DNA of 64,000 nt from an uncultured bacterium (GTDB taxonomy: Bacteria; Planctomycetota; UBA1135; GCA-002686595), in contig CALSNU010000005.1 of assembly GCA_943787795.1 (NCBI GenBank), forward strand, positions 128,001 to 192,000, read 5' to 3'. The notes under the pieces were generated by a model, which had not been told where the DNA came from, searched no databases, and saw only the letters and a list, made by a program, of their open reading frames with translations. The position numbers and the translations under genes are program-made. Of the stretch, positions 1 to 64,000 are shown in pieces. Position 1 is the first letter of the stretch; the number at the start of each line of letters is the position of its first letter.

Positions 1-169
1 GGAGGACGGCGTCGTGAAGCGCTTCCTGGCTGCCGGAGCGAGGGAGGGGGACTGGGACCTGGTCACCCGCCGGCCCGTCGAGGCCGCCCCAGAAGAGATT
101 CGGTCCAACCCACGTTCCCGATCCGCCAAGCTGCGGGTCGGCGAGCGCCCTTCCCAGCGCGAAGACTGA
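1..169 (+). CDS. rsmH: 16S rRNA m4C1402 methyltransferase RsmH/MraW, 3' end (partial)
   Basis: Frame from nt 2 reads EDGVVKRFL...[19 protein letters not shown], the typical RsmH C-terminal [10 protein letters not shown] motif; TGA at 167-169; canonical position at the head of a dcw cluster. Confidence 0.9.
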
Positions 170-171
170 GC

Positions 172-414
172 ATGATTCGAGCCGCCCTCTCTGTGTTTCT
201 CTGCGCCGCCGTCCTCGCCATCGGGGCCGCCACCGCCGGTGTCCAGGTTCAGAACTACGAGGACGCGGCCGAGCTCGACCGGCTGACCCAGGAGTCCGAA
301 TGGAACCTGCGCCGCAGCAGCGGGCTGAGAGTCGAGCTGGAACGATTTGAATTCGACCTCGCCGCAGAACACACTCGTCGCTCTGGATCGCTCACCGCAC
401 TGAGCCTCCGCTGA
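172..414 (+). CDS. FtsL-like small bitopic cell-division protein
   Basis: 80 aa, N-terminal hydrophobic helix then a coiled-coil-like segment; occupies the ftsL slot between rsmH and ftsI. Called by synteny and architecture only. Confidence 0.55.
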   Translation: MIRAALSVFLCAAVLAIGAATAGVQVQNYEDAAELDRLTQESEWNLRRSSGLRVELERFEFDLAAEHTRRSGSLTALSLR

Positions 415-514
415 TGTCGCCTGGCCCATCGCATCGCACGCGCTGGCCCAGGGGATTCCACCGCACCTGACACTAGGCCCAGTTCCCTGGAGGGGGAGCA
501 AGCTGCACCAACTG

Positions 515-3334
515 ATGGGGGGGCGTTCCACACGTCGGCCCGCCGGGAACCCTTTCGTTCCCGCCACGGCCGTGTATCCCGAAGCGGCGTCGGGCCTCCG
601 GCCCGCGGGCGTCTTCGTTCTCATCGGGATCGTCTTCGCGGCGGTGGTCGTGAGGGGCATCTACATCCAGGCGTTCGCCGAGGGTCGGCAGCCGGATGCT
701 CGACGCCAGACGGCGGCGCCCGCGCCGTCGTTCTCGATCGTCGATCGGCAGGGCGTGCCGCTCGCGCTCTCGGTCGAGACCTTCGACGTCACGATCTCAC
801 CGCGCTCCATGTGGCGGTCTCACACGCCGGAGCACATGGCGCGCAAGATCTCGGAGGCGCTGGCGCTCGACGGTCCGCAGTCCGGCACCGCTGGCGTCGG
901 TGGCCCGCTGCCCGGTCTCGCGGGCCCGAGCGTCGCAGCGATCCTCGAACGATCCATGCCCCCGGGCTTCTCCGAGGGGCGGCTCCCTGGCCGGGTGACG
1001 CCTGCGGATCCGGTCCTCCTGCGCTTCTCCACCGAGGATGCGCAGGCCGTGCGCCGCTACCTCTCGACCGGCGGGATCGGTGAGCGGGTCGGGCGGGCGC
1101 CCGTCCGCGGGCTCGACCTGGTGCCCGTCGACGACTCCCCCGGACACTCCCCCGGACACTCCGCCGCGGCAGCCCACGGGTCGGCGGCCTGGACGCTGGC
1201 CATGGAGCCGACGGTGCTGCTCGGGCCCGACGTGCGGCGCGAGCAGTTCGGGGTGACCGAGACCGCCGACGGCCGGGAGATCACGGCCAGCCCTGATCGC
1301 TGGACGCGGCGGCTGCTCGACGATCTCGTGGCCCTCGTCGGCCCGCAGCGGATCCTCGACGCCGTCGACGCCGACCGGCGGGCCGCCCTCGAGAAGGCCA
1401 CGTCGATCGAGCGGCGCGAGCTGCTGCGCGCAGAGGTCTGGGCGGAGCTCTTCCCGACCCGCTTCCGCGTCCTGGTGCGCGGGGTCGACCCGGTGCGCGG
1501 GCATCGGCTCCAGACCATCCTGCGTGACGAAGGGGTCTCCCCGTGGCAGGTCCAGCTCGTCTCGCGGGTCGAACGCCGCCACCCCACTCGACCGGGCGGC
1601 CGGCCAGCCGCTCCCGACGCTGAGCTCGCCATGCGGCAGCCCGAGGACGCCTTCGGACTCCTTGGGCACTGGGGGGTCCTGGACGAGGGGCGCGCGGACT
1701 TCTGGGCTCGCAAGGATCGCGCCGAGCGGCCTCACCTCCTCCCCTGGGACGAGGCCCCGGACCCGTTCGTCGCCTATCGTGACTCGCTGGTGGTGGAGCG
1801 CATGCCCTGGAGCGGCGTCGAGCGCGTGGCGCGGACCGAGATCGAGGACGGCCCGTGGTCCGAACTGGTCGACGGGGTTCGCGGCCGCACCTACACCTAC
1901 CGCAGTCGCGTCCTGGCGAGGGACCGTCGGCGCGCCTGGGAGGGGGGCGTCCCCGAGTATTTCCTCAGCGCCACGGAGGCGACCGAGGTGCCGGCGGTGG
2001 TCTCGACCCTCGACGCCCACCTCCAGGAGGTCGTGCACGCAGAGCTCGGGGCGCTCATGGAGGAGCACCTCCCCGCCATGGCGATGGCCATCGTGGTGGA
2101 CATCGAGAGCGGCGACGTGCTCGCCCTCGACAGCCGCTGCGAGTACGCCTACTCGGGCTTCGCGCCCCTCCTTCACGTCTTCACGCCGGGCTCCACCTTC
2201 AAGGCCGTGATCATGGCGCTGGCCCTCGACGCGGGGACCACCCGGCCTGATCGGACCTACGCGACCTTCGCCGGTGAGGGGGGGCTGCGGCTCCCTGGTC
2301 GCCGGATCCGAGAGGCAGAGGGAGCCCCCGAGGCGGACCGGATCACGGCGGCGGAGGGGCTCGCGTTCTCCTGCAACGCGGTCCTCGTTCAGGTCGCCCA
2401 CGAGATGGAGGCGGCGACCATCCGCGAGCGGCTCGTCGCGCTCGGCTACGACGCCGCCCCCGGGGCGGGCCTCGGCCCGGAGCGTGCGGGGCGCCTGACG
2501 CCGCTCCGCAAGGGCACCTGGAGCCGGAACCAGACGCACGCCTCCGTTGCCTTCGGGCACGAGGTCGGGGTCACCCTCTGGCAGCACGCGGCGGCGCTGG
2601 CGACGATGCTGCGCGGCGGGGAGCGTCGACCGCTTCGGTTGCTGCGTGGGATCGAGCTTGGAGGAGAGGCCTGGGACCTTGACGTGCCGGCGGGGGAGCG
2701 AGTGCTGAGCGAGCGCGCCTGTCGAGAGGTCCGGGAGATGATGGCCCTCGGCGCGGAGATCGGTACCGGGCGGCATATCGCGAACGCCGAGGCCAACCCC
2801 GAGTTCGACTGGATTGGAACCAAGACGGGGACCACGCAGAAGGTCGGCACCGAGCTGTGCGCCCACCTCGAGATGGAGGCCCTCGCAGAGTTCGCGCTCG
2901 ATGGCCGCCGGTGGACCTCGGCCGACCGCAAGGCGCTGTTTCAGCGGGCCGTTGACGACCACAAGACGTGCTACACGTCGTCGATCTGCGCCGCGGGGCG
3001 CGTGGTCACCGCCGACGGCCCGCGAGAGGTCATGGTGCTGGTGGTGGCGGACGAGCCGAGGGGCGGGGAGAAGTTCGGCTCGCGCGTCACCGGCGGTACG
3101 GCCCTCGCGATCCTCCGGCAGGCGCTCGATCTACCGCGGACCCACGAGGCGCCCGCTGGGGACGAGGCGCCGCTTCGAGCCGCCTCGAGCGGGCCGAAGT
3201 TCTTCCGGCGGGCCGGCCAGGGAGCGGCCTCGAGGGCCGAGGCGTTCGACGCCTCCTGGCTGGGCGAGGATCTGCCCTGGGCCGCGTTGCCGGAGGACGA
3301 GCCGACGGGTTCATCCGGGGAGGGGAGCCGATGA
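515..3334 (+). CDS. ftsI: Class B penicillin-binding protein (FtsI/PBP3-like transpeptidase), enlarged
   Basis: N-terminal TM, IVDRQG pedestal motif, STLD..LQ motif, SxxK (PGSTFK), SxN (SCN), KTG (TKTGT); upstream of murE. Confidence 0.85.
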   Translation: MGGRSTRRPAGNPFVPATAVYPEAASGLRPAGVFVLIGIVFAAVVVRGIYIQAFAEGRQPDARRQTAAPAPSFSIVDRQGVPLALSVETFDVTISPRSMWRSHTPEHMARKISEALALDGPQSGTAGVGGPLPGLAGPSVAAILERSMPPGFSEGRLPGRVTPADPVLLRFSTEDAQAVRRYLSTGGIGERVGRAPVRGLDLVPVDDSPGHSPGHSAAAAHGSAAWTLAMEPTVLLGPDVRREQFGVTETADGREITASPDRWTRRLLDDLVALVGPQRILDAVDADRRAALEKATSIERRELLRAEVWAELFPTRFRVLVRGVDPVRGHRLQTILRDEGVSPWQVQLVSRVERRHPTRPGGRPAAPDAELAMRQPEDAFGLLGHWGVLDEGRADFWARKDRAERPHLLPWDEAPDPFVAYRDSLVVERMPWSGVERVARTEIEDGPWSELVDGVRGRTYTYRSRVLARDRRRAWEGGVPEYFLSATEATEVPAVVSTLDAHLQEVVHAELGALMEEHLPAMAMAIVVDIESGDVLALDSRCEYAYSGFAPLLHVFTPGSTFKAVIMALALDAGTTRPDRTYATFAGEGGLRLPGRRIREAEGAPEADRITAAEGLAFSCNAVLVQVAHEMEAATIRERLVALGYDAAPGAGLGPERAGRLTPLRKGTWSRNQTHASVAFGHEVGVTLWQHAAALATMLRGGERRPLRLLRGIELGGEAWDLDVPAGERVLSERACREVREMMALGAEIGTGRHIANAEANPEFDWIGTKTGTTQKVGTELCAHLEMEALAEFALDGRRWTSADRKALFQRAVDDHKTCYTSSICAAGRVVTADGPREVMVLVVADEPRGGEKFGSRVTGGTALAILRQALDLPRTHEAPAGDEAPLRAASSGPKFFRRAGQGAASRAEAFDASWLGEDLPWAALPEDEPTGSSGEGSR

Positions 3335-4974
3335 GGCCGCGGTTCATCGACGAGCCGAGCCGCCCCGGTGGTGGAGCGCCGTCCTTCACCGCGCTGCTGT
3401 CCCGCTTCGGCGGCGTGGCGCTGGATGCGCGGTCGGGGGAGACCCTGTTGCCGGGCGATCTCCGCCTCGAGCAGACGCCCCGGGACGTCCACCAGGACTC
3501 CCGGCGGGTGGGGCCCGGTGACATCTTCGCGGGGCTGCCCGGGAGCCGCGTGAACGGGGCCCGCTTCGTCCCCGACGTCCTGGGACGCGGGGCGCTCGCT
3601 GCGCTCGTGCCGGAAGACGCCCAGCTCGACGACCTCGCCGACGTCCGGGTTCCCAGCGGGGGCGGCATCCTCTGGCGTCATCCGCAGGCGACAGAGCTGG
3701 TCGGTGCCCTCTCGACCCGGGTCCACGGACGCCCGGACGTGACCCTGGATCTCGTGGGGATCACCGGCACCAACGGCAAGACCTCGGTCGCGCACCTCGC
3801 CGGCGAGGTGCTCACGCGCGCAGGACGCCGGCCGGCGGTGCTCGGCACGGCGGGTCATCGCATCGCGGGTCCCGAGGGCACGGTCGAGCTGCCCGCCAGC
3901 CATACGACGCCAGAGGTCACCGAGCTGGTGCGCCTCCTCGCCCGTCACCAGAGCGCCGGCGGTGACAGCTGCCTCATGGAGGTGAGCTCTCACGCGCTGG
4001 TGCAGGGGCGGGTTCACGGGTTGGAGCTGAAGGTCGGCGCGTTCACCAACCTCACCCGGGAGCACCTCGACTACCACGGCTCCATGGCGGACTACGGGCG
4101 CGCGAAGGCGCGCCTCTGGGATCACGTCCGCTCCGGAGGGACGGCGGTGATCGCCGGGGACGGCGACGGCGCCCGTCGCATGCTCACGGCGGCGGCGGCC
4201 CGCGGACTGAAGACCCTCGAGGTCGCCATCGAGCGAGACGCGGACATCGTGGCGCGGGACCTCGAGCGCTTCGCCGGGGGGACCAGGTGCACCGTGCACG
4301 GGCTCCTTCCCGAGCCGGCGCGGATCACGCTGCCGTTGCCCGGTGAGCACAACGTCCAGAACGCCCTCGTGGCGGCGGGCATCGCCTCGTCGCTGGGCTG
4401 CGCGCCGTCGGCGATTGTCGCGGCGCTCTCACAGGTGACCGCGCCCCCCGGTCGGCTCGAGCCGGTGCGGCTCCCGTCGGGGCTCCGCGGCGCCCCCTTC
4501 GAGGTCTTCGTGGACTTCGCCCACAGCCCGGACGCCCTCGAGCGGGTCCTCGCGTCCCTGCGGGCGCGGATGGATGGAGACTCGAGCGGGACGGGACGCC
4601 TCCTCTGCGTGTTCGGGTGCGGTGGCGATCGAGATCAGGGCAAGCGCCACCCCATGGGGCGCGCTGCAGGGCGTCTGGCGGACGTGGTGTTCGTGACGAG
4701 TGACAACCCGCGCTCCGAGGACCCCGCCCGCATCGCGCGGGCGGTGGCCGAGGGCGTCGAGGCCGAGCGCGGCGCGGCGCCCGAGGTGGAGCTTGATCGG
4801 CGCCGGGCCATCACCGCTGCCCTCTCCATGGCGGGCGCGGGTGACGTGGTCCTCATCGCGGGGAAGGGGCACGAGACGACCCAGACGGTCGGCGATGAGG
4901 CCGTGCCCTTCGACGACCGGACCGTCGCCGCAGAGATCCTCGATGAGCTCGCTCGGCGGAGGTGCGCCTCGTGA
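3331..4974 (+). CDS. murE: UDP-N-acetylmuramoyl-L-alanyl-D-glutamate--2,6-diaminopimelate ligase
   Basis: ATG overlapping the ftsI stop; GITGTNGKTS, HTTP, MEVSSH, FTNLTREHLDYH, DFAH, GCGGDRD, SDNPR (DNPR indicates meso-DAP specificity), AGKGHE. Confidence 0.95.
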   Translation: MRPRFIDEPSRPGGGAPSFTALLSRFGGVALDARSGETLLPGDLRLEQTPRDVHQDSRRVGPGDIFAGLPGSRVNGARFVPDVLGRGALAALVPEDAQLDDLADVRVPSGGGILWRHPQATELVGALSTRVHGRPDVTLDLVGITGTNGKTSVAHLAGEVLTRAGRRPAVLGTAGHRIAGPEGTVELPASHTTPEVTELVRLLARHQSAGGDSCLMEVSSHALVQGRVHGLELKVGAFTNLTREHLDYHGSMADYGRAKARLWDHVRSGGTAVIAGDGDGARRMLTAAAARGLKTLEVAIERDADIVARDLERFAGGTRCTVHGLLPEPARITLPLPGEHNVQNALVAAGIASSLGCAPSAIVAALSQVTAPPGRLEPVRLPSGLRGAPFEVFVDFAHSPDALERVLASLRARMDGDSSGTGRLLCVFGCGGDRDQGKRHPMGRAAGRLADVVFVTSDNPRSEDPARIARAVAEGVEAERGAAPEVELDRRRAITAALSMAGAGDVVLIAGKGHETTQTVGDEAVPFDDRTVAAEILDELARRRCAS

Positions 4975-6503
4975 TCCCCGTCCGCCTGAAGGAGCTCCAC
5001 GCAGCGAGCGGGGTGCTCTGGTCCGCCGGAGCAGCCGGAGCAGCCGGTGCCGCGGGCGCCGGTGGACGCCTCATCAGCGGGGTCACGACGGACTCCCGCG
5101 GTGACGTGGGCGGCAAGCTCTTCCTCGGGATCCCCGGGCCGCGCTTCGATGGCGCTCGCTTCGCGGCGGATGCCGTGAGCCGTGGCGCCGCTGCCGTTCT
5201 GGTGGAGGACGGTCCGGGCGTTCGAGCCTCCCTCGCGGAGCTCGCTGCGGGGACCGGGGTCTCCGTCGCCACCTGCGCCGACGCGGTGTCGGCGCTTGGC
5301 GCCATGGCCGCCGCGGTGCGGGCCCGCGCCTCGGCCAAGGTGATCGGGATCACGGGGTCATGCGGGAAGACCTCGACGAAGGAGATCCTGGCCACGCTGC
5401 TGGGCGCGACCGCGGAGACCTGCGCGAGCAGGGCGTCCTTCAACAACCACATCGGCGTGCCGCTCACCCTCCTCGAGGTCACGCCGAGCGCCGAGGCGCT
5501 CATCGTCGAGATCGGGACCAATCACCCCGGTGAGATCGGGCCCCTCGCGGCGCTCGCTCGTCCGGAGATCGCCATCGTCACCAACGTGGGCCACTCGCAC
5601 CTCGCCGGGCTGGGCAGCCTGGCCGGCGTCGCGGAGGAGAAGGGCGCGCTGGTGGCGTCCCTCACCGACGGAGGCGTGGCGATCTTGAACGCGGACTGCC
5701 CGAGCACCCCGGCCCTCCAGTCGCGGGCGGCGGCGGGGGTCCGAGTGGTGACCTTCTCCGCCGCAGGTACGCCGGGGGCGGACCTGCGCGCTCTGGACCT
5801 CGAGGTCCACCCTGGGGGCACCCGCTTCGTCCTCGAGGGGAACGCGGTCCCGGGTGGGGAGCGGGGGCGCACGGTCACCGTTCCGCTGCTGGGCGAGCAT
5901 GCTGTGGCGAACGTCCTGGCCGCGCTCGCCGCGGTCATCGCCGCCGGGGCGGACCTTGGAGGCAGCCTCGGAGCGATCGATCAACTGAGGCCCGCGCCGC
6001 ACCGGCTCGAGCCGAGCACGGCGAACGGGGTGATGATCATCGACGACGCCTACAACGCGAACCCCGAGTCCGTCGCGGCGGCGACCCGGCTCCTCGCGAG
6101 GGTCCGCCCCGCCGCGGCCGAAGGCCGCCGCTGGTTGGCCCTCGGCGAGATGGGAGAGCTCGGCGCTGATTCGCTGTCGCTCCATCGAGAGGCGGGCGAG
6201 CTCGTGGCGCGCGAGGCCATCGATCGTCTCCTCGTGGTGGGGGAGGCCGCGCCCGGCGGGCCCCTGGCCGCCGCCCTCGAGGGCGCCCGCGCCGCGGGCG
6301 TCGACGCGGAGCATGCGAGCTCCATCGAGGTCGGTGTCCGGCGCCTCACGGACCATGACGACGGGCTCTTGCCGGGCGACGTGTTGCTGGTCAAGGCCAG
6401 CCGCGCCGCCGGGCTCGAGGCCCTTGCCCTCCAGGTCCGCGCGTCCCTCGACGCGGGGCCCCGCTCCACCGTCGACGGGCGCAGCGTGGAGGTCCTGACT
6501 TGA
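4971..6503 (+). CDS. murF: UDP-N-acetylmuramoyl-tripeptide--D-alanyl-D-alanine ligase
   Basis: GTG overlapping the murE stop; GITGSCGKTSTKE, SFNNHIGVPLTL, EIGTNHPGEI, DDAYNANPES, GEMGELG, VKASR. Confidence 0.95.
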   Translation: MIPVRLKELHAASGVLWSAGAAGAAGAAGAGGRLISGVTTDSRGDVGGKLFLGIPGPRFDGARFAADAVSRGAAAVLVEDGPGVRASLAELAAGTGVSVATCADAVSALGAMAAAVRARASAKVIGITGSCGKTSTKEILATLLGATAETCASRASFNNHIGVPLTLLEVTPSAEALIVEIGTNHPGEIGPLAALARPEIAIVTNVGHSHLAGLGSLAGVAEEKGALVASLTDGGVAILNADCPSTPALQSRAAAGVRVVTFSAAGTPGADLRALDLEVHPGGTRFVLEGNAVPGGERGRTVTVPLLGEHAVANVLAALAAVIAAGADLGGSLGAIDQLRPAPHRLEPSTANGVMIIDDAYNANPESVAAATRLLARVRPAAAEGRRWLALGEMGELGADSLSLHREAGELVAREAIDRLLVVGEAAPGGPLAAALEGARAAGVDAEHASSIEVGVRRLTDHDDGLLPGDVLLVKASRAAGLEALALQVRASLDAGPRSTVDGRSVEVLT

Positions 6504-7636
6504 TCTTCGAGTTCTTCCCGTCCTTGATCGACGCCAACTCGATCTCCTTTCGGGCGGTCATGGCGGCGACGACGGCCATGGTCCTGACGCTGGTCCTGGG
6601 GTCCCCGACGATCGCCTGGCTGCGCCGGCATCGGGTGGGAGAGAACACGTCGAAGACGGACTCTGCCGAGCTGGCGCGGCTCGCGGATGAGTCGGGCAAG
6701 AACGCCACCACGACCATGGGGGGGAGCTTCCTGATCGTCTCCCTCGTGCTGAGCGTCCTGGTGTGGTGCGACCTCGGCAACCTCCAGGTCGTGCTGGGCC
6801 TCGTGCTCGTGGTCGGGCTCGCCGCCGTCGGCTTCGTGGACGACTACCTCAAGCTGGCCGTGGAGGGCTCGAAGGGCCTGTCCGTCAAGGCGAAGCTCGG
6901 CGGCCAGACGATCGCGATCCTCTTCGTCGTCGGAGCCTTCGCGTACTACGCCCACGACTCCGGGCGGTACTCGTTGCTCGCGATCTACCCGCCCTTCTTC
7001 AAGGACATGGTCCTCCCGCTGGGGGAGTCGCTGCTCGGCACGGTCGCCTTCATCGGCTTCGGCTGGTTCGTCATCACCGGAGCCTCCAACGCGACCAACA
7101 TCACCGACGGCATGGACGGCCTCCTGGCCGGCTGCGTGGTCCTCTCCGGGACCGCCTTGGCGGTGTTCTGCTACGTCACTGGCCGCCTGGACTGGACCCT
7201 CTACCTGGACCTGCCGTACATCCCCGAGGCCGCCGAGATGACCGTGGTCGGCGCGGCGCTCGTGGGATCCTGCCTCGGCTTCCTCTGGTTCAACGCCTAC
7301 CCAGCGGACGTGTTCATGGGGGACTCGGGGTCCCTCCCGATCGGCGGGCTCATGGCGTGGATGGCGGTGGTCGCGAAGCAGGAGGTGGTCCTCCCGTTGC
7401 TGGGCTTCGTGTTCCTCGCGGAGCTGGTCTCGAGCGGGCTGCAGCGCACGTGGTTCCGGCTCTCCGGCGGCAAGCGGCTGTTCACGATGGCGCCGATCCA
7501 CCACGGCCTCCAGACCAAGGGCGGCATCTTTCGGCCCGGGGCGCGCCCGTGGCACGAGGTGAAGATCGTGACCCGGGCCTGGATCATCGCCGCCATCTGC
7601 GCCATGGCCAGCCTCGCACTCATGAAGGTGCGCTGA
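6500..7636 (+). CDS. mraY: Phospho-N-acetylmuramoyl-pentapeptide transferase
   Basis: Polytopic; TMGG, GFVDDYLK, SNATNITDGMDGL, FLWFNAYPADVFMGDSGS, MAPIHH motifs; TTG start overlapping the murF stop. Confidence 0.95.
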   Translation: MIFEFFPSLIDANSISFRAVMAATTAMVLTLVLGSPTIAWLRRHRVGENTSKTDSAELARLADESGKNATTTMGGSFLIVSLVLSVLVWCDLGNLQVVLGLVLVVGLAAVGFVDDYLKLAVEGSKGLSVKAKLGGQTIAILFVVGAFAYYAHDSGRYSLLAIYPPFFKDMVLPLGESLLGTVAFIGFGWFVITGASNATNITDGMDGLLAGCVVLSGTALAVFCYVTGRLDWTLYLDLPYIPEAAEMTVVGAALVGSCLGFLWFNAYPADVFMGDSGSLPIGGLMAWMAVVAKQEVVLPLLGFVFLAELVSSGLQRTWFRLSGGKRLFTMAPIHHGLQTKGGIFRPGARPWHEVKIVTRAWIIAAICAMASLALMKVR

Positions 7637-8823
7637 TGTCCACGGTCGCTCGTCTTCGATCCCGGCGAGGAGGCTCGCCCTTCTCGCGCCTGGAGTCACT
7701 GGTCCCCGACGGGGAGGGGATCCATCCCGCGGGACCGCGGAACGCTCTGTTCTTCACGACGCTCGCCCTCCTGGCGTTCGGGATGCTCATCCAGCTCTCT
7801 CACGCGTCCACCACGCTGCCCGCCGCGGAGTTCTCCAGCGCCATGGGCGAGCAGCTGATGTTCCGCCTCGCGGGCGTCGGGCTTCTCCTCACGGGCATGT
7901 TCATCGGCCCGCGTGGCATCGAGCGGCTGATCCCTGCGGCGACCGTCCTCTGTACGCTGGCGCTGGTGCTCGTCTTCGTTCCAGGGTTCGAGCAGCCGAT
8001 CAACGGCGCCCACCGTTGGCTTCGAATCTTCGGCCACGGACCCTCTATCCAGCCCTCGGAGGTCGCTCGCGTGGTGTTCGTCCTGTGGGTTGCGCGGCGC
8101 TGCGCAATGCTCGACGGGGACCTACGGAGTCTGCGGCACGGGTTCATCCCGACGCTGTTCATGGGGCTCCTCGCCGGCGGACTGATCTTCCGTGAGCCGG
8201 ACCTGGGGGGCGCCCTCTTGTTCCTGTTGTGCTTCGGACTGACCCTGTTCGTAGGGGGCGCCCGCAAGCAGCACGTGGCCATCGTTGCGGCCGTGGGCGT
8301 CGGGCTGATGCTCGTGGCCCTGAGCACCTTCTCGCACGTCTCGGAGCGCTTCGCGGTCTGGACGGGCGGCTCGACCAACGCCCAGGTCACTCGGGCCAGC
8401 GAGGCCATGGCCTCGGGCGGCATCAGCGGCGTCGGGTTCGGCCAGGGCGGCTTCCGCAACGCGGGTCTCCAGTACACCCAGACCGACTACGCGCTCTCGC
8501 TCGTCGGGCAGGAGTTCGGCATCCCCGGGCTCCTGCTCGTGGTGGGGCTCTTCGCGGCCTTCGTCTGGTTCTCCCTGAAACTCGTCCTCTCGGTGCGTGA
8601 CCGCTTCGCGGCGCTCGCTGCCTTCGGGCTCACCCTGTCCGTGGCCCTCCAGGCCATGGTCCACCTTCAAGTGGTCACACAGCTCGCGCCGCCCAAGGGG
8701 ATGGCGCTCCCGTTCCTCTCGGACGGCGGAAGCTCCCTCCTCGCGTCCTGCCTCGCGGCAGGGCTCGCCCTGGGGGCCGCGCGTCCGCGCGATCTCGGCC
8801 CCACTCCTCGTACCGCACCCTGA
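7636..8823 (+). CDS. ftsW: SEDS-family peptidoglycan glycosyltransferase FtsW
   Basis: ATG at 7636 overlapping the mraY stop; NGAHRW, IQPSE, EPDLG, TDYALSLVGQEFG, PPKGMALPFLSDGGSS motifs. Confidence 0.9.
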   Translation: MSTVARLRSRRGGSPFSRLESLVPDGEGIHPAGPRNALFFTTLALLAFGMLIQLSHASTTLPAAEFSSAMGEQLMFRLAGVGLLLTGMFIGPRGIERLIPAATVLCTLALVLVFVPGFEQPINGAHRWLRIFGHGPSIQPSEVARVVFVLWVARRCAMLDGDLRSLRHGFIPTLFMGLLAGGLIFREPDLGGALLFLLCFGLTLFVGGARKQHVAIVAAVGVGLMLVALSTFSHVSERFAVWTGGSTNAQVTRASEAMASGGISGVGFGQGGFRNAGLQYTQTDYALSLVGQEFGIPGLLLVVGLFAAFVWFSLKLVLSVRDRFAALAAFGLTLSVALQAMVHLQVVTQLAPPKGMALPFLSDGGSSLLASCLAAGLALGAARPRDLGPTPRTAP

Positions 8824-8826
8824 CTC

Positions 8827-9939
8827 ATGCAGCCCATCGAACGATACGCCCTCGTCACCTTGCTCTTCCTGATCGTCCTCATCGTTGTGGGGGCCCTCTG
8901 GGATGACGGCGAGGTCGACGCGGCCGCGAGGCCCGACCAGCAGGTCGCCCGCGTGGAGCAAGCGGATCGCGGTTCGGCCCGCGGCGCGCGGGAGAGGGGG
9001 CGGAGCCAGGCCCTGCCGCTCAACATGCGGGAGCCGGCGGCGGAGGTGTCCCGTCAGCGAACCGCCACGCCGCAGCGCCAGGGGGCCGCCCCGGCGGGGA
9101 CCCCGAGCCGCCCCGTTCAGCCGATCAACACCACGGCGCGACCCGGCGGGTCTCAGCCCGCTCCGGCGTACATCGCGCCGTCGTCCGGCGCCTCGAGCCG
9201 TCCTGCGGCTCCCTCTGCCGAGGACCTCGACGGCTCCTTGCGCCCAGTACCCACCGGCGACGTCGCGCGGGGCCCGGCGAGTTGGGAGCGCGCGTCCAGG
9301 GCTCGGGAGAACCCGGTCCGTCCGAGCCGAACGGGGCGAGCGCAGGACTCGCGAGCACGGAGCGGGGCGGTCGAGGACACGACGCCCAAGACTCGTCCCT
9401 ACATCATCAAGGGTGGAGACAGCCTGGGGCGGATTGCCAAGCGAGAGCTTGGAGACGCTGGCGCTGTGGATCGGATCGCATCCTTGAATGGGATCGCCAA
9501 GCCTTACACGATCTACGCGGGGCGCACGCTCCTGCTGCCCGTCGGTGACGGCGGCGCCGCGACCCACTCCTCCGCACAGACCTCCCCCGCACAGACCTCC
9601 CCCGCACAGATCTCTCCCGCCCTGGACGCCCCCGCACGGGTGTCTCCCGCGGCGGGCGGTCGACCGATCTACACCGTTCGTGTGGGCGACTCCTCCCTGA
9701 GCGTCGTCCTCGAGCGTCGGTTCGGTACCTACAAGCGCTCCCTTCCCCTCGTGAAGACCTTGAACCCTGGCCTCAACCCCAACCAGATCCGGGTGGGGAT
9801 GCAGATCGTCCTGCCCCGGGCAGATGAGATCCCTGGGGGGGTGAGCGTCGCCTCGGCGTCCACTCCTTCGACCTCCAGGTCCTCCACCGGCGCCGCGAGC
9901 GCCGCCGTCACGCCCCGCAGGGAGTTCACCGTTCGATGA
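8827..9939 (+). CDS. Membrane-anchored protein with long low-complexity linker and two LysM domains
   Basis: N-terminal TM helix, Ala/Pro/Arg/Ser-rich linker, LysM-like YIIKGGDSLGRIA...IYAGRTLLLP and YTVRVGDSSLS...NQIRVGMQIVLP. Confidence 0.85.
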   Translation: MQPIERYALVTLLFLIVLIVVGALWDDGEVDAAARPDQQVARVEQADRGSARGARERGRSQALPLNMREPAAEVSRQRTATPQRQGAAPAGTPSRPVQPINTTARPGGSQPAPAYIAPSSGASSRPAAPSAEDLDGSLRPVPTGDVARGPASWERASRARENPVRPSRTGRAQDSRARSGAVEDTTPKTRPYIIKGGDSLGRIAKRELGDAGAVDRIASLNGIAKPYTIYAGRTLLLPVGDGGAATHSSAQTSPAQTSPAQISPALDAPARVSPAAGGRPIYTVRVGDSSLSVVLERRFGTYKRSLPLVKTLNPGLNPNQIRVGMQIVLPRADEIPGGVSVASASTPSTSRSSTGAASAAVTPRREFTVR

Positions 9940-10175
9940 CTCGACGCTTTCGAATGGGCCTGTTCTTGTGCCTGGCCGCGGCCACCGGGCTGCACCTGCG
10001 CCCCTGCCTCTGGACGATCAAGGGGGGCTGCGAGCCCGAACCCTCGGCGCCCCATGCGGCCCCCGCGCCGGAGATGACGGTCGCCCAGGTACGCGGCCGA
10101 CGCCCCTCGCTCGGAGACCTCTCCGCCGGCCCCGCCCTCGTGGGGATCCAGGCCGCCGTGGCCGAAACTCGCTGA
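9936..10175 (+). CDS. Small hypothetical protein with N-terminal hydrophobic segment
   Basis: ATGA overlap with the LysM gene stop; fills the gap to murG; no recognisable family. Confidence 0.45.
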   Translation: MTRRFRMGLFLCLAAATGLHLRPCLWTIKGGCEPEPSAPHAAPAPEMTVAQVRGRRPSLGDLSAGPALVGIQAAVAETR

Positions 10176-10187
10176 CTCGACCTGCCC

Positions 10188-11480
10188 ATGGCTGAAGAGA
10201 CTCCCCTCTCGGGATATGAGATCCCTCGCAGTGACGCTCCGCAAGGTGACCACGCTCGTGTTGGCGTTGAGGGGCCTGCGGATCCGGATGCCGGATCTCC
10301 TGGGGCCGCGCTTCCTGTGGCGAGCCAGGGCGGCGGTCTTCGCCTCGCGATCGCCGGCGGTGGAACCGGCGGGCACGTGGTCCCCGGGCTCCACCTGCTC
10401 GACTCTCTCCAGGAGGTGATCGGCCGCGCTGGCGGCCCGGCGCCTCACCTCGACGATCTGCTCTGGTTTCACAGCGGACGCCGTGCCGAGGAGCGCTGTC
10501 TCAAGGAGCTTGACCGACAGGTGGGGAGCATGGGCGTCGACCTGGAGCGGGTCATCCTCCCCCTCGAGCCCGATGGGGGCGGGGCGCCCAGCCTCGTGCG
10601 CCTCAGTCAGCGAATGGTCCCCTCCTTCTTCAACGCGAGGAAGGCCATGCGGGAGCACCGCTCCCAGGTGTTCCTCGGGCTGGGCGGCTACACCACGGCG
10701 CCCGCAGCGCTCGCGGCCCGAGCCCTGGGAATCCCCGTCGTCTTGCTGGAGATCAACGCCACGGCGGGCAAGGCCACGCGGACCCTCGGCCCGTTCAGTC
10801 AGCGTGTCCTCCATGCGTGGCGTGAGACCTTGCCGCCTGATCGCGAAGGTGAGAAGCACCAGCTCGTCGGCCCGCCGGTGGCGCGCCGCTTCGCCCCTCC
10901 CGCGGATCCGGACGGAGCTCGACGCGGGGCGAAGGACGACCTGGGCTTCGACCCGGATCGCCCGCTGTTGCTCGTCCTGGGGGGGAGCCAGGGGGCCAAG
11001 GGGCTCAACGCGTTCGTCAGGAACCACGTGAGCTACCTGCTCGGCTCCGGAGTCCAGGTCTTGCATCAGGTCGGCCCAGGCCGACGTGCCGAGGGCGCAG
11101 ACAGCCTCGATGGCTACGAGGCCATCGAGTTCATGGACGACGTCTACACCGCGCTCGTCGCGGCCGACGGGGTCTTGTGTCGAGGCGGAGCGTCGACTCT
11201 CGCCGAGATCGGAGCCATGGAGACGCCGGCATGGGTGGTGCCTTACCCTCATCACGGCGACCAGCATCAGGTCCGCAACGCGCGGCAGCTCAGCGGCGGG
11301 GTGCGCATTATCGAGGAACAGGACCTCGACCACGCCCGGTGTGAGGAGCTCGTGCGGTTCCTCGGGGCGCCCGGGGCTGAGGAACGCGAGCGCATGCGGC
11401 ATCACCTCAGGGAGGCGGTGCCGGCCGACGCCGCTCAGCGCGTGTGGACCGAGCTGGAAGAGCTGGCGCTCGTGCGCTGA
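10188..11480 (+). CDS. murG: Undecaprenyl-PP-MurNAc-pentapeptide GlcNAc transferase
   Basis: AGGGTGGHV, GLGGY, LGGSQGA, CRGGASTLAE, VPYP..DQHQ..NA motifs. True start may be downstream of 10188. Confidence 0.92.
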   Translation: MAEETPLSGYEIPRSDAPQGDHARVGVEGPADPDAGSPGAALPVASQGGGLRLAIAGGGTGGHVVPGLHLLDSLQEVIGRAGGPAPHLDDLLWFHSGRRAEERCLKELDRQVGSMGVDLERVILPLEPDGGGAPSLVRLSQRMVPSFFNARKAMREHRSQVFLGLGGYTTAPAALAARALGIPVVLLEINATAGKATRTLGPFSQRVLHAWRETLPPDREGEKHQLVGPPVARRFAPPADPDGARRGAKDDLGFDPDRPLLLVLGGSQGAKGLNAFVRNHVSYLLGSGVQVLHQVGPGRRAEGADSLDGYEAIEFMDDVYTALVAADGVLCRGGASTLAEIGAMETPAWVVPYPHHGDQHQVRNARQLSGGVRIIEEQDLDHARCEELVRFLGAPGAEERERMRHHLREAVPADAAQRVWTELEELALVR

Positions 11481-11530
11481 GGAGGCTCCTCAGCGGTTGT
11501 CGGGCCTGGGCTGCGGGTGGCCCCTTGGCT

Positions 11531-11594
11531 GCGCTGTCCCTCGATGGCGCTGTCCCTCGACGGCGTTGCCCCTCGGCGGCGTTGCCCCTCGGCT
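11531..11594. repeat. Tandem 16-bp repeat, 4 copies (GCGYTGYCCCTCGRYG)
   Basis: gcgctgtccctcgatg / gcgctgtccctcgacg / gcgttgcccctcggcg / gcgttgcccctcggct, read directly. Confidence 0.9.
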
Positions 11595-11740
11595 GGGATG
11601 GCCCGCCGGCTAGGGCGCCCTATTGGGGAGGATCACTCGCCCTCGCCGCGGCGCTCGATCCTCAAGGCGGGCGCTCTGGCGAGGAGCGGCAGGGCGCTCG
11701 CCCCACCGACCTCGGAGGCCGCCACGGCCGGGGGGCCTTG

Positions 11741-11848
11741 CGGCAGGGGGGCTCAACCCGGCAGGGGGGGCTCAACCCGGCAGGGGGGGCTCAACCCGGC
11801 AGGGGGGCTCAACCAGGCAGAGGACTCAAGCCAGCAGGGGGACTCGAC
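11741..11848. repeat. Tandem 18-19-bp G-tract repeat (CGGCA G6-7 CTCAACC), 4 near-perfect plus 2 degenerate copies
   Basis: Read directly; G-run length varies 6-7 between copies; no spacers. Confidence 0.9.
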
Positions 11849-11988
11849 GGGCTGCGACACGCGAGCTGCGACTCCCGGGCGTCACGCGGAATCGACGGCG
11901 GGCGCCGGATCCCGTTGCGATCCGGCGCCCGCCGTGGCTTGAACCTGGCCGGCTCTTGCGCTCGGCCAGAGAGAGGGGAGCGCTCCGC

Positions 11989-12756
11989 TCAGAAGGAGAA
12001 CTGCACGCCCATGTAGTAGCCGCTCAGGTCGAGGTCGGTGTCGATCAGGGCGTCGTTATCGGAGTACTCCGCGTCGATCTTCATGGTCTTGTAGCCGATC
12101 ACCAGGTCCCCGACTCCAAAGAGATCCACCGAGGCAGAGATCCCGATGTCGAAGATCGAGGCTTCGGACTCGTCGTACTCGACGACGAGGCCCCCGGCGT
12201 CGGCGCGCAGGTCCACAAGGCCCCACGTCCAAGCCGCCCGGGCGGCGAGCAGGGGCACAGGGATCAGCTCTTCTGACTCGATGGTGGTCCCGGCGCCGCC
12301 GATCTCCTGGAGCCGCAGGTCCAGATCGAGCAGGGTCGCGCCGAAGCCGAGCCCCAGGTCGAGGCCGTCGAGGGGGATGATGTCCCAGGTGAACAGCGCG
12401 CGAGCCGTGTTGAGTCGGACGTCCGACGCGACGTCGGTGCCTGCGCTGATGATCGAGCCCTGGTACTCGAAGTCGCCTGTGGCGGTGCCCGTCCCCGCGA
12501 ACTCGACGCCGTACCCGGAGATGGACAGCTCGGCCCCGCCGAAGTTGAGCCTCACGAGGCCTCCCACCACGGCCTCGTTGTCATCGAGGCCGAGGTCGTT
12601 GAAGTTGGAGGCCACCGACGTCCCGGCGCCGTCGCCGACGGCCAGGTCACCGTCGATGCCGACGGAGGCGATGAACGGGGTGACCGAGGCGCTGGGGGCG
12701 CCGCAGCCGGCGAGGGCGATGGGCGCCGCGAGGGCGATGAGGTGAAGGTGGCGCAT
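11989..12756 (-). CDS. Outer-membrane beta-barrel protein with lipoprotein-like signal
   Basis: MRHLHLIALAAPIALAGC lipobox-like signal, alternating amphipathic beta strands, C-terminal beta-signal YYMGVQFSF. Confidence 0.75.
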   Translation of the reverse strand: MRHLHLIALAAPIALAGCGAPSASVTPFIASVGIDGDLAVGDGAGTSVASNFNDLGLDDNEAVVGGLVRLNFGGAELSISGYGVEFAGTGTATGDFEYQGSIISAGTDVASDVRLNTARALFTWDIIPLDGLDLGLGFGATLLDLDLRLQEIGGAGTTIESEELIPVPLLAARAAWTWGLVDLRADAGGLVVEYDESEASIFDIGISASVDLFGVGDLVIGYKTMKIDAEYSDNDALIDTDLDLSGYYMGVQFSF

Positions 12757-12820
12757 GGGCAGTCGGGGTGGGGACTGGGCAGCCGGGGTGGGGACTGGGC
12801 AGCTGGGGTGGGGACTGGGC
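12756..12820. repeat. Tandem 20-bp repeat (TGGGCAGYYGGGGTGGGGAC), about 3.25 copies
   Basis: Read directly; abuts the start codon of the beta-barrel gene. Confidence 0.9.
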
Positions 12821-12960
12821 GAACCTGACAAAGGTCCCTTCGTCAGGGGGCGGTCATTCCTTGAGGGAGGTTCACCCAGGTGCATAGAGGCCGGGAGCGA
12901 GGGCCGCTCTTGGGGCCCCTGGAGGGGCTAGAGGGGCTCCTTTGGGGGGGCACTGTCGAG

Positions 12961-13260
12961 CTAGTGGTCGTCCGATGCCGGCGTCCCCGAGGGGGGAGCA
13001 TCAGCGGAAGGAGCCTCCGAGGAGGAGTCTCCCGCCTGGGCTCGCCAGGCGGCGACGACCTCGGACGCGAACTCCAGGTCTTCAGCCTTCACGACGACCT
13101 CGGTGGGGCCGAGCATGCGCTGGGCTGCGCCGAATTCGTCCATCAGTTCTGAGCCCGCGGCCCGGGCGGCCACGCCCTCGGATTCGAGCAGGCCGACGAG
13201 GAGCTGGGCTTCAATGTACGAGGAGGCGGTGTGGACGACCCGCAGACTCAATGAACTCAT
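12961..13260 (-). CDS. DUF2007-like small (putative signal-transducing) protein
   Basis: VVHTASSYIEAQLLVGLLESEGV...EVVVKAEDLEFASEVV pattern. Confidence 0.7.
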   Translation of the reverse strand: MSSLSLRVVHTASSYIEAQLLVGLLESEGVAARAAGSELMDEFGAAQRMLGPTEVVVKAEDLEFASEVVAAWRAQAGDSSSEAPSADAPPSGTPASDDH

Positions 13261-13326
13261 GGCTCAAGTCTCCGGTTCCCGGCTCGACGCTTCAAGCGGG
13301 TGCCCCCGTTTGGTTGGATAGCGGTC

Positions 13327-14766
13327 GTGTCCAATCGAACCAGCGAGAGCACCTCCGCGCGCGCCGCATCGGCGCGGCCCCGACTTCCCCGGAAGATCCA
13401 CATGCTCGGCGCCGGCGGCGCGGGTCTCTCCGGGGCGGCGCGCCTCCTCGCGGAAGCCGGGCATGACGTCTCAGGACATGATCGAGAGGCTTCACCGTTC
13501 ACGGCGAGCCTCGCGGCGCTGGGTGTTGACGTGAAGCTCGGGGCGAGCGAGGCGGCTCACATGCCCGCCGAGGTCGAGCTCGTCGCCCGATCGGCGGCGG
13601 TCTCCGACGAGGACCCGCAGGTCCGTGCTGCCCGTGAGCGCGGGGTCGAGGTCATCAAATATGCGGAGCTCCTGGGCCGGCTCAGCCCCCCGGACAAGAC
13701 GCTCGCGATCGCCGGGACGCACGGCAAGACGACCACCACATGGATGATCTACGAGGCGCTCGAGGCGGCGGGAGGTCCCGCGCCGGGGACCCTCGTCGGG
13801 GGCCTTCACCAGGCCCGCGGGGTGAACTCCATCTCGCCGGACCCCACCGGCTGGTTCGCCGTCGAGGCCTGTGAGTACGACCGCTCCTTCCTCCAGCTGC
13901 AGCCCTTCGGCGCGATCGTGACCAACTTCGAGGAGGATCACCTCGACTGTTACGGGAGCCTCGAGGAGCTGGAGCGCGGCTTTTGCCGCTTCGTGGATCG
14001 GGTCTCCGCCGAGGGCCTCGTGGTGCTCGGCACGGACGTCCCCGAGGCCATCGCCGAGGCGGCGCGCGGCCGCGTCTGGCGCCTCGGCAAGGAGATCCAG
14101 CTCGACCTCCTCGGGCAGGATCGCGGTTACTTCCGCTTCCAGGTGCGCGGTCCTGGCTGGACGACCCCTGAGGTCCAGCTCTCGATCCCCGGCCGCTTCA
14201 ACGTCGAGGACGCCGCGCTCGCGATCGCGCTCGCCGTGGGCTGCACCGGGGTGAGCCCGGCGGCAGCGGCGCGCGGAGTCGCGGAGTTCCCGGGCGCGGC
14301 TCGTCGATTTGAACGGTGGGGGGTGTCGGGGGGAATCCCCGTCGTTCACGACTACGCCCACCACCCCACGGAGGTCCGTGTGACCATCGAGGCGGCCCGG
14401 CGCGCGTTCCCCGGCAGGGACCTCGAGGTCTTGTTCCAACCCCACCAGGCGAGCCGGACGGCCCGGCACATGGAGGGCTTCGTGGAGGCCCTGCGGGGGA
14501 CCGGGCGGGTCGTGGTCACCGAGGTCTACGGAGCCCGCAAGCACATCGACCGTATCGAAGGTGCCGACGCCGTGACGCTCGCGTCCAAGTTGCGCAGGGC
14601 CGGAGTGGATGCCGTCGCGGGCAGTTCGTTGCTGGACTCCTGCGGCCGGTTCGTTGATGGCATGAAGCCCAACGCCTGCGCCCTCGTCATGGGGGCGGGG
14701 GACATCGATACGCTCAAGCTGGATCTCCTCGATGCAATGGCCCTGCGCTACCCTTCCGGGAGCTGA
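13327..14766 (+). CDS. murC: UDP-N-acetylmuramate--L-alanine ligase
   Basis: IHMLGAGGAGLSG, AIAGTHGKTTTT, EACEYDRSFL, EDHLDCY, DYAHHPTE, FQPH, MGAGDI. Start approximate (GTG 13327). Confidence 0.95.
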   Translation: MSNRTSESTSARAASARPRLPRKIHMLGAGGAGLSGAARLLAEAGHDVSGHDREASPFTASLAALGVDVKLGASEAAHMPAEVELVARSAAVSDEDPQVRAARERGVEVIKYAELLGRLSPPDKTLAIAGTHGKTTTTWMIYEALEAAGGPAPGTLVGGLHQARGVNSISPDPTGWFAVEACEYDRSFLQLQPFGAIVTNFEEDHLDCYGSLEELERGFCRFVDRVSAEGLVVLGTDVPEAIAEAARGRVWRLGKEIQLDLLGQDRGYFRFQVRGPGWTTPEVQLSIPGRFNVEDAALAIALAVGCTGVSPAAAARGVAEFPGAARRFERWGVSGGIPVVHDYAHHPTEVRVTIEAARRAFPGRDLEVLFQPHQASRTARHMEGFVEALRGTGRVVVTEVYGARKHIDRIEGADAVTLASKLRRAGVDAVAGSSLLDSCGRFVDGMKPNACALVMGAGDIDTLKLDLLDAMALRYPSGS

Positions 14767-15724
14767 TCTCAGGGAGCGTACGACGCTCCGTGTCGGCGGG
14801 CCGGTGGCCTGGCTCCTCGAGCCTGCAGACCCCGAGCAGTTTCGCGAGGCCATCGTGGCCGCTCGCGAGCGAGGGATCCCCATGCGCATCCTCGGAGGAG
14901 GGGCCAACGTGGTGATCGATGACTCGGGGCTCGAGGGCGTCGTCATCTCGACCGAGCGCCTCAACAGGATCTTTCGCCCGGGGGACCCGAGCGTCGAGGA
15001 GACCCTCGATACACAGCTCCCCTCGGCTCGGGTCGCTCCCGCGAACCCGGCGGATGACCCGCGGCTCGTGGTCTGGAGCGGCGCGCCCCTGCCCAAGCTG
15101 TGCCGGGCCGCGCGGGACCTCGGCTACTCGGGCCTGGAGAAGATGGCGGGCGTCCCCGGGCACGTGGGCGGCGGGATCGCCATGAACGCCGGCGGCAAGG
15201 ACCCGGACGGGACCCTCTGGCAGATGAGCGACGTGGTGGAGCGGATCCGCCTCGTCAACGCGGCGGGGGAGATGGAGGACATCACACGGGACGAGTGGAC
15301 GCCCGAGTACCGGGACGGCCGGCTCGGTGACTCCATCGTGGCAGGGGCGGTGCTGCGCTTCGAGCCCCGCTCGAAGGCCGAGGTCGCCGAGGCCTCCAGG
15401 GAGTACCTGCGTCGCAAGAACGCGGTGCAGCCGGTCACTGAGCGCAGCGCTGGCTGCGTGTTCAAGAACCCCGACCCTGAGCGTTCCGGCGGCAAGACCG
15501 CCGGGCAGCTCGTGGACGAGGCCGGCGGCAAGGGCCGCCGCCGGGGAGAGGCGACGATCTCCGAGCGGCACGGGAACTTCCTCATCAACCGCGGTGCCGC
15601 GACGGCGGCGGACGTGTTCGGGCTGATCGAGGAGGTCCAGGACCTGGTCGCGCAGCGCGCGGGCGTGGAGCTCGAGTGCGAGGTCAAGCTCTGGCGCGAC
15701 GACGAGGGGCGCGCGGGGTCCTAG
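14732..15724 (+). CDS. murB: UDP-N-acetylenolpyruvoylglucosamine reductase
   Basis: TTLRVGGP, LGGGAN, GLEKMAGVPGHVGGGIAMNAG, SAGCVFKNP, SERHGNFLIN, LECEV. Confidence 0.93.
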   Translation: MQWPCATLPGADLRERTTLRVGGPVAWLLEPADPEQFREAIVAARERGIPMRILGGGANVVIDDSGLEGVVISTERLNRIFRPGDPSVEETLDTQLPSARVAPANPADDPRLVVWSGAPLPKLCRAARDLGYSGLEKMAGVPGHVGGGIAMNAGGKDPDGTLWQMSDVVERIRLVNAAGEMEDITRDEWTPEYRDGRLGDSIVAGAVLRFEPRSKAEVAEASREYLRRKNAVQPVTERSAGCVFKNPDPERSGGKTAGQLVDEAGGKGRRRGEATISERHGNFLINRGAATAADVFGLIEEVQDLVAQRAGVELECEVKLWRDDEGRAGS

Positions 15725-16353
15725 CCGCGGTCCCGGAACCTCGCGCGGATCGACTCGACGATCGCGGGAGGCGCCTTCCTCAACGAGCCGCAGTCGAAGG
15801 GCGGGGCGGGGTCGTACTCGATGCTCAGCTGCAGGGTCATGGCGAGCTCGTCCCCGGCGGTCCGTGCCGCGAAGTCGAGGGCCATGTCGATACCGGCGGA
15901 GACGCCGGCTGCGGTGATGTACTTCCCGCTCGTCACGGCGCGCCGCTCAGTGGGGATCGCACCGTACTCGGCGAGGCGCTCCAGTGAGACCCAGTGGGTC
16001 GTGGCCTCACGCCCCTCGAGGAGCCCTGCGGCGGCGAGGACCATGGCCCCCGTACAGACAGACATGGTCGTCGAGGTCGTCCGGTCGATCCGACGCACCC
16101 ACTCCAGGAGCCCCTCGTCGCTCTCCAGGCGTCGGGTCCCAAAGCCGCCGGGCATGAGCAGCACGTCTGCGCGCTCGATCTCATCACGGCCGGCGTCGCA
16201 GACCATGGCGAGGGCGCCGTTGTCCGTCCTCGCGGTCCCGCGCTCCGGGCCGACGAAGCGTACGTTGGCCCCTGGGAGGCGCGTCAGGATCTCATAGGGG
16301 CCGACGGCGTCGAGGGCCGTGATCCCGTCAAACAGGTAGATGACGATGTCCAT
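15721..16353 (-). CDS. DJ-1/PfpI family protein (isonitrile hydratase-like)
   Basis: C-terminal part of the long 15721..18408 ORF: FDGITALDAVGP, MPGG, SVCTGA, ATTHW, AAGVSAGID, EYDPAPPFDCG. Confidence 0.9.
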   Translation of the reverse strand: MDIVIYLFDGITALDAVGPYEILTRLPGANVRFVGPERGTARTDNGALAMVCDAGRDEIERADVLLMPGGFGTRRLESDEGLLEWVRRIDRTTSTTMSVCTGAMVLAAAGLLEGREATTHWVSLERLAEYGAIPTERRAVTSGKYITAAGVSAGIDMALDFAARTAGDELAMTLQLSIEYDPAPPFDCGSLRKAPPAIVESIRARFRDRG

Positions 16354-16575
16354 GTGGTTGACCTCCGGGTCGAGCCAGATCATACGGAGCCCGAGCGGGG
16401 GCCACGGACACCGGCGCCATCGGCCGAGAAATGCTGGCGGGAGCACAGGGAACCGGTGGACGGAGGGTCTAGACTCTGCCTTCAATCTCTCCACGAGGCC
16501 GCCGACCGGGAGCGCCCTCGTCTCCAGAGCCCTCAGGTGGGGGGCTGTTGGAGCCAACGATCCCGCGACAAGAAG

Positions 16576-18399
16576 ATGACTCAGGTAGATCCGGTTCCTC
16601 AGGTCGAGGGGCCCTTTCCCTTGTCGACGCTCCGACACTCGGTGGCCCACCTCATGGCCTCCGCGGTCCAGAAGCTGATCCCCGGCGCGCAGTTCGGCTT
16701 CGGGCCGTCCATCGAGCACGGCTTCTACTACGACTTCGATCTGCCGGAGCCGTTGACCGACAAGGACCTGCGGAAGATCGAGAAGGAGATGCGGCGCATC
16801 GCCAAGCGGTCGCCCGCGATCGAGAAGGAGACGCTGACCCGCGAGGAGGCGAAGGCGCGCCTCGAGGGCTGGGGCCAGACCTTCAAGCTCGAGGGGCTCG
16901 ACCTCATTCCCGAGGGCGAGGAGATCACCTTCTACTCCCACGGTGACGGCGACGACCGCTGGGGGGACCTCTGCGAAGGCCCCCACGTGGACTCGCTCAA
17001 GGACCACCAGTTCCACTTCAAGCTCCAGCACGTGGCTGGGGCCTACTGGAGGGGGGACGAGAAGAACCCGATGATGCAGCGCATCTACGGGACCGCCTTC
17101 TGGACCAAGGAGGAGCTGACCGGGCACCTCGAGTGGCTCGAGGAGGTCAAGAAGCGAGACCACCGCAAGCTCGGCACGGACCTCGACCTGTTCAGCGTTC
17201 ACGCCGAGGCGGGCGCGGGCTTCGTCTTCTGGCACCCGAACCTCGGCACCGTCCGGCGCGAGCTCGAGCAGTTCTGGTGGGACCTCCACACGCGCGGCGG
17301 CTACAAGGCGGTCTACACGCCGCATGTCTCGCGCGAGAGCCTCTTCGCGGTCTCGGGCCACCTCGAGAACTACGGCGAGATGATGTACGCGCCCATGGAG
17401 CTCGACGCGTTCCCGTATCGGGTCAAGCCGATGAACTGCCCGGGGCACGCGCTGATCTACAAGGATCGCGGCCGCAGCTACCGGGAGCTCCCCCTGCGCT
17501 GGGCCGAGCTCGGCACGGTCTATCGCTACGAGCGCAGCGGCGTCGTGCACGGGATGCTCCGCGTGCGCGGGTTCACCCAGGACGACGCGCACATCTTCTG
17601 CACGCCGGACCAGCTGGCCGAGGAGATCGCCGGGGTGTGCCGGCTCATCGACAAGGTGCTCACCACCTTCGGCTTCGAGTACAAGGCCTACCTGGCGACT
17701 CGCCCCTCCGAGAAGACGATCGGCGACGAGGCTATCTGGGCCCGCGCCACCGCCTCCCTCGAGGAGGCGGCCAAGATCGTGGGCCTCGAGCTCGAGCTGG
17801 ACGAGGGCGGCGGCGCGTTCTACGGGCCGAAGATCGACTACAAGATCAAGGACGCCCTGGGGCGCGAGTGGCAGAACAGCACCATCCAGTGCGACTTCAA
17901 CCTGCCCGAGCGCTTCGACCTGAACTACACCGACTCCGACGGCGGTCTCAAGCGGCCGATCATGGTGCACCGCGCGATCCTCGGCTCGCTCGAGCGCTTC
18001 GTCGGCGGCCTGATCGAGCACTTCGGCGGCAAGTTCCCCTTCTGGATCGCGCCGACCCAGGTGGCGGTGATTCCGATTCGAGAGGAGCACTCGCCCTACG
18101 CTCGCAAGATCGCGGACGCGCTGGAGTCGGAGCTGTTCCGGGTCGACGCCATGCTGGAGGTCGGGCACATGAACAAGAAGATCAAGCAGGCCCAGAAGGA
18201 GCAGGTGCCCTACATGCTGATCGCCGGCGAGCGAGAGGCCGCGGAGGGTACGGTCGCGGTTCGGCGCCGCGGGACCCGCGAGCAGCAGGTCGTGCCCTTC
18301 GACACCTTCGTGGCGATGATCCGCGGCCTGCGCGAGGAGCGCTCGCTGGAGACGCCCGAGGCGGGCGAGCCTGTCGCGGACGGGAGCGCCGCGGAGTGA
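16576..18399 (+). CDS. thrS: Threonine--tRNA ligase
   Basis: RHSVAHL, GFYYDFD, DLCEGPHV, GAYWRGDE, RIYGTA, RDHRKLG, KPMNCPGH, RVRGFTQDDAH, FYGPKID, HRAILGSLERF. Confidence 0.97.
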   Translation: MTQVDPVPQVEGPFPLSTLRHSVAHLMASAVQKLIPGAQFGFGPSIEHGFYYDFDLPEPLTDKDLRKIEKEMRRIAKRSPAIEKETLTREEAKARLEGWGQTFKLEGLDLIPEGEEITFYSHGDGDDRWGDLCEGPHVDSLKDHQFHFKLQHVAGAYWRGDEKNPMMQRIYGTAFWTKEELTGHLEWLEEVKKRDHRKLGTDLDLFSVHAEAGAGFVFWHPNLGTVRRELEQFWWDLHTRGGYKAVYTPHVSRESLFAVSGHLENYGEMMYAPMELDAFPYRVKPMNCPGHALIYKDRGRSYRELPLRWAELGTVYRYERSGVVHGMLRVRGFTQDDAHIFCTPDQLAEEIAGVCRLIDKVLTTFGFEYKAYLATRPSEKTIGDEAIWARATASLEEAAKIVGLELELDEGGGAFYGPKIDYKIKDALGREWQNSTIQCDFNLPERFDLNYTDSDGGLKRPIMVHRAILGSLERFVGGLIEHFGGKFPFWIAPTQVAVIPIREEHSPYARKIADALESELFRVDAMLEVGHMNKKIKQAQKEQVPYMLIAGEREAAEGTVAVRRRGTREQQVVPFDTFVAMIRGLREERSLETPEAGEPVADGSAAE

Positions 18400-18441
18400 G
18401 CCCGACACATGGGTAGAGAGCTGGCCGTTCCCGGCCGGCTC

Positions 18442-19476
18442 TCAGCCCATCCAGGGCGCCTCGTAGCGCAGCCCGAGGTTGAGGATCTTCTGGATCAGCT
18501 GCGGGTAGCTGTAGCCCAGCTGCTCGAAGCTCTCTGCGAAGTCCTCGCCGAAGCACAGGTCTGGGTTCGGGTTGGCCTCGAGGATCCAGACCTGACCCTC
18601 GCGGTCCATGCGCATGTCGATGCGGCTGTAGCCCGAGAGCCCGACGGCCCGGTGGATGCGGCGGGCCGTGCGGCGGATGCGCTCGGTGGTGGCGTCGTCG
18701 AGGCCCTCGGCGGGTCCCGTGCGCAGGCCGATCTTGCGCTGATACTCGGGGTCCCACTTCACGCGGCTGGTGGCGATGTTGGCGACCCCGGGGGAGAGGT
18801 CGTCCATGAACAGCTCCCAGATGGGGCTGATCTCCACGCGCTTGTTGCCGAGCACGCCGACGGTGAGCTCTCGGCCCTCGATGTACTCCTCGCAGAGCGC
18901 GCCGGTCCCCACGGTCTCGTGGATGTACGTCACCCGGGTCTGGAGCTGGTCGAGGTCGTGGACGATCGACGCCTGGCTGATCCCCGTGGAAGCATGTTCG
19001 CTCCGCGACTTGACGAAGAGCGGCCAGCGGAGGCCCTTGGGGAGCCGCGGTAGGCGCTTGCCGCGGGGCGCGACGAAGAAGCGTGGGGCGCGGATCCGAT
19101 GGTAGGCGAGGACCTTTTTGAAGAGGGCCTTGTCATTGGCAGCGAGCAGGCCGCGGGGATTGCAGCCGGTGTAGAGCTGCTTCATCAGCTCCAGCCACGA
19201 GACCACGGCCGAGTCGTAGATGCCGGCGTCGTGGAAGTGGGTGAGCAGATTGAAGGCCAGGTGCGGCTTGAGGTCCTTGAGCGCTCGGCGGATCGGCGCG
19301 AGCTCATCGACCACCGGAACGTGGATGACCTCGTGGCCGAGGGCCCTGAGGGTGGTGCAGACATCGAGCTCCTGCTTGATGTCGTTGAGCTCCCTCTCGC
19401 TCAGCCCCTCGACCGACGCTGGCGGCGCGAGGTGGGCGTGCATCAGGACGGCGACGCGGAGCTTGCGCTTGGTCAT
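18442..19476 (-). CDS. D-Ala-D-Ala ligase-like ATP-grasp enzyme (non-canonical)
   Basis: AFNL, YTGC, DKALFK, PLFVK..EHASTGI, EEYIEGRELTV, YSRIDMR, LEANPNP; lacks the N-terminal GGxSxEH motif of true Ddl; ATGA-coupled to the upstream peptidase. Confidence 0.85.
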   Translation of the reverse strand: MTKRKLRVAVLMHAHLAPPASVEGLSERELNDIKQELDVCTTLRALGHEVIHVPVVDELAPIRRALKDLKPHLAFNLLTHFHDAGIYDSAVVSWLELMKQLYTGCNPRGLLAANDKALFKKVLAYHRIRAPRFFVAPRGKRLPRLPKGLRWPLFVKSRSEHASTGISQASIVHDLDQLQTRVTYIHETVGTGALCEEYIEGRELTVGVLGNKRVEISPIWELFMDDLSPGVANIATSRVKWDPEYQRKIGLRTGPAEGLDDATTERIRRTARRIHRAVGLSGYSRIDMRMDREGQVWILEANPNPDLCFGEDFAESFEQLGYSYPQLIQKILNLGLRYEAPWMG

Positions 19477-20483
19477 CGGTGGTACCTGGGGTGACCCCCG
19501 AAGACGAACTGGGAAGAGAGGGAGGTGAGCAGGATCGCCGAATCCAGCAGGGCGTCTTGCTCGCCGCGCGGGAGCCGAAGGCCCTCCTCGCGGGCGCGCA
19601 GGGTCATCTCCCGGACGACGTGGTCCAGGAGGTATCGGTGCTGTCCGGTGGCGGCAGCGACCTGGCGCACGAGGCGCGCGCGGTGCTTGCGGAGGAACGG
19701 CGCCAGGCGCGGCGCGTTGGCCCGGGAGTCCTCCCCGCGGGGGAAGGAGTGGCGCAGCTGGCCGTTGAAGGCCGGGGTCCCCTCGCTGGCGTAGATCCCC
19801 TTCTTCTGGTCGTAGTACTCGCGGAGGGTCATGCGCACCCGCGCGAGCGGCTCCTCACGGCGGCGCGTGGTCCGGCGGGGGCCCGCTCGACCGACGCTGC
19901 CCATGAGCTCGTGCACGAACCTGAGCTTGTCCAGCGCTGCCCAGCCCTCGTAGCGCTTCCGCCAGCGGCTGCCGGGCCGGAGCCAGACGGCAAAGGTCTC
20001 CGCGAAGTCCTCCAGCGGATGGCTCTGGGCGTACCAGTAATCGAGGTGCTGGACGAAGGCGCGGCTGTTGGGGTCCGGGGTATACGAGCTGCGGTAGGGC
20101 TCGCCGGCGCGGCCGAAGACCTCGCGCCACCGGCGCATCCGCCTGAGGCCGTAGGCGTTGTCCAGGGCGTGGGCAGCCTCATGGCGCATGATCTTCATGC
20201 AGCCCTCGCGGGTCGCGCCCTCGACCTCGAGCATCTGCGTCCGCTCGAGCCGCACGAGCCGCGGGTGGGCGAGGTAGAAGGGGATCGCGAACCCCGTCGC
20301 GTCGTCAGGAGTGAACCACTCGGTGGAGAGCCAGGCGTAGGGCCGGAAGGAGATCGACCGCCGCGCGAGCTCCGCGTGGAGCTCCTCGAGCCGCGCCTGC
20401 AGGGGCGAGGTCTCCAGGGTCAGCCCGAGGTCCTTGATCGAAACGTCGAGGAGCTGGTCGTGGGGGAGGCGGGTCCAATCCAT
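19473..20483 (-). CDS. Putative zinc-binding metallopeptidase (Peptidase_Mx-like zincin)
   Basis: HExxH (HEAAH), YAQSHPLEDFAETF, EWFTPD..GFAIPFYLAHP; start MDWTRL at 20483 is approximate. Confidence 0.8.
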   Translation of the reverse strand: MDWTRLPHDQLLDVSIKDLGLTLETSPLQARLEELHAELARRSISFRPYAWLSTEWFTPDDATGFAIPFYLAHPRLVRLERTQMLEVEGATREGCMKIMRHEAAHALDNAYGLRRMRRWREVFGRAGEPYRSSYTPDPNSRAFVQHLDYWYAQSHPLEDFAETFAVWLRPGSRWRKRYEGWAALDKLRFVHELMGSVGRAGPRRTTRRREEPLARVRMTLREYYDQKKGIYASEGTPAFNGQLRHSFPRGEDSRANAPRLAPFLRKHRARLVRQVAAATGQHRYLLDHVVREMTLRAREEGLRLPRGEQDALLDSAILLTSLSSQFVFGGHPRYHR

Positions 20484-20577
20484 GGGGAAGGGCCCCGCGG
20501 AGCGAGTGCTCCGCGGGGCCCTTGAGCCTAATGCACGGCCACCGGACATCGCCAGCGGCCGGGCGAGGTCAGGCGAC

Positions 20578-22737
20578 CTACTTGAGGTCGAGGACGCCGG
20601 TGCCGTCCCCGCTCGTGAGGGTCTTGGTGTTGGCGAGGTAGTTCGAGCCCATGGTGAGCATCGTCCTCCAGGGGCGGGAGGTGCGATCACCGCAGAGCCC
20701 GAGGGCCACCACGGCGGTCTCGCGGACGGCGACAGAGTACTTGTCCTCCTTGTCCGTCACGATCTCGCAGAGGATCTCGACGCCGCGCTTGTCCCCGATG
20801 TACCCGAGGGCAGACACGGCCGCGATCTGGCGGGCGTCTCCGTCCTCTTCGTCGAGGGACGAGTTCAGGACCTCCAGCAGGGACTCCGCGACGCTCTCGT
20901 CGCCGAGCATGCCGAGGGCGAGCCCCGTGCGCGTCTGGAGCAACGGCTGCTCATCCGCGTCCACCAAGGTCTCCTGCAGCGACTCGATCGCCTCGCGCGC
21001 GCCGACCATGCCGAGGGACATGGCGACGTAGCCGCGGGCGTCCTCGTCACGGACCTTGTCGAGCTTCTTGAGCAGGCGCGGCGCCGCATCCGGCGTCCCG
21101 CGCAGGCCCATGGCGATCGAGTAGGCGCCCAGGTCCGCGACGCGCCTGGCGGAGCGCATGGAGGACAGGATGGCCGTGTCGACGCCCGAGTCCGGCTCGA
21201 CACCCTTGGCGCGGAGCTCGTGGCCCAGCACGCCGAGGGCGATGGCGGCCCAGGCCTTCTCCTTCTTCTTACCGGAGGAGAGCCCGCGGGTCAGGGTGTT
21301 GCGCACGTCGCCGATGCCGGCGTAGGGCTCATCGCCCTGGCCAGCGTGACCGCCGACCTCCGCGAGGGAGATCATGGCGAAGCGACGCTCCATGTCACCG
21401 CCGCCCTTCATCGAGCGACGGAGGGCCCAGCGGATCCACTTGTCCGTGTTGTCGTTGTCCGCGTCCCCGATGAGCCCGAGGGCGAGGGTGGCGCTCTCAC
21501 GCACCTGACGAGGCTGACGGGCAGACTTCTCGAGGGCGCGCACGAGGACCTCGGAGACGCCCTCCTTCATCCGCTCGGTCATCCCATCCGGACGGGCCGC
21601 GACGAGGCGACCGAGGGTGGTCGCCGTGTGGGCACGCAGGATCGGGTCGAACTCCTCGTCCGCCGTGAAGTACCTCATGAGGTACGTCACCTGCGGGCGC
21701 AGGGAGGTGTGGGGGTCGGGGACGACGCAGGTACCGCAGTAGCAGGCCACCACGTCCTCATCGACCTGAAGGGGCACCAGGCCCAGGGAGATCATCGCTG
21801 CCACGCGGGCATCGTTGGCGTCCGAGGCGTCGTTCTCGAGGATGTCGATCAGCGTCCGGACGACCTGGGACCGGACCGCCTGGTCCGTGCTCCTCGAGCC
21901 GATCATGCCGAGCCCGTACGCCGCGTAGGAGCGCATGGACATCGGGACGCGGGCGGTGGGGTGCTCACCCTCTGGGGAGATGAGCTTGCATCCCTCCTTG
22001 GTGTTGAGGGCGATCTCCCGGAGCATGTCGACGCGTGACGCGTTACCCGTCAGGCCGAGCACGAAGGCCGCCGTCGTGTGCATCTCCTCGGTGCCGTTCG
22101 CGAGGAACCAGTTGGTCACCCAGTCGAACTTGCCCTGGTTCTGACCGCCGACTCGCGTCATGGCGATGAGCGCCGACTGGCAGAACTCGTTGGAGCCGCC
22201 CTTCTCGAGGCCCTTGAGGAGGGCGTCGGAGAGGATCCCGTCGATGACGCGGTCCTGGGCGCGACCGCCCACGGTCTCCTGCTCGCGCTGGCCGCTACCG
22301 AGGTAGAAGTCATCGCTGCCCGTGAAGGCGCGGCCCGTCTGGATGTTCGAGAAGCGGAGGAAGCGGTCCTTGTTGAAGGACCACCACAGCTGCCAGTCGC
22401 TGCTGTCCTCGATTCGCCCGTAGCGGTCGATATCGTAGGGGTCCTGGCCAGGCATCACCGGCAGTCCGCCGAGCGGAATCTCCGGGAGGCCCATGGGAGG
22501 GGGAGACTGGGGTCCAGCGACTTGAGGGCCGGCGCCGCCGCCAGCAGGTCCACTCGCGGGGCCAGGTCCGCCGGCGCCTCCGCCAGCGGGACGCGGTGCG
22601 TCAGCAGGTCGAGCGCCCCCACCGGGGGCGCGGGCTCCACCGCCTCATCATTGGAAGGCGAAGGTCCAGTCGGCGCATCCGATGGCGCCTCCAAGGACCA
22701 CGGCCGTGCGTGCGAGCAGGACGTTGAACGAAGTCAT
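20578..22737 (-). CDS. Exported HEAT-repeat protein, 719 aa if two adjacent in-frame TGA codons (codons 30-31) are decoded; putative selenoprotein
   Basis: SD-like AGGGAG, ATG 22737, signal-peptide-like segment, CAA TGA TGA, Gly/Pro-rich linker in frame with ORF 20578..22494 (WQLWWSFNK, repeated AxxALGxxG helical repeats). The core ORF is secure; the N-terminal extension is inferred. Confidence 0.75.
22613..22631 (-). promoter_or_regulatory. Putative bacterial SECIS hairpin downstream of UGA UGA
   Basis: mRNA GCGCCCCC-GGU-GGGGGCGC, perfect 8-bp stem; loop begins 21 nt after the second UGA; GGUG apex as in the selD SECIS. Confidence 0.6.
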
Positions 22738-23051
22738 GGGGTCTCTCCCTGTGAGGGGGTGGAATCGAGGAGCTAGCGCTTGGCTGCGTCGCGGCGGCGC
22801 ACTCCACGTCTCAAGGATACGAGTCTGAGGGGATCCAATCGAGGCAATGAGTGGATTCGACGCCCCTGCCTTTGGGAAGCGCCACGCGACCAGACTGTTG
22901 CGGGGAAAAAGTGGTTTCTGACCCGTTCCGGGGCGGAAAGGGGGGCGCTGCGGGTCTACCATGCGGCCTGCCGCGGGACGGGCCCTTTCGTCCGCCGCGT
23001 GGCTTGCCCGAAATGCTTCGCTGCGTGGCTCGTTCTGAGCACGCGCGGAGG

Positions 23052-24776
<1,725 letters not shown>

Positions 24777-24796
24777 CCTCTACGGTGACCCTATGC

Positions 24797-24830
24797 GGGC
24801 CCGCGCCACCTTCTCGGGGGGCGCGGGCCC
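24797..24830 (+). terminator. GC-rich hairpin after thiC (putative terminator)
   Basis: GGGCCCGCGCC...GGCGCGGGCCC 11-bp inverted repeat; weak U-tail. Confidence 0.55.
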
Positions 24831-24943
24831 CGTCGTTTAGCCAGGGCTAGCGCTGCGATCAGCGCAAGGGGGCTGTGACCGAGGCGGGCTGGCCGATGAG
24901 ATGGTGGTCGACCGTCATCCCCTAGGATGCACGTCGCCCGCCT

Positions 24944-27900
24944 ATGCTCATCCTCCTCAAGAGTCGCTCCTTCGGATCCCTCGTCCTCTCCCAGTTCCTG
25001 GGGGCGTTCAACGACAACGCCTTCAAGCAGCTGATCCTGCTGCTCACGGTGGGGGCCGCGACCACGGGTGCGATCCCGTGGGTCCAGGAGAGCGGCTTCG
25101 CCGTGGACGCCAGCGGCGTCAACCGCCAGGAGCTGCCCGCCACGCTCTTCGCCCTCCCGTTCGTCGTCCTGTGTCTGGTCACGGGCGCACTCGCGGACCG
25201 CTACTCGAAGTCCTCGATCATCAAGGTCGCCAACGTCCTCGAGGTCGTGGTGATGGGGCTCGGCCTGCTGGCGATCTACCTCGAGAGCTACCTCGGGCTG
25301 CTGCTGGTGGTGGGGTGCATGGGGGCCCAGAGCGCGCTCTTCGGACCGTCGAAGTACGGCATCCTCAAGGAGCTGCTGGACGAGCGGGACATGTCGCGCG
25401 CGAACGCGCTTATCCAGACGACCACGACCGTCGCCATCCTCGGGGGCGTCGTCGTGGCCGGCGAGCTGCTCGACCACTTCCCGGACAGGCTCTGGCTCCC
25501 GGGGCTCGCCTACATCGTGATCGCACTCGGCGGGCTCGTGGCCTCCCTCGCGATCCGGCATGAGCCGGCGCGGGTGCCCGATCGAGAGATCCCCTGGAAC
25601 CTGCCCGCGGAGTTCATTCGCCACTGGCGATCGCTCCGTGGCCACCCGACCCTCGCGGTCTCGATCGCGGGCAGCGCCTTCTATTACTTCGTCGCCGCGC
25701 TCCTGGTCCTCGTGGTCAACGAGTACGGCCTCATCGAGCTTGGCCTCTCGAGCGCCGCGACGTCCAGGCTCATGCTGCCCGTCATCATCGGGATCGGAGT
25801 CGGCGCGGTGGTTGGCGGCAAGCTGTCGGGCGACCGCGTCGAGGGAGGGCTGGTCCCCCTGGGCCTCTTCGGGATGACCGGGGCGCTGCTGGCGATTCAG
25901 ATCGCGCCGGCCAACGTGAACTGGGTCCAGGCGTGCCTCGGCTTCCTGGGGCTCTCCTCGGGGGTCTTCTCCCTGCCCATCCGGACCCTCGTTCAGGTGC
26001 TGCCCCCCGAGGAGAACCGAGGCTCGGTGCTCGGCTTCAGCCAGGTGCTGGACTTCACCGGCATCCTCCTCGCCGCTCCGTTCCTGATGCTCCTCAAGGG
26101 GATGTCCCTCTCGCCGCCGGAGATGATGATCGCCATCGCGGTCCTGATCCTGCTGGGCTTCGCCGTCTCCCTGCGCTTCGCCGCTCACTTCACGGTGCGC
26201 CTCGTGGCCTGGATCTTCGCTCACACGGTCTACCGGACGCGCCTGCTCGGCGCTGAGCATTTGCCCAAGTCGGGCGGCGCCCTGCTCGTGGCGAACCACG
26301 TGTCCTTCGTGGACGCGGTGCTCGTCGCCGCGAGCTCCGACCGGCCCGTGCGCTTCCTGATGTACCGCGGCTTCTTCAAGGTGCCCTTGCTCGGGTGGTT
26401 CGCCAGGAAGATGGAGGCCATCCCGGTCAGCAGCCAGGACTCGAAGTCCGAGAAGGTGGCGGCCCTCTCGGCGGCGGCCGATGCGGCGGCGAGGGGAGAG
26501 CTCGTGTGCATCTTCGCGGAGGGGGGGCTGACCCGGTCGGGGCACCTGATGTCCTTCGCTGCCGGCCTCGAGCGCATCGCCCGGGAGGCCCGGGTCCCGA
26601 TCCTGCCGGTCGCGCTCGACCGGCTGTGGGGGAGCATCTTCAGCCACGAGGGCGGGAAGGTGTTCTGGAAGCTCCCGCGCCGCCTGCCCTTCAAGGTGGA
26701 CGTCTCCATCGGCGCGCCGATGAGCCCGGACGCGTCCGCCTTCCAGGTGCGTCAGCGCATCGCCGAGCAGGTGGCAGAGGTCCGCACCGAGCGGCAAGGG
26801 CGGCGCGGCTCCCTCGCCTGGCGCTTCTTGAAGGAGGCGCGCGCGAACGCCGGACGCCCGGCCGTGCTTGACAGCACGGGCGCAGATCTCAACTACCGCA
26901 AGCTGATGGTGGGGGCGCTTTGCATGCGCGAGGTGCTCCGGCCGCACCTCGGAGAGGCGCGCTCGGTGGCGGTGCTCATGCCGCCCGGCGCTGGAGGCGC
27001 CCTCGTCAACCTCGCCCTCGCCCTCGATGGTCGGACCTCGGTCAACCTGAACTACACGATGTCCAACGGGGACCTCGCCGCGATGTGCGAGACGGCGGGC
27101 GCCGAGCACGTCATCACGGCTCGGCGCTTCCTGTCTGGCCTGGATCGGCCCTCTCCCCTCGGAGATGAGCAGACGATCCTGCTCGAGAATATCCGCGGAG
27201 GCATCACGACGGGGATGAAGCTCCGGTACCTGGCGCTGTCCTTCCTCCCGGGCGTTGCCCTGGCGAACATGCTGGCTCCGCGGCGCCGAGGCGGCGTGCC
27301 GGAGTCCGAGGAGGTGGCGACGGTCATCTTCTCCAGCGGCAGCACCGGGGTCCCCAAGGGCGTCATGCTGACCCACTCCAATATCCTCTCCAACGTCCAG
27401 TCGGTCCTCGAGGTCATCGCGCTCGGGCCCGGGGACGGGGTGCTCGGGATCCTGCCGTTCTTCCATAGCTTCGGGTACACGGTCAGCCTCTGGGCGACGT
27501 TCCTCTCCGGCGCGCGGGGCGTGTACCACGTGAACCCGCTGGAGGCGAAGGTCGTGGGGGAGCTCTCGCAGAAGGGCGGCGTCACTATCACGATCGCGAC
27601 GCCGACCTTCTATCAGTCCTACCTCCGTCGCTGCACCAAGGAGCAGTTCGCGGGGATCCGTGTCGCCCTCTCGGGCGCGCAAAAGCTGAACCAGGGGCTC
27701 GCAGACGCGTGGAAGGAGAAGTTCGGCTCGGAGCTCATGGAGGGCTACGGCTGTACGGAGGCGGCGCCTGTGGTCTCGGCGAACCTCCCCGGGGGCGCCG
27801 ACCGGCCCCCGCGCCAGCGAGGTCACCGTCAGGGGTCGATCGGACGACCGCTTCCTGGCGTCGCCGTGAAGATCGTGGACCCTGACGTCTACCCCGCCGA

Positions 27901-28447
27901 GGTCATCGAGCGCGAGGCGGGAGATGCCGGCCTCATCCTTGTGAAGGGGCCGAACGTGATGAAGGGCTACATGGGCATGCCGGAGAAGACGGCCGAGGTC
28001 CTCCGCGACGGCTGGTACACCACGGGAGACATCGGCTACATCGATCGGGACGGCTTCCTCTTCATCACCGATCGGCTCTCGCGCTTCAGCAAGATCGGCG
28101 GAGAGATGGTGCCCCACGGGCGGGTGGAGGAGGTCATCGGTGACCTCATGTTCGAGCTGCTCGGGCCGAGCAGTGAGGAGGCCGAGGAGGACGGGGTTGT
28201 CCCCGAACTAGCTGTGACGGCCGTTGAGCATGCGACCAAGGGAGAGCGCCTCATCGTGCTGCACACGCCGATGCCGTTTGACATGGATGAGCTGAAGGGG
28301 CGCCTCTCCGATAGCGACCTGCCTGCCCTGTTCCGGCCCGCGCCGAACGCCTGGGTCGAGGTGGCGGAGCTCCCCAAGCTGGGGACCGGCAAGCTCGACC
28401 TGCGGGGCCTCTCCGAGCTGGCGCGAGAGCTCGTCGCGTCCCAGTGA
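24944..28447 (+). CDS. MFS (LplT-like) / acyltransferase / acyl-ACP synthetase fusion (Aas-type)
   Basis: QFLGAFNDNAFK and FGPSKYG (LplT-like MFS), NHVSFVD and FAEG (PlsC), FSSGSTGVPKG, EGYGCTE, WYTTGD, SRFSKIGGEMV (AMP-binding). Confidence 0.93.
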   Translation: MLILLKSRSFGSLVLSQFLGAFNDNAFKQLILLLTVGAATTGAIPWVQESGFAVDASGVNRQELPATLFALPFVVLCLVTGALADRYSKSSIIKVANVLEVVVMGLGLLAIYLESYLGLLLVVGCMGAQSALFGPSKYGILKELLDERDMSRANALIQTTTTVAILGGVVVAGELLDHFPDRLWLPGLAYIVIALGGLVASLAIRHEPARVPDREIPWNLPAEFIRHWRSLRGHPTLAVSIAGSAFYYFVAALLVLVVNEYGLIELGLSSAATSRLMLPVIIGIGVGAVVGGKLSGDRVEGGLVPLGLFGMTGALLAIQIAPANVNWVQACLGFLGLSSGVFSLPIRTLVQVLPPEENRGSVLGFSQVLDFTGILLAAPFLMLLKGMSLSPPEMMIAIAVLILLGFAVSLRFAAHFTVRLVAWIFAHTVYRTRLLGAEHLPKSGGALLVANHVSFVDAVLVAASSDRPVRFLMYRGFFKVPLLGWFARKMEAIPVSSQDSKSEKVAALSAAADAAARGELVCIFAEGGLTRSGHLMSFAAGLERIAREARVPILPVALDRLWGSIFSHEGGKVFWKLPRRLPFKVDVSIGAPMSPDASAFQVRQRIAEQVAEVRTERQGRRGSLAWRFLKEARANAGRPAVLDSTGADLNYRKLMVGALCMREVLRPHLGEARSVAVLMPPGAGGALVNLALALDGRTSVNLNYTMSNGDLAAMCETAGAEHVITARRFLSGLDRPSPLGDEQTILLENIRGGITTGMKLRYLALSFLPGVALANMLAPRRRGGVPESEEVATVIFSSGSTGVPKGVMLTHSNILSNVQSVLEVIALGPGDGVLGILPFFHSFGYTVSLWATFLSGARGVYHVNPLEAKVVGELSQKGGVTITIATPTFYQSYLRRCTKEQFAGIRVALSGAQKLNQGLADAWKEKFGSELMEGYGCTEAAPVVSANLPGGADRPPRQRGHRQGSIGRPLPGVAVKIVDPDVYPAEVIEREAGDAGLILVKGPNVMKGYMGMPEKTAEVLRDGWYTTGDIGYIDRDGFLFITDRLSRFSKIGGEMVPHGRVEEVIGDLMFELLGPSSEEAEEDGVVPELAVTAVEHATKGERLIVLHTPMPFDMDELKGRLSDSDLPALFRPAPNAWVEVAELPKLGTGKLDLRGLSELARELVASQ

Positions 28448-28557
28448 GAGGGCCCAACGGGAGAATCCAGCGCGAGAATCCAGTGGGAGGACCCGGTGAG
28501 GGGGGCGTCGACCGGAGCCTGCCGGGGTCGGGCTCGAACTCCCCCCTCGGGAGGTGA

Positions 28558-29574
28558 TCAGAGCACGGAGAGCGTGGCCTTGTAGGTGAGCGCCGCCGAG
28601 AGCTCTGCGGCGAGCTGGGTGTCGACGTCCATCTTCAACCGCGCGGCGACCTCACCCTCGAGCTCGATCTCGACCAGCTGTCCCGCGGCGAGATCGAACC
28701 GGCCCACACCCTTGAAGCTGATCTCGCCGTCGAGGCTTCCGGTCGACCCTTTCGGCGTCTCCGCGTCGCCACCGGCGGCCTCCTCGACCATGTCCACGAG
28801 ATCGTCGACCTTGAACGAGCCTTCCATGGCGTAGTCGATGATGGCGACACCCTCTGACACCTCGCGGAGAGTGCCCTGCCCCTCGAGCTCCACCTCGTCA
28901 AGGATCCAGCGCGCCCCGACCGAGATCGCGGGTCCCTCCATCTCCTCCCAGCCGTCGAGCGCCGCGGCGCACTGCGCCACGAGGTCCATCGTGCGCCCCG
29001 CGTACTCGCTGGCGTCGAGCTCGAAGGAGTCGCCGACCAGGACGGGCGCGTCGGGGAGCAGGTCAGCGAACGGTGCCGAGAGGGTGAGGCTCCTCGTGAG
29101 CTCTTCCTCAAGGTCGTCGCCGAAGAGGTCCTCGTCGGAGAGGTCCTCGACCTGGACCTCGCCGTCCTCGTTCGAGGTCAGGAGATAGCTGCGATCGTTC
29201 AGCGGGAGATCGAAGGCCTCGTTCATCTCCTTCGTGCGCGGTCCTTGCTCGGAGGTGATGTCCGCCTCCATGGTCTGCCCGGCGAAGTCCACGCGCTTGC
29301 TCTGGGCTCCCCCGCCTTCGGCGGTGAGGACCTCTTCGGTCCGTGAGGTCTCGGTCGAGAACAGCATCTCCAATCCAATGCCAACGCCCCCGACCTCCAC
29401 GCCATCGATGAGCACGGAGAGCTCGTCGAGCACGCCCTCAAGCCTGCCCTCCGAGGAGATCTCCAGGCGCTGGTCGGCGAGGACCTTCGGGCTCAGGCTC
29501 ACGGGGTCTTCGGCGGATCCGCTGGCGGCGGACATCGCGAGGAGGCAGGTGGCGGCGGCGAGCGGGAGTCTCAT
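28558..29574 (-). CDS. Secreted acidic hypothetical protein (paralog B)
   Basis: Signal peptide MRLPLAAATCLLAMSAASGSA; colinear similarity to the neighbouring ORF. Confidence 0.8.
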   Translation of the reverse strand: MRLPLAAATCLLAMSAASGSAEDPVSLSPKVLADQRLEISSEGRLEGVLDELSVLIDGVEVGGVGIGLEMLFSTETSRTEEVLTAEGGGAQSKRVDFAGQTMEADITSEQGPRTKEMNEAFDLPLNDRSYLLTSNEDGEVQVEDLSDEDLFGDDLEEELTRSLTLSAPFADLLPDAPVLVGDSFELDASEYAGRTMDLVAQCAAALDGWEEMEGPAISVGARWILDEVELEGQGTLREVSEGVAIIDYAMEGSFKVDDLVDMVEEAAGGDAETPKGSTGSLDGEISFKGVGRFDLAAGQLVEIELEGEVAARLKMDVDTQLAAELSAALTYKATLSVL

Positions 29575-29771
29575 GGTGGTTCCTCGCAGAGGTGGGGAAG
29601 AGGCGGCACCATCGCCACCTGCGGGTCCATTCACGCACTCCGCTGGGACTCATTACATGGGATCCCAGAAAACTTGGCACCTATGACCGCGGGGCGGCCG
29701 TGGAGCGATTCCACAGCCGCCCCGCGGGGCCCAGGGCGGCTCGACTCGAGCCTCCCTTCTGGAGTCTCAGG

Positions 29772-30803
29772 TCACTCGACTTCGACCTTGAAGGTCATCG
29801 CGATCGTCCCGGACATGGCCGCGGCGGCCTCGGCGCTGGTGCCCTGCATGTCGGCGGCGCCGTCCATCTCCATGGACATGTCACCCTCGATCTCGAGGGA
29901 GACGAGCTGGCCGAGCTCGAGGTCGAACATGCCCGTTCCCGTGAGCTCGAGGCCCATGAGCATGGAGGCCTCGACGCCCGGGGGGATCTCACCGGCCTCG
30001 GGCGAGACCTCGGCGGCGAGGGTCATGAGGTCGTCCATCTCGACGGCGGCGGTCATCACGTACTCGATGGTGGCCATGCCGTCCTCGACGCCGGTGACCT
30101 TGCCGACCGCCTCGATGCTCAGGGCTTCGTAGAAGCTCTCCATCACGACCTCCGCGGCGGCGGCCTCCTCATCACCGAGGTCATCCATGGCCTCGCCGAG
30201 GTCCTCTTCCATGAATTCAGCAGCGAGCTCCATCCACTCGCTGGCGAGCTCGAACTCCTCGCCGATCTCGACGGGCTCGTCCGGAAGCAGCCCGGCGGCC
30301 ATGGGCTCGAGGTCGAACATCGCGAGCTCCTCGTCGCTGAGGGCGCCGTCCGCGTCCTCGGTGACGTCCGAAATCTCAAGGTCGCCCTCCTCATCGAGGC
30401 GCACCTCGATGGTGCGGCCGGCGAGGTCGGAGTCGATGGACTCGTTCATGGTGTCCGACTCGCCCATGGCGTCATAGCTCGCCTCGAACTGGCCGTCCTG
30501 CTCGTCGAAGGTGATCCGCATGGCGGTGACCTCACCGTCCTTCACCTCGAGGATCTCCGTCGTCCTGGCCTCCTTCATCTCCGCCAGGACTTCGAACCCG
30601 ATCCCATCGCCCAGGACCTCGGCGCCGTCGACCATGACGGACAGCTCGTCGAGGGCCATATCGGCCTCGCTGGTGGTGCTCACCGTGAAAGTCTGGCCCT
30701 TCTTGAAGCGGAGGGAGAGGTCGACCTCGTCGACGGCGGGCTTGTTGCTGAGGGCCGCGAGGCTGATCAGGAGCGCGGCGCTGGAAGTGAGGGTGTAGTT
30801 CAT
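29772..30803 (-). CDS. Secreted highly acidic hypothetical protein (paralog A)
   Basis: Signal-like MNYTLTSSAALLISLAALS; strong GC3 codon bias; beta-rich, D/E-rich. Confidence 0.85.
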   Translation of the reverse strand: MNYTLTSSAALLISLAALSNKPAVDEVDLSLRFKKGQTFTVSTTSEADMALDELSVMVDGAEVLGDGIGFEVLAEMKEARTTEILEVKDGEVTAMRITFDEQDGQFEASYDAMGESDTMNESIDSDLAGRTIEVRLDEEGDLEISDVTEDADGALSDEELAMFDLEPMAAGLLPDEPVEIGEEFELASEWMELAAEFMEEDLGEAMDDLGDEEAAAAEVVMESFYEALSIEAVGKVTGVEDGMATIEYVMTAAVEMDDLMTLAAEVSPEAGEIPPGVEASMLMGLELTGTGMFDLELGQLVSLEIEGDMSMEMDGAADMQGTSAEAAAAMSGTIAMTFKVEVE

Positions 30804-30990
30804 CGGGGGGGGAATAGGAGAGGGTCGAAAGCGAGCGGTAGCTGTTTTGCTATTGGTTGCGTCAGGGCAGCCTGACCCGCCTCGGGAATCTGGCTGAAAC
30901 CTGAATACGGAGCACAAATGTAGCGCCGGCGGCGCAGCGGACGGGGGCGGATCCTGGGAACGTCCAGCCCCCCCGGGACCCCTTCGGGCT

Positions 30991-31077
30991 CTCCCCTGGG
31001 TCCCTCAACTCCCCTGGGTTCCTCAACTCGCTGGGGTCCCTCAACTCGGGGGCCCCTCAGCCGCGGAGGCCCCTCAG
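30991..31077. repeat. Degenerate tandem 16-18-bp repeat (CTCCCCTGGGTCCCTCAA-like), 5 copies
   Basis: Read directly; runs up to the stop codon of the DUF1501 gene. Confidence 0.8.
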
Positions 31078-32537
31078 GCGAGCCAGTCGTGCTGCACGTG
31101 GCCAAAGACGTCGGTCAGGCGCATGTCGCGTCCATCGAACCGGACAGACAGGCGCGTGTGATCGAGACCGAGGGCGTGCAGGAGCGTTGCGTGCAGGTCG
31201 TGCATCTCCACGGGCCGGTCCACCGCGAAGTAACCGAAGTCATCCGTGGCGCCGAAGCTATGGCCGCCCTTGAACCCGCCACCGGCGAGCCAGATGGTGA
31301 ATCCGTGCGGGTTGTGATCGCGGCCGCGGTTGTCGCCGTCGCCGCCCCCTTGGGCCATCGGGGTGCGACCGAACTCACCGGCGAAGAGCACCACGGTGGA
31401 CTCCAGAAGCCCGCGGCTCTGCAGATCCGCGAGCAGCGCGGCCACGGGCCGGTCCACGGCGCGGGCGTTGTCGGTGTGGCCCTTCTTCAGGTTGGAGTGC
31501 TGATCCCAGCGGTCGTGACCCGTGGCGACCATGGGGACCTGGACAAAGCGGACGCCGCGTTCGACCAGCCGGCGGGCGAGCATGCACTGGCGACCGAAGG
31601 TCGCCGTCGCCTTGAACTCGTCGTCGATCCCGTAGAGCTCCCGCGTGGCGGCGGACTCGGCGCTCAGGTCCGCGAGCTCGGGAACGGCGGACTGCATCCG
31701 GAAGGCGAGCTCGTAGTTGTCGAGGGCGGCCTCGATGGAGCCGTCGCGCTCACCGCCGCGCTGATCAAGGGCCTCCAGGAGCCTGCGGCGGTTGGCCTCG
31801 CGCTCGCTTCCGGAGTGGGGGCCACGGGCGTGGGCGACCGGCTCACCCTTGGACCGGAAGGTCGAGCCCTGATAGGAGGGGCTCAGGAACCCGCTGCCGT
31901 AGCACTCGATGCCGCCAGGCGGCGTCAGCCCGCCGTCGACGACCACATAGCCGGGGAGGTTCTTGGACTCGGAGCCGAGCCCGTAGGCGCACCAGGCGCC
32001 CACCGACGGCCGCCCGGCCGGGTTGTGCCCCGTGTGCAGCAGATAGTTCGCCGCGGTGTGCTCGGGGAACTTGTTGGTCATGGAGCGGACCACGCAGAGC
32101 TTGTCCGCCTGCTTTCGGAGCTCCGGGAACAGGTCGCTGATCATCAGCCCGCTCTCCCCGCCGGGCTTGAATTCCCAGTAGGAGGGGAGGACGGTGCCGA
32201 TGTTGTTGAACTGGGTCGGCGGCGTGTCGACCGGGATGGGCTTCCCCGCCCAGCGCTCGAGCTCCGGCTTGGGGTCGAACGTGTCCATCTGCGCCGGACC
32301 GCCGTCCATGTAGAGGAAGATCACGTTCTTCGCGCGCGCCGGGAAGTGGGGGGCGCGTGGCGTGAAGGGGCCGCCGCCGTCCAGTGCCCTCCGGGCGTCC
32401 AGGCCCACGCCCGCCGCGCTCGCGGTGGAGCCGAAGAGGGCGCCGGCCGCGAGCGCGCCGAAGCCGTTGGCGGTGCGGGTCAGGAGGGCGCGCCGGGAAA
32501 GGGGCGCGCTGCACGGAAGTCGGTCGTAGGCGCTCAT
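31074..32537 (-). CDS. DUF1501 domain protein with Tat signal
   Basis: SRRALL twin-arginine motif, AKNVIFLYMDGGPAQMDTFDPKP, ARRLVERGVRFV, WDQH, GEFGRTP, GRDHNP. Confidence 0.92.
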   Translation of the reverse strand: MSAYDRLPCSAPLSRRALLTRTANGFGALAAGALFGSTASAAGVGLDARRALDGGGPFTPRAPHFPARAKNVIFLYMDGGPAQMDTFDPKPELERWAGKPIPVDTPPTQFNNIGTVLPSYWEFKPGGESGLMISDLFPELRKQADKLCVVRSMTNKFPEHTAANYLLHTGHNPAGRPSVGAWCAYGLGSESKNLPGYVVVDGGLTPPGGIECYGSGFLSPSYQGSTFRSKGEPVAHARGPHSGSEREANRRRLLEALDQRGGERDGSIEAALDNYELAFRMQSAVPELADLSAESAATRELYGIDDEFKATATFGRQCMLARRLVERGVRFVQVPMVATGHDRWDQHSNLKKGHTDNARAVDRPVAALLADLQSRGLLESTVVLFAGEFGRTPMAQGGGDGDNRGRDHNPHGFTIWLAGGGFKGGHSFGATDDFGYFAVDRPVEMHDLHATLLHALGLDHTRLSVRFDGRDMRLTDVFGHVQHDWLA

Positions 32538-35500
32538 TCGAGGAAGAGGAACTCCTTCGTGTTGAACAGGGTGTGGGCGAGGTCCACCCACGGATCAAGG
32601 GCGCCTGACGGAGCGCCGGAGACGTACGCGGTGGCCTGCTCCAGCTCCTGGGGAGAGGGGCGCCGTGCCAGCGTCTGGAGCCAGAGCGCCTCGACGGCCG
32701 CCGCCGGTGCGCTCCGATCGACACCCTCGGCGAGGGCCACAGCGCGGGCCTCCACGAAGGGATCGTTCAGCATCGCCAGGGCCTGGGCCGGGACGTTGGC
32801 GGAGGTCCTGCGCCCGTGGCAGGTGGAGGGGGTCGGTTGGTCAAAGACCGTGAGCAGCGGATGGGGGAAGTTGCGCCGCACCTCGATGTAGATGGACCGG
32901 CGCCCGTCGCCGTCCTCGGGCCCGCTCCGGCCAGGACGGCCGCGGCCGCTCATGAACGGCGTCAGGTGGATCGGGACCGGGGCGCCGAGGGTCGCCCGAT
33001 CGAGCTCGCCGCTGGCGGCGAGGAGCGTGTCGCGGACCTCCTCGGCCTCCAGCCGCCGCACGGCCATGTGGCCGAGGAGCCGGTTACTCGGGTCGAGCTC
33101 GGCGGCCGACGCGGTCGGGCGGGTGCTGCGGCCGTAGGCGTCCGTGAGGACGAGGCGGCGCAGCAGGCGTTTGGTGGACCAGCCGTCGGCGTCAAACTCG
33201 AGGGCCAGGTGATCGAGGAGCTCGGGGTGGGTGGGCTTCGCTCCCATCGCGCCGAAGTCGTCGGTGGTCTCGACGATCCCCTTCCCGAAGAGCGCCTGCC
33301 AGGTTCGGTTCACCCAGACCCGCTGCACGATGGCGGACTCTGCGCCGAGGAGCGCCTCTGCGAAGGCGAGCCGGCCGCTCCCCTCGGCGTCCCGCGCGAG
33401 GGGGGCGTCATCGGAGCGCAGGGCGCTCGGCAGCCGTCGGGGAGCGGCCGCGAGCGGGGACTGCCAGCTCCCGCGGTCCAGGACCCGCTCATCCCGGCCC
33501 TCGAGCTCGAGGGCCGCCGGGGCGAGCCGAGACTGTAGGACGCGCCGGTGAAGGATGTAGGCGAGCGTGCCGCGCTCGGGCGCGAGGGCCGCGCGGACGC
33601 GCGCGCGCACCGAGGGGACCTCCGTGGCCATGAACTCTGCGAGGCCGTACAGGAAGCTGCGCTCCCCGTCAGAGAGCGCCCGGCCCTCCACCCCGCCCGT
33701 GCGGACGAGCTCCGCGGCGTCGCGGACGCGCTGGACCACGAAGCGAGCGCGGTCGGCGGGCGTGTCCCCCTCGAGCTCGTCGAGGGATCGGTCCTCCACC
33801 CAGTCCATGGGGAGCGGCGCGGGGAGAGCGCCGTCCCGGGCCACCTCCACCGTGGCCGCGATCTCGCAGGGCCCGCGCCCGGTGGCGGTCAGCTCCAGGT
33901 GGGCCGAGAGGCCCGCGCCCGAGGGCACGTCCTGGATCACCCAGCGCCACTCGCCTCCCGTGTCGAAGGCGCGGGTCGAGCCGCCGTGGAGCGGCCCCTG
34001 CACCAGCTTGTGGGAGGCGATCGGCATCAGCATCCGCCCCTCGCCGCGTACGAGGTGCGCGACCCGGCCGTGCTCCAGGTCGAACTCCGGGGAGACCAGG
34101 GTGCGGCCGGCCTGGACCCAGTTGAGCGACGACCCCCGCGAGGTCGAGGAGTCCACCACCTCCAGGTCTGCCCAGGTGGGGTGACCGACGGCGGCGGGGC
34201 GGGAGGTGATCCCGGCCACCTCGAGCGAGTCCTCACGGAGGTCGAGGAGCACGTCGCCCGCGCCGCGGGGGCCGGGGCCGAACCCGGGGCCGTTCGTGAT
34301 CCAGCTCGGGCCCGAGAGCGCGTCGTAACGGACGAGCTCCCTCACGCCGCGGGCGGCGATGGCGACCTCGCCGTCGATGCGATCCAGCCAGTCCATCCAC
34401 TGGCGGGCCCCGGCGTCGAAGCGCTCCGACCCCATGGCGTCGATCCAGCCGAGGAGTCGGTCGAGGTCCGCGCCATCCAGCGCGTCGCTGAACACGGCCA
34501 GGCGGGCCACGGGGAGGGCCACGTCGAGGACCTCGGGGCCCGGCTCGTCGCTCAGGACAAAGTGGTCGCCGCCGATCTGCCCCCAGCCGCCCTCGTGCTC
34601 GTCCACGAAGCGGATCCGTACCCGCCGCCCCTGGAAGGGCTCGAGATCGAAGCGGGCGGGGGTGAGGGTGTTGGTGCGGTCCGCGCTCGTGGCGATCAGC
34701 GCCTCTCCCGTCTCCGCGTCGATCAGCTCGACCCGGACCGTGGGCTCGTCCCCCCCGTTGACCAGGAAGTGGAGGTAGGACCGGATGACCGTGAAGGGCG
34801 CGCTGGTGAGGGTGCCTACGTAGGCGTCCGCGGAGCCGGGGGCGTCGGGGTGCCCCGCGTAGCTGTTGACGGCCCCTCGGCCACGGGGCTTGAAGGTCGG
34901 CTGGGACGAATGGATGTCATCGCGCCGGACCGGGTGTCCGATGAACGCCTCCCCCTCCCGGACCCAGGGGCCCAGGGAGCAGTCGTCGAGGCCCTCGCCC
35001 TCGAAGTCCTCGAGCACGATGCACGGGCGCAGCTCACCGCGGGCCTCGAAGGCGGCGTCCAGCGCCGCGGCGGCGGCGTCGGTGTAGGGCTCGGGGGGCG
35101 TCACGGTTCGGGCTGCTGCGAGCACCCCGGCGAGCCCCTCCGCCTCGGCCTCCAGCGCCTCCGCCACGGCGTCGCGCGCGGTGATCTGTTGACCGTCGAT
35201 CCAGGCGGCCAGCTCCCGCGCCACGTGCCGGTTGTGGTCATTGGACTCGTACCGGACCTGCCTGGGCGCGGTGGAGAGGGCGAAGCCCGCGAGGGCGTGG
35301 TAGTCCTCGGCGCTGATGGGGTCGAACTTGTGGTCGTGGCAGCGGGCGCAGGCGGCGCCGAGGGCCATGACGGACTTGGACAGCACCTCCACCTGGTTCG
35401 CGATGCGGTCGGTCTGATCCCCCCGCGGCTCCACGGGGGAGTGGACCTCCTCGCCGAGCTGCCAGGCGCCCGTGCCGAGGATCGACTCGTCCCAGAGTCC

Positions 35501-36406
35501 GGACGGGTCCATGCGCGGGGTCTCCACCAGGTCGCCGGCGATGAACTCGGTGATGAAGCGGTCGTAGGGGACGTCCGCGTTGAACGCGCGGATGACGTAG
35601 TCCCGGTATCGGTACGCGTTGGGGATGGGGTAGTCGAACTCGTGCGCCTTGGTCTCGGCGTAGCGGACCAGGTCGAGCCACCGTCGCGCCCAGCGCTCAC
35701 CAAACGCCGGGGACTCGAGGAGCCGATCCACGACGCGCTCCCGCGATGCTGGCGCGGGGTCGTTGAGGAACGCGTCGACCTCTTCCGGCGTGGGGGGCAG
35801 GCCCGTCAGGTCGAAGGTCACCCGGCGAAGCCAGGAGCGAGGCGAGCTGGGCGTAGAGGGCTGGACGCCACGCTCGGCGAGGGCCTCGAAGAGGAAGGCA
35901 TCCACCGGGTCCTCGTGGGACGCCAGGGTCGATGGCAAGGCCTCCACAGGCGGCTGGAAGCACCACGGCTGGGTCTCGCTCGCTTCGAAGTTCAGCGTCT
36001 GGGGGAGGTGGGCCCCCATCTCGATCCAGCGCTCGATGGCCTCGATCTCCTCGTCCGCGAGCTTCCCGTCCGGTGGCATCGCGGTGAAGGGATCCTCGTA
36101 GCGGACCGCCTCGACCATCAGGCTCGCCTCGAGGTCCCCAGGGACGAAGATCGGCTCACCCGCAGCGCCCGCGCGGAGGCCTGCGATGCTGTCCATCCGG
36201 AGGTCCCCCTTGGGCTTCTCCCCGGAGTGACAGTCGACGCAGCGCTCGGCCAGGATCGGGCGGACGCGCGCCTCGAAGTACTCCGCTGCCGCCGTCTCGT
36301 CAGGGGGCCGCTGGGCGAGGTCCTCCTGCGCGGGAGCCCCCGAGGGCTGGGGCGGTCGCGTCGGAGCCGCTGTCAGCGCGGCGAGGAGGAGAGGGCCGAG
36401 GATCAT
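32534..36406 (-). CDS. Planctomycete cytochrome c + DUF1549 + DUF1553 protein
   Basis: Signal peptide, CVDCH and CARCH heme motifs, LRRVTFDLTGLPP, GERWARRWLDLVRYAE, RVWVNR..FGKGIV, RRLEAE..RD, NVPAQALAMLN. Confidence 0.93.
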   Translation of the reverse strand: MILGPLLLAALTAAPTRPPQPSGAPAQEDLAQRPPDETAAAEYFEARVRPILAERCVDCHSGEKPKGDLRMDSIAGLRAGAAGEPIFVPGDLEASLMVEAVRYEDPFTAMPPDGKLADEEIEAIERWIEMGAHLPQTLNFEASETQPWCFQPPVEALPSTLASHEDPVDAFLFEALAERGVQPSTPSSPRSWLRRVTFDLTGLPPTPEEVDAFLNDPAPASRERVVDRLLESPAFGERWARRWLDLVRYAETKAHEFDYPIPNAYRYRDYVIRAFNADVPYDRFITEFIAGDLVETPRMDPSGLWDESILGTGAWQLGEEVHSPVEPRGDQTDRIANQVEVLSKSVMALGAACARCHDHKFDPISAEDYHALAGFALSTAPRQVRYESNDHNRHVARELAAWIDGQQITARDAVAEALEAEAEGLAGVLAAARTVTPPEPYTDAAAAALDAAFEARGELRPCIVLEDFEGEGLDDCSLGPWVREGEAFIGHPVRRDDIHSSQPTFKPRGRGAVNSYAGHPDAPGSADAYVGTLTSAPFTVIRSYLHFLVNGGDEPTVRVELIDAETGEALIATSADRTNTLTPARFDLEPFQGRRVRIRFVDEHEGGWGQIGGDHFVLSDEPGPEVLDVALPVARLAVFSDALDGADLDRLLGWIDAMGSERFDAGARQWMDWLDRIDGEVAIAARGVRELVRYDALSGPSWITNGPGFGPGPRGAGDVLLDLREDSLEVAGITSRPAAVGHPTWADLEVVDSSTSRGSSLNWVQAGRTLVSPEFDLEHGRVAHLVRGEGRMLMPIASHKLVQGPLHGGSTRAFDTGGEWRWVIQDVPSGAGLSAHLELTATGRGPCEIAATVEVARDGALPAPLPMDWVEDRSLDELEGDTPADRARFVVQRVRDAAELVRTGGVEGRALSDGERSFLYGLAEFMATEVPSVRARVRAALAPERGTLAYILHRRVLQSRLAPAALELEGRDERVLDRGSWQSPLAAAPRRLPSALRSDDAPLARDAEGSGRLAFAEALLGAESAIVQRVWVNRTWQALFGKGIVETTDDFGAMGAKPTHPELLDHLALEFDADGWSTKRLLRRLVLTDAYGRSTRPTASAAELDPSNRLLGHMAVRRLEAEEVRDTLLAASGELDRATLGAPVPIHLTPFMSGRGRPGRSGPEDGDGRRSIYIEVRRNFPHPLLTVFDQPTPSTCHGRRTSANVPAQALAMLNDPFVEARAVALAEGVDRSAPAAAVEALWLQTLARRPSPQELEQATAYVSGAPSGALDPWVDLAHTLFNTKEFLFLE

Positions 36407-36421
36407 CGAGCCCCTAACGTA

Positions 36422-37618
36422 CTACGCCAGGACGGATTCGAAGCGTCCCACTGTGCACTGTGCGGCGAGCTCCGTTGGCTGACCGAGGATGGCGCTGGCG
36501 GCCGCGCGCCCCAGTCCCAGGGAGAGGGTCATCCCATGTCCCCCCAGACCGCAGCACCAGTGGAGGCCCCCGAGCCTTGGATCGGGGCCGAGAATCGGTC
36601 GATCGTCGGGGGAGAGGTCCCTGAAGCCGCTCCAGCCCCGCTCGAGGGGAAGGGCAGCGCCCGGGCGGCGGACCCAACCGGCCACCGCCTCCGTGGCCAT
36701 GCGCTCGATCTCCGGGTCCACGGGGTACAGGGGGGCCTGGGTCGAGGCCTCGAGCACGTCGCAGATGGAGATACCCCAGCGCGAGCCCTCACGGCGAATA
36801 TAGAAGGCCGCGTCGTCGTCCCAGACCACCGGGGCGGTGTTGCCCCGGCCGGAGTCGGAGTCGGAGTCGGAGCCCGAGTCGGAGCTGGAGTCGGGGGCGG
36901 AGCCAGGGTCAGGCGAGGTCATGAACATATGGCGCCGGGTGGTCCGGAGCGGCAGGTCGACACCGAGACCCCGTGCCATCGGACCGCTCCACGCCCCCGC
37001 GGCGACGACGACGTCCTCCGCGTCGAGGAGTCGGCCGTCGTGGAGCCGGACGCCCCTGACGGCTCCCCGCTCGCTCACCACCTCCGCGTCTCCCGCGTTC
37101 CGCAGGAGGGTCACCCCGGCCCGCTGGGCGCTGCTGACCAGGGAGGCCACCAGTCGTTCGCCTCGGATCCTCCCGCCGCGCTCGAACCAGTAGGCTCGGC
37201 CCTCGAGCCGAAGGGCGTCCTCCGCCTCTCGGAGGTCTGGCGCCAGTCGGCGCAGGGAGGCGGCATCGGGGCGCGTCACGATCCCGCGGCGCTCGAGGTC
37301 CGCGGTCCAGCTCGGCGCGCCCGAGTTGAGCACCAGCAGGCCGGTCCGATCCACCAGGCTCTCCGCGTCAAGCCCCGCCGCGACGGGATCCTCGAAGAGC
37401 CGATCGGTCTCCAGCGCGAGCGCGCGGGTGATCGGGTCGTTCACGGCCACGCGCAGGATCTCCGCGCTGCGACCCGTGGAGTGGACGTCGTGTCGGCGCT
37501 CCCGTTCCACGAGGGTCACCTCGACCTCGCCGGCTTGGCCCTGGGAGCGGGCCAGGGAATGGGCGGTCGAGAGCCCTGCGATGCCGCCACCGAGGACGAT
37601 GATCCGTCGACGGCTCAC
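36422..37618 (-). CDS. FAD-dependent oxidoreductase (D-amino acid oxidase/DadA family)
   Basis: GGGIAGLS, STGRSA, VVAAGAWS, WSGFRDLSPDDRPILG, GLGGHGM. Confidence 0.9.
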   Translation of the reverse strand: MSRRRIIVLGGGIAGLSTAHSLARSQGQAGEVEVTLVERERRHDVHSTGRSAEILRVAVNDPITRALALETDRLFEDPVAAGLDAESLVDRTGLLVLNSGAPSWTADLERRGIVTRPDAASLRRLAPDLREAEDALRLEGRAYWFERGGRIRGERLVASLVSSAQRAGVTLLRNAGDAEVVSERGAVRGVRLHDGRLLDAEDVVVAAGAWSGPMARGLGVDLPLRTTRRHMFMTSPDPGSAPDSSSDSGSDSDSDSGRGNTAPVVWDDDAAFYIRREGSRWGISICDVLEASTQAPLYPVDPEIERMATEAVAGWVRRPGAALPLERGWSGFRDLSPDDRPILGPDPRLGGLHWCCGLGGHGMTLSLGLGRAAASAILGQPTELAAQCTVGRFESVLA

Positions 37619-38229
37619 GGCCGGGCCTCCGCTCCGTCATCCTCGAGGCCGTGGGACCTCAGGTCCAGGACCCGTAGCATCGCCGTGAGGACGAGAGAGT
37701 GGTCCACGGCACCGTCGAGGATGGCCGCCCGCATCTCCTCGAGCGACATGGTCCCCACGTGGATGTCCTCGCCGGGATCCTGAAGCTGCTCCCCGGAGCG
37801 GCGGCAGCCCTCGGCCAGGAAGTGGTGGCAGCGGTTGTTGAGGAAGGCGGGGTTGGGGGCGACGGCGCCCAGGGACCTCCATCGCTCGGCCACGAAGCCG
37901 GTCTCCTCGCGGAGCTCGCGCTTGGCGGCCACCAGGGGCTGCTCGCCCGGGTCGATCATGCCGCCGGGGATCTCGATGGTGGGCGCGCCGACGCCGAAGC
38001 GGTGCTGCTTCACGACGATCACGTCCCGCTCGGCGGTGAGCCCGACGACGTTGACCCAGTCTGGAGCGTCGACGACCACGCGCTCCATACGCTGGCCAGT
38101 CCTCGGATTCTCGAGCTCTTCGAAGGTGGTGGTGAAGATCCGGTATTCGGTCCCCGCCCGGACACCGTGGCGCGGCCACGGCCTGGGGTCGGGGATCGAC
38201 CGCGCTCCGGGTCGCTCGCTCTCAGCCAT
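37615..38229 (-). CDS. NUDIX hydrolase (ADP-ribose pyrophosphatase-like)
   Basis: Nudix box GMIDPGEQPLVAAKRELREETG. Confidence 0.92.
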   Translation of the reverse strand: MAESERPGARSIPDPRPWPRHGVRAGTEYRIFTTTFEELENPRTGQRMERVVVDAPDWVNVVGLTAERDVIVVKQHRFGVGAPTIEIPGGMIDPGEQPLVAAKRELREETGFVAERWRSLGAVAPNPAFLNNRCHHFLAEGCRRSGEQLQDPGEDIHVGTMSLEEMRAAILDGAVDHSLVLTAMLRVLDLRSHGLEDDGAEARP

Positions 38230-38357
38230 GGGAGCACGGTAGTCCGAGCTCGGGCGGAATGCACCGCTTGCTCGGCTGGGAACCTCATCAGATCTCTCGA
38301 CGGATCTCGAGGATGGGGGCGGGGTGGGCCGCGATCGGGTCCTATTCTCACCGCCCC

Positions 38358-39314
38358 ATGGGAAGCCGCGTCAGCTCCAGAGGCGCGCAGCCCATCTCCA
38401 CAGCACCTGCGGCGGACCACTCGGTGCGCGCGGGGCTCCTGGCCCTCACGGCCGTCCAGCTCTGCTTCGGGCTGTTTCCCGTCTTCGGCGCCCTCGCGAT
38501 GGACCCGGCCACGGGCTTCTCACCCTTCGCCGTGGCAACCTGGCGCATCGCGGTCGGAGCGATCGTCCTGATGCTCCTTGCGGCGCTGCTCTACCGGCGC
38601 CGTGCGCTCCCGGCCCTGCGGGACATGCCGACCCTGTTGGGCTTCGCGGTGCTCGGGATCGTGCTCAATCAGGGGCTCTTCCTGGAGGGCTTGCAGCGAT
38701 CGACGCCCATGAACGCAGGGCTCGTGATCTGTCTGATCCCGGTGTTCACTTACACGGTGGCGGTCGTTCTCGGCAAGGAGGTGCTGCGGGGGCTGCGCGT
38801 GCTCGGCGTCGTCGTGGCGCTCCTCGGCGCCGTCCCGCTCTTCCTCTCGAGCGGGGGAGACCTCTCCTCCGAACACGCCTTCGGGAACCTGCTGATGGCC
38901 GGGAACGCCCTCTGCTACGCGATCTATCTGGTGCTCTCCAAGCCCCTCCTGCGCCGCATGCCGCCGCTGGTGCTGGTGGCCTGGATCTACGTCCTCTCGG
39001 TCCCGTTCCTGCCGCTCTTCTTCGTGGGCGAGTCCCTGGCACCTGAAGACGCGTCGAGGGGGGCGTGGCTGTCCCTCGCCTACGTCCTGGTCTTCCCGAC
39101 GATCCTCGCGTATGCGCTGAACTCGTACGCGCTCGCGCGAGTCGAGGCCTCGACCACCGCCTTCTTCGTCTTCGCGCAGCCCATCATCACCGCCCTGGCC
39201 GCGGCGGTGCTGCTGGCCGAGCGACCGACCCCCGAGCTGGGCTTCGCGGCCCTCGGCCTGTTCACCGGGATGGCGCTCGTGGTCAAGCGCCCTGCGCCAC
39301 GGCCCGCGGCGTAG
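38358..39314 (+). CDS. DMT/EamA family transporter
   Basis: About ten TM helices in two EamA repeats (NQGLFLEGL..T, PVFT..AVVLGKE; QPII..A..LLAE). Start approximate. Confidence 0.88.
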   Translation: MGSRVSSRGAQPISTAPAADHSVRAGLLALTAVQLCFGLFPVFGALAMDPATGFSPFAVATWRIAVGAIVLMLLAALLYRRRALPALRDMPTLLGFAVLGIVLNQGLFLEGLQRSTPMNAGLVICLIPVFTYTVAVVLGKEVLRGLRVLGVVVALLGAVPLFLSSGGDLSSEHAFGNLLMAGNALCYAIYLVLSKPLLRRMPPLVLVAWIYVLSVPFLPLFFVGESLAPEDASRGAWLSLAYVLVFPTILAYALNSYALARVEASTTAFFVFAQPIITALAAAVLLAERPTPELGFAALGLFTGMALVVKRPAPRPAA

Positions 39315-39324
39315 ACTCGGTCCC

Positions 39325-39744
39325 ATGGAAGCCCCCGAGATCCCCGAGTTCCCGCAGTTCGTCCACGAGACCGTCACCCGCTGGTCCGACGACGACAGCC
39401 AGGGCGTGCTGAACAACGCCGTCTACCTGACGCTGTTCGAGGAGGCGCGCCACGGCTTCAGCCGCGCCGCCGAGGTCCTCATCGACGGGGCCTTCCCCTT
39501 CCTCCTGGCCCAGACCAACGTTCGCTTCGTGGCGCCCGGCCGCGGTGGAGAGAGCGTGCGCGTTGAGCTCTCAACGGTCCACGTGGGCACCCGCTCCTTC
39601 CGCCAGGCCTACCGCGTCCGCTCGGCCGAGGGTGAGATCTGGGCCGAGGGCGAGGCCGCGCTGGTGTGCTACGACCCGGACACCATGGAGTCGGCGGAGA
39701 TCCCGGCGGACCTCCGCGACGCCCTCGAGGCCATGAAGGGCTAA
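39325..39744 (+). CDS. Acyl-CoA thioesterase (4HBT/YbgC hot-dog family)
   Basis: RWSDDDSQGVLNNAVYLTLFEEAR motif. Confidence 0.88.
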   Translation: MEAPEIPEFPQFVHETVTRWSDDDSQGVLNNAVYLTLFEEARHGFSRAAEVLIDGAFPFLLAQTNVRFVAPGRGGESVRVELSTVHVGTRSFRQAYRVRSAEGEIWAEGEAALVCYDPDTMESAEIPADLRDALEAMKG

Positions 39745-39766
39745 GGGGCGTCCCGGGCGACGGGGC

Positions 39767-41083
39767 TCAGTCCGCGGAGCCGCCGCCGATCCCCAGGATC
39801 GCGCCGTAGACCATGTCCTCGTAGCTGCGGTAGACCTCGTAGGCCTCCGGGTCGTCGAAGGGCAGCAGCTGACTGAAGCTGAAGACCGCGATGCCGCGCT
39901 CGGGGTCGATCGTGTAGTAGGTGTTGAAGAGGCCGGACCAGTAGCCGACCCCTTCGGGCCGCGCGCCGTCCTCGCCGCCCACCTCGATCGCCCAGGAGAG
40001 GCTGTACCCGTCGTCGTACTCCTCGAGGGAGGTGCGCTCGCGTTCCTGCTGCTGCTCTGGATCAGGGGGCAACGTCACGCGGACTCCGTCCGGGAGTTGG
40101 TCCGTCATCATCAGGGACACCATCTCCTCGCCCAGGATCCTGACGCCGTCGAGCTCCCCGCCGTTGAGGAGACAGCGCAGGAACCGAGCGTAGTCCCGCG
40201 GAGTACTGAGCAGGGAGCCCCCCCCGTAGAAGCGCTCCATGGGGACCGGGCGGACGTCGGGCATGGGGACGAGCACGCCCGTGCCCGGGATCCGGGTGTG
40301 CAGGGTGACCCGCCCATCCATGAGCGGTTCGGTGAGGTTGTAGCCCGTGGAGTCGAGCCCGAGCGGTCCGAGGATGTGCCCCTTGAAGTAGGTGTCGAGA
40401 TCCTCCCCTGAGAGGCGCTCCACGACCCTCGCCGCGACGCCCACGCCGCGGCCGTAGACCCACGCCTCGCCCGCGTCGAAGATCCGGCGAGGCTGGACAC
40501 CGAACCCCCAGTCGTACTCTCCTTCCTCGAGCTTGTCCGGCAGCGGCATGCCCGTGATGGGGTTGAGGCGGATCTCCGCGAGGATCGTCGGGCTCGTGAA
40601 GAAGTAGGCGAAGCCGGACGTGTGCCGCAGCAGATCACGGAGGGTCAGGGGGCGGGCCGGGGGACGCCGGGTCCCATCCTCCTCGAGGATCTGGATCTGT
40701 CGTAGCTCCGGCATGATCTCCTCGAGCGGATCGTCCAGCCCGATCCGTCCCTGCTCGACGAGCTGCAGCGCCGCTGTCGCGGTGATGGCCTTCGTCATCG
40801 ACTGGATCTCGAAGATGCTGTCGGGGGACATGGGCGTCGGGTCGCCGATGCCATGCACCCCGTGGGACAGGAACTCCTCCGCGCCGTCACGGGTGATCGT
40901 GCCCACCACGACGCCGGGGATCGAGGTCTGGTCGACGACAGCGCCCATGGCCTCGCCGCGGGCCAGGGACGAGGCTTCGAGGCGCTCCTGGAGCCGCGGC
41001 GCGGTGGAGGGCGCAGGGGTCGAGCAGGAGCCGGCGAGGAGGCCAAGGGCGACGGCGAGCGGCGCGGGCGAGCGGGGAGTCAT
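39767..41083 (-). CDS. Serine hydrolase, beta-lactamase (class C-like) family lipoprotein
   Basis: Lipobox-like LLAGSC, SxxK (FEIQSMTK), LLRHTSG, WVYG, GGGSLLST..DY.RF, WSG. Confidence 0.88.
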   Translation of the reverse strand: MTPRSPAPLAVALGLLAGSCSTPAPSTAPRLQERLEASSLARGEAMGAVVDQTSIPGVVVGTITRDGAEEFLSHGVHGIGDPTPMSPDSIFEIQSMTKAITATAALQLVEQGRIGLDDPLEEIMPELRQIQILEEDGTRRPPARPLTLRDLLRHTSGFAYFFTSPTILAEIRLNPITGMPLPDKLEEGEYDWGFGVQPRRIFDAGEAWVYGRGVGVAARVVERLSGEDLDTYFKGHILGPLGLDSTGYNLTEPLMDGRVTLHTRIPGTGVLVPMPDVRPVPMERFYGGGSLLSTPRDYARFLRCLLNGGELDGVRILGEEMVSLMMTDQLPDGVRVTLPPDPEQQQERERTSLEEYDDGYSLSWAIEVGGEDGARPEGVGYWSGLFNTYYTIDPERGIAVFSFSQLLPFDDPEAYEVYRSYEDMVYGAILGIGGGSAD

Positions 41084-41231
41084 GGGGGCGGTGGCGAAGG
41101 GAAGGACGCCCGGCCGTGCGAGGTGTGCCAGGGCGCGGGACAGAGCCTAGCCGGATCGACCATCGGCTCCGATAGCGCGCCGCCGCCCGGTCAGGGAACC
41201 TCCGGGTGAGAGTGTCCGGGGCGCCGGGATG

Positions 41232-41275
41232 TCCCGCGGCCCCGCCCCCGGTGAACCGGAGGCGGGGCCGCGGGA
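41232..41275 (-). terminator. Long GC-rich hairpin downstream of the lectin gene
   Basis: About 20-bp inverted repeat TCCCGCGGCCCCGCCCCCGG...CCGGAGGCGGGGCCGCGGGA with one mismatch. Confidence 0.65.
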
Positions 41276-41315
41276 ATTCCTGGGGTCGGCCGTCCGCTGG
41301 ACGGCCGGCGGAGGG

Positions 41316-42605
41316 TCACTGGAAGGTGACCTCGAGCCCGTCCGTGAAGTTCGAGGTTGTTGAGCCGCCTACCGCGTCACGGTGCCAGGCCTGGAAGTTC
41401 CAGGTGTCGCCGGGAAGGACGCCCACGGTGCCGAGGGCGGGGTCGGGGAAGGCGGTGAGGTCGGCCGGGATGGTGAACTCGCCCGCTGGACCGCTGTTCA
41501 CGATCTGCTGCTGGAAGCGCCCGACGGCGCCGCCGAGACAGAGATTGCCCTGGGAGCCGCCTGGGGTCGGGGCGAAGCCCTGCTGTCGAGACGTGATGAA
41601 GAACCCGAAGCTGTTGGCGGGTAGTCCGCTGGCCGTCAGGTTGAAGTCGTTCAGTGCGACAGAGGGCGACCCATCGGCGCCCATGGAACCCGCGGCGCCC
41701 GTGGAGTTCGGGTTGGCGGCGCAGTAGTTCGAGCCGAGGCCGCCGCCCGCGTACTCCACGAGGAAGCTGGTCGTGTTGACGTGGTTCTCCTCCGCGTCGT
41801 TCCACTGGCCGCTCCCGAACATCTCCGCGTAGTCCTCGGCGCCGCCGTTGGCTGCGTTGTTGTTGGGCTCGCCGGGGAACCAGTTGGTGAAGGTCGCATC
41901 GGTCCCGTCGATCCAGACCCAGCCGCCGTCGGGCTCGGAGTACTGGGGGTGGGTGGTGTCCTGGAAGAGTCCGACCCAGGGGCGCCCGACGGGCAGGTTG
42001 TTCACGACCCAGTCGAGATCGGCCTGGTCGGAGAGGACGGCGAGGCGGCCTGGCTGACCGAGCCAGACGAGGTCAGCGGCCCTGTCACGGGCCTGGGTCC
42101 AGGAGAGATTGTCGTCGACCAGCTCGTAGTAGCGGCCGTTGTTCGGGTTCAGGGCAGGGATGTACTCGGACAGGGTGAAGGTCCCCGTGCCGGTGCTCCC
42201 CACGGATCGAGAGCCAAAGCGGATCAGGTACTGCTGGCCCGCCGCTGCGGCGAATCGCACGTTCGAACCGATGTTGCAGTCGATCGCCGAGCAGGCGAGC
42301 TGCATCAGGTTGTTGCAGTCGTTGCCGTCATAGACGGCGACGCGCGTCTCGAGGGAGGTCTGGCCGCACACCTCCACGGTGACCCGGGCGTTGTTGGGCG
42401 CCGTCCAGAGGAACCAGACGTCCTTGCGGACGGGAAGGCCGTTGCAGTCGGAGAGGCCGGGGGTGGGCGTCGCGCTCGTGTTGTCGAAGGGGTGCGGCCC
42501 AAGGCCGGAGATGGGCTGGGCGTTGGCGCAGTCGTCCGCACCCTGGGCGAAGGCTCCGGAGACGGTGAGCGTGGCGAGGGCGAGCAGGTAGATCGAGCGG
42601 CGCAT
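41316..42605 (-). CDS. Secreted C-type lectin domain protein with N-terminal Cys-containing beta domain and a distinct C-terminal domain
   Basis: Signal peptide ending AFA-Q; DDCANA...DVWF; CTL motifs NGRYY, WVG, WFPGEPNN, WND; C-terminal GSNYC..NSTG...GNLCLGG...WNFQAWHRD...SNFTDG. Confidence 0.85.
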   Translation of the reverse strand: MRRSIYLLALATLTVSGAFAQGADDCANAQPISGLGPHPFDNTSATPTPGLSDCNGLPVRKDVWFLWTAPNNARVTVEVCGQTSLETRVAVYDGNDCNNLMQLACSAIDCNIGSNVRFAAAAGQQYLIRFGSRSVGSTGTGTFTLSEYIPALNPNNGRYYELVDDNLSWTQARDRAADLVWLGQPGRLAVLSDQADLDWVVNNLPVGRPWVGLFQDTTHPQYSEPDGGWVWIDGTDATFTNWFPGEPNNNAANGGAEDYAEMFGSGQWNDAEENHVNTTSFLVEYAGGGLGSNYCAANPNSTGAAGSMGADGSPSVALNDFNLTASGLPANSFGFFITSRQQGFAPTPGGSQGNLCLGGAVGRFQQQIVNSGPAGEFTIPADLTAFPDPALGTVGVLPGDTWNFQAWHRDAVGGSTTSNFTDGLEVTFQ

Positions 42606-42719
42606 GGTCGGTGTGGAAGGAGGATAGAGAGGACCGTTGGACGGTAGCAGCGCCCCTTGGATCCCGCCATCCGCCCGCCCCTGGACCCTCCCGGTCCAGC
42701 CCTCAGCTAGCGCTGGCGC

Positions 42720-43592
42720 TCAGTTCGTGCAGAAGGCCCGGCTGTCGACGAACTCGCGCGTTCGCCGGACCTCCTCCTCGCAGACGCGCTGGCCGAGGTC
42801 ACGCAGGTACGCGAGGTCCTGCGGCGCGAGCTGCCGCCAGCGCCGGGGGGGGACGATGGACTCGACGTCGTCGGCGCCGAGGCTCATGGCGAGCATCACG
42901 AGCGCGAGGAAGCTCCCAGCCTGGCTCGGGTGCTCACGGTCGGCTGCGTACAGGTCGAGGTCGGGCCGCTCGCGTCGTGCGATCCCGAAGGCCTCTCCGA
43001 CCGGCACGACTTGAACGTTCTGCCCGAGCGCCACCCCTCGGTGGGCAGCGACGATCTCCTCCAACGACAGCCACCCCAGCCGCTCGTAGTCCCAGGTCAT
43101 GAAGAGGACCGGGCGGGCTCCCGCATCCCGGACCAGCTCGATGAGCTTGCCTGCGTGCTCCTCAAACGAGGCCACGGTGGACTCGGGGATGTCCGCTTGG
43201 AGGACGACGACGTCCGCCTCACCGACGTCGATCCGGTCGAGCACCTCCTCACGATGCCAGTGGGTCTCCAGGGAGGCGCCGCCCTCGACGCAGGGCTCCA
43301 CCGTGACCCCGCGATCCTCGCTGTCGAGGGCCGCGGCGAGCGGCTTCCAGAGGCCGCCGTTCCAGAAGGTGAAGCTGTTGCCCACCATGAGGACGCGGCC
43401 CGGAGGGGGGACGTCCCAGCGGTGCGCCGGGCGAGCTTGGGCGTCCTCCGCTGTCGCCTCGCCGGGCGAGCTGGGAACCGCTCGGTCGGGGGGGAGCGGG
43501 GCCGCGCTACAGGCGGCGAGGGCGGGCACCGCGGCGAGGGCAGCCGGCCCCGCCAGCGCGCGGAGAACCGCGCCCGCAGCTGCCGGTCTCAA
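42720..43592 (-). CDS. SGNH/GDSL-like hydrolase lipoprotein
   Basis: TTG start overlapping the upstream stop, lipobox LAAC, VGNSFT, DVVVLQ, FMTW, DxxH (DREHPS). Confidence 0.75.
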   Translation of the reverse strand: MRPAAAGAVLRALAGPAALAAVPALAACSAAPLPPDRAVPSSPGEATAEDAQARPAHRWDVPPPGRVLMVGNSFTFWNGGLWKPLAAALDSEDRGVTVEPCVEGGASLETHWHREEVLDRIDVGEADVVVLQADIPESTVASFEEHAGKLIELVRDAGARPVLFMTWDYERLGWLSLEEIVAAHRGVALGQNVQVVPVGEAFGIARRERPDLDLYAADREHPSQAGSFLALVMLAMSLGADDVESIVPPRRWRQLAPQDLAYLRDLGQRVCEEEVRRTREFVDSRAFCTN

Positions 43593-46500
43593 CGGTCGGC
43601 CCCGAGCTCGACCATGGCGTGCACCCACTCGGTCTCAAGGGCCGGGGCCATGGGGACGACCCAACGATGCGCGGGTCGAGTGTTCCACTCCGCCCGCCAG
43701 GCGCGGTGCTCGGGCGTGTCGGGGAAGGACTCGGTGTCGGGGTAGGGGTACCCGCTCATGGCGTGGAACGGGAGCGGCTCGACCTCGAGGGCCTCGTACG
43801 TGTTGTGGTCCCGGTCCTTGGCCCAGCCGTCGAGGAACACCAGGTAGTCCCGCACGTGCCCCTCCGGGACCGGCGGGAGCTTGGAGGCGTCGAAGCGGAG
43901 GGTGAGCGCGTCGCCCGAGCCCATGATCACGTACTGATCGTCGACCGCGGTGAGCAGGGGGCCGACGGCCCCGTAGCGGGTGTAGTCCCCCGGGTGCTGG
44001 TCCCAGCGGGGCTCCATGGCGACCTTGTCCCAGTCGAAGAAGAGGGGGAGGTCTTGCCGGTCGGGGACCTGGCCCTCGGAGAACCCGCGGGACCACAGGC
44101 GCGTCCCGATCGGCTCCATGGAGGAGGTGATCAGGCCGGCGTCGTCGTCGCAGGTCGCGAGCTCGATGCAGTCCCAGTAGAGCTCGAGGGTCGAGCCCAG
44201 GCGCATCCGCGGGTCCTCACGGTTCAGGATCTCCGAGACGTCGATCACCATGGTCTTCGTCTTGCCCGCGGGGAAGCCCACGGGCGGCCCGGCGGGGACC
44301 CAGGTCCCGTCGGGGCCAGGGATCTCGATCACGGGCGGGATGAACTCGACGCCCGGTGTCGCGGCGGACGCCACGTTCGCGCTGGCGTCACTCCAGAAGA
44401 ACCAGCCCGTGGCGACCATGCGCAGCAGCTTCGCGTCCTTGACGTCCGCGGGGTCAAATTCCAGCTCGAGCCAGTGGGGCTCCGCGAGCCCGAGGTACTG
44501 GCCCGCGAGGCGCTCGAAGGGGACCGGGTGGACGGAGTCGCGGTCGCGGAGCTCGGCGGTCCAATCCGCGCCGTCGGAGCCGGTGGCCTTGCGCACCTTG
44601 GCGACCCGCTCCACCACGTGGGTGTGGGGCTCGGGGAAGGGCGGGAACTTGAAGCGCTCGTTGGGATAGATCGCCGTGCCCGCCGGGTGGTCCACCACGT
44701 CGAGGCGCACCCGGTCCAGGTAGGTGACCTCGCGCAGCTCCTCGGTAAACTGGAGCACCAGCTCGTCGTTCTCGTCGGGGACGAGCTGATCCCCACGCAC
44801 GAGCACGTACTCGTCGTGGTCCGGCGGCACCAGCATTCCTGGCGCCATGGGCAGGCCCAGGGGCGTGATCCCGATCACGTCGCTGATGAACTCGAACGTC
44901 TCCCCGTTCCAGGTGTAGAGGAACGGGCAGGAGCCAATGAGGCCCTCGGGCTGGACGCCGAAGTCGGAGTTGTCGAGGAAGAACTGGACGCCGGCCTCGA
45001 CGTCGAGCTCCTGCTGGACCACGCCGTTGGGCCAGGAGACTCGGACCACATCCGCATAGGGCCGGTCGCCGATGCCGACGATGGCGGCCTCGCCACGGAG
45101 GTACACGCGGCGGTAGAGGTCCTGGGCGCGTACCTCGAGGACCGCGCCGACCGCCTGCCTGTTGTCCTTCTGGCCGACAAACTTCAGCAGCAGCGCGTTC
45201 TTCGCCGCGTTGGTGGGGGAGATGGCCACCAGCCCCTCGTCGGTCAGCTGCATCACCTCGAGGGTGAGCGGCGCGTAGGGGTCCGGCCGGTCGATGTCCC
45301 TCACCAGCAGGTCGCGGCCGCCTCCAAGGGGGACCTCGAACGCCAGCGGTGCCGGCTGGGTCAGGTTGAGCAGGCCGCGGCAGCTCCCTGCCGGGTCCAT
45401 CCACACCAGGTCGACCGCCCCGTTCATGTCGAGGTCCGTGACCTCCACATGGCTCTCCTCGGCGACGTTCACGTCCAGATCCGCGGGCTCATAGGTCCCC
45501 TCGGCCGTGCGGCGGAACCAGCGCGAACCGCCGGCCCCGGGGACGAGCAGGTCCGGGCGGCCATCGGCGTCGAGGTCCGCCACGGTGGGCTCCCGGAGGA
45601 GGGTCGCTCCAGCGAGGCCGCTCGCTCTCAGGTCCTCGAAGAGCCCGCGCCGCAGGGAGTCCATGAGGTGGGTGGCCCCCGCTCCGCCAAAGAGCAGGTC
45701 AACGTCGTTGTCGCCGTCGAGGTCCTCGGCGGCGCACCAGCCGAAGTCACCGGCGGGGAGCGACGCGGCCTCGCTGGCGTCTCTCCAGGCGCCGCGCGGC
45801 TGGACATTGCCGTCCTTGTCGACCAGGGCGCCGGCGCCGTCGTTGCGGAGGAGCCGCGCTCCGAAGGCGCCGACCACAAGCAGGTCGAGGTCGCCGTCGT
45901 GGTCGAAGTCCACGGTCTCGAGGTCGCGGATCTCTCCTTCGAAGGCCGGGAGCGGGACCGGGGAGAGGGTCCAGCGGGGACCCTCATCGTCATCCGACTG
46001 CTCGAAGAGCACGAGGCGGTCACCCGCAGCTGCCAGGACGTCGAGGGTGTCGCCGCTGAGGCGTTGGTTCAGGTCGAGGGCACGGACCGGGCCGGTGATC
46101 CCGGACGCTGCCAGCTCTGTGGTCTCCAGCGAGGAGTCGTCGCTGCCGTCGCGGAGGTGAACGGCGAGGGATCCGTCGGCCACCGTGATCAGGTCGAGGG
46201 TGCGGTCTCCGTCGAGGTCGCGGATCTCCAGCGCGCTGACGTCGTCGCCGAGCGGGGCGACGGTGCTCGGGGCGATGGTGCGCGGGGCGCCAAACTCCGG
46301 CGCCACGGCGGGGCGCGTGGGGAAGGAGCCGAAGGGCGCGGGCGGCGTGACACGCGCCAGGAGCCCCTGGTCCAGCTCGACGTCATTGGTGGGCTTGAAG
46401 CCCTTCTCTCGCAGGGACGTCCAGAGGCTGTCCCAGCTGCGCAGCTCCTGTTCGTCGTCTTCGTAGGCGGCCGTGTAGCGGTAGCGCTGGTAGACGGCGG

Positions 46501-47062
46501 TCACGTACCACTGGAGGCCGAGCTCGATGCCGAGGGCAACGACCTCATCCAGCGCCCCGACGGCGCGGTCCAGGTCCTCCTCAAGGCCGAGCAGCGCCCG
46601 CGCCAGGCCCAGCTTCGACGGCGGGTCCCCTGGGGCGAGCTCGAGGACCCGATCGTAGAGCGCGGGGACCTCCTCCATGCGATCCGGATCGTAAGAGGCG
46701 AGCCTGGCCTGCAGGTAGTTGGCGCCGGGGTCGTCGGGCGCCGCCTCGAGGGCGCGGGCCACCAGGGCGATGGACCCCTCGAGGTCCTGGGTCTTCAGGG
46801 TGACCTGAGCGGCTGTGATCAGGTCGACCACCGCGGGGCTCTCGCCCTCGATCAGGGGGGAGATCTCCTCGAGCGCCGCCCTGTACTCCTCTTTCGAGAA
46901 GAGCACGGCGACGCGCTCACGGGTCAGCGTGGCCTCGACGGAGGGGCGGGCTTGGTCGGTGGAGGAGCCCGGTTCGCCGCAGCCACCAATGAGGGGTGCG
47001 AGGACGAGGGTCGCGAGGGCAGCAGCCCTCAAGATCGGGTCCTGGGCCGGAGTGTCAGTCAT
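43589..47062 (-). CDS. TPR + FG-GAP repeats + ASPIC/UnbV-like lipoprotein
   Basis: LIGGC lipobox, TPR-like helices, repeated DLDGD..DL motifs, NRQAVGA..EV...VSWPNG, C-terminal GSCPFLYTWNG...DGWAKD domain. Confidence 0.88.
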   Translation of the reverse strand: MTDTPAQDPILRAAALATLVLAPLIGGCGEPGSSTDQARPSVEATLTRERVAVLFSKEEYRAALEEISPLIEGESPAVVDLITAAQVTLKTQDLEGSIALVARALEAAPDDPGANYLQARLASYDPDRMEEVPALYDRVLELAPGDPPSKLGLARALLGLEEDLDRAVGALDEVVALGIELGLQWYVTAVYQRYRYTAAYEDDEQELRSWDSLWTSLREKGFKPTNDVELDQGLLARVTPPAPFGSFPTRPAVAPEFGAPRTIAPSTVAPLGDDVSALEIRDLDGDRTLDLITVADGSLAVHLRDGSDDSSLETTELAASGITGPVRALDLNQRLSGDTLDVLAAAGDRLVLFEQSDDDEGPRWTLSPVPLPAFEGEIRDLETVDFDHDGDLDLLVVGAFGARLLRNDGAGALVDKDGNVQPRGAWRDASEAASLPAGDFGWCAAEDLDGDNDVDLLFGGAGATHLMDSLRRGLFEDLRASGLAGATLLREPTVADLDADGRPDLLVPGAGGSRWFRRTAEGTYEPADLDVNVAEESHVEVTDLDMNGAVDLVWMDPAGSCRGLLNLTQPAPLAFEVPLGGGRDLLVRDIDRPDPYAPLTLEVMQLTDEGLVAISPTNAAKNALLLKFVGQKDNRQAVGAVLEVRAQDLYRRVYLRGEAAIVGIGDRPYADVVRVSWPNGVVQQELDVEAGVQFFLDNSDFGVQPEGLIGSCPFLYTWNGETFEFISDVIGITPLGLPMAPGMLVPPDHDEYVLVRGDQLVPDENDELVLQFTEELREVTYLDRVRLDVVDHPAGTAIYPNERFKFPPFPEPHTHVVERVAKVRKATGSDGADWTAELRDRDSVHPVPFERLAGQYLGLAEPHWLELEFDPADVKDAKLLRMVATGWFFWSDASANVASAATPGVEFIPPVIEIPGPDGTWVPAGPPVGFPAGKTKTMVIDVSEILNREDPRMRLGSTLELYWDCIELATCDDDAGLITSSMEPIGTRLWSRGFSEGQVPDRQDLPLFFDWDKVAMEPRWDQHPGDYTRYGAVGPLLTAVDDQYVIMGSGDALTLRFDASKLPPVPEGHVRDYLVFLDGWAKDRDHNTYEALEVEPLPFHAMSGYPYPDTESFPDTPEHRAWRAEWNTRPAHRWVVPMAPALETEWVHAMVELGADR

Positions 47063-47191
47063 GGAGCGCGGGGGAGTGTGGGGCATCGGGTACGCCACGT
47101 GTCGGGAGGTGTTGGCGCGGTCAGCGGTCGGGCCTGCGTACCCGGGGACAGGCTACGGCGAGAGAGTGGGCCGTCCAATGTCCAACCTCCC

Positions 47192-47243
47192 AATGGGCGC
47201 AGCCCAGCCGGCTAATGGGCGCAGCCCAGCCGGCCGATGGGCG
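47192..47243. repeat. Direct 22-bp repeat, 2 copies plus partial, each containing the inverted repeat TGGGC-GCA-GCCCA
   Basis: aatgggcgcagcccagccggct / aatgggcgcagcccagccggcc in a divergent intergenic region. Confidence 0.85.
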
Positions 47244-47298
47244 GATCCGCGCCGGGCCTGGGATGTGACGCGGGCGGCTGTGTGGCAGACTCCGGGGT

Positions 47299-49740
47299 AT
47301 GGACGAATTGGCAGAGGCTCCGGGCCGACTCCGCACAGACGGCTTGCGAGCGTGGGGCGCGCTCCTGATCTGGCTGACCGCTGGCGCGACAGCCGTCTGG
47401 CTCGGAGCGCCACCGCCGGCGCTGCCCGAAGATGCGCCAGCGGAGGTCGCGTCCGGAGGGCGCGCCGGCGCCCTTCTCGAACGCATCGCTCGGGAAGAGG
47501 GCGGCGCAGCACCGCAGCCGCGACCGGTGGGGACCGCCGCGAACGCGCGCTGCCGGGAGCGCATCCTCGACGAGTGGCGGCGTATCGGCTTCACCCCCGA
47601 GGTCTCCGAGCGGGTCACCGTCGTTGGAGATTGGAGCCTCGCTGGATCCACAAAGAACATTCTGACTCGCCTCCCCGGGACCGGTCGCAGCAGCGGCCCT
47701 GGCACCGCCATCCTGTGCATGGCGCACTACGACTCGGTGGGGGCCGGGCCCGGCATCGGTGATGACCTCTCCGGGGTCGCTGCCCTCCTGGAGGTCGCGC
47801 GGGCCCTCAAGGCACGGGGCGGGACGGGGCGCGACGTGATCTTCCTCATCGATGACGCAGAGGAGTCTGGCTTGCTGGGGGCGGCGGCGTTCACGCAGCA
47901 TCACCCCTGGGCCGCGGATGTCGGCGCGGTGATCAACCTGGAGGCCCGAGGGACGAGCGGGCCGAGTCGGATGTTCGAGACGGGGCCAGGCAACGCCGCC
48001 CTCGTGGAGGCCCTGGCCGATGTCGTCACGCGCCCGAGCACGAGCTCGGTCTCCGTGGAGGTGTATCGGCGGATGCCCAACGACACCGACTTCTCCGTCT
48101 GGCGCAGGCTCGGAGTCCCGGGCCTGAACTTCGCGTTCATCGGTGACGTCGCTCGATACCACACGCCCCTGGACGACCTCGAGCACCTGGATCCGCGGAG
48201 CCTTCAGCACCACGTGACCAACGCCATGGAGGCGGTGCTCGCCCTCGACCAGGCGCCCCTCCCCGCGAGACCCTCTGGCGCTCAGACCGCGGACAAGGCC
48301 AGCGCCCCGGCCTCCGCAGACGCCGTGTTTCTGGACCTCGGCGGCCGCTCAGTCGTGACCATGGGGATCCCCACGATCCGGTTCCTCGGCGGCCTCTTCT
48401 TCCTGCTCTCCCTGGTGGGCATCAGCCGGGCCTTGACCCGCGGCGCGCTCGGGCTGAGGGGAATCATGCTGGCGCTCCTGGGCGTCTCGTTGGCCACGGG
48501 TTTGGCGGTCATGGTCGCCAAGTTCCACCTCGACCTGCTGCGTATCCTCGGCGCCCCGGCTGTGACCTTCTCGGCGGCGAGCGACCTCCTTGCGGTGAGC
48601 GTCGGCGCGATCGGGCTCGGGTCCCTCCTGGCCATGGTCTTGTTCCTCACGCGGGTCGTGACCTCGGCTGAGTGCGGCGCCGCCGTCGCGCTCATGGTCA
48701 CCCTCGCGGGGATGCTCTTGACCTGGGCCGCACCCGGGGCAGCCTTCTTGCTCGTCTTCCCCTCGGCGATCCTCGCGGTGACCTGGTTCATCTTCCCCAA
48801 GAAGGGCGATCTCGGCGCGCAGGTCAGCAACGCCGCGCTCTTCGCGCTGGGCATCGCCGCCTTCCTCTGGATGCCCCTTCACCTCGGGCTCCTCGACGCC
48901 TTTGGCGCAGGCTCCGGGGCGGTGCTCCTGGGCCCGCTCCTGCTCTGCGGAGCGCTGCTCCTCGCGCCGATCTGTCGGGCCTCAGGAGGGGCCTCCCCGT
49001 GGATCACCGCGGTGCTGCTGGCTGTTGGCCTCGGGGCAGGGGCCTTGGCGACCCGGGCACGTGCGCTCACCCCCGATCAGCCGGGAAAGCTCAACCTGGT
49101 CCATGTGCAGACCGCCGGCGGCGAGGCCTGTTGGTTGGCCCGTGGCTTCGCGGCGGGGGCCTTGGATTCAGAGGTGCGTACGGAGCTTGTCAGCTCCCTC
49201 GGAGGTGCCGTCCTGAGGCCTCCCTTCGAGCGGATCCCCTGGGCGGGCAGGACGGCCTTCAGCCTGAGCACGCGCCCGGTCAACGTCCCCTTCCCCGAGC
49301 TCGAGGTGGTCGACGGTCGGCTCTCCGAGGAGGGGGGCACGGCCAGGCTCCGGATGCGCACGAACCGCGGCGGCGATGAGCTCCTCCTCAACGCGGCGGG
49401 GCTCGGCGCCATGCGGGCCGAGGGGGTCACTGTGTCGCCGCGAGGGCTGTCCTGGCTCGCCCCGGGCGACGGGTGGCTTGAGTTCGAGGTGGACCTCGCG
49501 GACGAGCTCGAGGCATCAATCACGGTCTTCGACAAGCGCTTCGGTCTGAGCCGGGTCCTGACGCAGCGTGCCGAGATGTTCCTGACGGAGCGGGAGCCTC
49601 TCCTGGTCCCGGCCCACGACGGCGACGGCTCCATCCTCAAGGCCGAATACGTGCTGCGGATCGACGCCGAGAGCGGGGAGGCCAGCCTGCGGATCAAGGG
49701 CCCGGACGCCGCAGGACCCGAGGGCGGGGGAGGCCGGTGA
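47299..49740 (+). CDS. Membrane-embedded M28 family metallopeptidase
   Basis: AHYDSV, GIGDD, DAEESGL, NLEARG, NDTDF, YHTPLD followed by multiple TM helices and a soluble C-terminal domain. Confidence 0.9.
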   Translation: MDELAEAPGRLRTDGLRAWGALLIWLTAGATAVWLGAPPPALPEDAPAEVASGGRAGALLERIAREEGGAAPQPRPVGTAANARCRERILDEWRRIGFTPEVSERVTVVGDWSLAGSTKNILTRLPGTGRSSGPGTAILCMAHYDSVGAGPGIGDDLSGVAALLEVARALKARGGTGRDVIFLIDDAEESGLLGAAAFTQHHPWAADVGAVINLEARGTSGPSRMFETGPGNAALVEALADVVTRPSTSSVSVEVYRRMPNDTDFSVWRRLGVPGLNFAFIGDVARYHTPLDDLEHLDPRSLQHHVTNAMEAVLALDQAPLPARPSGAQTADKASAPASADAVFLDLGGRSVVTMGIPTIRFLGGLFFLLSLVGISRALTRGALGLRGIMLALLGVSLATGLAVMVAKFHLDLLRILGAPAVTFSAASDLLAVSVGAIGLGSLLAMVLFLTRVVTSAECGAAVALMVTLAGMLLTWAAPGAAFLLVFPSAILAVTWFIFPKKGDLGAQVSNAALFALGIAAFLWMPLHLGLLDAFGAGSGAVLLGPLLLCGALLLAPICRASGGASPWITAVLLAVGLGAGALATRARALTPDQPGKLNLVHVQTAGGEACWLARGFAAGALDSEVRTELVSSLGGAVLRPPFERIPWAGRTAFSLSTRPVNVPFPELEVVDGRLSEEGGTARLRMRTNRGGDELLLNAAGLGAMRAEGVTVSPRGLSWLAPGDGWLEFEVDLADELEASITVFDKRFGLSRVLTQRAEMFLTEREPLLVPAHDGDGSILKAEYVLRIDAESGEASLRIKGPDAAGPEGGGGR

Positions 49741-51101
49741 TTCGGCGCCTCTGGCGATGCGCGCTCGCCCTGGGGGCCGTGCTGGTCGCGGCCTGCGGGG
49801 GAGACAGCCCGCGACCCAGCGTGGTCATGGTGGTCGGCGACACCCTTCGTGCCGACAAGCTCAGCTGCATGGGGGGGCCCGCGGGGCTGACCCCGTACCT
49901 GGACCGCATCGCGTCGGATGGTGTGCGCTTCGATCAGGCTCGCTCCCACGCCCCCTGGACGCTGCCCTCCACCGCCTCCATGCTCACCTCGCTCCACCCC
50001 GAGGAGCACGGGGCGGGCGGTCGCCTCGGCCGCTTCACGACGCTCGACGAGGAGGTTGAGACCGTGGTGAAGGGCTTCCGTGACCAGGGGTACCGGACCC
50101 ACGCGATCGTTAACGTGCTCTTCCTCGATCCGGGCCTCTTCGGGGTCACCCGGGACTTCGAGACCGTGGATCAGCAGGTCTTCGAGACCAACGTCGACGT
50201 GCGCGCGGCCGACGCGACGACCCGGGCCGCGCTGGAGTGGATCGAGGCGAATCGTGACGACGGGCCCTTCTTCCTCCTCGTCCACTACTTCGACCCGCAC
50301 TGCGTCTACGCGCCACCGCCCGCGTTCCGCGAGCGGTGGGCTGCGCCTGCGGATCAACAGGGGGATTGGACCTTCGGGACCCGGCCGCAGATGGTCGCGA
50401 TCCGCGAGGGCGAGCTCTCACCCGCGGCGGCGACCATCGAGCGCGCTGAGGCCCTGTACAACGGCGAGGTCAGCTACCTCGACGCCCAGATTGGGCGCCT
50501 CGATGACGGCCTGGCGTCCATGGGGCAGCGGGATGAGCTGGTCCTCGTCGTGACGGCGGATCACGGTGAGGAGTTCCTGGACCACGGCGGCTTCGAGCAC
50601 GGTCACACCCTGTACGACGAGCTCGTCCGGGTGCCGCTGCTGATCCGCGCGCCGGCGAGGCTCAAGCCGGGGGTCGTGGGCGCCCCGGTCCGCCACATCG
50701 ACCTCGCCCCGACGCTCTGCGAGCTCTGCGACCTGCCGGTCCCCGGACAATTCGTCGGGCGCAGCCTCGTCCCGCTGGCGGACGGTGAGCTCGAGCTCGA
50801 GCAGCGATCGACTCTGGCCCACGGGAACATGTGGGCGCGGCCTCAGACCAGTTGGACCTCGGGGGGCTGGAAGCTGATCGTGCGAGAGGGCGCCCCGGCG
50901 CAGCTCTACGAGGTGGCGAGCGACCCCGGAGAGCTCCGGGACCTCGCGGCAGAACGACCGGAGGAGCGGGCCCGCCTGCAGGCTGAGCTCGAGGCCGTGG
51001 AGCGCGGAATGACCGCGCTACGGCGCGGGGAGGCGGCAACGCTGGACCCCCGCACACGTGAGGTGCTCAGCGGACTGGGCTACGGTGGAGAGGACGAATG
51101 A
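49737..51101 (+). CDS. Sulfatase-like hydrolase lipoprotein (no Cys/Ser FGly motif)
   Basis: LVAAC lipobox, DTLRAD, PWTLPSTAS, HYFDPH, YNGEV..LD, ADHGEEF..H..HG. Confidence 0.88.
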   Translation: MIRRLWRCALALGAVLVAACGGDSPRPSVVMVVGDTLRADKLSCMGGPAGLTPYLDRIASDGVRFDQARSHAPWTLPSTASMLTSLHPEEHGAGGRLGRFTTLDEEVETVVKGFRDQGYRTHAIVNVLFLDPGLFGVTRDFETVDQQVFETNVDVRAADATTRAALEWIEANRDDGPFFLLVHYFDPHCVYAPPPAFRERWAAPADQQGDWTFGTRPQMVAIREGELSPAAATIERAEALYNGEVSYLDAQIGRLDDGLASMGQRDELVLVVTADHGEEFLDHGGFEHGHTLYDELVRVPLLIRAPARLKPGVVGAPVRHIDLAPTLCELCDLPVPGQFVGRSLVPLADGELELEQRSTLAHGNMWARPQTSWTSGGWKLIVREGAPAQLYEVASDPGELRDLAAERPEERARLQAELEAVERGMTALRRGEAATLDPRTREVLSGLGYGGEDE

Positions 51102-52663
51102 TGATCATGAAGCACAGCCACGCCCTCCTCGCCGCGCTGCTCGCGGCCTGCGCCGCGGCTCCCGACGCGAGCGTCCCCGGCGCCAGCACCGCAGGCTCCA
51201 ACGCTCTTCGTCCCGAGCGGCGGCCCAACGTGGTCCTGATCTACGGAGACGACGTGGGGTTCGGTGACCTCGGCTGCTACGGCGCCGAGAAGATCCCGAC
51301 GCCGAACCTCGATCGGCTGGCGGCCGAGGGGCTCCGGTTCACCGACGGGCACTGCGCGGCGGGCACCTGCACGCCCTCGCGCTTCGCGCTGCTCAGCGGC
51401 GTGCATGGCTTTCGAAGCGGCGTCCGGGTGCTCCCGCCCAACGCGAGGCTGACCATTGGGGTCGACGCCTGGACGCTCCCCGACACGTTCAAGGCGGCCG
51501 GCTACCGCACCGGCGTGGTGGGGAAGTGGCACCTCGGCCTGGGCGCAGAGGGAGCGCCGGTGGACTGGAACGGGGCGGTGAAGCCCGGGCCCATGGAGTT
51601 GGGTTTTGACGAGTCGTTCCTGCTCCCGTCCACGAACGACCGGGTGCCGTGCGTTTACCTCGAGGGTCACGAGGTGGTGGGGCTCGACCCTGGGGATCCG
51701 CTCTTCGTGGGCAAGCTCAAGGACCTGCCCGAGGGGAGCACGAGCTACCCGAACGGTAGGAAGGAGCCGGAGGCGATGACCTACTACCCGAGCTCCCACG
51801 GGCACAACCAGTCCGTGATCAACGGGATCGGGCGCATCGGATACATGGCGGGCGGCGCGTCGGCGCTCTGGGACGACGAGACCATGGCCGACGTGTTCGT
51901 GGAGCGGGCGACCCGGTTCATCGACGAGAACGCGGAGGAGCCCTTCTTCCTGTTCTTCTCCTCCCAGGACATTCACGTACCGCGCACGCCCCACCCGCGC
52001 TTCCACGGCAAGAGCGAGCTCGGCTACCGGGGGGACGCCATGGTGCAGCTCGACTGGGCCGCGGGCGCCGTCATGGCGGCGCTGGAGGCCCGTGGGCTCG
52101 CGGACGATACGATCGTGATCTTCTCCAGCGACAACGGCCCCGTGTATGACGACGGCTACGTGGACGGCACCACGGTGCTCACGAGCAAGGAGGAGGTGGA
52201 CCGGGGCCATGACGGCTCGGGGCCCTACCGCGGGGGCAAGTACCAGGTGTACGAGGGGGGCACGCGGGTGCCGCTGATCGTCCGCTGGCCGGGGGTCATC
52301 GAGCCCGGCGTCTCGTCTGCGCTCGTGACCCAGGTCGACCTGGTCGCCTCCTTCGCGTCCATGCTGGGCGTGCCGCTCCCAGCGGGGGAGGCCATGGACA
52401 GCCGCGACGCGATGGACGCGCTGCTGGGCCGGGACGCCGTCGGGCGCCAGTTCGTGGTGGAGGAGGCGCGGGGCCTCGCGCTGCGGGACGGGCCTTGGAA
52501 GCTCGTACAGCGGCCGAAGAAGGCGGACGAGCTGTACGACCTCTCCGTCGACGTGGGGGAGGCCTCGAACGTGGCGGCCGACCACCCCGAGCGGGCCGCG
52601 GCGATGGCGGCGCGGCTGGAGCAGGTCCGGTCGGCGGGGCTCAGACCCCTCGGCCTGCGCTGA
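51098..52663 (+). CDS. Arylsulfatase (Cys-type, FGly-dependent) lipoprotein
   Basis: LLAAC, PNVVLIYGDD, CTPSR..LLSG, GKWHLG, SSDNG, YEGGTRVP. Confidence 0.93.
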   Translation: MMIMKHSHALLAALLAACAAAPDASVPGASTAGSNALRPERRPNVVLIYGDDVGFGDLGCYGAEKIPTPNLDRLAAEGLRFTDGHCAAGTCTPSRFALLSGVHGFRSGVRVLPPNARLTIGVDAWTLPDTFKAAGYRTGVVGKWHLGLGAEGAPVDWNGAVKPGPMELGFDESFLLPSTNDRVPCVYLEGHEVVGLDPGDPLFVGKLKDLPEGSTSYPNGRKEPEAMTYYPSSHGHNQSVINGIGRIGYMAGGASALWDDETMADVFVERATRFIDENAEEPFFLFFSSQDIHVPRTPHPRFHGKSELGYRGDAMVQLDWAAGAVMAALEARGLADDTIVIFSSDNGPVYDDGYVDGTTVLTSKEEVDRGHDGSGPYRGGKYQVYEGGTRVPLIVRWPGVIEPGVSSALVTQVDLVASFASMLGVPLPAGEAMDSRDAMDALLGRDAVGRQFVVEEARGLALRDGPWKLVQRPKKADELYDLSVDVGEASNVAADHPERAAAMAARLEQVRSAGLRPLGLR

Positions 52664-52666
52664 GCG

Positions 52667-54418
52667 TCAGCGGCCGATGCAGATCACCTCGGCGCCGGTG
52701 CGGTGGTACAGCCGACCGCCCGCGTACGAGATCGAGTTCGCGGTCCAGACCTCCCCGGCGGGGCCGAGGTCGTTGACCGCGAGCAGGGCGTCTCCATCGA
52801 ATGGGCGTGCGGCGGCATCGAGGACGTACACCACGCCGCTGGCCAGGGTGAAGTACAGGCGGTCGTTCACGCGCGTCGGCGAGCCGTTGAAGACCCAGTC
52901 CCACCCGTCCCATCGAGAGCGGTCGTCGCCGGTGACCTCGAGGCCGCGGCTGTTGAGGGGGCGCGCGACCCGCGGCGTGCGCCAAAGGAAGGCCGGGCCC
53001 CCGCCGGTCATGCTCTCGGTGGCCCTGTTCCCCTCTGCGGGGCCCGAGGTCACGTCCGTCGGGACCTCCAGATACTCCACCGTCCCGGCCGTCGGGTCCA
53101 CTCGACCGAAGCTGTAGGCAGGCCCGATGCTGGGCTTGCCCCACGCCGTGGCGTAGCACTGGAACGTCACGGTCCCACCGGCGGCGATCATGGAGTATCG
53201 AGCGGGGAAGACCCCCTTCTCCAGGTCGACGTCCTCGGCGGTGATCCAGGCGCCAAGAGAGGGGTTGAAGGTCCGTCGAGTGACGCCCTCGACCAGGGAG
53301 ATGGACCGCACCTCCTCGCCCGTGGCGAGGTCGAGGACCACCAGCTCGTTGCGGGGCTCCTTGAGGATCCAGTACGCGTACCGGCCATCGTGGGCCATGG
53401 TCTGAAGGGACGCCTCGTGGTTGCCGCGCGGATCCTCGAAGCGCCAGCTCCGGGCCCCGGCGCCGTCGCCGGTCACGTCGGTGAGGGAGACGCCCACGGG
53501 GCGCTCCGGGACCGCGTGGGGACCGCCCCGGGCGTGGAGCATGCGCGGGGCGGGGCCGGCCACGAGGGTGGGCGCGTTGTACTGGGTCAGGCCGTCCTCG
53601 CTCCTCCAGAGCTCGGCGCCGGTCGCCGCGTCGAGGCCCACCAGGTAGTGCCATCGACCGTGGAGCTCCCTGTCGCCGCTCCCCGCTGGGCTGTCGCCGC
53701 TCCCCGCAGGGGCGGCGCCGCTCCCCGCAGGGCCGGGGCCGGCCCCACCCTCCGGCGCAAAGGGCTCCATGTGCACGAACACCTGCCGGTCCCCCTCGTC
53801 GATCAGTACGGGCTCGAACTGCTTGTTGAAGGGCCCATCGAAGGCGGGCGTATAGGCTCGCTCCCAACGGACCTCGCCCTCGAGGTCGAAGCACACCACG
53901 CGCCCTGCGGCGTTGGTGAAGATCACGCCGCCAGCGCACGCCACAGGAGAGGCGGCCGTGGCGTCAGAGAAGGGGTAGGTGTAGATGGCGGGGACGCTCC
54001 CCTCGATCCGCCGGGTCCAGAGCACCGCGCCGGTGTCCGCGTCGAGGCAGTGGGCGTCGATGTGCATGCCCACCACGCCCCGGCCCTCTGTGGCGTGCTT
54101 GAAGCGAGCGGCCTCCTCCGGAGCGAGGGCATTCGCCGGATCCCAAGGCGCCATGGAGGCGACGAAGGCGCGCTGGCCGGCCACGATGACGCCGCCTTGA
54201 CCCGTCTCCGGGAGCGGCGCTCGCCAGAGGACGTTCTCGCCCCGGCGGACGCTGAAGTGCAGCGGAGGTGGGGGGCCCTCGCTGCTCCAGTCTCCGTTCG
54301 GGCCCGGCCCCTGGGGCCAGTCGGCGCCGGGCGAGGCGCCGCCGCTGACGGAGGCGCAGGCGACCGCGAGCGGGAGCAAGGAGAGGGCGGCGAGCGTCGG
54401 GAGGGACAGCGGCTTCAT
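52667..54418 (-). CDS. PQQ-binding-like beta-propeller lipoprotein
   Basis: LAVAC lipobox, DWPQ..GP, NVLWR..LP, CLDADTG.VLW, GLDAATG.ELW repeats. Confidence 0.85.
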   Translation of the reverse strand: MKPLSLPTLAALSLLPLAVACASVSGGASPGADWPQGPGPNGDWSSEGPPPPLHFSVRRGENVLWRAPLPETGQGGVIVAGQRAFVASMAPWDPANALAPEEAARFKHATEGRGVVGMHIDAHCLDADTGAVLWTRRIEGSVPAIYTYPFSDATAASPVACAGGVIFTNAAGRVVCFDLEGEVRWERAYTPAFDGPFNKQFEPVLIDEGDRQVFVHMEPFAPEGGAGPGPAGSGAAPAGSGDSPAGSGDRELHGRWHYLVGLDAATGAELWRSEDGLTQYNAPTLVAGPAPRMLHARGGPHAVPERPVGVSLTDVTGDGAGARSWRFEDPRGNHEASLQTMAHDGRYAYWILKEPRNELVVLDLATGEEVRSISLVEGVTRRTFNPSLGAWITAEDVDLEKGVFPARYSMIAAGGTVTFQCYATAWGKPSIGPAYSFGRVDPTAGTVEYLEVPTDVTSGPAEGNRATESMTGGGPAFLWRTPRVARPLNSRGLEVTGDDRSRWDGWDWVFNGSPTRVNDRLYFTLASGVVYVLDAAARPFDGDALLAVNDLGPAGEVWTANSISYAGGRLYHRTGAEVICIGR

Positions 54419-54524
54419 TCCCCGAGGATAGGGCGGCCGCTCGGGAACGGCGACGTCGGGGGCAGGATCGACGCCACGCCAGCGCTTCAGGGGAGGAGCA
54501 GACTCCCAAGGCGCGGGGCGCGGC

Positions 54525-56252
54525 TCACCGACACTGGAAGTCGGCGACGATCAGCTCCACCTGGGTGCGCCCGCGCCAATGGCTGAGGCGCGGCGTGAAG
54601 ACGAGGTCCACCGGTCGAGACATGCGGAGCTCGTGCTCGCGGCTCGCCATGCCGAAGGCGAGCGCCTTCAGGACGGTCGTGCCCGAGCGGACCTGCAGCA
54701 GCATGTGGGTGCGGTCCTGGCCGATGATGCGGGGCATCTCGTCGAGGCGGATGTCCTCGGCGAGGAGGACGGGCTGCGGGTTACCCTCGCCGCAGGGCTC
54801 CAGTCGTTGGATCTGGCGCATGAGGCTCTCGTCGAAGCCCTGGAGCTGGACCCGGGTGTCGATGCGGAGATCCTGGACCGCGTCCCTGGGGGGGAGCTCC
54901 TTCGCCTTCGCGACCAGCGAGGCGCGCAGGTCGTCGAGGCGGTCGCCCTGGATCTCGCACCCGGCCGCCATGGCGTGCCCGCCGAAGCGATTCATGTGGT
55001 CCGCGCCCGCGCGCATGATCTCCAGCACGCTGATGCCGGGGACGGAGCGCGCGCTCCCGCGACCGATGCCCTCGTCGTCGATGCCGATGATGAGGGCTGG
55101 CCGATGGAATCGGTCCACGATCCGCGAGGCGACGATGCCGACCACGCCGGGGTGCCAGCCCGCGCCGCCGAGGACCATGATCGGATACGCCTCGGGGTCC
55201 GCGAACTGCTCCGCTTGCTCGAGGGCCTCCTCGAGGACACCGCGCTCCACCTGGCGGCGCGCGTCATTGAGGGACTCGAGGTGCTCGGCGTGGCGGCGGC
55301 CCTCCACCGCGTCGGCGGCGAGCAGCGTCTCCACGGCGCGCGCCGCGCTGTCCATGCGTCCGCTGGCGTTGATGCGCGGACCGATCTGGAAGCCGATGTC
55401 CTCGGCGGTCAAGGCCCTCCCCGCGAGGTCGGTGCGCTCGAGGAGCGCCTGGACCCCCGGCGACGGCGACTCGTGCAGAGCGCGCAGGCCGAAGTGCGCG
55501 AGGATGCGGTTCTCGCCGATCAGGGGCACCACGTCGCAGACCGTCGCGATGGCCACGTAGCCGAGGGCCTCGAGGAGGAACTGCCGGAGGTCGGGGCGGA
55601 CCTTGTCGCCGTCGCTCATGCGCTGGCATACGGCCCAGGCCAACTTGAAGGCCACCGCGCTCCCGCAGAGTTCACGGAAGGGGTAGGTGGACGTGGGGAG
55701 CTTGGGGTTCACCAGCGCGAACGTCGGCGGCAGGTCGCCCTCGGGGGGCTCGTGGTGGTCCGTGACGATGACATCGACGCCGGCGTCGCGGAGCGCGGCG
55801 ATGGGCTCCACCGCCGAAGTGCCGTTGTCCACGGAGATGACGAGCGTCGCGCCGGTGTCCTTGGCCTTGACGACCGAGTGGTCGCCGAAGGAGTAGCCAT
55901 CCTTCGTGCGATGGGGGATGTGCCACTCGACCTTCGCGCCCAGGTGCTTCAGGAAGCGCACGAGGAGGACGGTGCCGCTGACGCCGTCCACGTCGTAGTC
56001 CCCGTGAACCAGCACGGTCTCGCCGTCCGCGACCGCCCTCTCGAGGCGCTCGGCGGCGCGCTCCATCTCGGGCAGCCCCGCCGGATCATTCAGGCCGTGC
56101 AGCGTCGGGGCCAGTTGGGCTGCGGCAGCCTGGGGCGTGCCGTGACCTCGGTTGACCAGGAGCCGCGCCAGAACGTCCGGGACCCGCTCGGAACGCACGA
56201 GCCCCTGGACCTGGTCGAGATCGGGCTCCATCAGGTTCCAGTGACCTGGCAA
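54525..56252 (-). CDS. recJ: Single-stranded-DNA-specific exonuclease RecJ
   Basis: HGDYDVDG, SVDNG, TDHH, PRINASGR, GSARS, GGHAMAAG, EPCGEGNP. Start uncertain (TTG 56252 or ATG 56231). Confidence 0.93.
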   Translation of the reverse strand: MPGHWNLMEPDLDQVQGLVRSERVPDVLARLLVNRGHGTPQAAAAQLAPTLHGLNDPAGLPEMERAAERLERAVADGETVLVHGDYDVDGVSGTVLLVRFLKHLGAKVEWHIPHRTKDGYSFGDHSVVKAKDTGATLVISVDNGTSAVEPIAALRDAGVDVIVTDHHEPPEGDLPPTFALVNPKLPTSTYPFRELCGSAVAFKLAWAVCQRMSDGDKVRPDLRQFLLEALGYVAIATVCDVVPLIGENRILAHFGLRALHESPSPGVQALLERTDLAGRALTAEDIGFQIGPRINASGRMDSAARAVETLLAADAVEGRRHAEHLESLNDARRQVERGVLEEALEQAEQFADPEAYPIMVLGGAGWHPGVVGIVASRIVDRFHRPALIIGIDDEGIGRGSARSVPGISVLEIMRAGADHMNRFGGHAMAAGCEIQGDRLDDLRASLVAKAKELPPRDAVQDLRIDTRVQLQGFDESLMRQIQRLEPCGEGNPQPVLLAEDIRLDEMPRIIGQDRTHMLLQVRSGTTVLKALAFGMASREHELRMSRPVDLVFTPRLSHWRGRTQVELIVADFQCR

Positions 56253-56405
56253 GACGGGGAGTGCGCTGGCGCCTGAGGGGCGCGAAGCTGAGGCCGAGGC
56301 CGTGGGGGGGGGGATGCGCCATGGGCACAACCTAACAGCGGTTCGGACCGGGATCGAGCCCGGCGGCGCGACGGACGGCTCGTCGGGCGCTAATCTCGGG
56401 GCACC

Positions 56406-57914
56406 ATGAGTTCCGGTAAGCAGGCCAACAGCGAGGCAAACCCGTTCCGAGCCCTCCCGAGCGTGGACGAGGGGCGTCGGGTGCTCGACGGGATCCTGGA
56501 TGCTCCCGCAGGCGGCCCTGCCGGTGACACGACCGGTGATCAGGCGGGCGACCCGTCGGGTCATTCACTGAACGCCGACGCTCGCCTGGGCGCGATCCCG
56601 GCGGCAGTGCGCACCGAGCTCGTCCAGCAGGAGCTGGACGCCTTCCGGCGGCGCATCGGCAAGGACGGCCTGAGCGGGGCGGACGTGGAGGCGGAGCTCT
56701 CTGGCGGTGCGTTCGAGGCAGCGCTTTCCGCGCGAGCCAGGGTGGAGGCTGGCCGAGGGGTCCGCTCGGCCGTGAACGCCACCGGGGTCGTGCTGCACAC
56801 CAACCTCGGGCGGGCGCCGGTGCATCCCGAGGCGGCCGAGCGCATGCGCGCCGCCGCCGAGGGGTACTGCGTGCTCGAGATGGATCGCTTCAGCGCGCGG
56901 CGCAACGAACGCGACGCGCGCCTCGGGGTGCTTCTCTCCCGCCTCACCGGCGCAGAGGTCGGTATCGCCGTGAACAACTGCGCCGGCGCCGCCTTCCTGA
57001 TGATGCAGACATTCGCCGGCGGGCGTGAGGCGGTCGTGAGTCGAGGCGAACTCGTCGAGATCGGTGGTTCGTTTCGGGTCCCTGACGTGATGGCGCGCGC
57101 GGGGGTGCGGATGATCGAGGTCGGTACCACGAACCGCACGCGGGCCGTGGACTACGAGCGCGCGATCGGGCCGGATACGGGGCTGCTCATGAAGGTTCAC
57201 ACGAGCAACTATCGGGTCGTGGGCTTCACCGAGGAGGCGGACCCGGCGGAGCTCGCGCAGCTTGGCAAGGAGCACGGGGTGACCTCGGGCTGGGACCTCG
57301 GATCGGGGCGCATCGAGGTCGAGGGGACACGCCCCCTCGACGAGGTCGGCGACGAGACCGTGGTGCGCGACGCCGTGGCCACAGGCGTTGACGTGGTGGC
57401 CTTCTCCGGGGACAAGCTCCTCGGGGGCCCCCAGGCCGGGCTGATCGTTGGCCGTCGGGACTCGATCCGGGCCCTGCGGGCCAATCCCATCTACCGTGCG
57501 CTCCGCCTGGACAAGGTCGCGCTCGCTGGCCTCGAGGCCACCCTCGAGCTGCTGCTCGCTGGACGCGGCGGTGAGATCCCCTCACGCCGCCTCATGCATC
57601 GGCCTGAGGCCGAGCTGGCCGAGGCCGCTGGCCGTATCGCGGCGGCCATCGACGCGCTCCCCGGCTTCGCCGCCGAGGCGGTCCCCGAAAAATCGCAGCC
57701 CGGCAGCGGCAGCGCGCCGACGATCTTCCTGCCCACGACCGCGGTCCGTGTGTCGGCGGACGGGCAGTCGGCCGAGTCCCTCGCCACCGGCCTCAGGGCC
57801 GGCGAGCCGCCGGTCTTCGTTCGAATTCATGAGGACGCCGTCCTGCTGGATCCGCGCGCGCTCCTGCCCGGGGATGAGGAGCGCCTCCTGGCAGCCTTCG
57901 CGGCGATCGCCTGA
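56406..57914 (+). CDS. selA: L-seryl-tRNA(Sec) selenium transferase (selenocysteine synthase)
   Basis: FRALPSVD, NATGVVLHTNLGRA, SRGELVEIGGSFRVPDVM, EVGTTNRT, KVHTSNY, DLGSG, FSGDKLLGGPQAG (PLP Lys). Confidence 0.97.
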   Translation: MSSGKQANSEANPFRALPSVDEGRRVLDGILDAPAGGPAGDTTGDQAGDPSGHSLNADARLGAIPAAVRTELVQQELDAFRRRIGKDGLSGADVEAELSGGAFEAALSARARVEAGRGVRSAVNATGVVLHTNLGRAPVHPEAAERMRAAAEGYCVLEMDRFSARRNERDARLGVLLSRLTGAEVGIAVNNCAGAAFLMMQTFAGGREAVVSRGELVEIGGSFRVPDVMARAGVRMIEVGTTNRTRAVDYERAIGPDTGLLMKVHTSNYRVVGFTEEADPAELAQLGKEHGVTSGWDLGSGRIEVEGTRPLDEVGDETVVRDAVATGVDVVAFSGDKLLGGPQAGLIVGRRDSIRALRANPIYRALRLDKVALAGLEATLELLLAGRGGEIPSRRLMHRPEAELAEAAGRIAAAIDALPGFAAEAVPEKSQPGSGSAPTIFLPTTAVRVSADGQSAESLATGLRAGEPPVFVRIHEDAVLLDPRALLPGDEERLLAAFAAIA

Positions 57915-57923
57915 GGCTCGCTG

Positions 57924-57949
57924 GAGGCGCGGGCCGGTGGCTTGTCCTC
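57924..57949 (+). promoter_or_regulatory. SECIS-like hairpin downstream of the selA UGA
   Basis: GAGG-(C bulge)-GCGGGCC-GGU-GGCUUGU-CCUC; loop starts 21 nt after the UGA; three G-U pairs. Confidence 0.4.
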
Positions 57950-58064
57950 GGCCTGGTCCTGAATCGAGGTCCTCTGGGCGCGCGGGGCGAGCTCAACCCT
58001 GGTCGGCTGGGCGGATGCGCCGCGCGGCCGATCCCAGGGCACGGCCTTAGCCGCTCTGGCTCCG

Positions 58065-58101
58065 CTGCTTCGGCCCTGCTGCTTCGGCTCTACTGCTCCG
58101 G
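58065..58101. repeat. Tandem 14-bp repeat (CTGCTTCGGCYCTR), about 2.6 copies
   Basis: Read directly in the selA-selD spacer. Confidence 0.7.
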
Positions 58102-58238
58102 TGCCTCCGCTCTGGCGCCCGCGCGGTCACCGGGGCGGCGTGAACTCCCCACCCGATCGGGAATCCGCTGCTCGCTTCGCTTCCAAGGGGGCGGGCGTGG
58201 GCTTAGAGTCGCGGCGGGGAAGCGCCCCGACCAACATC

Positions 58239-59306
58239 ATGTTCAAACGCAACAAGCGACTCACCGACTACGCCGCCTGCGCGGGCTGAGCGGCCAAGAT
58301 GCCCATGGGGCAGCTCACGCAGGTGCTGCGTGACCTTGATCCGTCCTCCGATCCACGACTCATCGTCGGTCCTCAGACCGTCGACGACGCGGGCGTCGTC
58401 GTGCTCGGTGAGCGCGACGGCCTCCCCTCAGGGGTCGAGGTCGCGCTCGTGCAGACCGTGGACTACTTCCCGCCGGTGCTCGACGACGCCTACCTCTACG
58501 GCGCCGTCGCCGCGGCCAACTCTCTCTCGGACGTCTACGCCATGGGGGGGCGGCCCATCAGCGCGCTCAACCTGGCCGGGTTCCCGAAGGACTTCAACGA
58601 GCAGTGGATCGCCGACATCTTCCGGGGCGGCTTCGAGAAGGTCGCCGAGGCCGGGGCGGTGGTCGCTGGCGGGCACACGGTCGAGGCGCCCGAGCCCCAG
58701 TTCGGGTTCGCGGTCACGGGGATCGTGGAAAGGGCTCACCTCGCGGACAACGCGGGGGCCCAGCCGGGGGACGTCCTCTACCTGACCAAGTCGCTCGGGA
58801 TGGGGTCGATGACCACCGCGGGCAAGTTCCGCAAGGCGCCCGAGGCCACCGTCCGAGCCGCGGCCGAGCAGATGGCCACGCTCAACAACCGCGCGGCTGA
58901 GGCGATGAACAGCGCGGGCTCACACGCCTGCACGGACATCACCGGCTTCGGCCTGAACGGGCACGCCAGCAACATCGCGCGCTCGTCGGGGGTGACCATG
59001 CGCTTTGACCTCTCCGCGGTTCCGATCTTCCCGGGCGCGCGCGACCTGGCCGCCAGGGGCATCGTCTCGGGCGGCGTCAAGCGCGGCAAGTCCGCCCTCG
59101 CCGGTCAGGTGCAGGTTGCCAAGGGGCTCGACCAGGCGCTTGTGGACATCTCCTACGACGCGGAGACCTCGGGCGGCCTGCTGATCGTCCTCCCCGAAGC
59201 CCATGCTCCCAAGCTCGAGGACGAGCTCGCCCGGCGGGACGTCGAGGTGCACCGGATCGGTGAGGTGCTCCCGAGGGAGGGTGACTCTCTCGTGCAGCTG
59301 GTCTAG
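58239..59306 (+). CDS. selD: Selenophosphate synthetase, selenoprotein form (Sec at codon 17)
   Basis: MFKRNKRLTDYAACAG-TGA(58287-58289)-AAKMP joins ORFs 58101..58289 and 58299..59306 in frame; the TGA aligns with catalytic Cys17 and Lys20 follows; DDAG, QTVDYF, ANSLSDVYAMGG, GGHT, TDITGFGL, ETSGGLL. Confidence 0.95.
58315..58333 (+). promoter_or_regulatory. Bacterial SECIS element of selD
   Basis: TCACGCAG-GTG-CTGCGTGA perfect 8-bp stem with apex about 33 nt after the UGA; resembles the GCAGGUCUGC apex of the E. coli fdhF SECIS. Confidence 0.8.
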
Positions 59307-59333
59307 GAGAGAGCCCGCCCCCGTCCTCCCATC

Positions 59334-60602
59334 ATGGAACGAATCGCTCGCCTGCTCCCTCCCGTCGCCCTGCTCCTCGCCGTCGCGGCCTGTCGGGTCG
59401 CTCCCGGCCCGGAAGTCGTACCGGAGATCGCACCTTTGGGCCCGGAGCCCCTGTCCGTTCCGGCCGTCCTCAGTGACGCCTGGGAGCTCTCCACGGTCTT
59501 CCGTGGCGACACCCGGATCAACGGCGTGGCCTGTGGAGAGCTCGACCCCTCATCGCCCGGGGACGAGATCGTCGCCGTGGATCGGCGCGGCGCCGTGCGT
59601 GCGTTCCGGCGGTCGGGCGAGGGCTTCGAGCCCATGGACTTCCGGCCCGCCGGTGGGGCCAGCATGGGGGAGCTCGTGCAGGTCATCTGCGCCGACCTCC
59701 TTCCCTCCGTGCCCGGGGACGAGATCGTCGCGGTAGGCATGTTCGAGGGTGGGGAGGACGACGGGGGCCGCGGCATCGTCCGGGTGTTCGCTCGCTTGCC
59801 CTGGGGCGATGGCGAGGGCTGGATGGGGGCCAGCCTGGTGACGCCCGGCCTCGTACACGCCGTGGCGGCGGGGGATCTCGACCCGTCGCGTCCGGGCCTG
59901 GAGGTCGTGGTCGCAGGATACTTCGGCGAGGCGCGGTTGCTCGGGGTCACGCTGACGGACCAGTGGTACGCGGTGGAGGATCTCTCGGGTGCCCATGAGC
60001 TCGGTCACGAAGGGAACGCCAAGGGGGCGTGCCTCACGGCGGGCGGGTTCGCCCTCGCCTGTGACGATGGCGGCCTCAGCGAGTTCACCCGCGGCGACGA
60101 TGGGGCCCTCTCGATCCATGGGCGACGTGACCTCGGCGCGGCCCTTGCGCGCATCGCGCCCTTCCCTGGAGACGGCGTGGTCGTGTGCGACAACGGTGGG
60201 ATGCTGCGCGTCATCGAGCGTGGCGCTGGCGGTCAACTCAACGGGGCCGTGACGGGCCTGGAGCGGGCGGACAATCGACTGCGCGGTGCCGTGGTCGCGG
60301 ACCTCGTCCCCGGGGATGAGGGCGTCGAGGTGGCCACCGCGGGCTACGACGGGGTCATCCGGGTCGTGACCCTGGAGAACGTCGAGATCCGCTCGATGGA
60401 TCACCCCAACCGGGCGGCGAGGTCGGGGCTCATGAGCTCCAAGCGCTCCGTGGCCCGTGACTCGGCCAAGCTCCACCACCTGACCACCGGGGAAATCGAC
60501 GGGCTCGGGTTGTGCCTCGTGAGCTGCGGCTACTCGGGGAGCGTGCTCGTGGTGCACCGCGTCGAGGCGCGCCGCGCTCCCATGACCTCGCAAGAGCCGT
60601 GA
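59334..60602 (+). CDS. Lipoprotein with FG-GAP-like beta-propeller repeats
   Basis: AVAAC lipobox; repeats GELDPSSPGDEIVA / ADLLPSVPGDEIVA / GDLDPSRPGLEVVV / ADLVPGDEGVEVAT. Confidence 0.8.
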   Translation: MERIARLLPPVALLLAVAACRVAPGPEVVPEIAPLGPEPLSVPAVLSDAWELSTVFRGDTRINGVACGELDPSSPGDEIVAVDRRGAVRAFRRSGEGFEPMDFRPAGGASMGELVQVICADLLPSVPGDEIVAVGMFEGGEDDGGRGIVRVFARLPWGDGEGWMGASLVTPGLVHAVAAGDLDPSRPGLEVVVAGYFGEARLLGVTLTDQWYAVEDLSGAHELGHEGNAKGACLTAGGFALACDDGGLSEFTRGDDGALSIHGRRDLGAALARIAPFPGDGVVVCDNGGMLRVIERGAGGQLNGAVTGLERADNRLRGAVVADLVPGDEGVEVATAGYDGVIRVVTLENVEIRSMDHPNRAARSGLMSSKRSVARDSAKLHHLTTGEIDGLGLCLVSCGYSGSVLVVHRVEARRAPMTSQEP

Positions 60603-62164
60603 CCGGGAGCTCGTTTCGCGGGCCCGCATCCCCGCGCCGGAACGTCTATGAGGGGCTCTCCAGCCTCGAGGTGTCGGGGGCCCACCTCACGGGCCCGCCG
60701 CTCCTCCTCGGTCACCGCGGCGCGCCGAGGGAGGCGCCGGAGAACACCCTCGCGGCGCTTCGGCGGGCGCTCGAGGCGGGCCTCGACGGGGTGGAGTACG
60801 ACGTCCGTGCGTGCGGAAGCGGCGACCTCGTGCTCTTCCACGACGCGCGGCTCGAGCGCACCACGGATCATCGCGGCGCCCTCTCGGAGCTGGACCTGCG
60901 GGACCTCTTCAGCGTGGACGCCGGCGGCTGGTTCTCGAAGCGCTTCGCCGGGGAACCGGTCCCGCTCCTCGATGAGGCGCTCGGGGTGACCGCCGAGGCG
61001 CGAGCCTCGGAGCCGCCCTTCCACATGATCGAGCTCAAGGAGGCAGGGCTGATCCCTCGGCTCACCGAGCTGCTCGCCGAGCGCCGGCCCCCGATCCCGT
61101 GCAGGGTCGCGAGCTTTCGGAGGGACGTGGTGCTCGACGCTCGAGACGCGGGTCTATCCACCATGCTGCTCGGTATCTCCGCGAACGAGGACGACCGGCG
61201 CTTCGTCAGAGACGAGCGGATCGACGCGTACTCGGTGGGCCCCCGCGGGTGGAGGGGGGAGGCCGGCGGCGCGGACTGGTCGTTCACCGAGCGCTGGGCC
61301 TGGGCGATCGACGATCCGGACGAGCTCCTCGAGCTCTGCCGGCAGCCGCTGTTCGGGCTCAACTCGAACGAGCCCCACCGTGCGCTCGCCGCCCGGGCCC
61401 TGGCGCGGATGCTCCCAGGGTCCAGCGCGCCTTACCCCGTCCGTCCCCCTGAGCTGTTCGTGGAGCCAGAGACCCTCGAGGACCGGGCCCGTGGTGAGTG
61501 GTTCGGGGACTGGACCAGCGCCGTGACCGTGGCGAACCCCTTCCCCTTTCCCGTGGAGGCGCGCGCGTCGGCGTTTGTGCCGCACGGGGCCTTCGAGATC
61601 GAGGGGCTCCCTCGGGTGCTGGAGCTCGAGGCGGAGGAGGAGCGATCGGTGGAGTTCCGTATCCGCGGTGGCGCCCGAGTGCCGGGCCCGGACCCGCTCA
61701 TCGGCGTCCTCTACAGCTGGCGGGGAGGCCTCGCCGTGGACGGAGAGATCCGGCCTGGGGGGAGCCTGCTCATTGACGCGCCCCTGACCCGGCGGCGCGC
61801 GGCCACGGCCGATGGCCTCGCCAGGCGGCTGGAGCTGCTCGCTGAGCGGCCCGGAGATCCCCCCGCTTCGATCACCGCTCGCAGAGCAGGCAAGGACATC
61901 GTCCTCAGCATCGAGAACCCCGGCGGCCTCACGGACGCCCATCTCGTGGCGCGCCTCGGGCTCGAGGTGGTCCGGGGCGGGCGGGGCCTCCGCTTGCGGC
62001 TGCCCGAGCGCTTCGACGACGTCCCCCTCGGCGTCGAGTTCTCTTGCGGCATCGAGGGGCTCAGCCCTGACGGCGAGCGTCGCCTGCGACGCTGGTCGGG
62101 TGGGCTCCCCGCAGGGCTCGGGCACGGCGCCCCTGGGCTCCTCATCCCCCTCGCCAGGGGCTAG
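60599..62164 (+). CDS. Glycerophosphodiester phosphodiesterase domain protein with uncharacterised C-terminal half
   Basis: GTG overlapping the upstream stop; GHRG..PENT, GVEYDV, FHD..L.RTT, IELK. Confidence 0.85.
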   Translation: MTGSSFRGPASPRRNVYEGLSSLEVSGAHLTGPPLLLGHRGAPREAPENTLAALRRALEAGLDGVEYDVRACGSGDLVLFHDARLERTTDHRGALSELDLRDLFSVDAGGWFSKRFAGEPVPLLDEALGVTAEARASEPPFHMIELKEAGLIPRLTELLAERRPPIPCRVASFRRDVVLDARDAGLSTMLLGISANEDDRRFVRDERIDAYSVGPRGWRGEAGGADWSFTERWAWAIDDPDELLELCRQPLFGLNSNEPHRALAARALARMLPGSSAPYPVRPPELFVEPETLEDRARGEWFGDWTSAVTVANPFPFPVEARASAFVPHGAFEIEGLPRVLELEAEEERSVEFRIRGGARVPGPDPLIGVLYSWRGGLAVDGEIRPGGSLLIDAPLTRRRAATADGLARRLELLAERPGDPPASITARRAGKDIVLSIENPGGLTDAHLVARLGLEVVRGGRGLRLRLPERFDDVPLGVEFSCGIEGLSPDGERRLRRWSGGLPAGLGHGAPGLLIPLARG

Positions 62165-62383
62165 GCGGCCCCGCCGCTCGTCCCGGGCTGAGGCGCGAGG
62201 GGAGTCCATGTGCCTCGCTTCGGCGCATCAAGCCCTGGCAGCGCAGCAGAGCCGGTCTTCTGCTCCTCTTCCCGCGGGGGGCCGGTCGATGTTCGTCTCC
62301 GCACCCACGCGCTTCGGCGGGTGGTGGCGCCTGGTCGGGAGGAGACCTGACCTGCCAGCAGGATCCAGTGAGAGGGCGAAGAG

Positions 62384-62677
62384 ATGAATGAGAGTCAGCG
62401 AGCCATGCACCGGCTCATCGAGGAGGTGGTCTCCCTGTCGGAGGGGACCCGGTTCCTCGCGCGGAGCGAGGACTACCGTGCCGAAGCCCTGAGGGTCGTC
62501 CGCGGGTACGCCGGGGCCGTCCTTCAGGCGGTGGATCGCCTCGGAGGCGCGATGGACGCCGGGAGCGAGGAGGCCCTTGACCGCCCGCGTGAGAGCGCAG
62601 AGGTCGTGATCAGCGGCGGACCCGCCGCACCGGTGGGGGCCCCGGTGGACGGCCTGGGCGACCTCTTTGCAGAGTAG
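62384..62677 (+). CDS. Small hypothetical protein
   Basis: Purine-rich SD-like sequence upstream, plausible codon usage, helical composition. Confidence 0.6.
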   Translation: MNESQRAMHRLIEEVVSLSEGTRFLARSEDYRAEALRVVRGYAGAVLQAVDRLGGAMDAGSEEALDRPRESAEVVISGGPAAPVGAPVDGLGDLFAE

Positions 62678-62681
62678 CGCT

Positions 62682-62732
62682 GCGGGGGCGTCTCTGCGGC
62701 GGGGGGCGTCTCTGCGGCGGGGGGCGTCTCTG
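62682..62732. repeat. Tandem 17-18-bp repeat (GCG5-6CGTCTCTGCG), 3 copies
   Basis: Read directly between convergent genes. Confidence 0.85.
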
Positions 62733-62759
62733 GCGAGCCGCCTCCCCTGACGCGCGAGG

Positions 62760-64000
<1,241 letters not shown>

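Follow-up and report, generated by a model that had tools for sequence, protein, structure and literature searches.

Background

Insertion of selenocysteine (Sec, U) in E. coli is inefficient and sensitive to the spacing between the UGA codon and the SECIS element, and a multi-Sec protein is known from eukaryotes in the form of selenoprotein P. Bacterial genes of the SelB/SECIS type, typified by fdhF of E. coli and by the model of Zhang and Gladyshev, carry an in-frame UGA and a downstream hairpin inside the coding region (model as summarised in PMC13188914). In eukaryotes and archaea, by contrast, the SECIS element is found in an untranslated region, and its distance from the UGA is not constrained in the way that it is in bacteria. 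The criteria for the bacterial element (bSECIS), set out in the Fig. 2 legend of PMC13188914, comprise a loop of 3-9 nt, an upper stem of 4-16 bp, a G in the first two loop positions, 16-37 nt from the UGA to the loop and an MFE of <= -7.5 kcal/mol. A GOS ferredoxin-thioredoxin reductase has been read with two Sec residues (PMC2398784), and the archaeal FrhD/VhuD carry several (PMC13188914).

Here we analyze a gene from a window of 64,000 nt, the window being the whole stretch of DNA under analysis (an uncultured Planctomycetota bacterium, GCA_943787795.1, contig CALSNU010000005.1, positions 128,001-192,000 of the forward strand). With the bSECIS model this candidate shares a loop of G followed by G/U, a distance of 18-24 nt from the UGA, a stem of 6-9 bp, Cys homologues, and the presence of selA/B/C/D. 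It differs from the bacterial SelB/SECIS genes in having two adjacent UGAs on one hairpin, at the very start of the predicted mature exported chain, and in a host fold that is neither thiol-oxidoreductase-like nor of the molybdopterin kind but a HEAT solenoid. Because the adjacent UGAs share the hairpin, one SECIS element must serve two spacings 3 nt apart. The predicted product would resemble selenoprotein P, the GOS ferredoxin-thioredoxin reductase and FrhD/VhuD in having more than one Sec per chain, but in the accessible descriptions of those proteins the Sec residues are not described as adjacent. Our literature search recovered neither a bacterial HEAT-repeat selenoprotein nor natural adjacent Sec codons in bacteria, although subscription papers or supplements could still report one; neither appears in the available portions of PMC13326102, PMC12013277, PMC13188914, PMC2398784, PMC9312934 and PMC1794560, and no such HEAT family was found listed in the accessible parts of selenoproteome surveys. 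The same literature yielded no experimental precedent for a single hairpin that directs two Sec insertions in succession, at spacings that differ by 3 nt.

Organization of the locus

The relevant features of the window are:

22745..22750, minus strand: Shine-Dalgarno-like AGGGAG, read from the sequence, 7 nt upstream of ATG 22737-22735
22651..22737, minus strand: codons 1-29, putative export signal MTSFNVLLARTAVVLGGAIGCADWTFAFQ (sequence and translation)
22645..22650, minus strand: UGA UGA, codons 30 and 31, predicted Sec-Sec (sequence and orthologue comparison)
22613..22631, minus strand: SECIS-type hairpin GCGCCCCC-GGU-GGGGGCGC, 8-bp stem, loop at 22623-22621 (sequence, fold and covariation)
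22435..22644, minus strand: Gly/Pro/Ala-rich disordered tether, codons 32 to ~101 (codon-position selection and low pLDDT)
20581..22434, minus strand: alpha-solenoid of HEAT / PBS-lyase HEAT-like repeats, codons ~102-719 (Pfam and AlphaFold2)
21727..21744, minus strand: CxCGxC motif Cys-Tyr-Cys-Gly-Thr-Cys, codons 332-337 (orthologue conservation)
20578..20580, minus strand: TAG stop of the 719-codon gene (sequence)
56394..57914, plus strand: selA, L-seryl-tRNA(Sec) selenium transferase (PF03841, 399.8 bits)
58239..59306, plus strand: selD, selenophosphate synthetase (Pfam AIRS/AIRS_C), in-frame UGA at 58287-58289 (..YAACAG-U-AAK..)

ATG 22737, the TGA pair, a stretch of 50 stop-free codons and the 638-codon HEAT ORF that opens at ATG 22494 and ends at TAG 20580-20578 all lie in a single frame of 719 codons, and the first 50 codons of the tether are upstream of the annotated start. 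A sequence-only reading of this DNA had given the letters and coordinates of the first ATG, the TGA pair, the linker, the HEAT ORF and the hairpin, all of which agree with ours. It had also anticipated that gene callers would truncate the gene and lose the signal peptide, and in the public records the orthologues are indeed called at 600-667 aa with the signal peptide missing. From the comparisons below we consider it highly probable that 22737-20578 on the minus strand makes up a single 719-codon gene rather than a 29-codon mini-ORF followed by a separate 638-codon gene, and that its UGAs are decoded as Sec via one SECIS hairpin.

Conservation of the UGA pair and of the reading frame

Among 174 genomes from a single planctomycete family, at least 34 were found to have a TGA-bearing orthologue; these belong to 10 genera, with identities down to about 39-48% over the N-terminal 200 residues. 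The search was order-wide, and since it used a stricter first look these counts are floors, taken among the matches listed (49 others lie beyond them). Nineteen genomes have TGA-TGA as the pair, 15 have TGC-TGA and one has AGC-TGC; position 2 is thus TGA in 34 genomes and TGC only in G018, the sole orthologue with no UGA at the pair, which encodes Ser-Cys and is devoid of the hairpin. Trp, Arg and Gly codons are absent from both positions among the 35 orthologues, and TGG, CGA or GGA was never seen there as an alternative to TGA. The prediction that codons 30-31 would be kept as TGA-TGA or show Cys/Sec alternation across Planctomycetota, with Cys homologues aligned to the UGA, is therefore upheld by TGC, which 15 genomes have at position 1 and one has at position 2. 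Given Cys at position 1 in those 15 genomes and Ser-Cys in the remaining one, it follows that a thiol or selenol is conserved at this site, and not a stop codon. In a quick tree a trio of Cys-Sec and a trio of Sec-Sec genes form sister groups inside one genus, in a clade with a support of 100. The ancestral state of the pair is perhaps Cys-Sec, the Cys to Sec direction being tentative because this tree carries a long-branch warning.

A sequencing error at the pair, which the sequence-only reading had kept in view, was not seen: the letters are identical, with no indels, in two independent DNA metagenome assemblies. One contig from a metatranscriptome library also bridges the UGA pair; such a contig proves neither transcription nor read-through, and DNA carry-over is possible.

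The same genomes encode stop-free paralogues, about 30-37% identical, with a signal peptide, a poly-Gly linker and a HEAT body. The export signal and Gly/Pro linker, present at 17 of the 20 paralogue loci, are common to them and the UGA-bearing orthologues. After the signal peptide the paralogues display a conserved tip of the form G|HGG[TQS]Y[RP]GPGD.VPP on a Gly/Pro tether. They differ from the orthologues in having this His-Gly-Gly tip instead of Sec-Sec or Cys-Sec, in having no UGA, and in occurring mostly in tandem arrays.

These comparisons bear on a first alternative, namely that the UGAs are real stops, leaving a 29-codon leader ORF and a HEAT protein made separately from ATG 22494 with no signal peptide. 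The lengths of the public gene calls agree with it, as do the ATG at 22494 with its counterpart at the matching place in two genera (g1 and g4) and the low GC3 of the linker, which in the translated frame is only 0.47-0.60 with GC1 and GC2 near 0.95, such that composition alone looks out of frame; the hairpin accounts for this only partly. However, the ATG is not conserved outside those two genera, two of 25 orthologues have no in-frame start whatsoever before the body, and in none of the 25 do the 22 codons that follow the UGA include an in-frame ATG, GTG or TTG. The 50 intervening codons contain no start codon and evolve as coding in frame. Among five close orthologues the variable columns at codon positions 1/2/3 number 0/1/6 for the signal, 2/3/15 for the linker and 49/15/203 for the body, the last pattern pointing to strong purifying selection on the body within the Sec-Sec clade; a co-occurring metagenome strain has 14 of its 18 differing sites at third positions. 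The peptide of this frame (frame A) is kept across 34 genomes, and both sides of the UGA pair are coding. Further, at those 17 of 20 loci the stop-free relatives encode signal peptide, linker and body as one polypeptide, and termination at the UGAs would give the TGA/TGC alternation and the covarying hairpin no reason. We accordingly regard separate initiation at ATG 22494 as very unlikely.

The SECIS-type hairpin and the Sec machinery

The hairpin noticed in the sequence-only reading is confirmed in its 8-bp stem, its GGU loop and its spacing, which is 21 nt from the second UGA to the loop and 24 nt when counted from the first, and its supports covary across orthologues. By itself the hairpin folds at -17.0 kcal/mol, and the 71-nt fold of the window, taken alone, is unexceptional (z = -1.54; 11 of 200 shuffles fold as well). 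The support for the hairpin is comparative and consists of the following: 1) The apex CC-GGU-GG is found in 30 of the 34 UGA-bearing genes, and the remaining four have a GUG loop, on a stem CUCCCC/GGGGAG in G151 and G020 and GGCGGGG/CCCCGUC in G077 and G078. 2) In all 34 genes the distance from the last UGA to the start of the loop is 18, 19, 21 or 22 nt. 3) Across 25 distinct sequences the share of paired cells is 97.1%, versus 74.9 +/- 2.1 in shuffled data, a value reached by 0 of 500 shuffles; five of seven stem pairs have changed on both sides (39 cells), slid controls are 43-78% paired, and pairing is down at chance level at stem pairs 8-10 from the loop. 4) A hairpin of at least 6 bp with a 3-nt loop 18-22 nt away is present in 32 of the 34 UGA-bearing orthologues, at the equivalent place in 0 of 17 paralogues, and at other codons with a background of about 1% (13/1683; 53/5103). 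5) The hairpins of 32 of the 34 genes, including that of the window, fall within all four published bSECIS constraints; in the other two (G165 and G168) the stem is interrupted, and the energy misses -7.5 kcal/mol in a contiguous-stem calculation. Rfam has no SECIS family that matches the region, and its one sub-threshold hit, a snoRNA model at 17.7 bits, is taken as chance. The proposal that the hairpin has the same GGUG apex as that of selD holds for the letters, which are shared, but not for register and spacing, as the selD hairpin ACGCAG-GUG-CUGCGU has the loop GUG, 33 nt downstream of the selD UGA.

The genome encodes selA, selB, selC (tRNA-Sec) and selD in full, with tRNA-Sec scoring 69 bits against a cut-off of 47 and selB, taken together with a neighbouring piece, 350 bits against 242. 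The selA and Sec-containing selD that had been claimed for this window are borne out by their Pfam matches and the in-frame TGA; they lie ~34 kb from the HEAT selenoprotein candidate. Among related genomes selA is present in 40 of 41 and tRNA-Sec likewise in 40 of 41, the two misses being assemblies that are 78-80% complete. The expected co-occurrence of the UGA form with selABCD is thus present but uninformative: it is without discriminating power because essentially all relatives have the Sec machinery. Within the window UGA terminates 24 of 31 confident ORFs, and five orthologues of the HEAT gene itself (G005, G016, G014, G020 and G018) end in a genuine TGA stop, indicating that UGA is not reassigned in these organisms and is an ordinary stop elsewhere.

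A second alternative accepts read-through but not Sec, with the hairpin stimulating near-cognate decoding of the UGAs as Trp, Cys or Arg. In other systems an RNA structure downstream of a stop codon can promote read-through, and selenium incorporation at this locus is deduced from sequence. Against this, the one sense codon that alternates with TGA at the pair is TGC (Cys), and never TGG, CGA or GGA; the hairpin fits a SelB-type SECIS in loop sequence, stem length and spacing; and the full Sec machinery is encoded. We give read-through of this kind very little credence.

Predicted export signal, tether and solenoid

By eye, the N-terminus shows a charged n-region and a hydrophobic core followed by ..WTFAFQ, which has a Sec-type look with no twin-arginine; all 35 orthologues, inspected in the same way, have a basic n-region and hydrophobic core, with A-x-G before the pair or, in g1 and g4, A-F-Q, and the N-termini of the paralogues are similarly signal-like. 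Gln at -1 is atypical for signal peptidase I. We infer that cleavage may occur at AFQ/UU in this genus and at AQG/UU or AQG/CU in others, which would place the pair at, or no more than 2 residues from, the mature N-terminus, though the site may be elsewhere.

The AlphaFold2 model (mean pLDDT 77.5, pTM 0.78) has helices throughout residues 162-708, while residues 7-101 have a pLDDT of ~30 and the N-terminal tip is docked nowhere; the predicted structure is in agreement with the Gly/Pro tether leading into an alpha-solenoid that had been proposed from the sequence. Pfam matches are to HEAT_2 (PF13646; 73.9 bits, cut-off 27.7) and HEAT_PBS (PF03130; 59.9 bits, cut-off 20.9). Foldseek recovers generic solenoids, the matches from it and from the PDB sequence search being alphaRep designs, proteasome Rpn1/Rpn2 and beta-catenin with TMq <=0.36; the PDB sequence matches to alphaRep reach E = 4.8e-33 at best. 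For the window protein NCBIfam returned nothing above cut-off and the ESM Atlas gave no result, and no functional lead emerged from the PDB, Foldseek or NCBIfam matches. In the repeat type of its C-terminal third the protein is like the PBS-lyase HEAT-like proteins (CpcE/F, NblB) and the alphaRep designs, which derive from such repeats. However, the CpcE, CpcF, CpeY and NblB models all score far below cut-off (NblB 33.4 bits against 300, CpcE 23.3 against 330), which places it outside the phycobilin lyase/NblB group, and CpcE/F and NblB are cytoplasmic and have none of the signal peptide, tether, predicted Sec and CxCGxC of our candidate. The CxCGxC motif, specific to this subfamily, is modelled as part of a long loop that joins helices 308-318 and 346-358 (pLDDT ~85); all 19 orthologues compared have its three Cys, against one of 11 paralogues.

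A possible role for the predicted Sec-Sec tip

We propose that tRNA-Sec and SelB, recruited by one bacterial-type SECIS hairpin, would decode both UGAs as Sec, that a Sec-type signal peptide would export the product, and that cleavage would leave Sec-Sec at or near the mature N-terminus. The mature chain would then comprise the Sec-Sec tip, a disordered Gly/Pro tether of ~70 residues and a HEAT solenoid of ~600 residues. The placement of the UGAs right after the signal peptide might make failed insertion cheap, as the abortive product would be the signal peptide only. The tip could swing on its tether, its partner being either the CxCGxC loop or another molecule bound to the protein. We lean, with some reserve, towards the complete form of this proposal, in which one SECIS programmes two Sec insertions to give a vicinal Sec-Sec (diselenide or bis-selenolate) tip on an exported non-enzyme fold, acting with CxCGxC as a swinging arm for redox relay or soft-metal capture outside the cytoplasm. 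On such a reading the two or more Cys/Sec switches at position 1 would imply that the chemistry of the pair is under selection. The more specific assignment of the vicinal Sec-Sec (or Cys-Sec, as 15 of the 34 genomes with UGA have it) as a redox-active or soft-metal-binding tip is offered tentatively, as a suggestion that we hold to be somewhat less likely than not.

Two analogies may be considered. The mammalian thioredoxin reductase has a C-terminal Gly-Cys-Sec-Gly redox tail. The Cys-Sec orthologues, 15 in number, have a comparable (Q)G-C-U-G, that is, a vicinal Cys-Sec on a flexible extension with a Cys motif in the body as a possible partner, the equivalent in the window protein being Q-U-U-G. 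Unlike the reductase, they would carry this motif N-terminally, after a signal peptide and on a 70-residue tether; there is no flavin/NAD(P)H domain, only HEAT domains being found, and the likeness to the C-terminal tail of this pyridine-nucleotide disulfide oxidoreductase is one of analogy only. In the mercuric reductase MerA a C-terminal vicinal Cys-Cys tail hands Hg(II) to active-site cysteines. Our candidate would be like it in combining a vicinal chalcogen pair, borne by a flexible arm at one terminus, with Cys residues held in place in the body, but the two are related neither in sequence nor in fold, and metal binding by the HEAT protein is purely hypothetical.

It might instead be that Sec is inserted but chemically idle, the UGA pair serving as a selenium-dependent translational gate that ties synthesis of the protein to selenium supply. 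Two low-efficiency insertions in series could make output steeply dependent on the supply of Sec-tRNA, and selA and selD are encoded ~34 kb away; but a gate would not call for Cys at position 1 in 15 genomes or Ser-Cys in one, nor for the invariant CxCGxC that accompanies the pair in this subfamily, and we find this very unlikely. An artefact or decay, be it a sequencing or assembly error, a pseudogene or compensating frameshifts (signal in frame A, linker in +1, body in A), could appeal to the coding-like composition of frame +1 in 22650-22510 (GC3 ~0.96 and GC2 ~0.53, a textbook coding pattern) but is scarcely credible and, so far as sequence data go, refuted, as the frame-A peptide is conserved and that of frame +1 is not, the same architecture recurs in at least 34 independent assemblies with independent runs identical, and the substitutions fall on frame-A third positions of a gene whose body is strongly constrained.

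The linker was also considered as a segment translated in frame +1, through a frameshift or as a dual frame, and this was ruled out: the frame +1 peptide is unconserved even at 92-97% identity, and the concentration of substitutions on frame-A third positions is likewise against it.

Genomic context and implications

Syntenic neighbours of the orthologues in some genera include thiC with a TPP riboswitch and a putative zinc metallopeptidase; those of the paralogues comprise a second HEAT gene and otherwise unrelated genes. No functional lead came from the neighbourhoods of either group, and no mer genes were seen adjoining the HEAT gene.

If confirmed, the Sec-Sec gene would add a selenoprotein family on a HEAT solenoid, exported and with selenium at the tip of a flexible tether, and would be an example from nature of one bacterial SECIS that serves two neighbouring Sec codons. 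It would bear on the tolerance of SelB, SECIS and ribosome for the UGA-hairpin spacing and on the reloading of SelB on the same hairpin one codon later, and would be relevant to the engineering of diselenide-containing proteins. The natural series of Sec-Sec, Cys-Sec and Ser-Cys forms, with hairpins at 18, 19, 21 and 22 nt, constitutes a ready set of variants. There is also a practical consequence in the form of a systematic annotation error, as the gene is truncated in at least 34 genomes with the loss of the signal peptide and of the likely active tip. Finally, near-identical DNA is present in sequencing runs of 13 studies; since the hosts are widespread marine planctomycetes, the HEAT selenoprotein candidate may matter for the handling of selenium or trace metals in seawater.

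Gene structure and Sec machinery

All letters and coordinates that the sequence-only reading had given for the minus-strand HEAT-repeat gene were reproduced on reading the sequence; from ATG 22737 to TAG 20580-20578 the gene comprises 719 codons.

Features of the candidate gene and of selD
22750-22745, minus strand: AGGGAG, upstream of ATG 22737
From ATG 22737, minus strand: 29 signal-peptide-like codons, MTSFNVLLARTAVVLGGAIGCADWTFAFQ
22650-22645, minus strand: TGA TGA pair, directly after the 29 signal codons
TGA pair to ATG 22494, minus strand: Gly/Pro/Ala-rich linker, 50 codons without a stop
22631-22613, minus strand: hairpin GCGCCCCC-GGU-GGGGGCGC, its loop 21 nt (second UGA) or 24 nt (first UGA) downstream
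ATG 22494 to TAG 20580-20578, minus strand: HEAT ORF, 638 codons
58239-59306, plus strand: selD with in-frame TGA 58287-58289 at the active-site position, ..YAACAG-U-AAK..

The window (G+C 70.5%) is of planctomycete origin, as seen from its PSCyt1/2, PSD1 and DUF1501 domains. The genome encodes tRNA-Sec (69 bits, cut-off 47) and selB (350 bits counted with a neighbouring piece, cut-off 242), and both selA and the Sec-containing selD announced for the window were found there, selD being itself a predicted selenoprotein. The proposed co-occurrence of the UGA form with the Sec genes holds in that the machinery is present, but as selA and tRNA-Sec each occur in 40 of 41 related genomes it cannot discriminate. 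UGA is not reassigned, since it ends 24 of the 31 confident ORFs in the window, and five orthologues of the candidate gene themselves terminate with it. The selD hairpin, ACGCAG-GUG-CUGCGU (58317-58331), is a perfect 6-bp stem that places its loop 33 nt past the UGA, versus 18-24 nt in the HEAT gene.

Alternation of Sec and Cys in orthologues

Among the matches listed from a search with the first 200 residues across 339 genomes of the order, UGA-bearing orthologues come from 10 genera of one family, at least 34 of whose 174 genomes have one, and from none of the 165 genomes outside it; these counts are floors, as they come from a stricter first-look search with 49 matches beyond those listed. 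The pair at codons 30-31, for which non-Cys sense codons in orthologues that lack a conserved hairpin would have pointed to a pseudogene, takes three forms, and in all N-termini read neither TGA is replaced by a Trp, Arg or Gly codon. Four more orthologues cut by contig ends (G017, G142, G080 and G009) are left out of the count.

Codons 30-31 in the orthologues
TGA-TGA (UU): 19 genomes; ..AFQ-U-U-GGG.. or ..AQG-U-U-G..
TGC-TGA (CU): 15 genomes; ..AQG-C-U-G.. in 13, ..RR-C-U-G.. in G163, ..AQA-C-U-S.. in G044
AGC-TGC (Ser-Cys): 1 genome, G018; ..AQG-S-C-E..

One genus contains a trio of CU species and, as its sister group, a trio of UU species (clade support 100), and the CU orthologue of G051 clusters with a UU genus (support 94, quick tree), so position 1 has switched between Cys and Sec two or more times. 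Although CU is the form of the basal lineages, the direction of change is only tentative, as this quick tree carries a long-branch warning.

A covarying hairpin downstream of the UGA codons

The apex CC-GGU-GG is invariant on the stem in 30 of the 34 UGA-bearing genes, the other apices being CUCCCC-GUG-GGGGAG (G151 and G020) and GGCGGGG-GUG-CCCCGUC (G077 and G078), and the distance from the last UGA to the loop is 18, 19, 21 or 22 nt. Covariation between the stem arms gives the combinations ACC...GGU, UCC...GGA, GCC...GGC and CCC...GGG: as the codon opposite changes among Thr, Ser, Ala and Pro, the synonymous third base of the Gly codon changes to match its first base. Among 25 distinct sequences 97.1% of the cells are paired, as against 74.9 +/- 2.1% in shuffles, with none of 500 shuffles as high, so that the covarying support sought for the proposed hairpin is indeed present. 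Five of the seven stem pairs vary on both sides (39 cells) and the covariation score is 0.555 versus 0.124; slid controls gave 43-78%, and pairs 8-10 from the loop are at chance level (8, 10 and 8 of 23). The window's own fold by itself is not significant against shuffles (z = -1.54).

PMC13188914 gives the constraints on bacterial SECIS elements as a loop of 3-9 nt, a stem of 4-16 bp, a G in the first two loop positions, a spacing of 16-37 nt and an MFE of at most -7.5 kcal/mol. Thirty-two of the 34 genes satisfy the constraints as set out there; in G165 and G168 a single mismatch breaks the stem under the strict, contiguous-stem calculation. Because codons for Gly and Pro complement each other by their very sequence, the background of such hairpins was also checked: a similar hairpin at the same spacing occurs at the equivalent place in 0 of 17 paralogues, and elsewhere at 13 of 1683 paralogue-linker codons and 53 of 5103 other codons of the orthologue genes. 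None was found in G018, the sole orthologue without a UGA.

A second, invariant 6-bp stem, CGCCUU/GAGGCG (22645-22664, minus strand), could place CCAAUGAU, and with it the first UGA, in a loop and pair part of the second UGA; as no covariation is seen in it, it may simply mirror amino-acid conservation.

Probable translation across the TGA pair

The TGA TGA is identical, with 0 differences and 0 indels, in two independent metagenome DNA assemblies (X3 and X6), and the sequencing or assembly error considered by the sequence-only reading was thus not seen. One contig of an RNA library spans the pair, a weak hint of transcription. No in-frame ATG, GTG or TTG lies within 22 codons after the UGA in any of 25 orthologues, two of which have no in-frame start at all ahead of the body, and the start codon used by annotation, ATG 22494 in this gene, is shared by two genera only. 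In public records of Planctomycetota MAGs the orthologues, named 'HEAT repeat domain-containing' or 'hypothetical' proteins, have only 600-667 aa, the truncation by gene callers that had been predicted; the records for the Ser-Cys form and for the paralogues without a stop give about 700 aa, signal peptides included.

In the proposed frame (frame A) the linker has GC1 and GC2 of about 0.95 and GC3 of 0.47-0.60, and it is frame +1, with GC3 of about 0.96, that has the genome's usual coding pattern. This composition hinted at compensating frameshifts or a separate small ORF, an explanation overturned by the comparative data. A comparison of 11 complete N-termini of orthologues in related genomes shows conservation of the frame-A peptide, whereas the peptide of frame +1 diverges even between genes 92-97% identical. 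In five close orthologues the variable columns at frame-A codon positions 1/2/3 number 0/1/6 in the signal peptide, 2/3/15 in the linker and 49/15/203 in the body, and in a second strain, known from independent metagenome contigs, 14 of 18 listed differences (22477-22606) fall on frame-A third positions. The conserved peptide and the third-position substitutions argue that the sequence on both sides of the TGA pair is translated in a single frame.

In the linker (22644-22500, minus strand) the codons for Gly, Pro and Ala tend to end in T or A, against a GC3 of about 0.9 for the genes of this genome; this bias reaches well past the hairpin and is accounted for in part at most. The haplotype of the second, co-occurring strain appears in metagenome and metatranscriptome contigs, with 18 differences over 190 nt (22447-22636), and near-identical DNA is present in marine runs from 13 studies.

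The protein and its paralogues

AlphaFold2, run on an 18-orthologue alignment, predicts, with good confidence, an alpha-solenoid at residues ~160-719 (mean pLDDT 77.5, pTM 0.78) with residues 7-101 disordered; structure and sequence searches with the protein returned generic solenoids only, and it reached none of the curated NCBIfam cut-offs. A second mark of the subfamily is a loop with C332-x-C334-G-x-C337 (21744-21727), whose three Cys are invariant in 19 of 19 orthologues. This CxCGxC motif is missing from all 10 HGG-type paralogues in the alignment, the exception outside the orthologues being the divergent G014:C102, which keeps the motif and has lost the N-terminal pair. The latter locus, L014 (G014:C102:2700-5650), accompanies a UU orthologue in the same genome and so gives that genome two members of the CxCGxC subfamily; its N-terminus, ..AAQ-AR-PSGAPSG.., has no Cys/Sec pair and one Cys within a long poly-Gly run, and the copy may have decayed or taken on another role.

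In 17 of 20 fetched paralogue loci a similar tether bears, at the corresponding end, a tip G|HGG[TQS]Y[RP]GPGD.VPP, suggesting that Gly/Pro tethers ending in a conserved reactive tip are a theme common to the family. These exported HEAT paralogues form a large family (G000:C6:239383-241440 and 47861-49888; L015-L031), often in tandem pairs or triples, and genomes throughout the order carry several copies each. After the signal peptide come the HGG tip motif, a poly-Gly run and a Pro/Ser/Gly linker, and the first mature residue would be the conserved His.

Proposed decoding and function

We consider it very probable that the TGA TGA is decoded as Sec-Sec. The decoding is of the known bacterial SelB/SECIS kind, every testable feature of which was found. 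SelB with Sec-tRNA, bound to the hairpin, would decode the first UGA, and this hairpin, brought 3 nt nearer by a single translocation, would then serve the second. Single-UGA orthologues have spacings of 18, 19 or 21 nt, and UU orthologues of 18 and 21 or 21 and 24 (22 and 25 in G151 and G020); with two spacings in each UU orthologue, the system of this lineage must tolerate a window of at least 3 nt.

Cleavage of the signal peptide after A-x-G or A-F-Q would bare the pair at the mature N-terminus, where it could form a diselenide or selenenylsulfide, or bind a soft metal, in cooperation with the CxCGxC loop. The arrangement would resemble the GCUG tail of thioredoxin reductase or the CC tail of MerA; this functional reading, an exposed redox or soft-metal tip, is a tentative suggestion, somewhat short of an even chance. 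In the openly accessible literature and the selenoproteome papers searched there is no report of neighbouring Sec codons that share a single bacterial SECIS, of a HEAT-solenoid selenoprotein or of selenium at the tip of an exported tether.

Genomic neighbourhood

A TPP riboswitch (RF00059, 60.5 bits, cut-off 54.3) at 23050-23144 on the plus strand lies upstream of thiC (23133-24776), which is divergent from the candidate gene and neighbours it in three genera; the candidate's promoter has about 310 nt available between the two. The gene 3' of the candidate (19476-20483, minus strand) encodes a 336-aa product with a weak match to Peptidase_Mx, a putative zinc metallopeptidase; a gene of this type lies directly downstream throughout genus g1, and a homologue lies upstream in G085, G083, G090 and G048.
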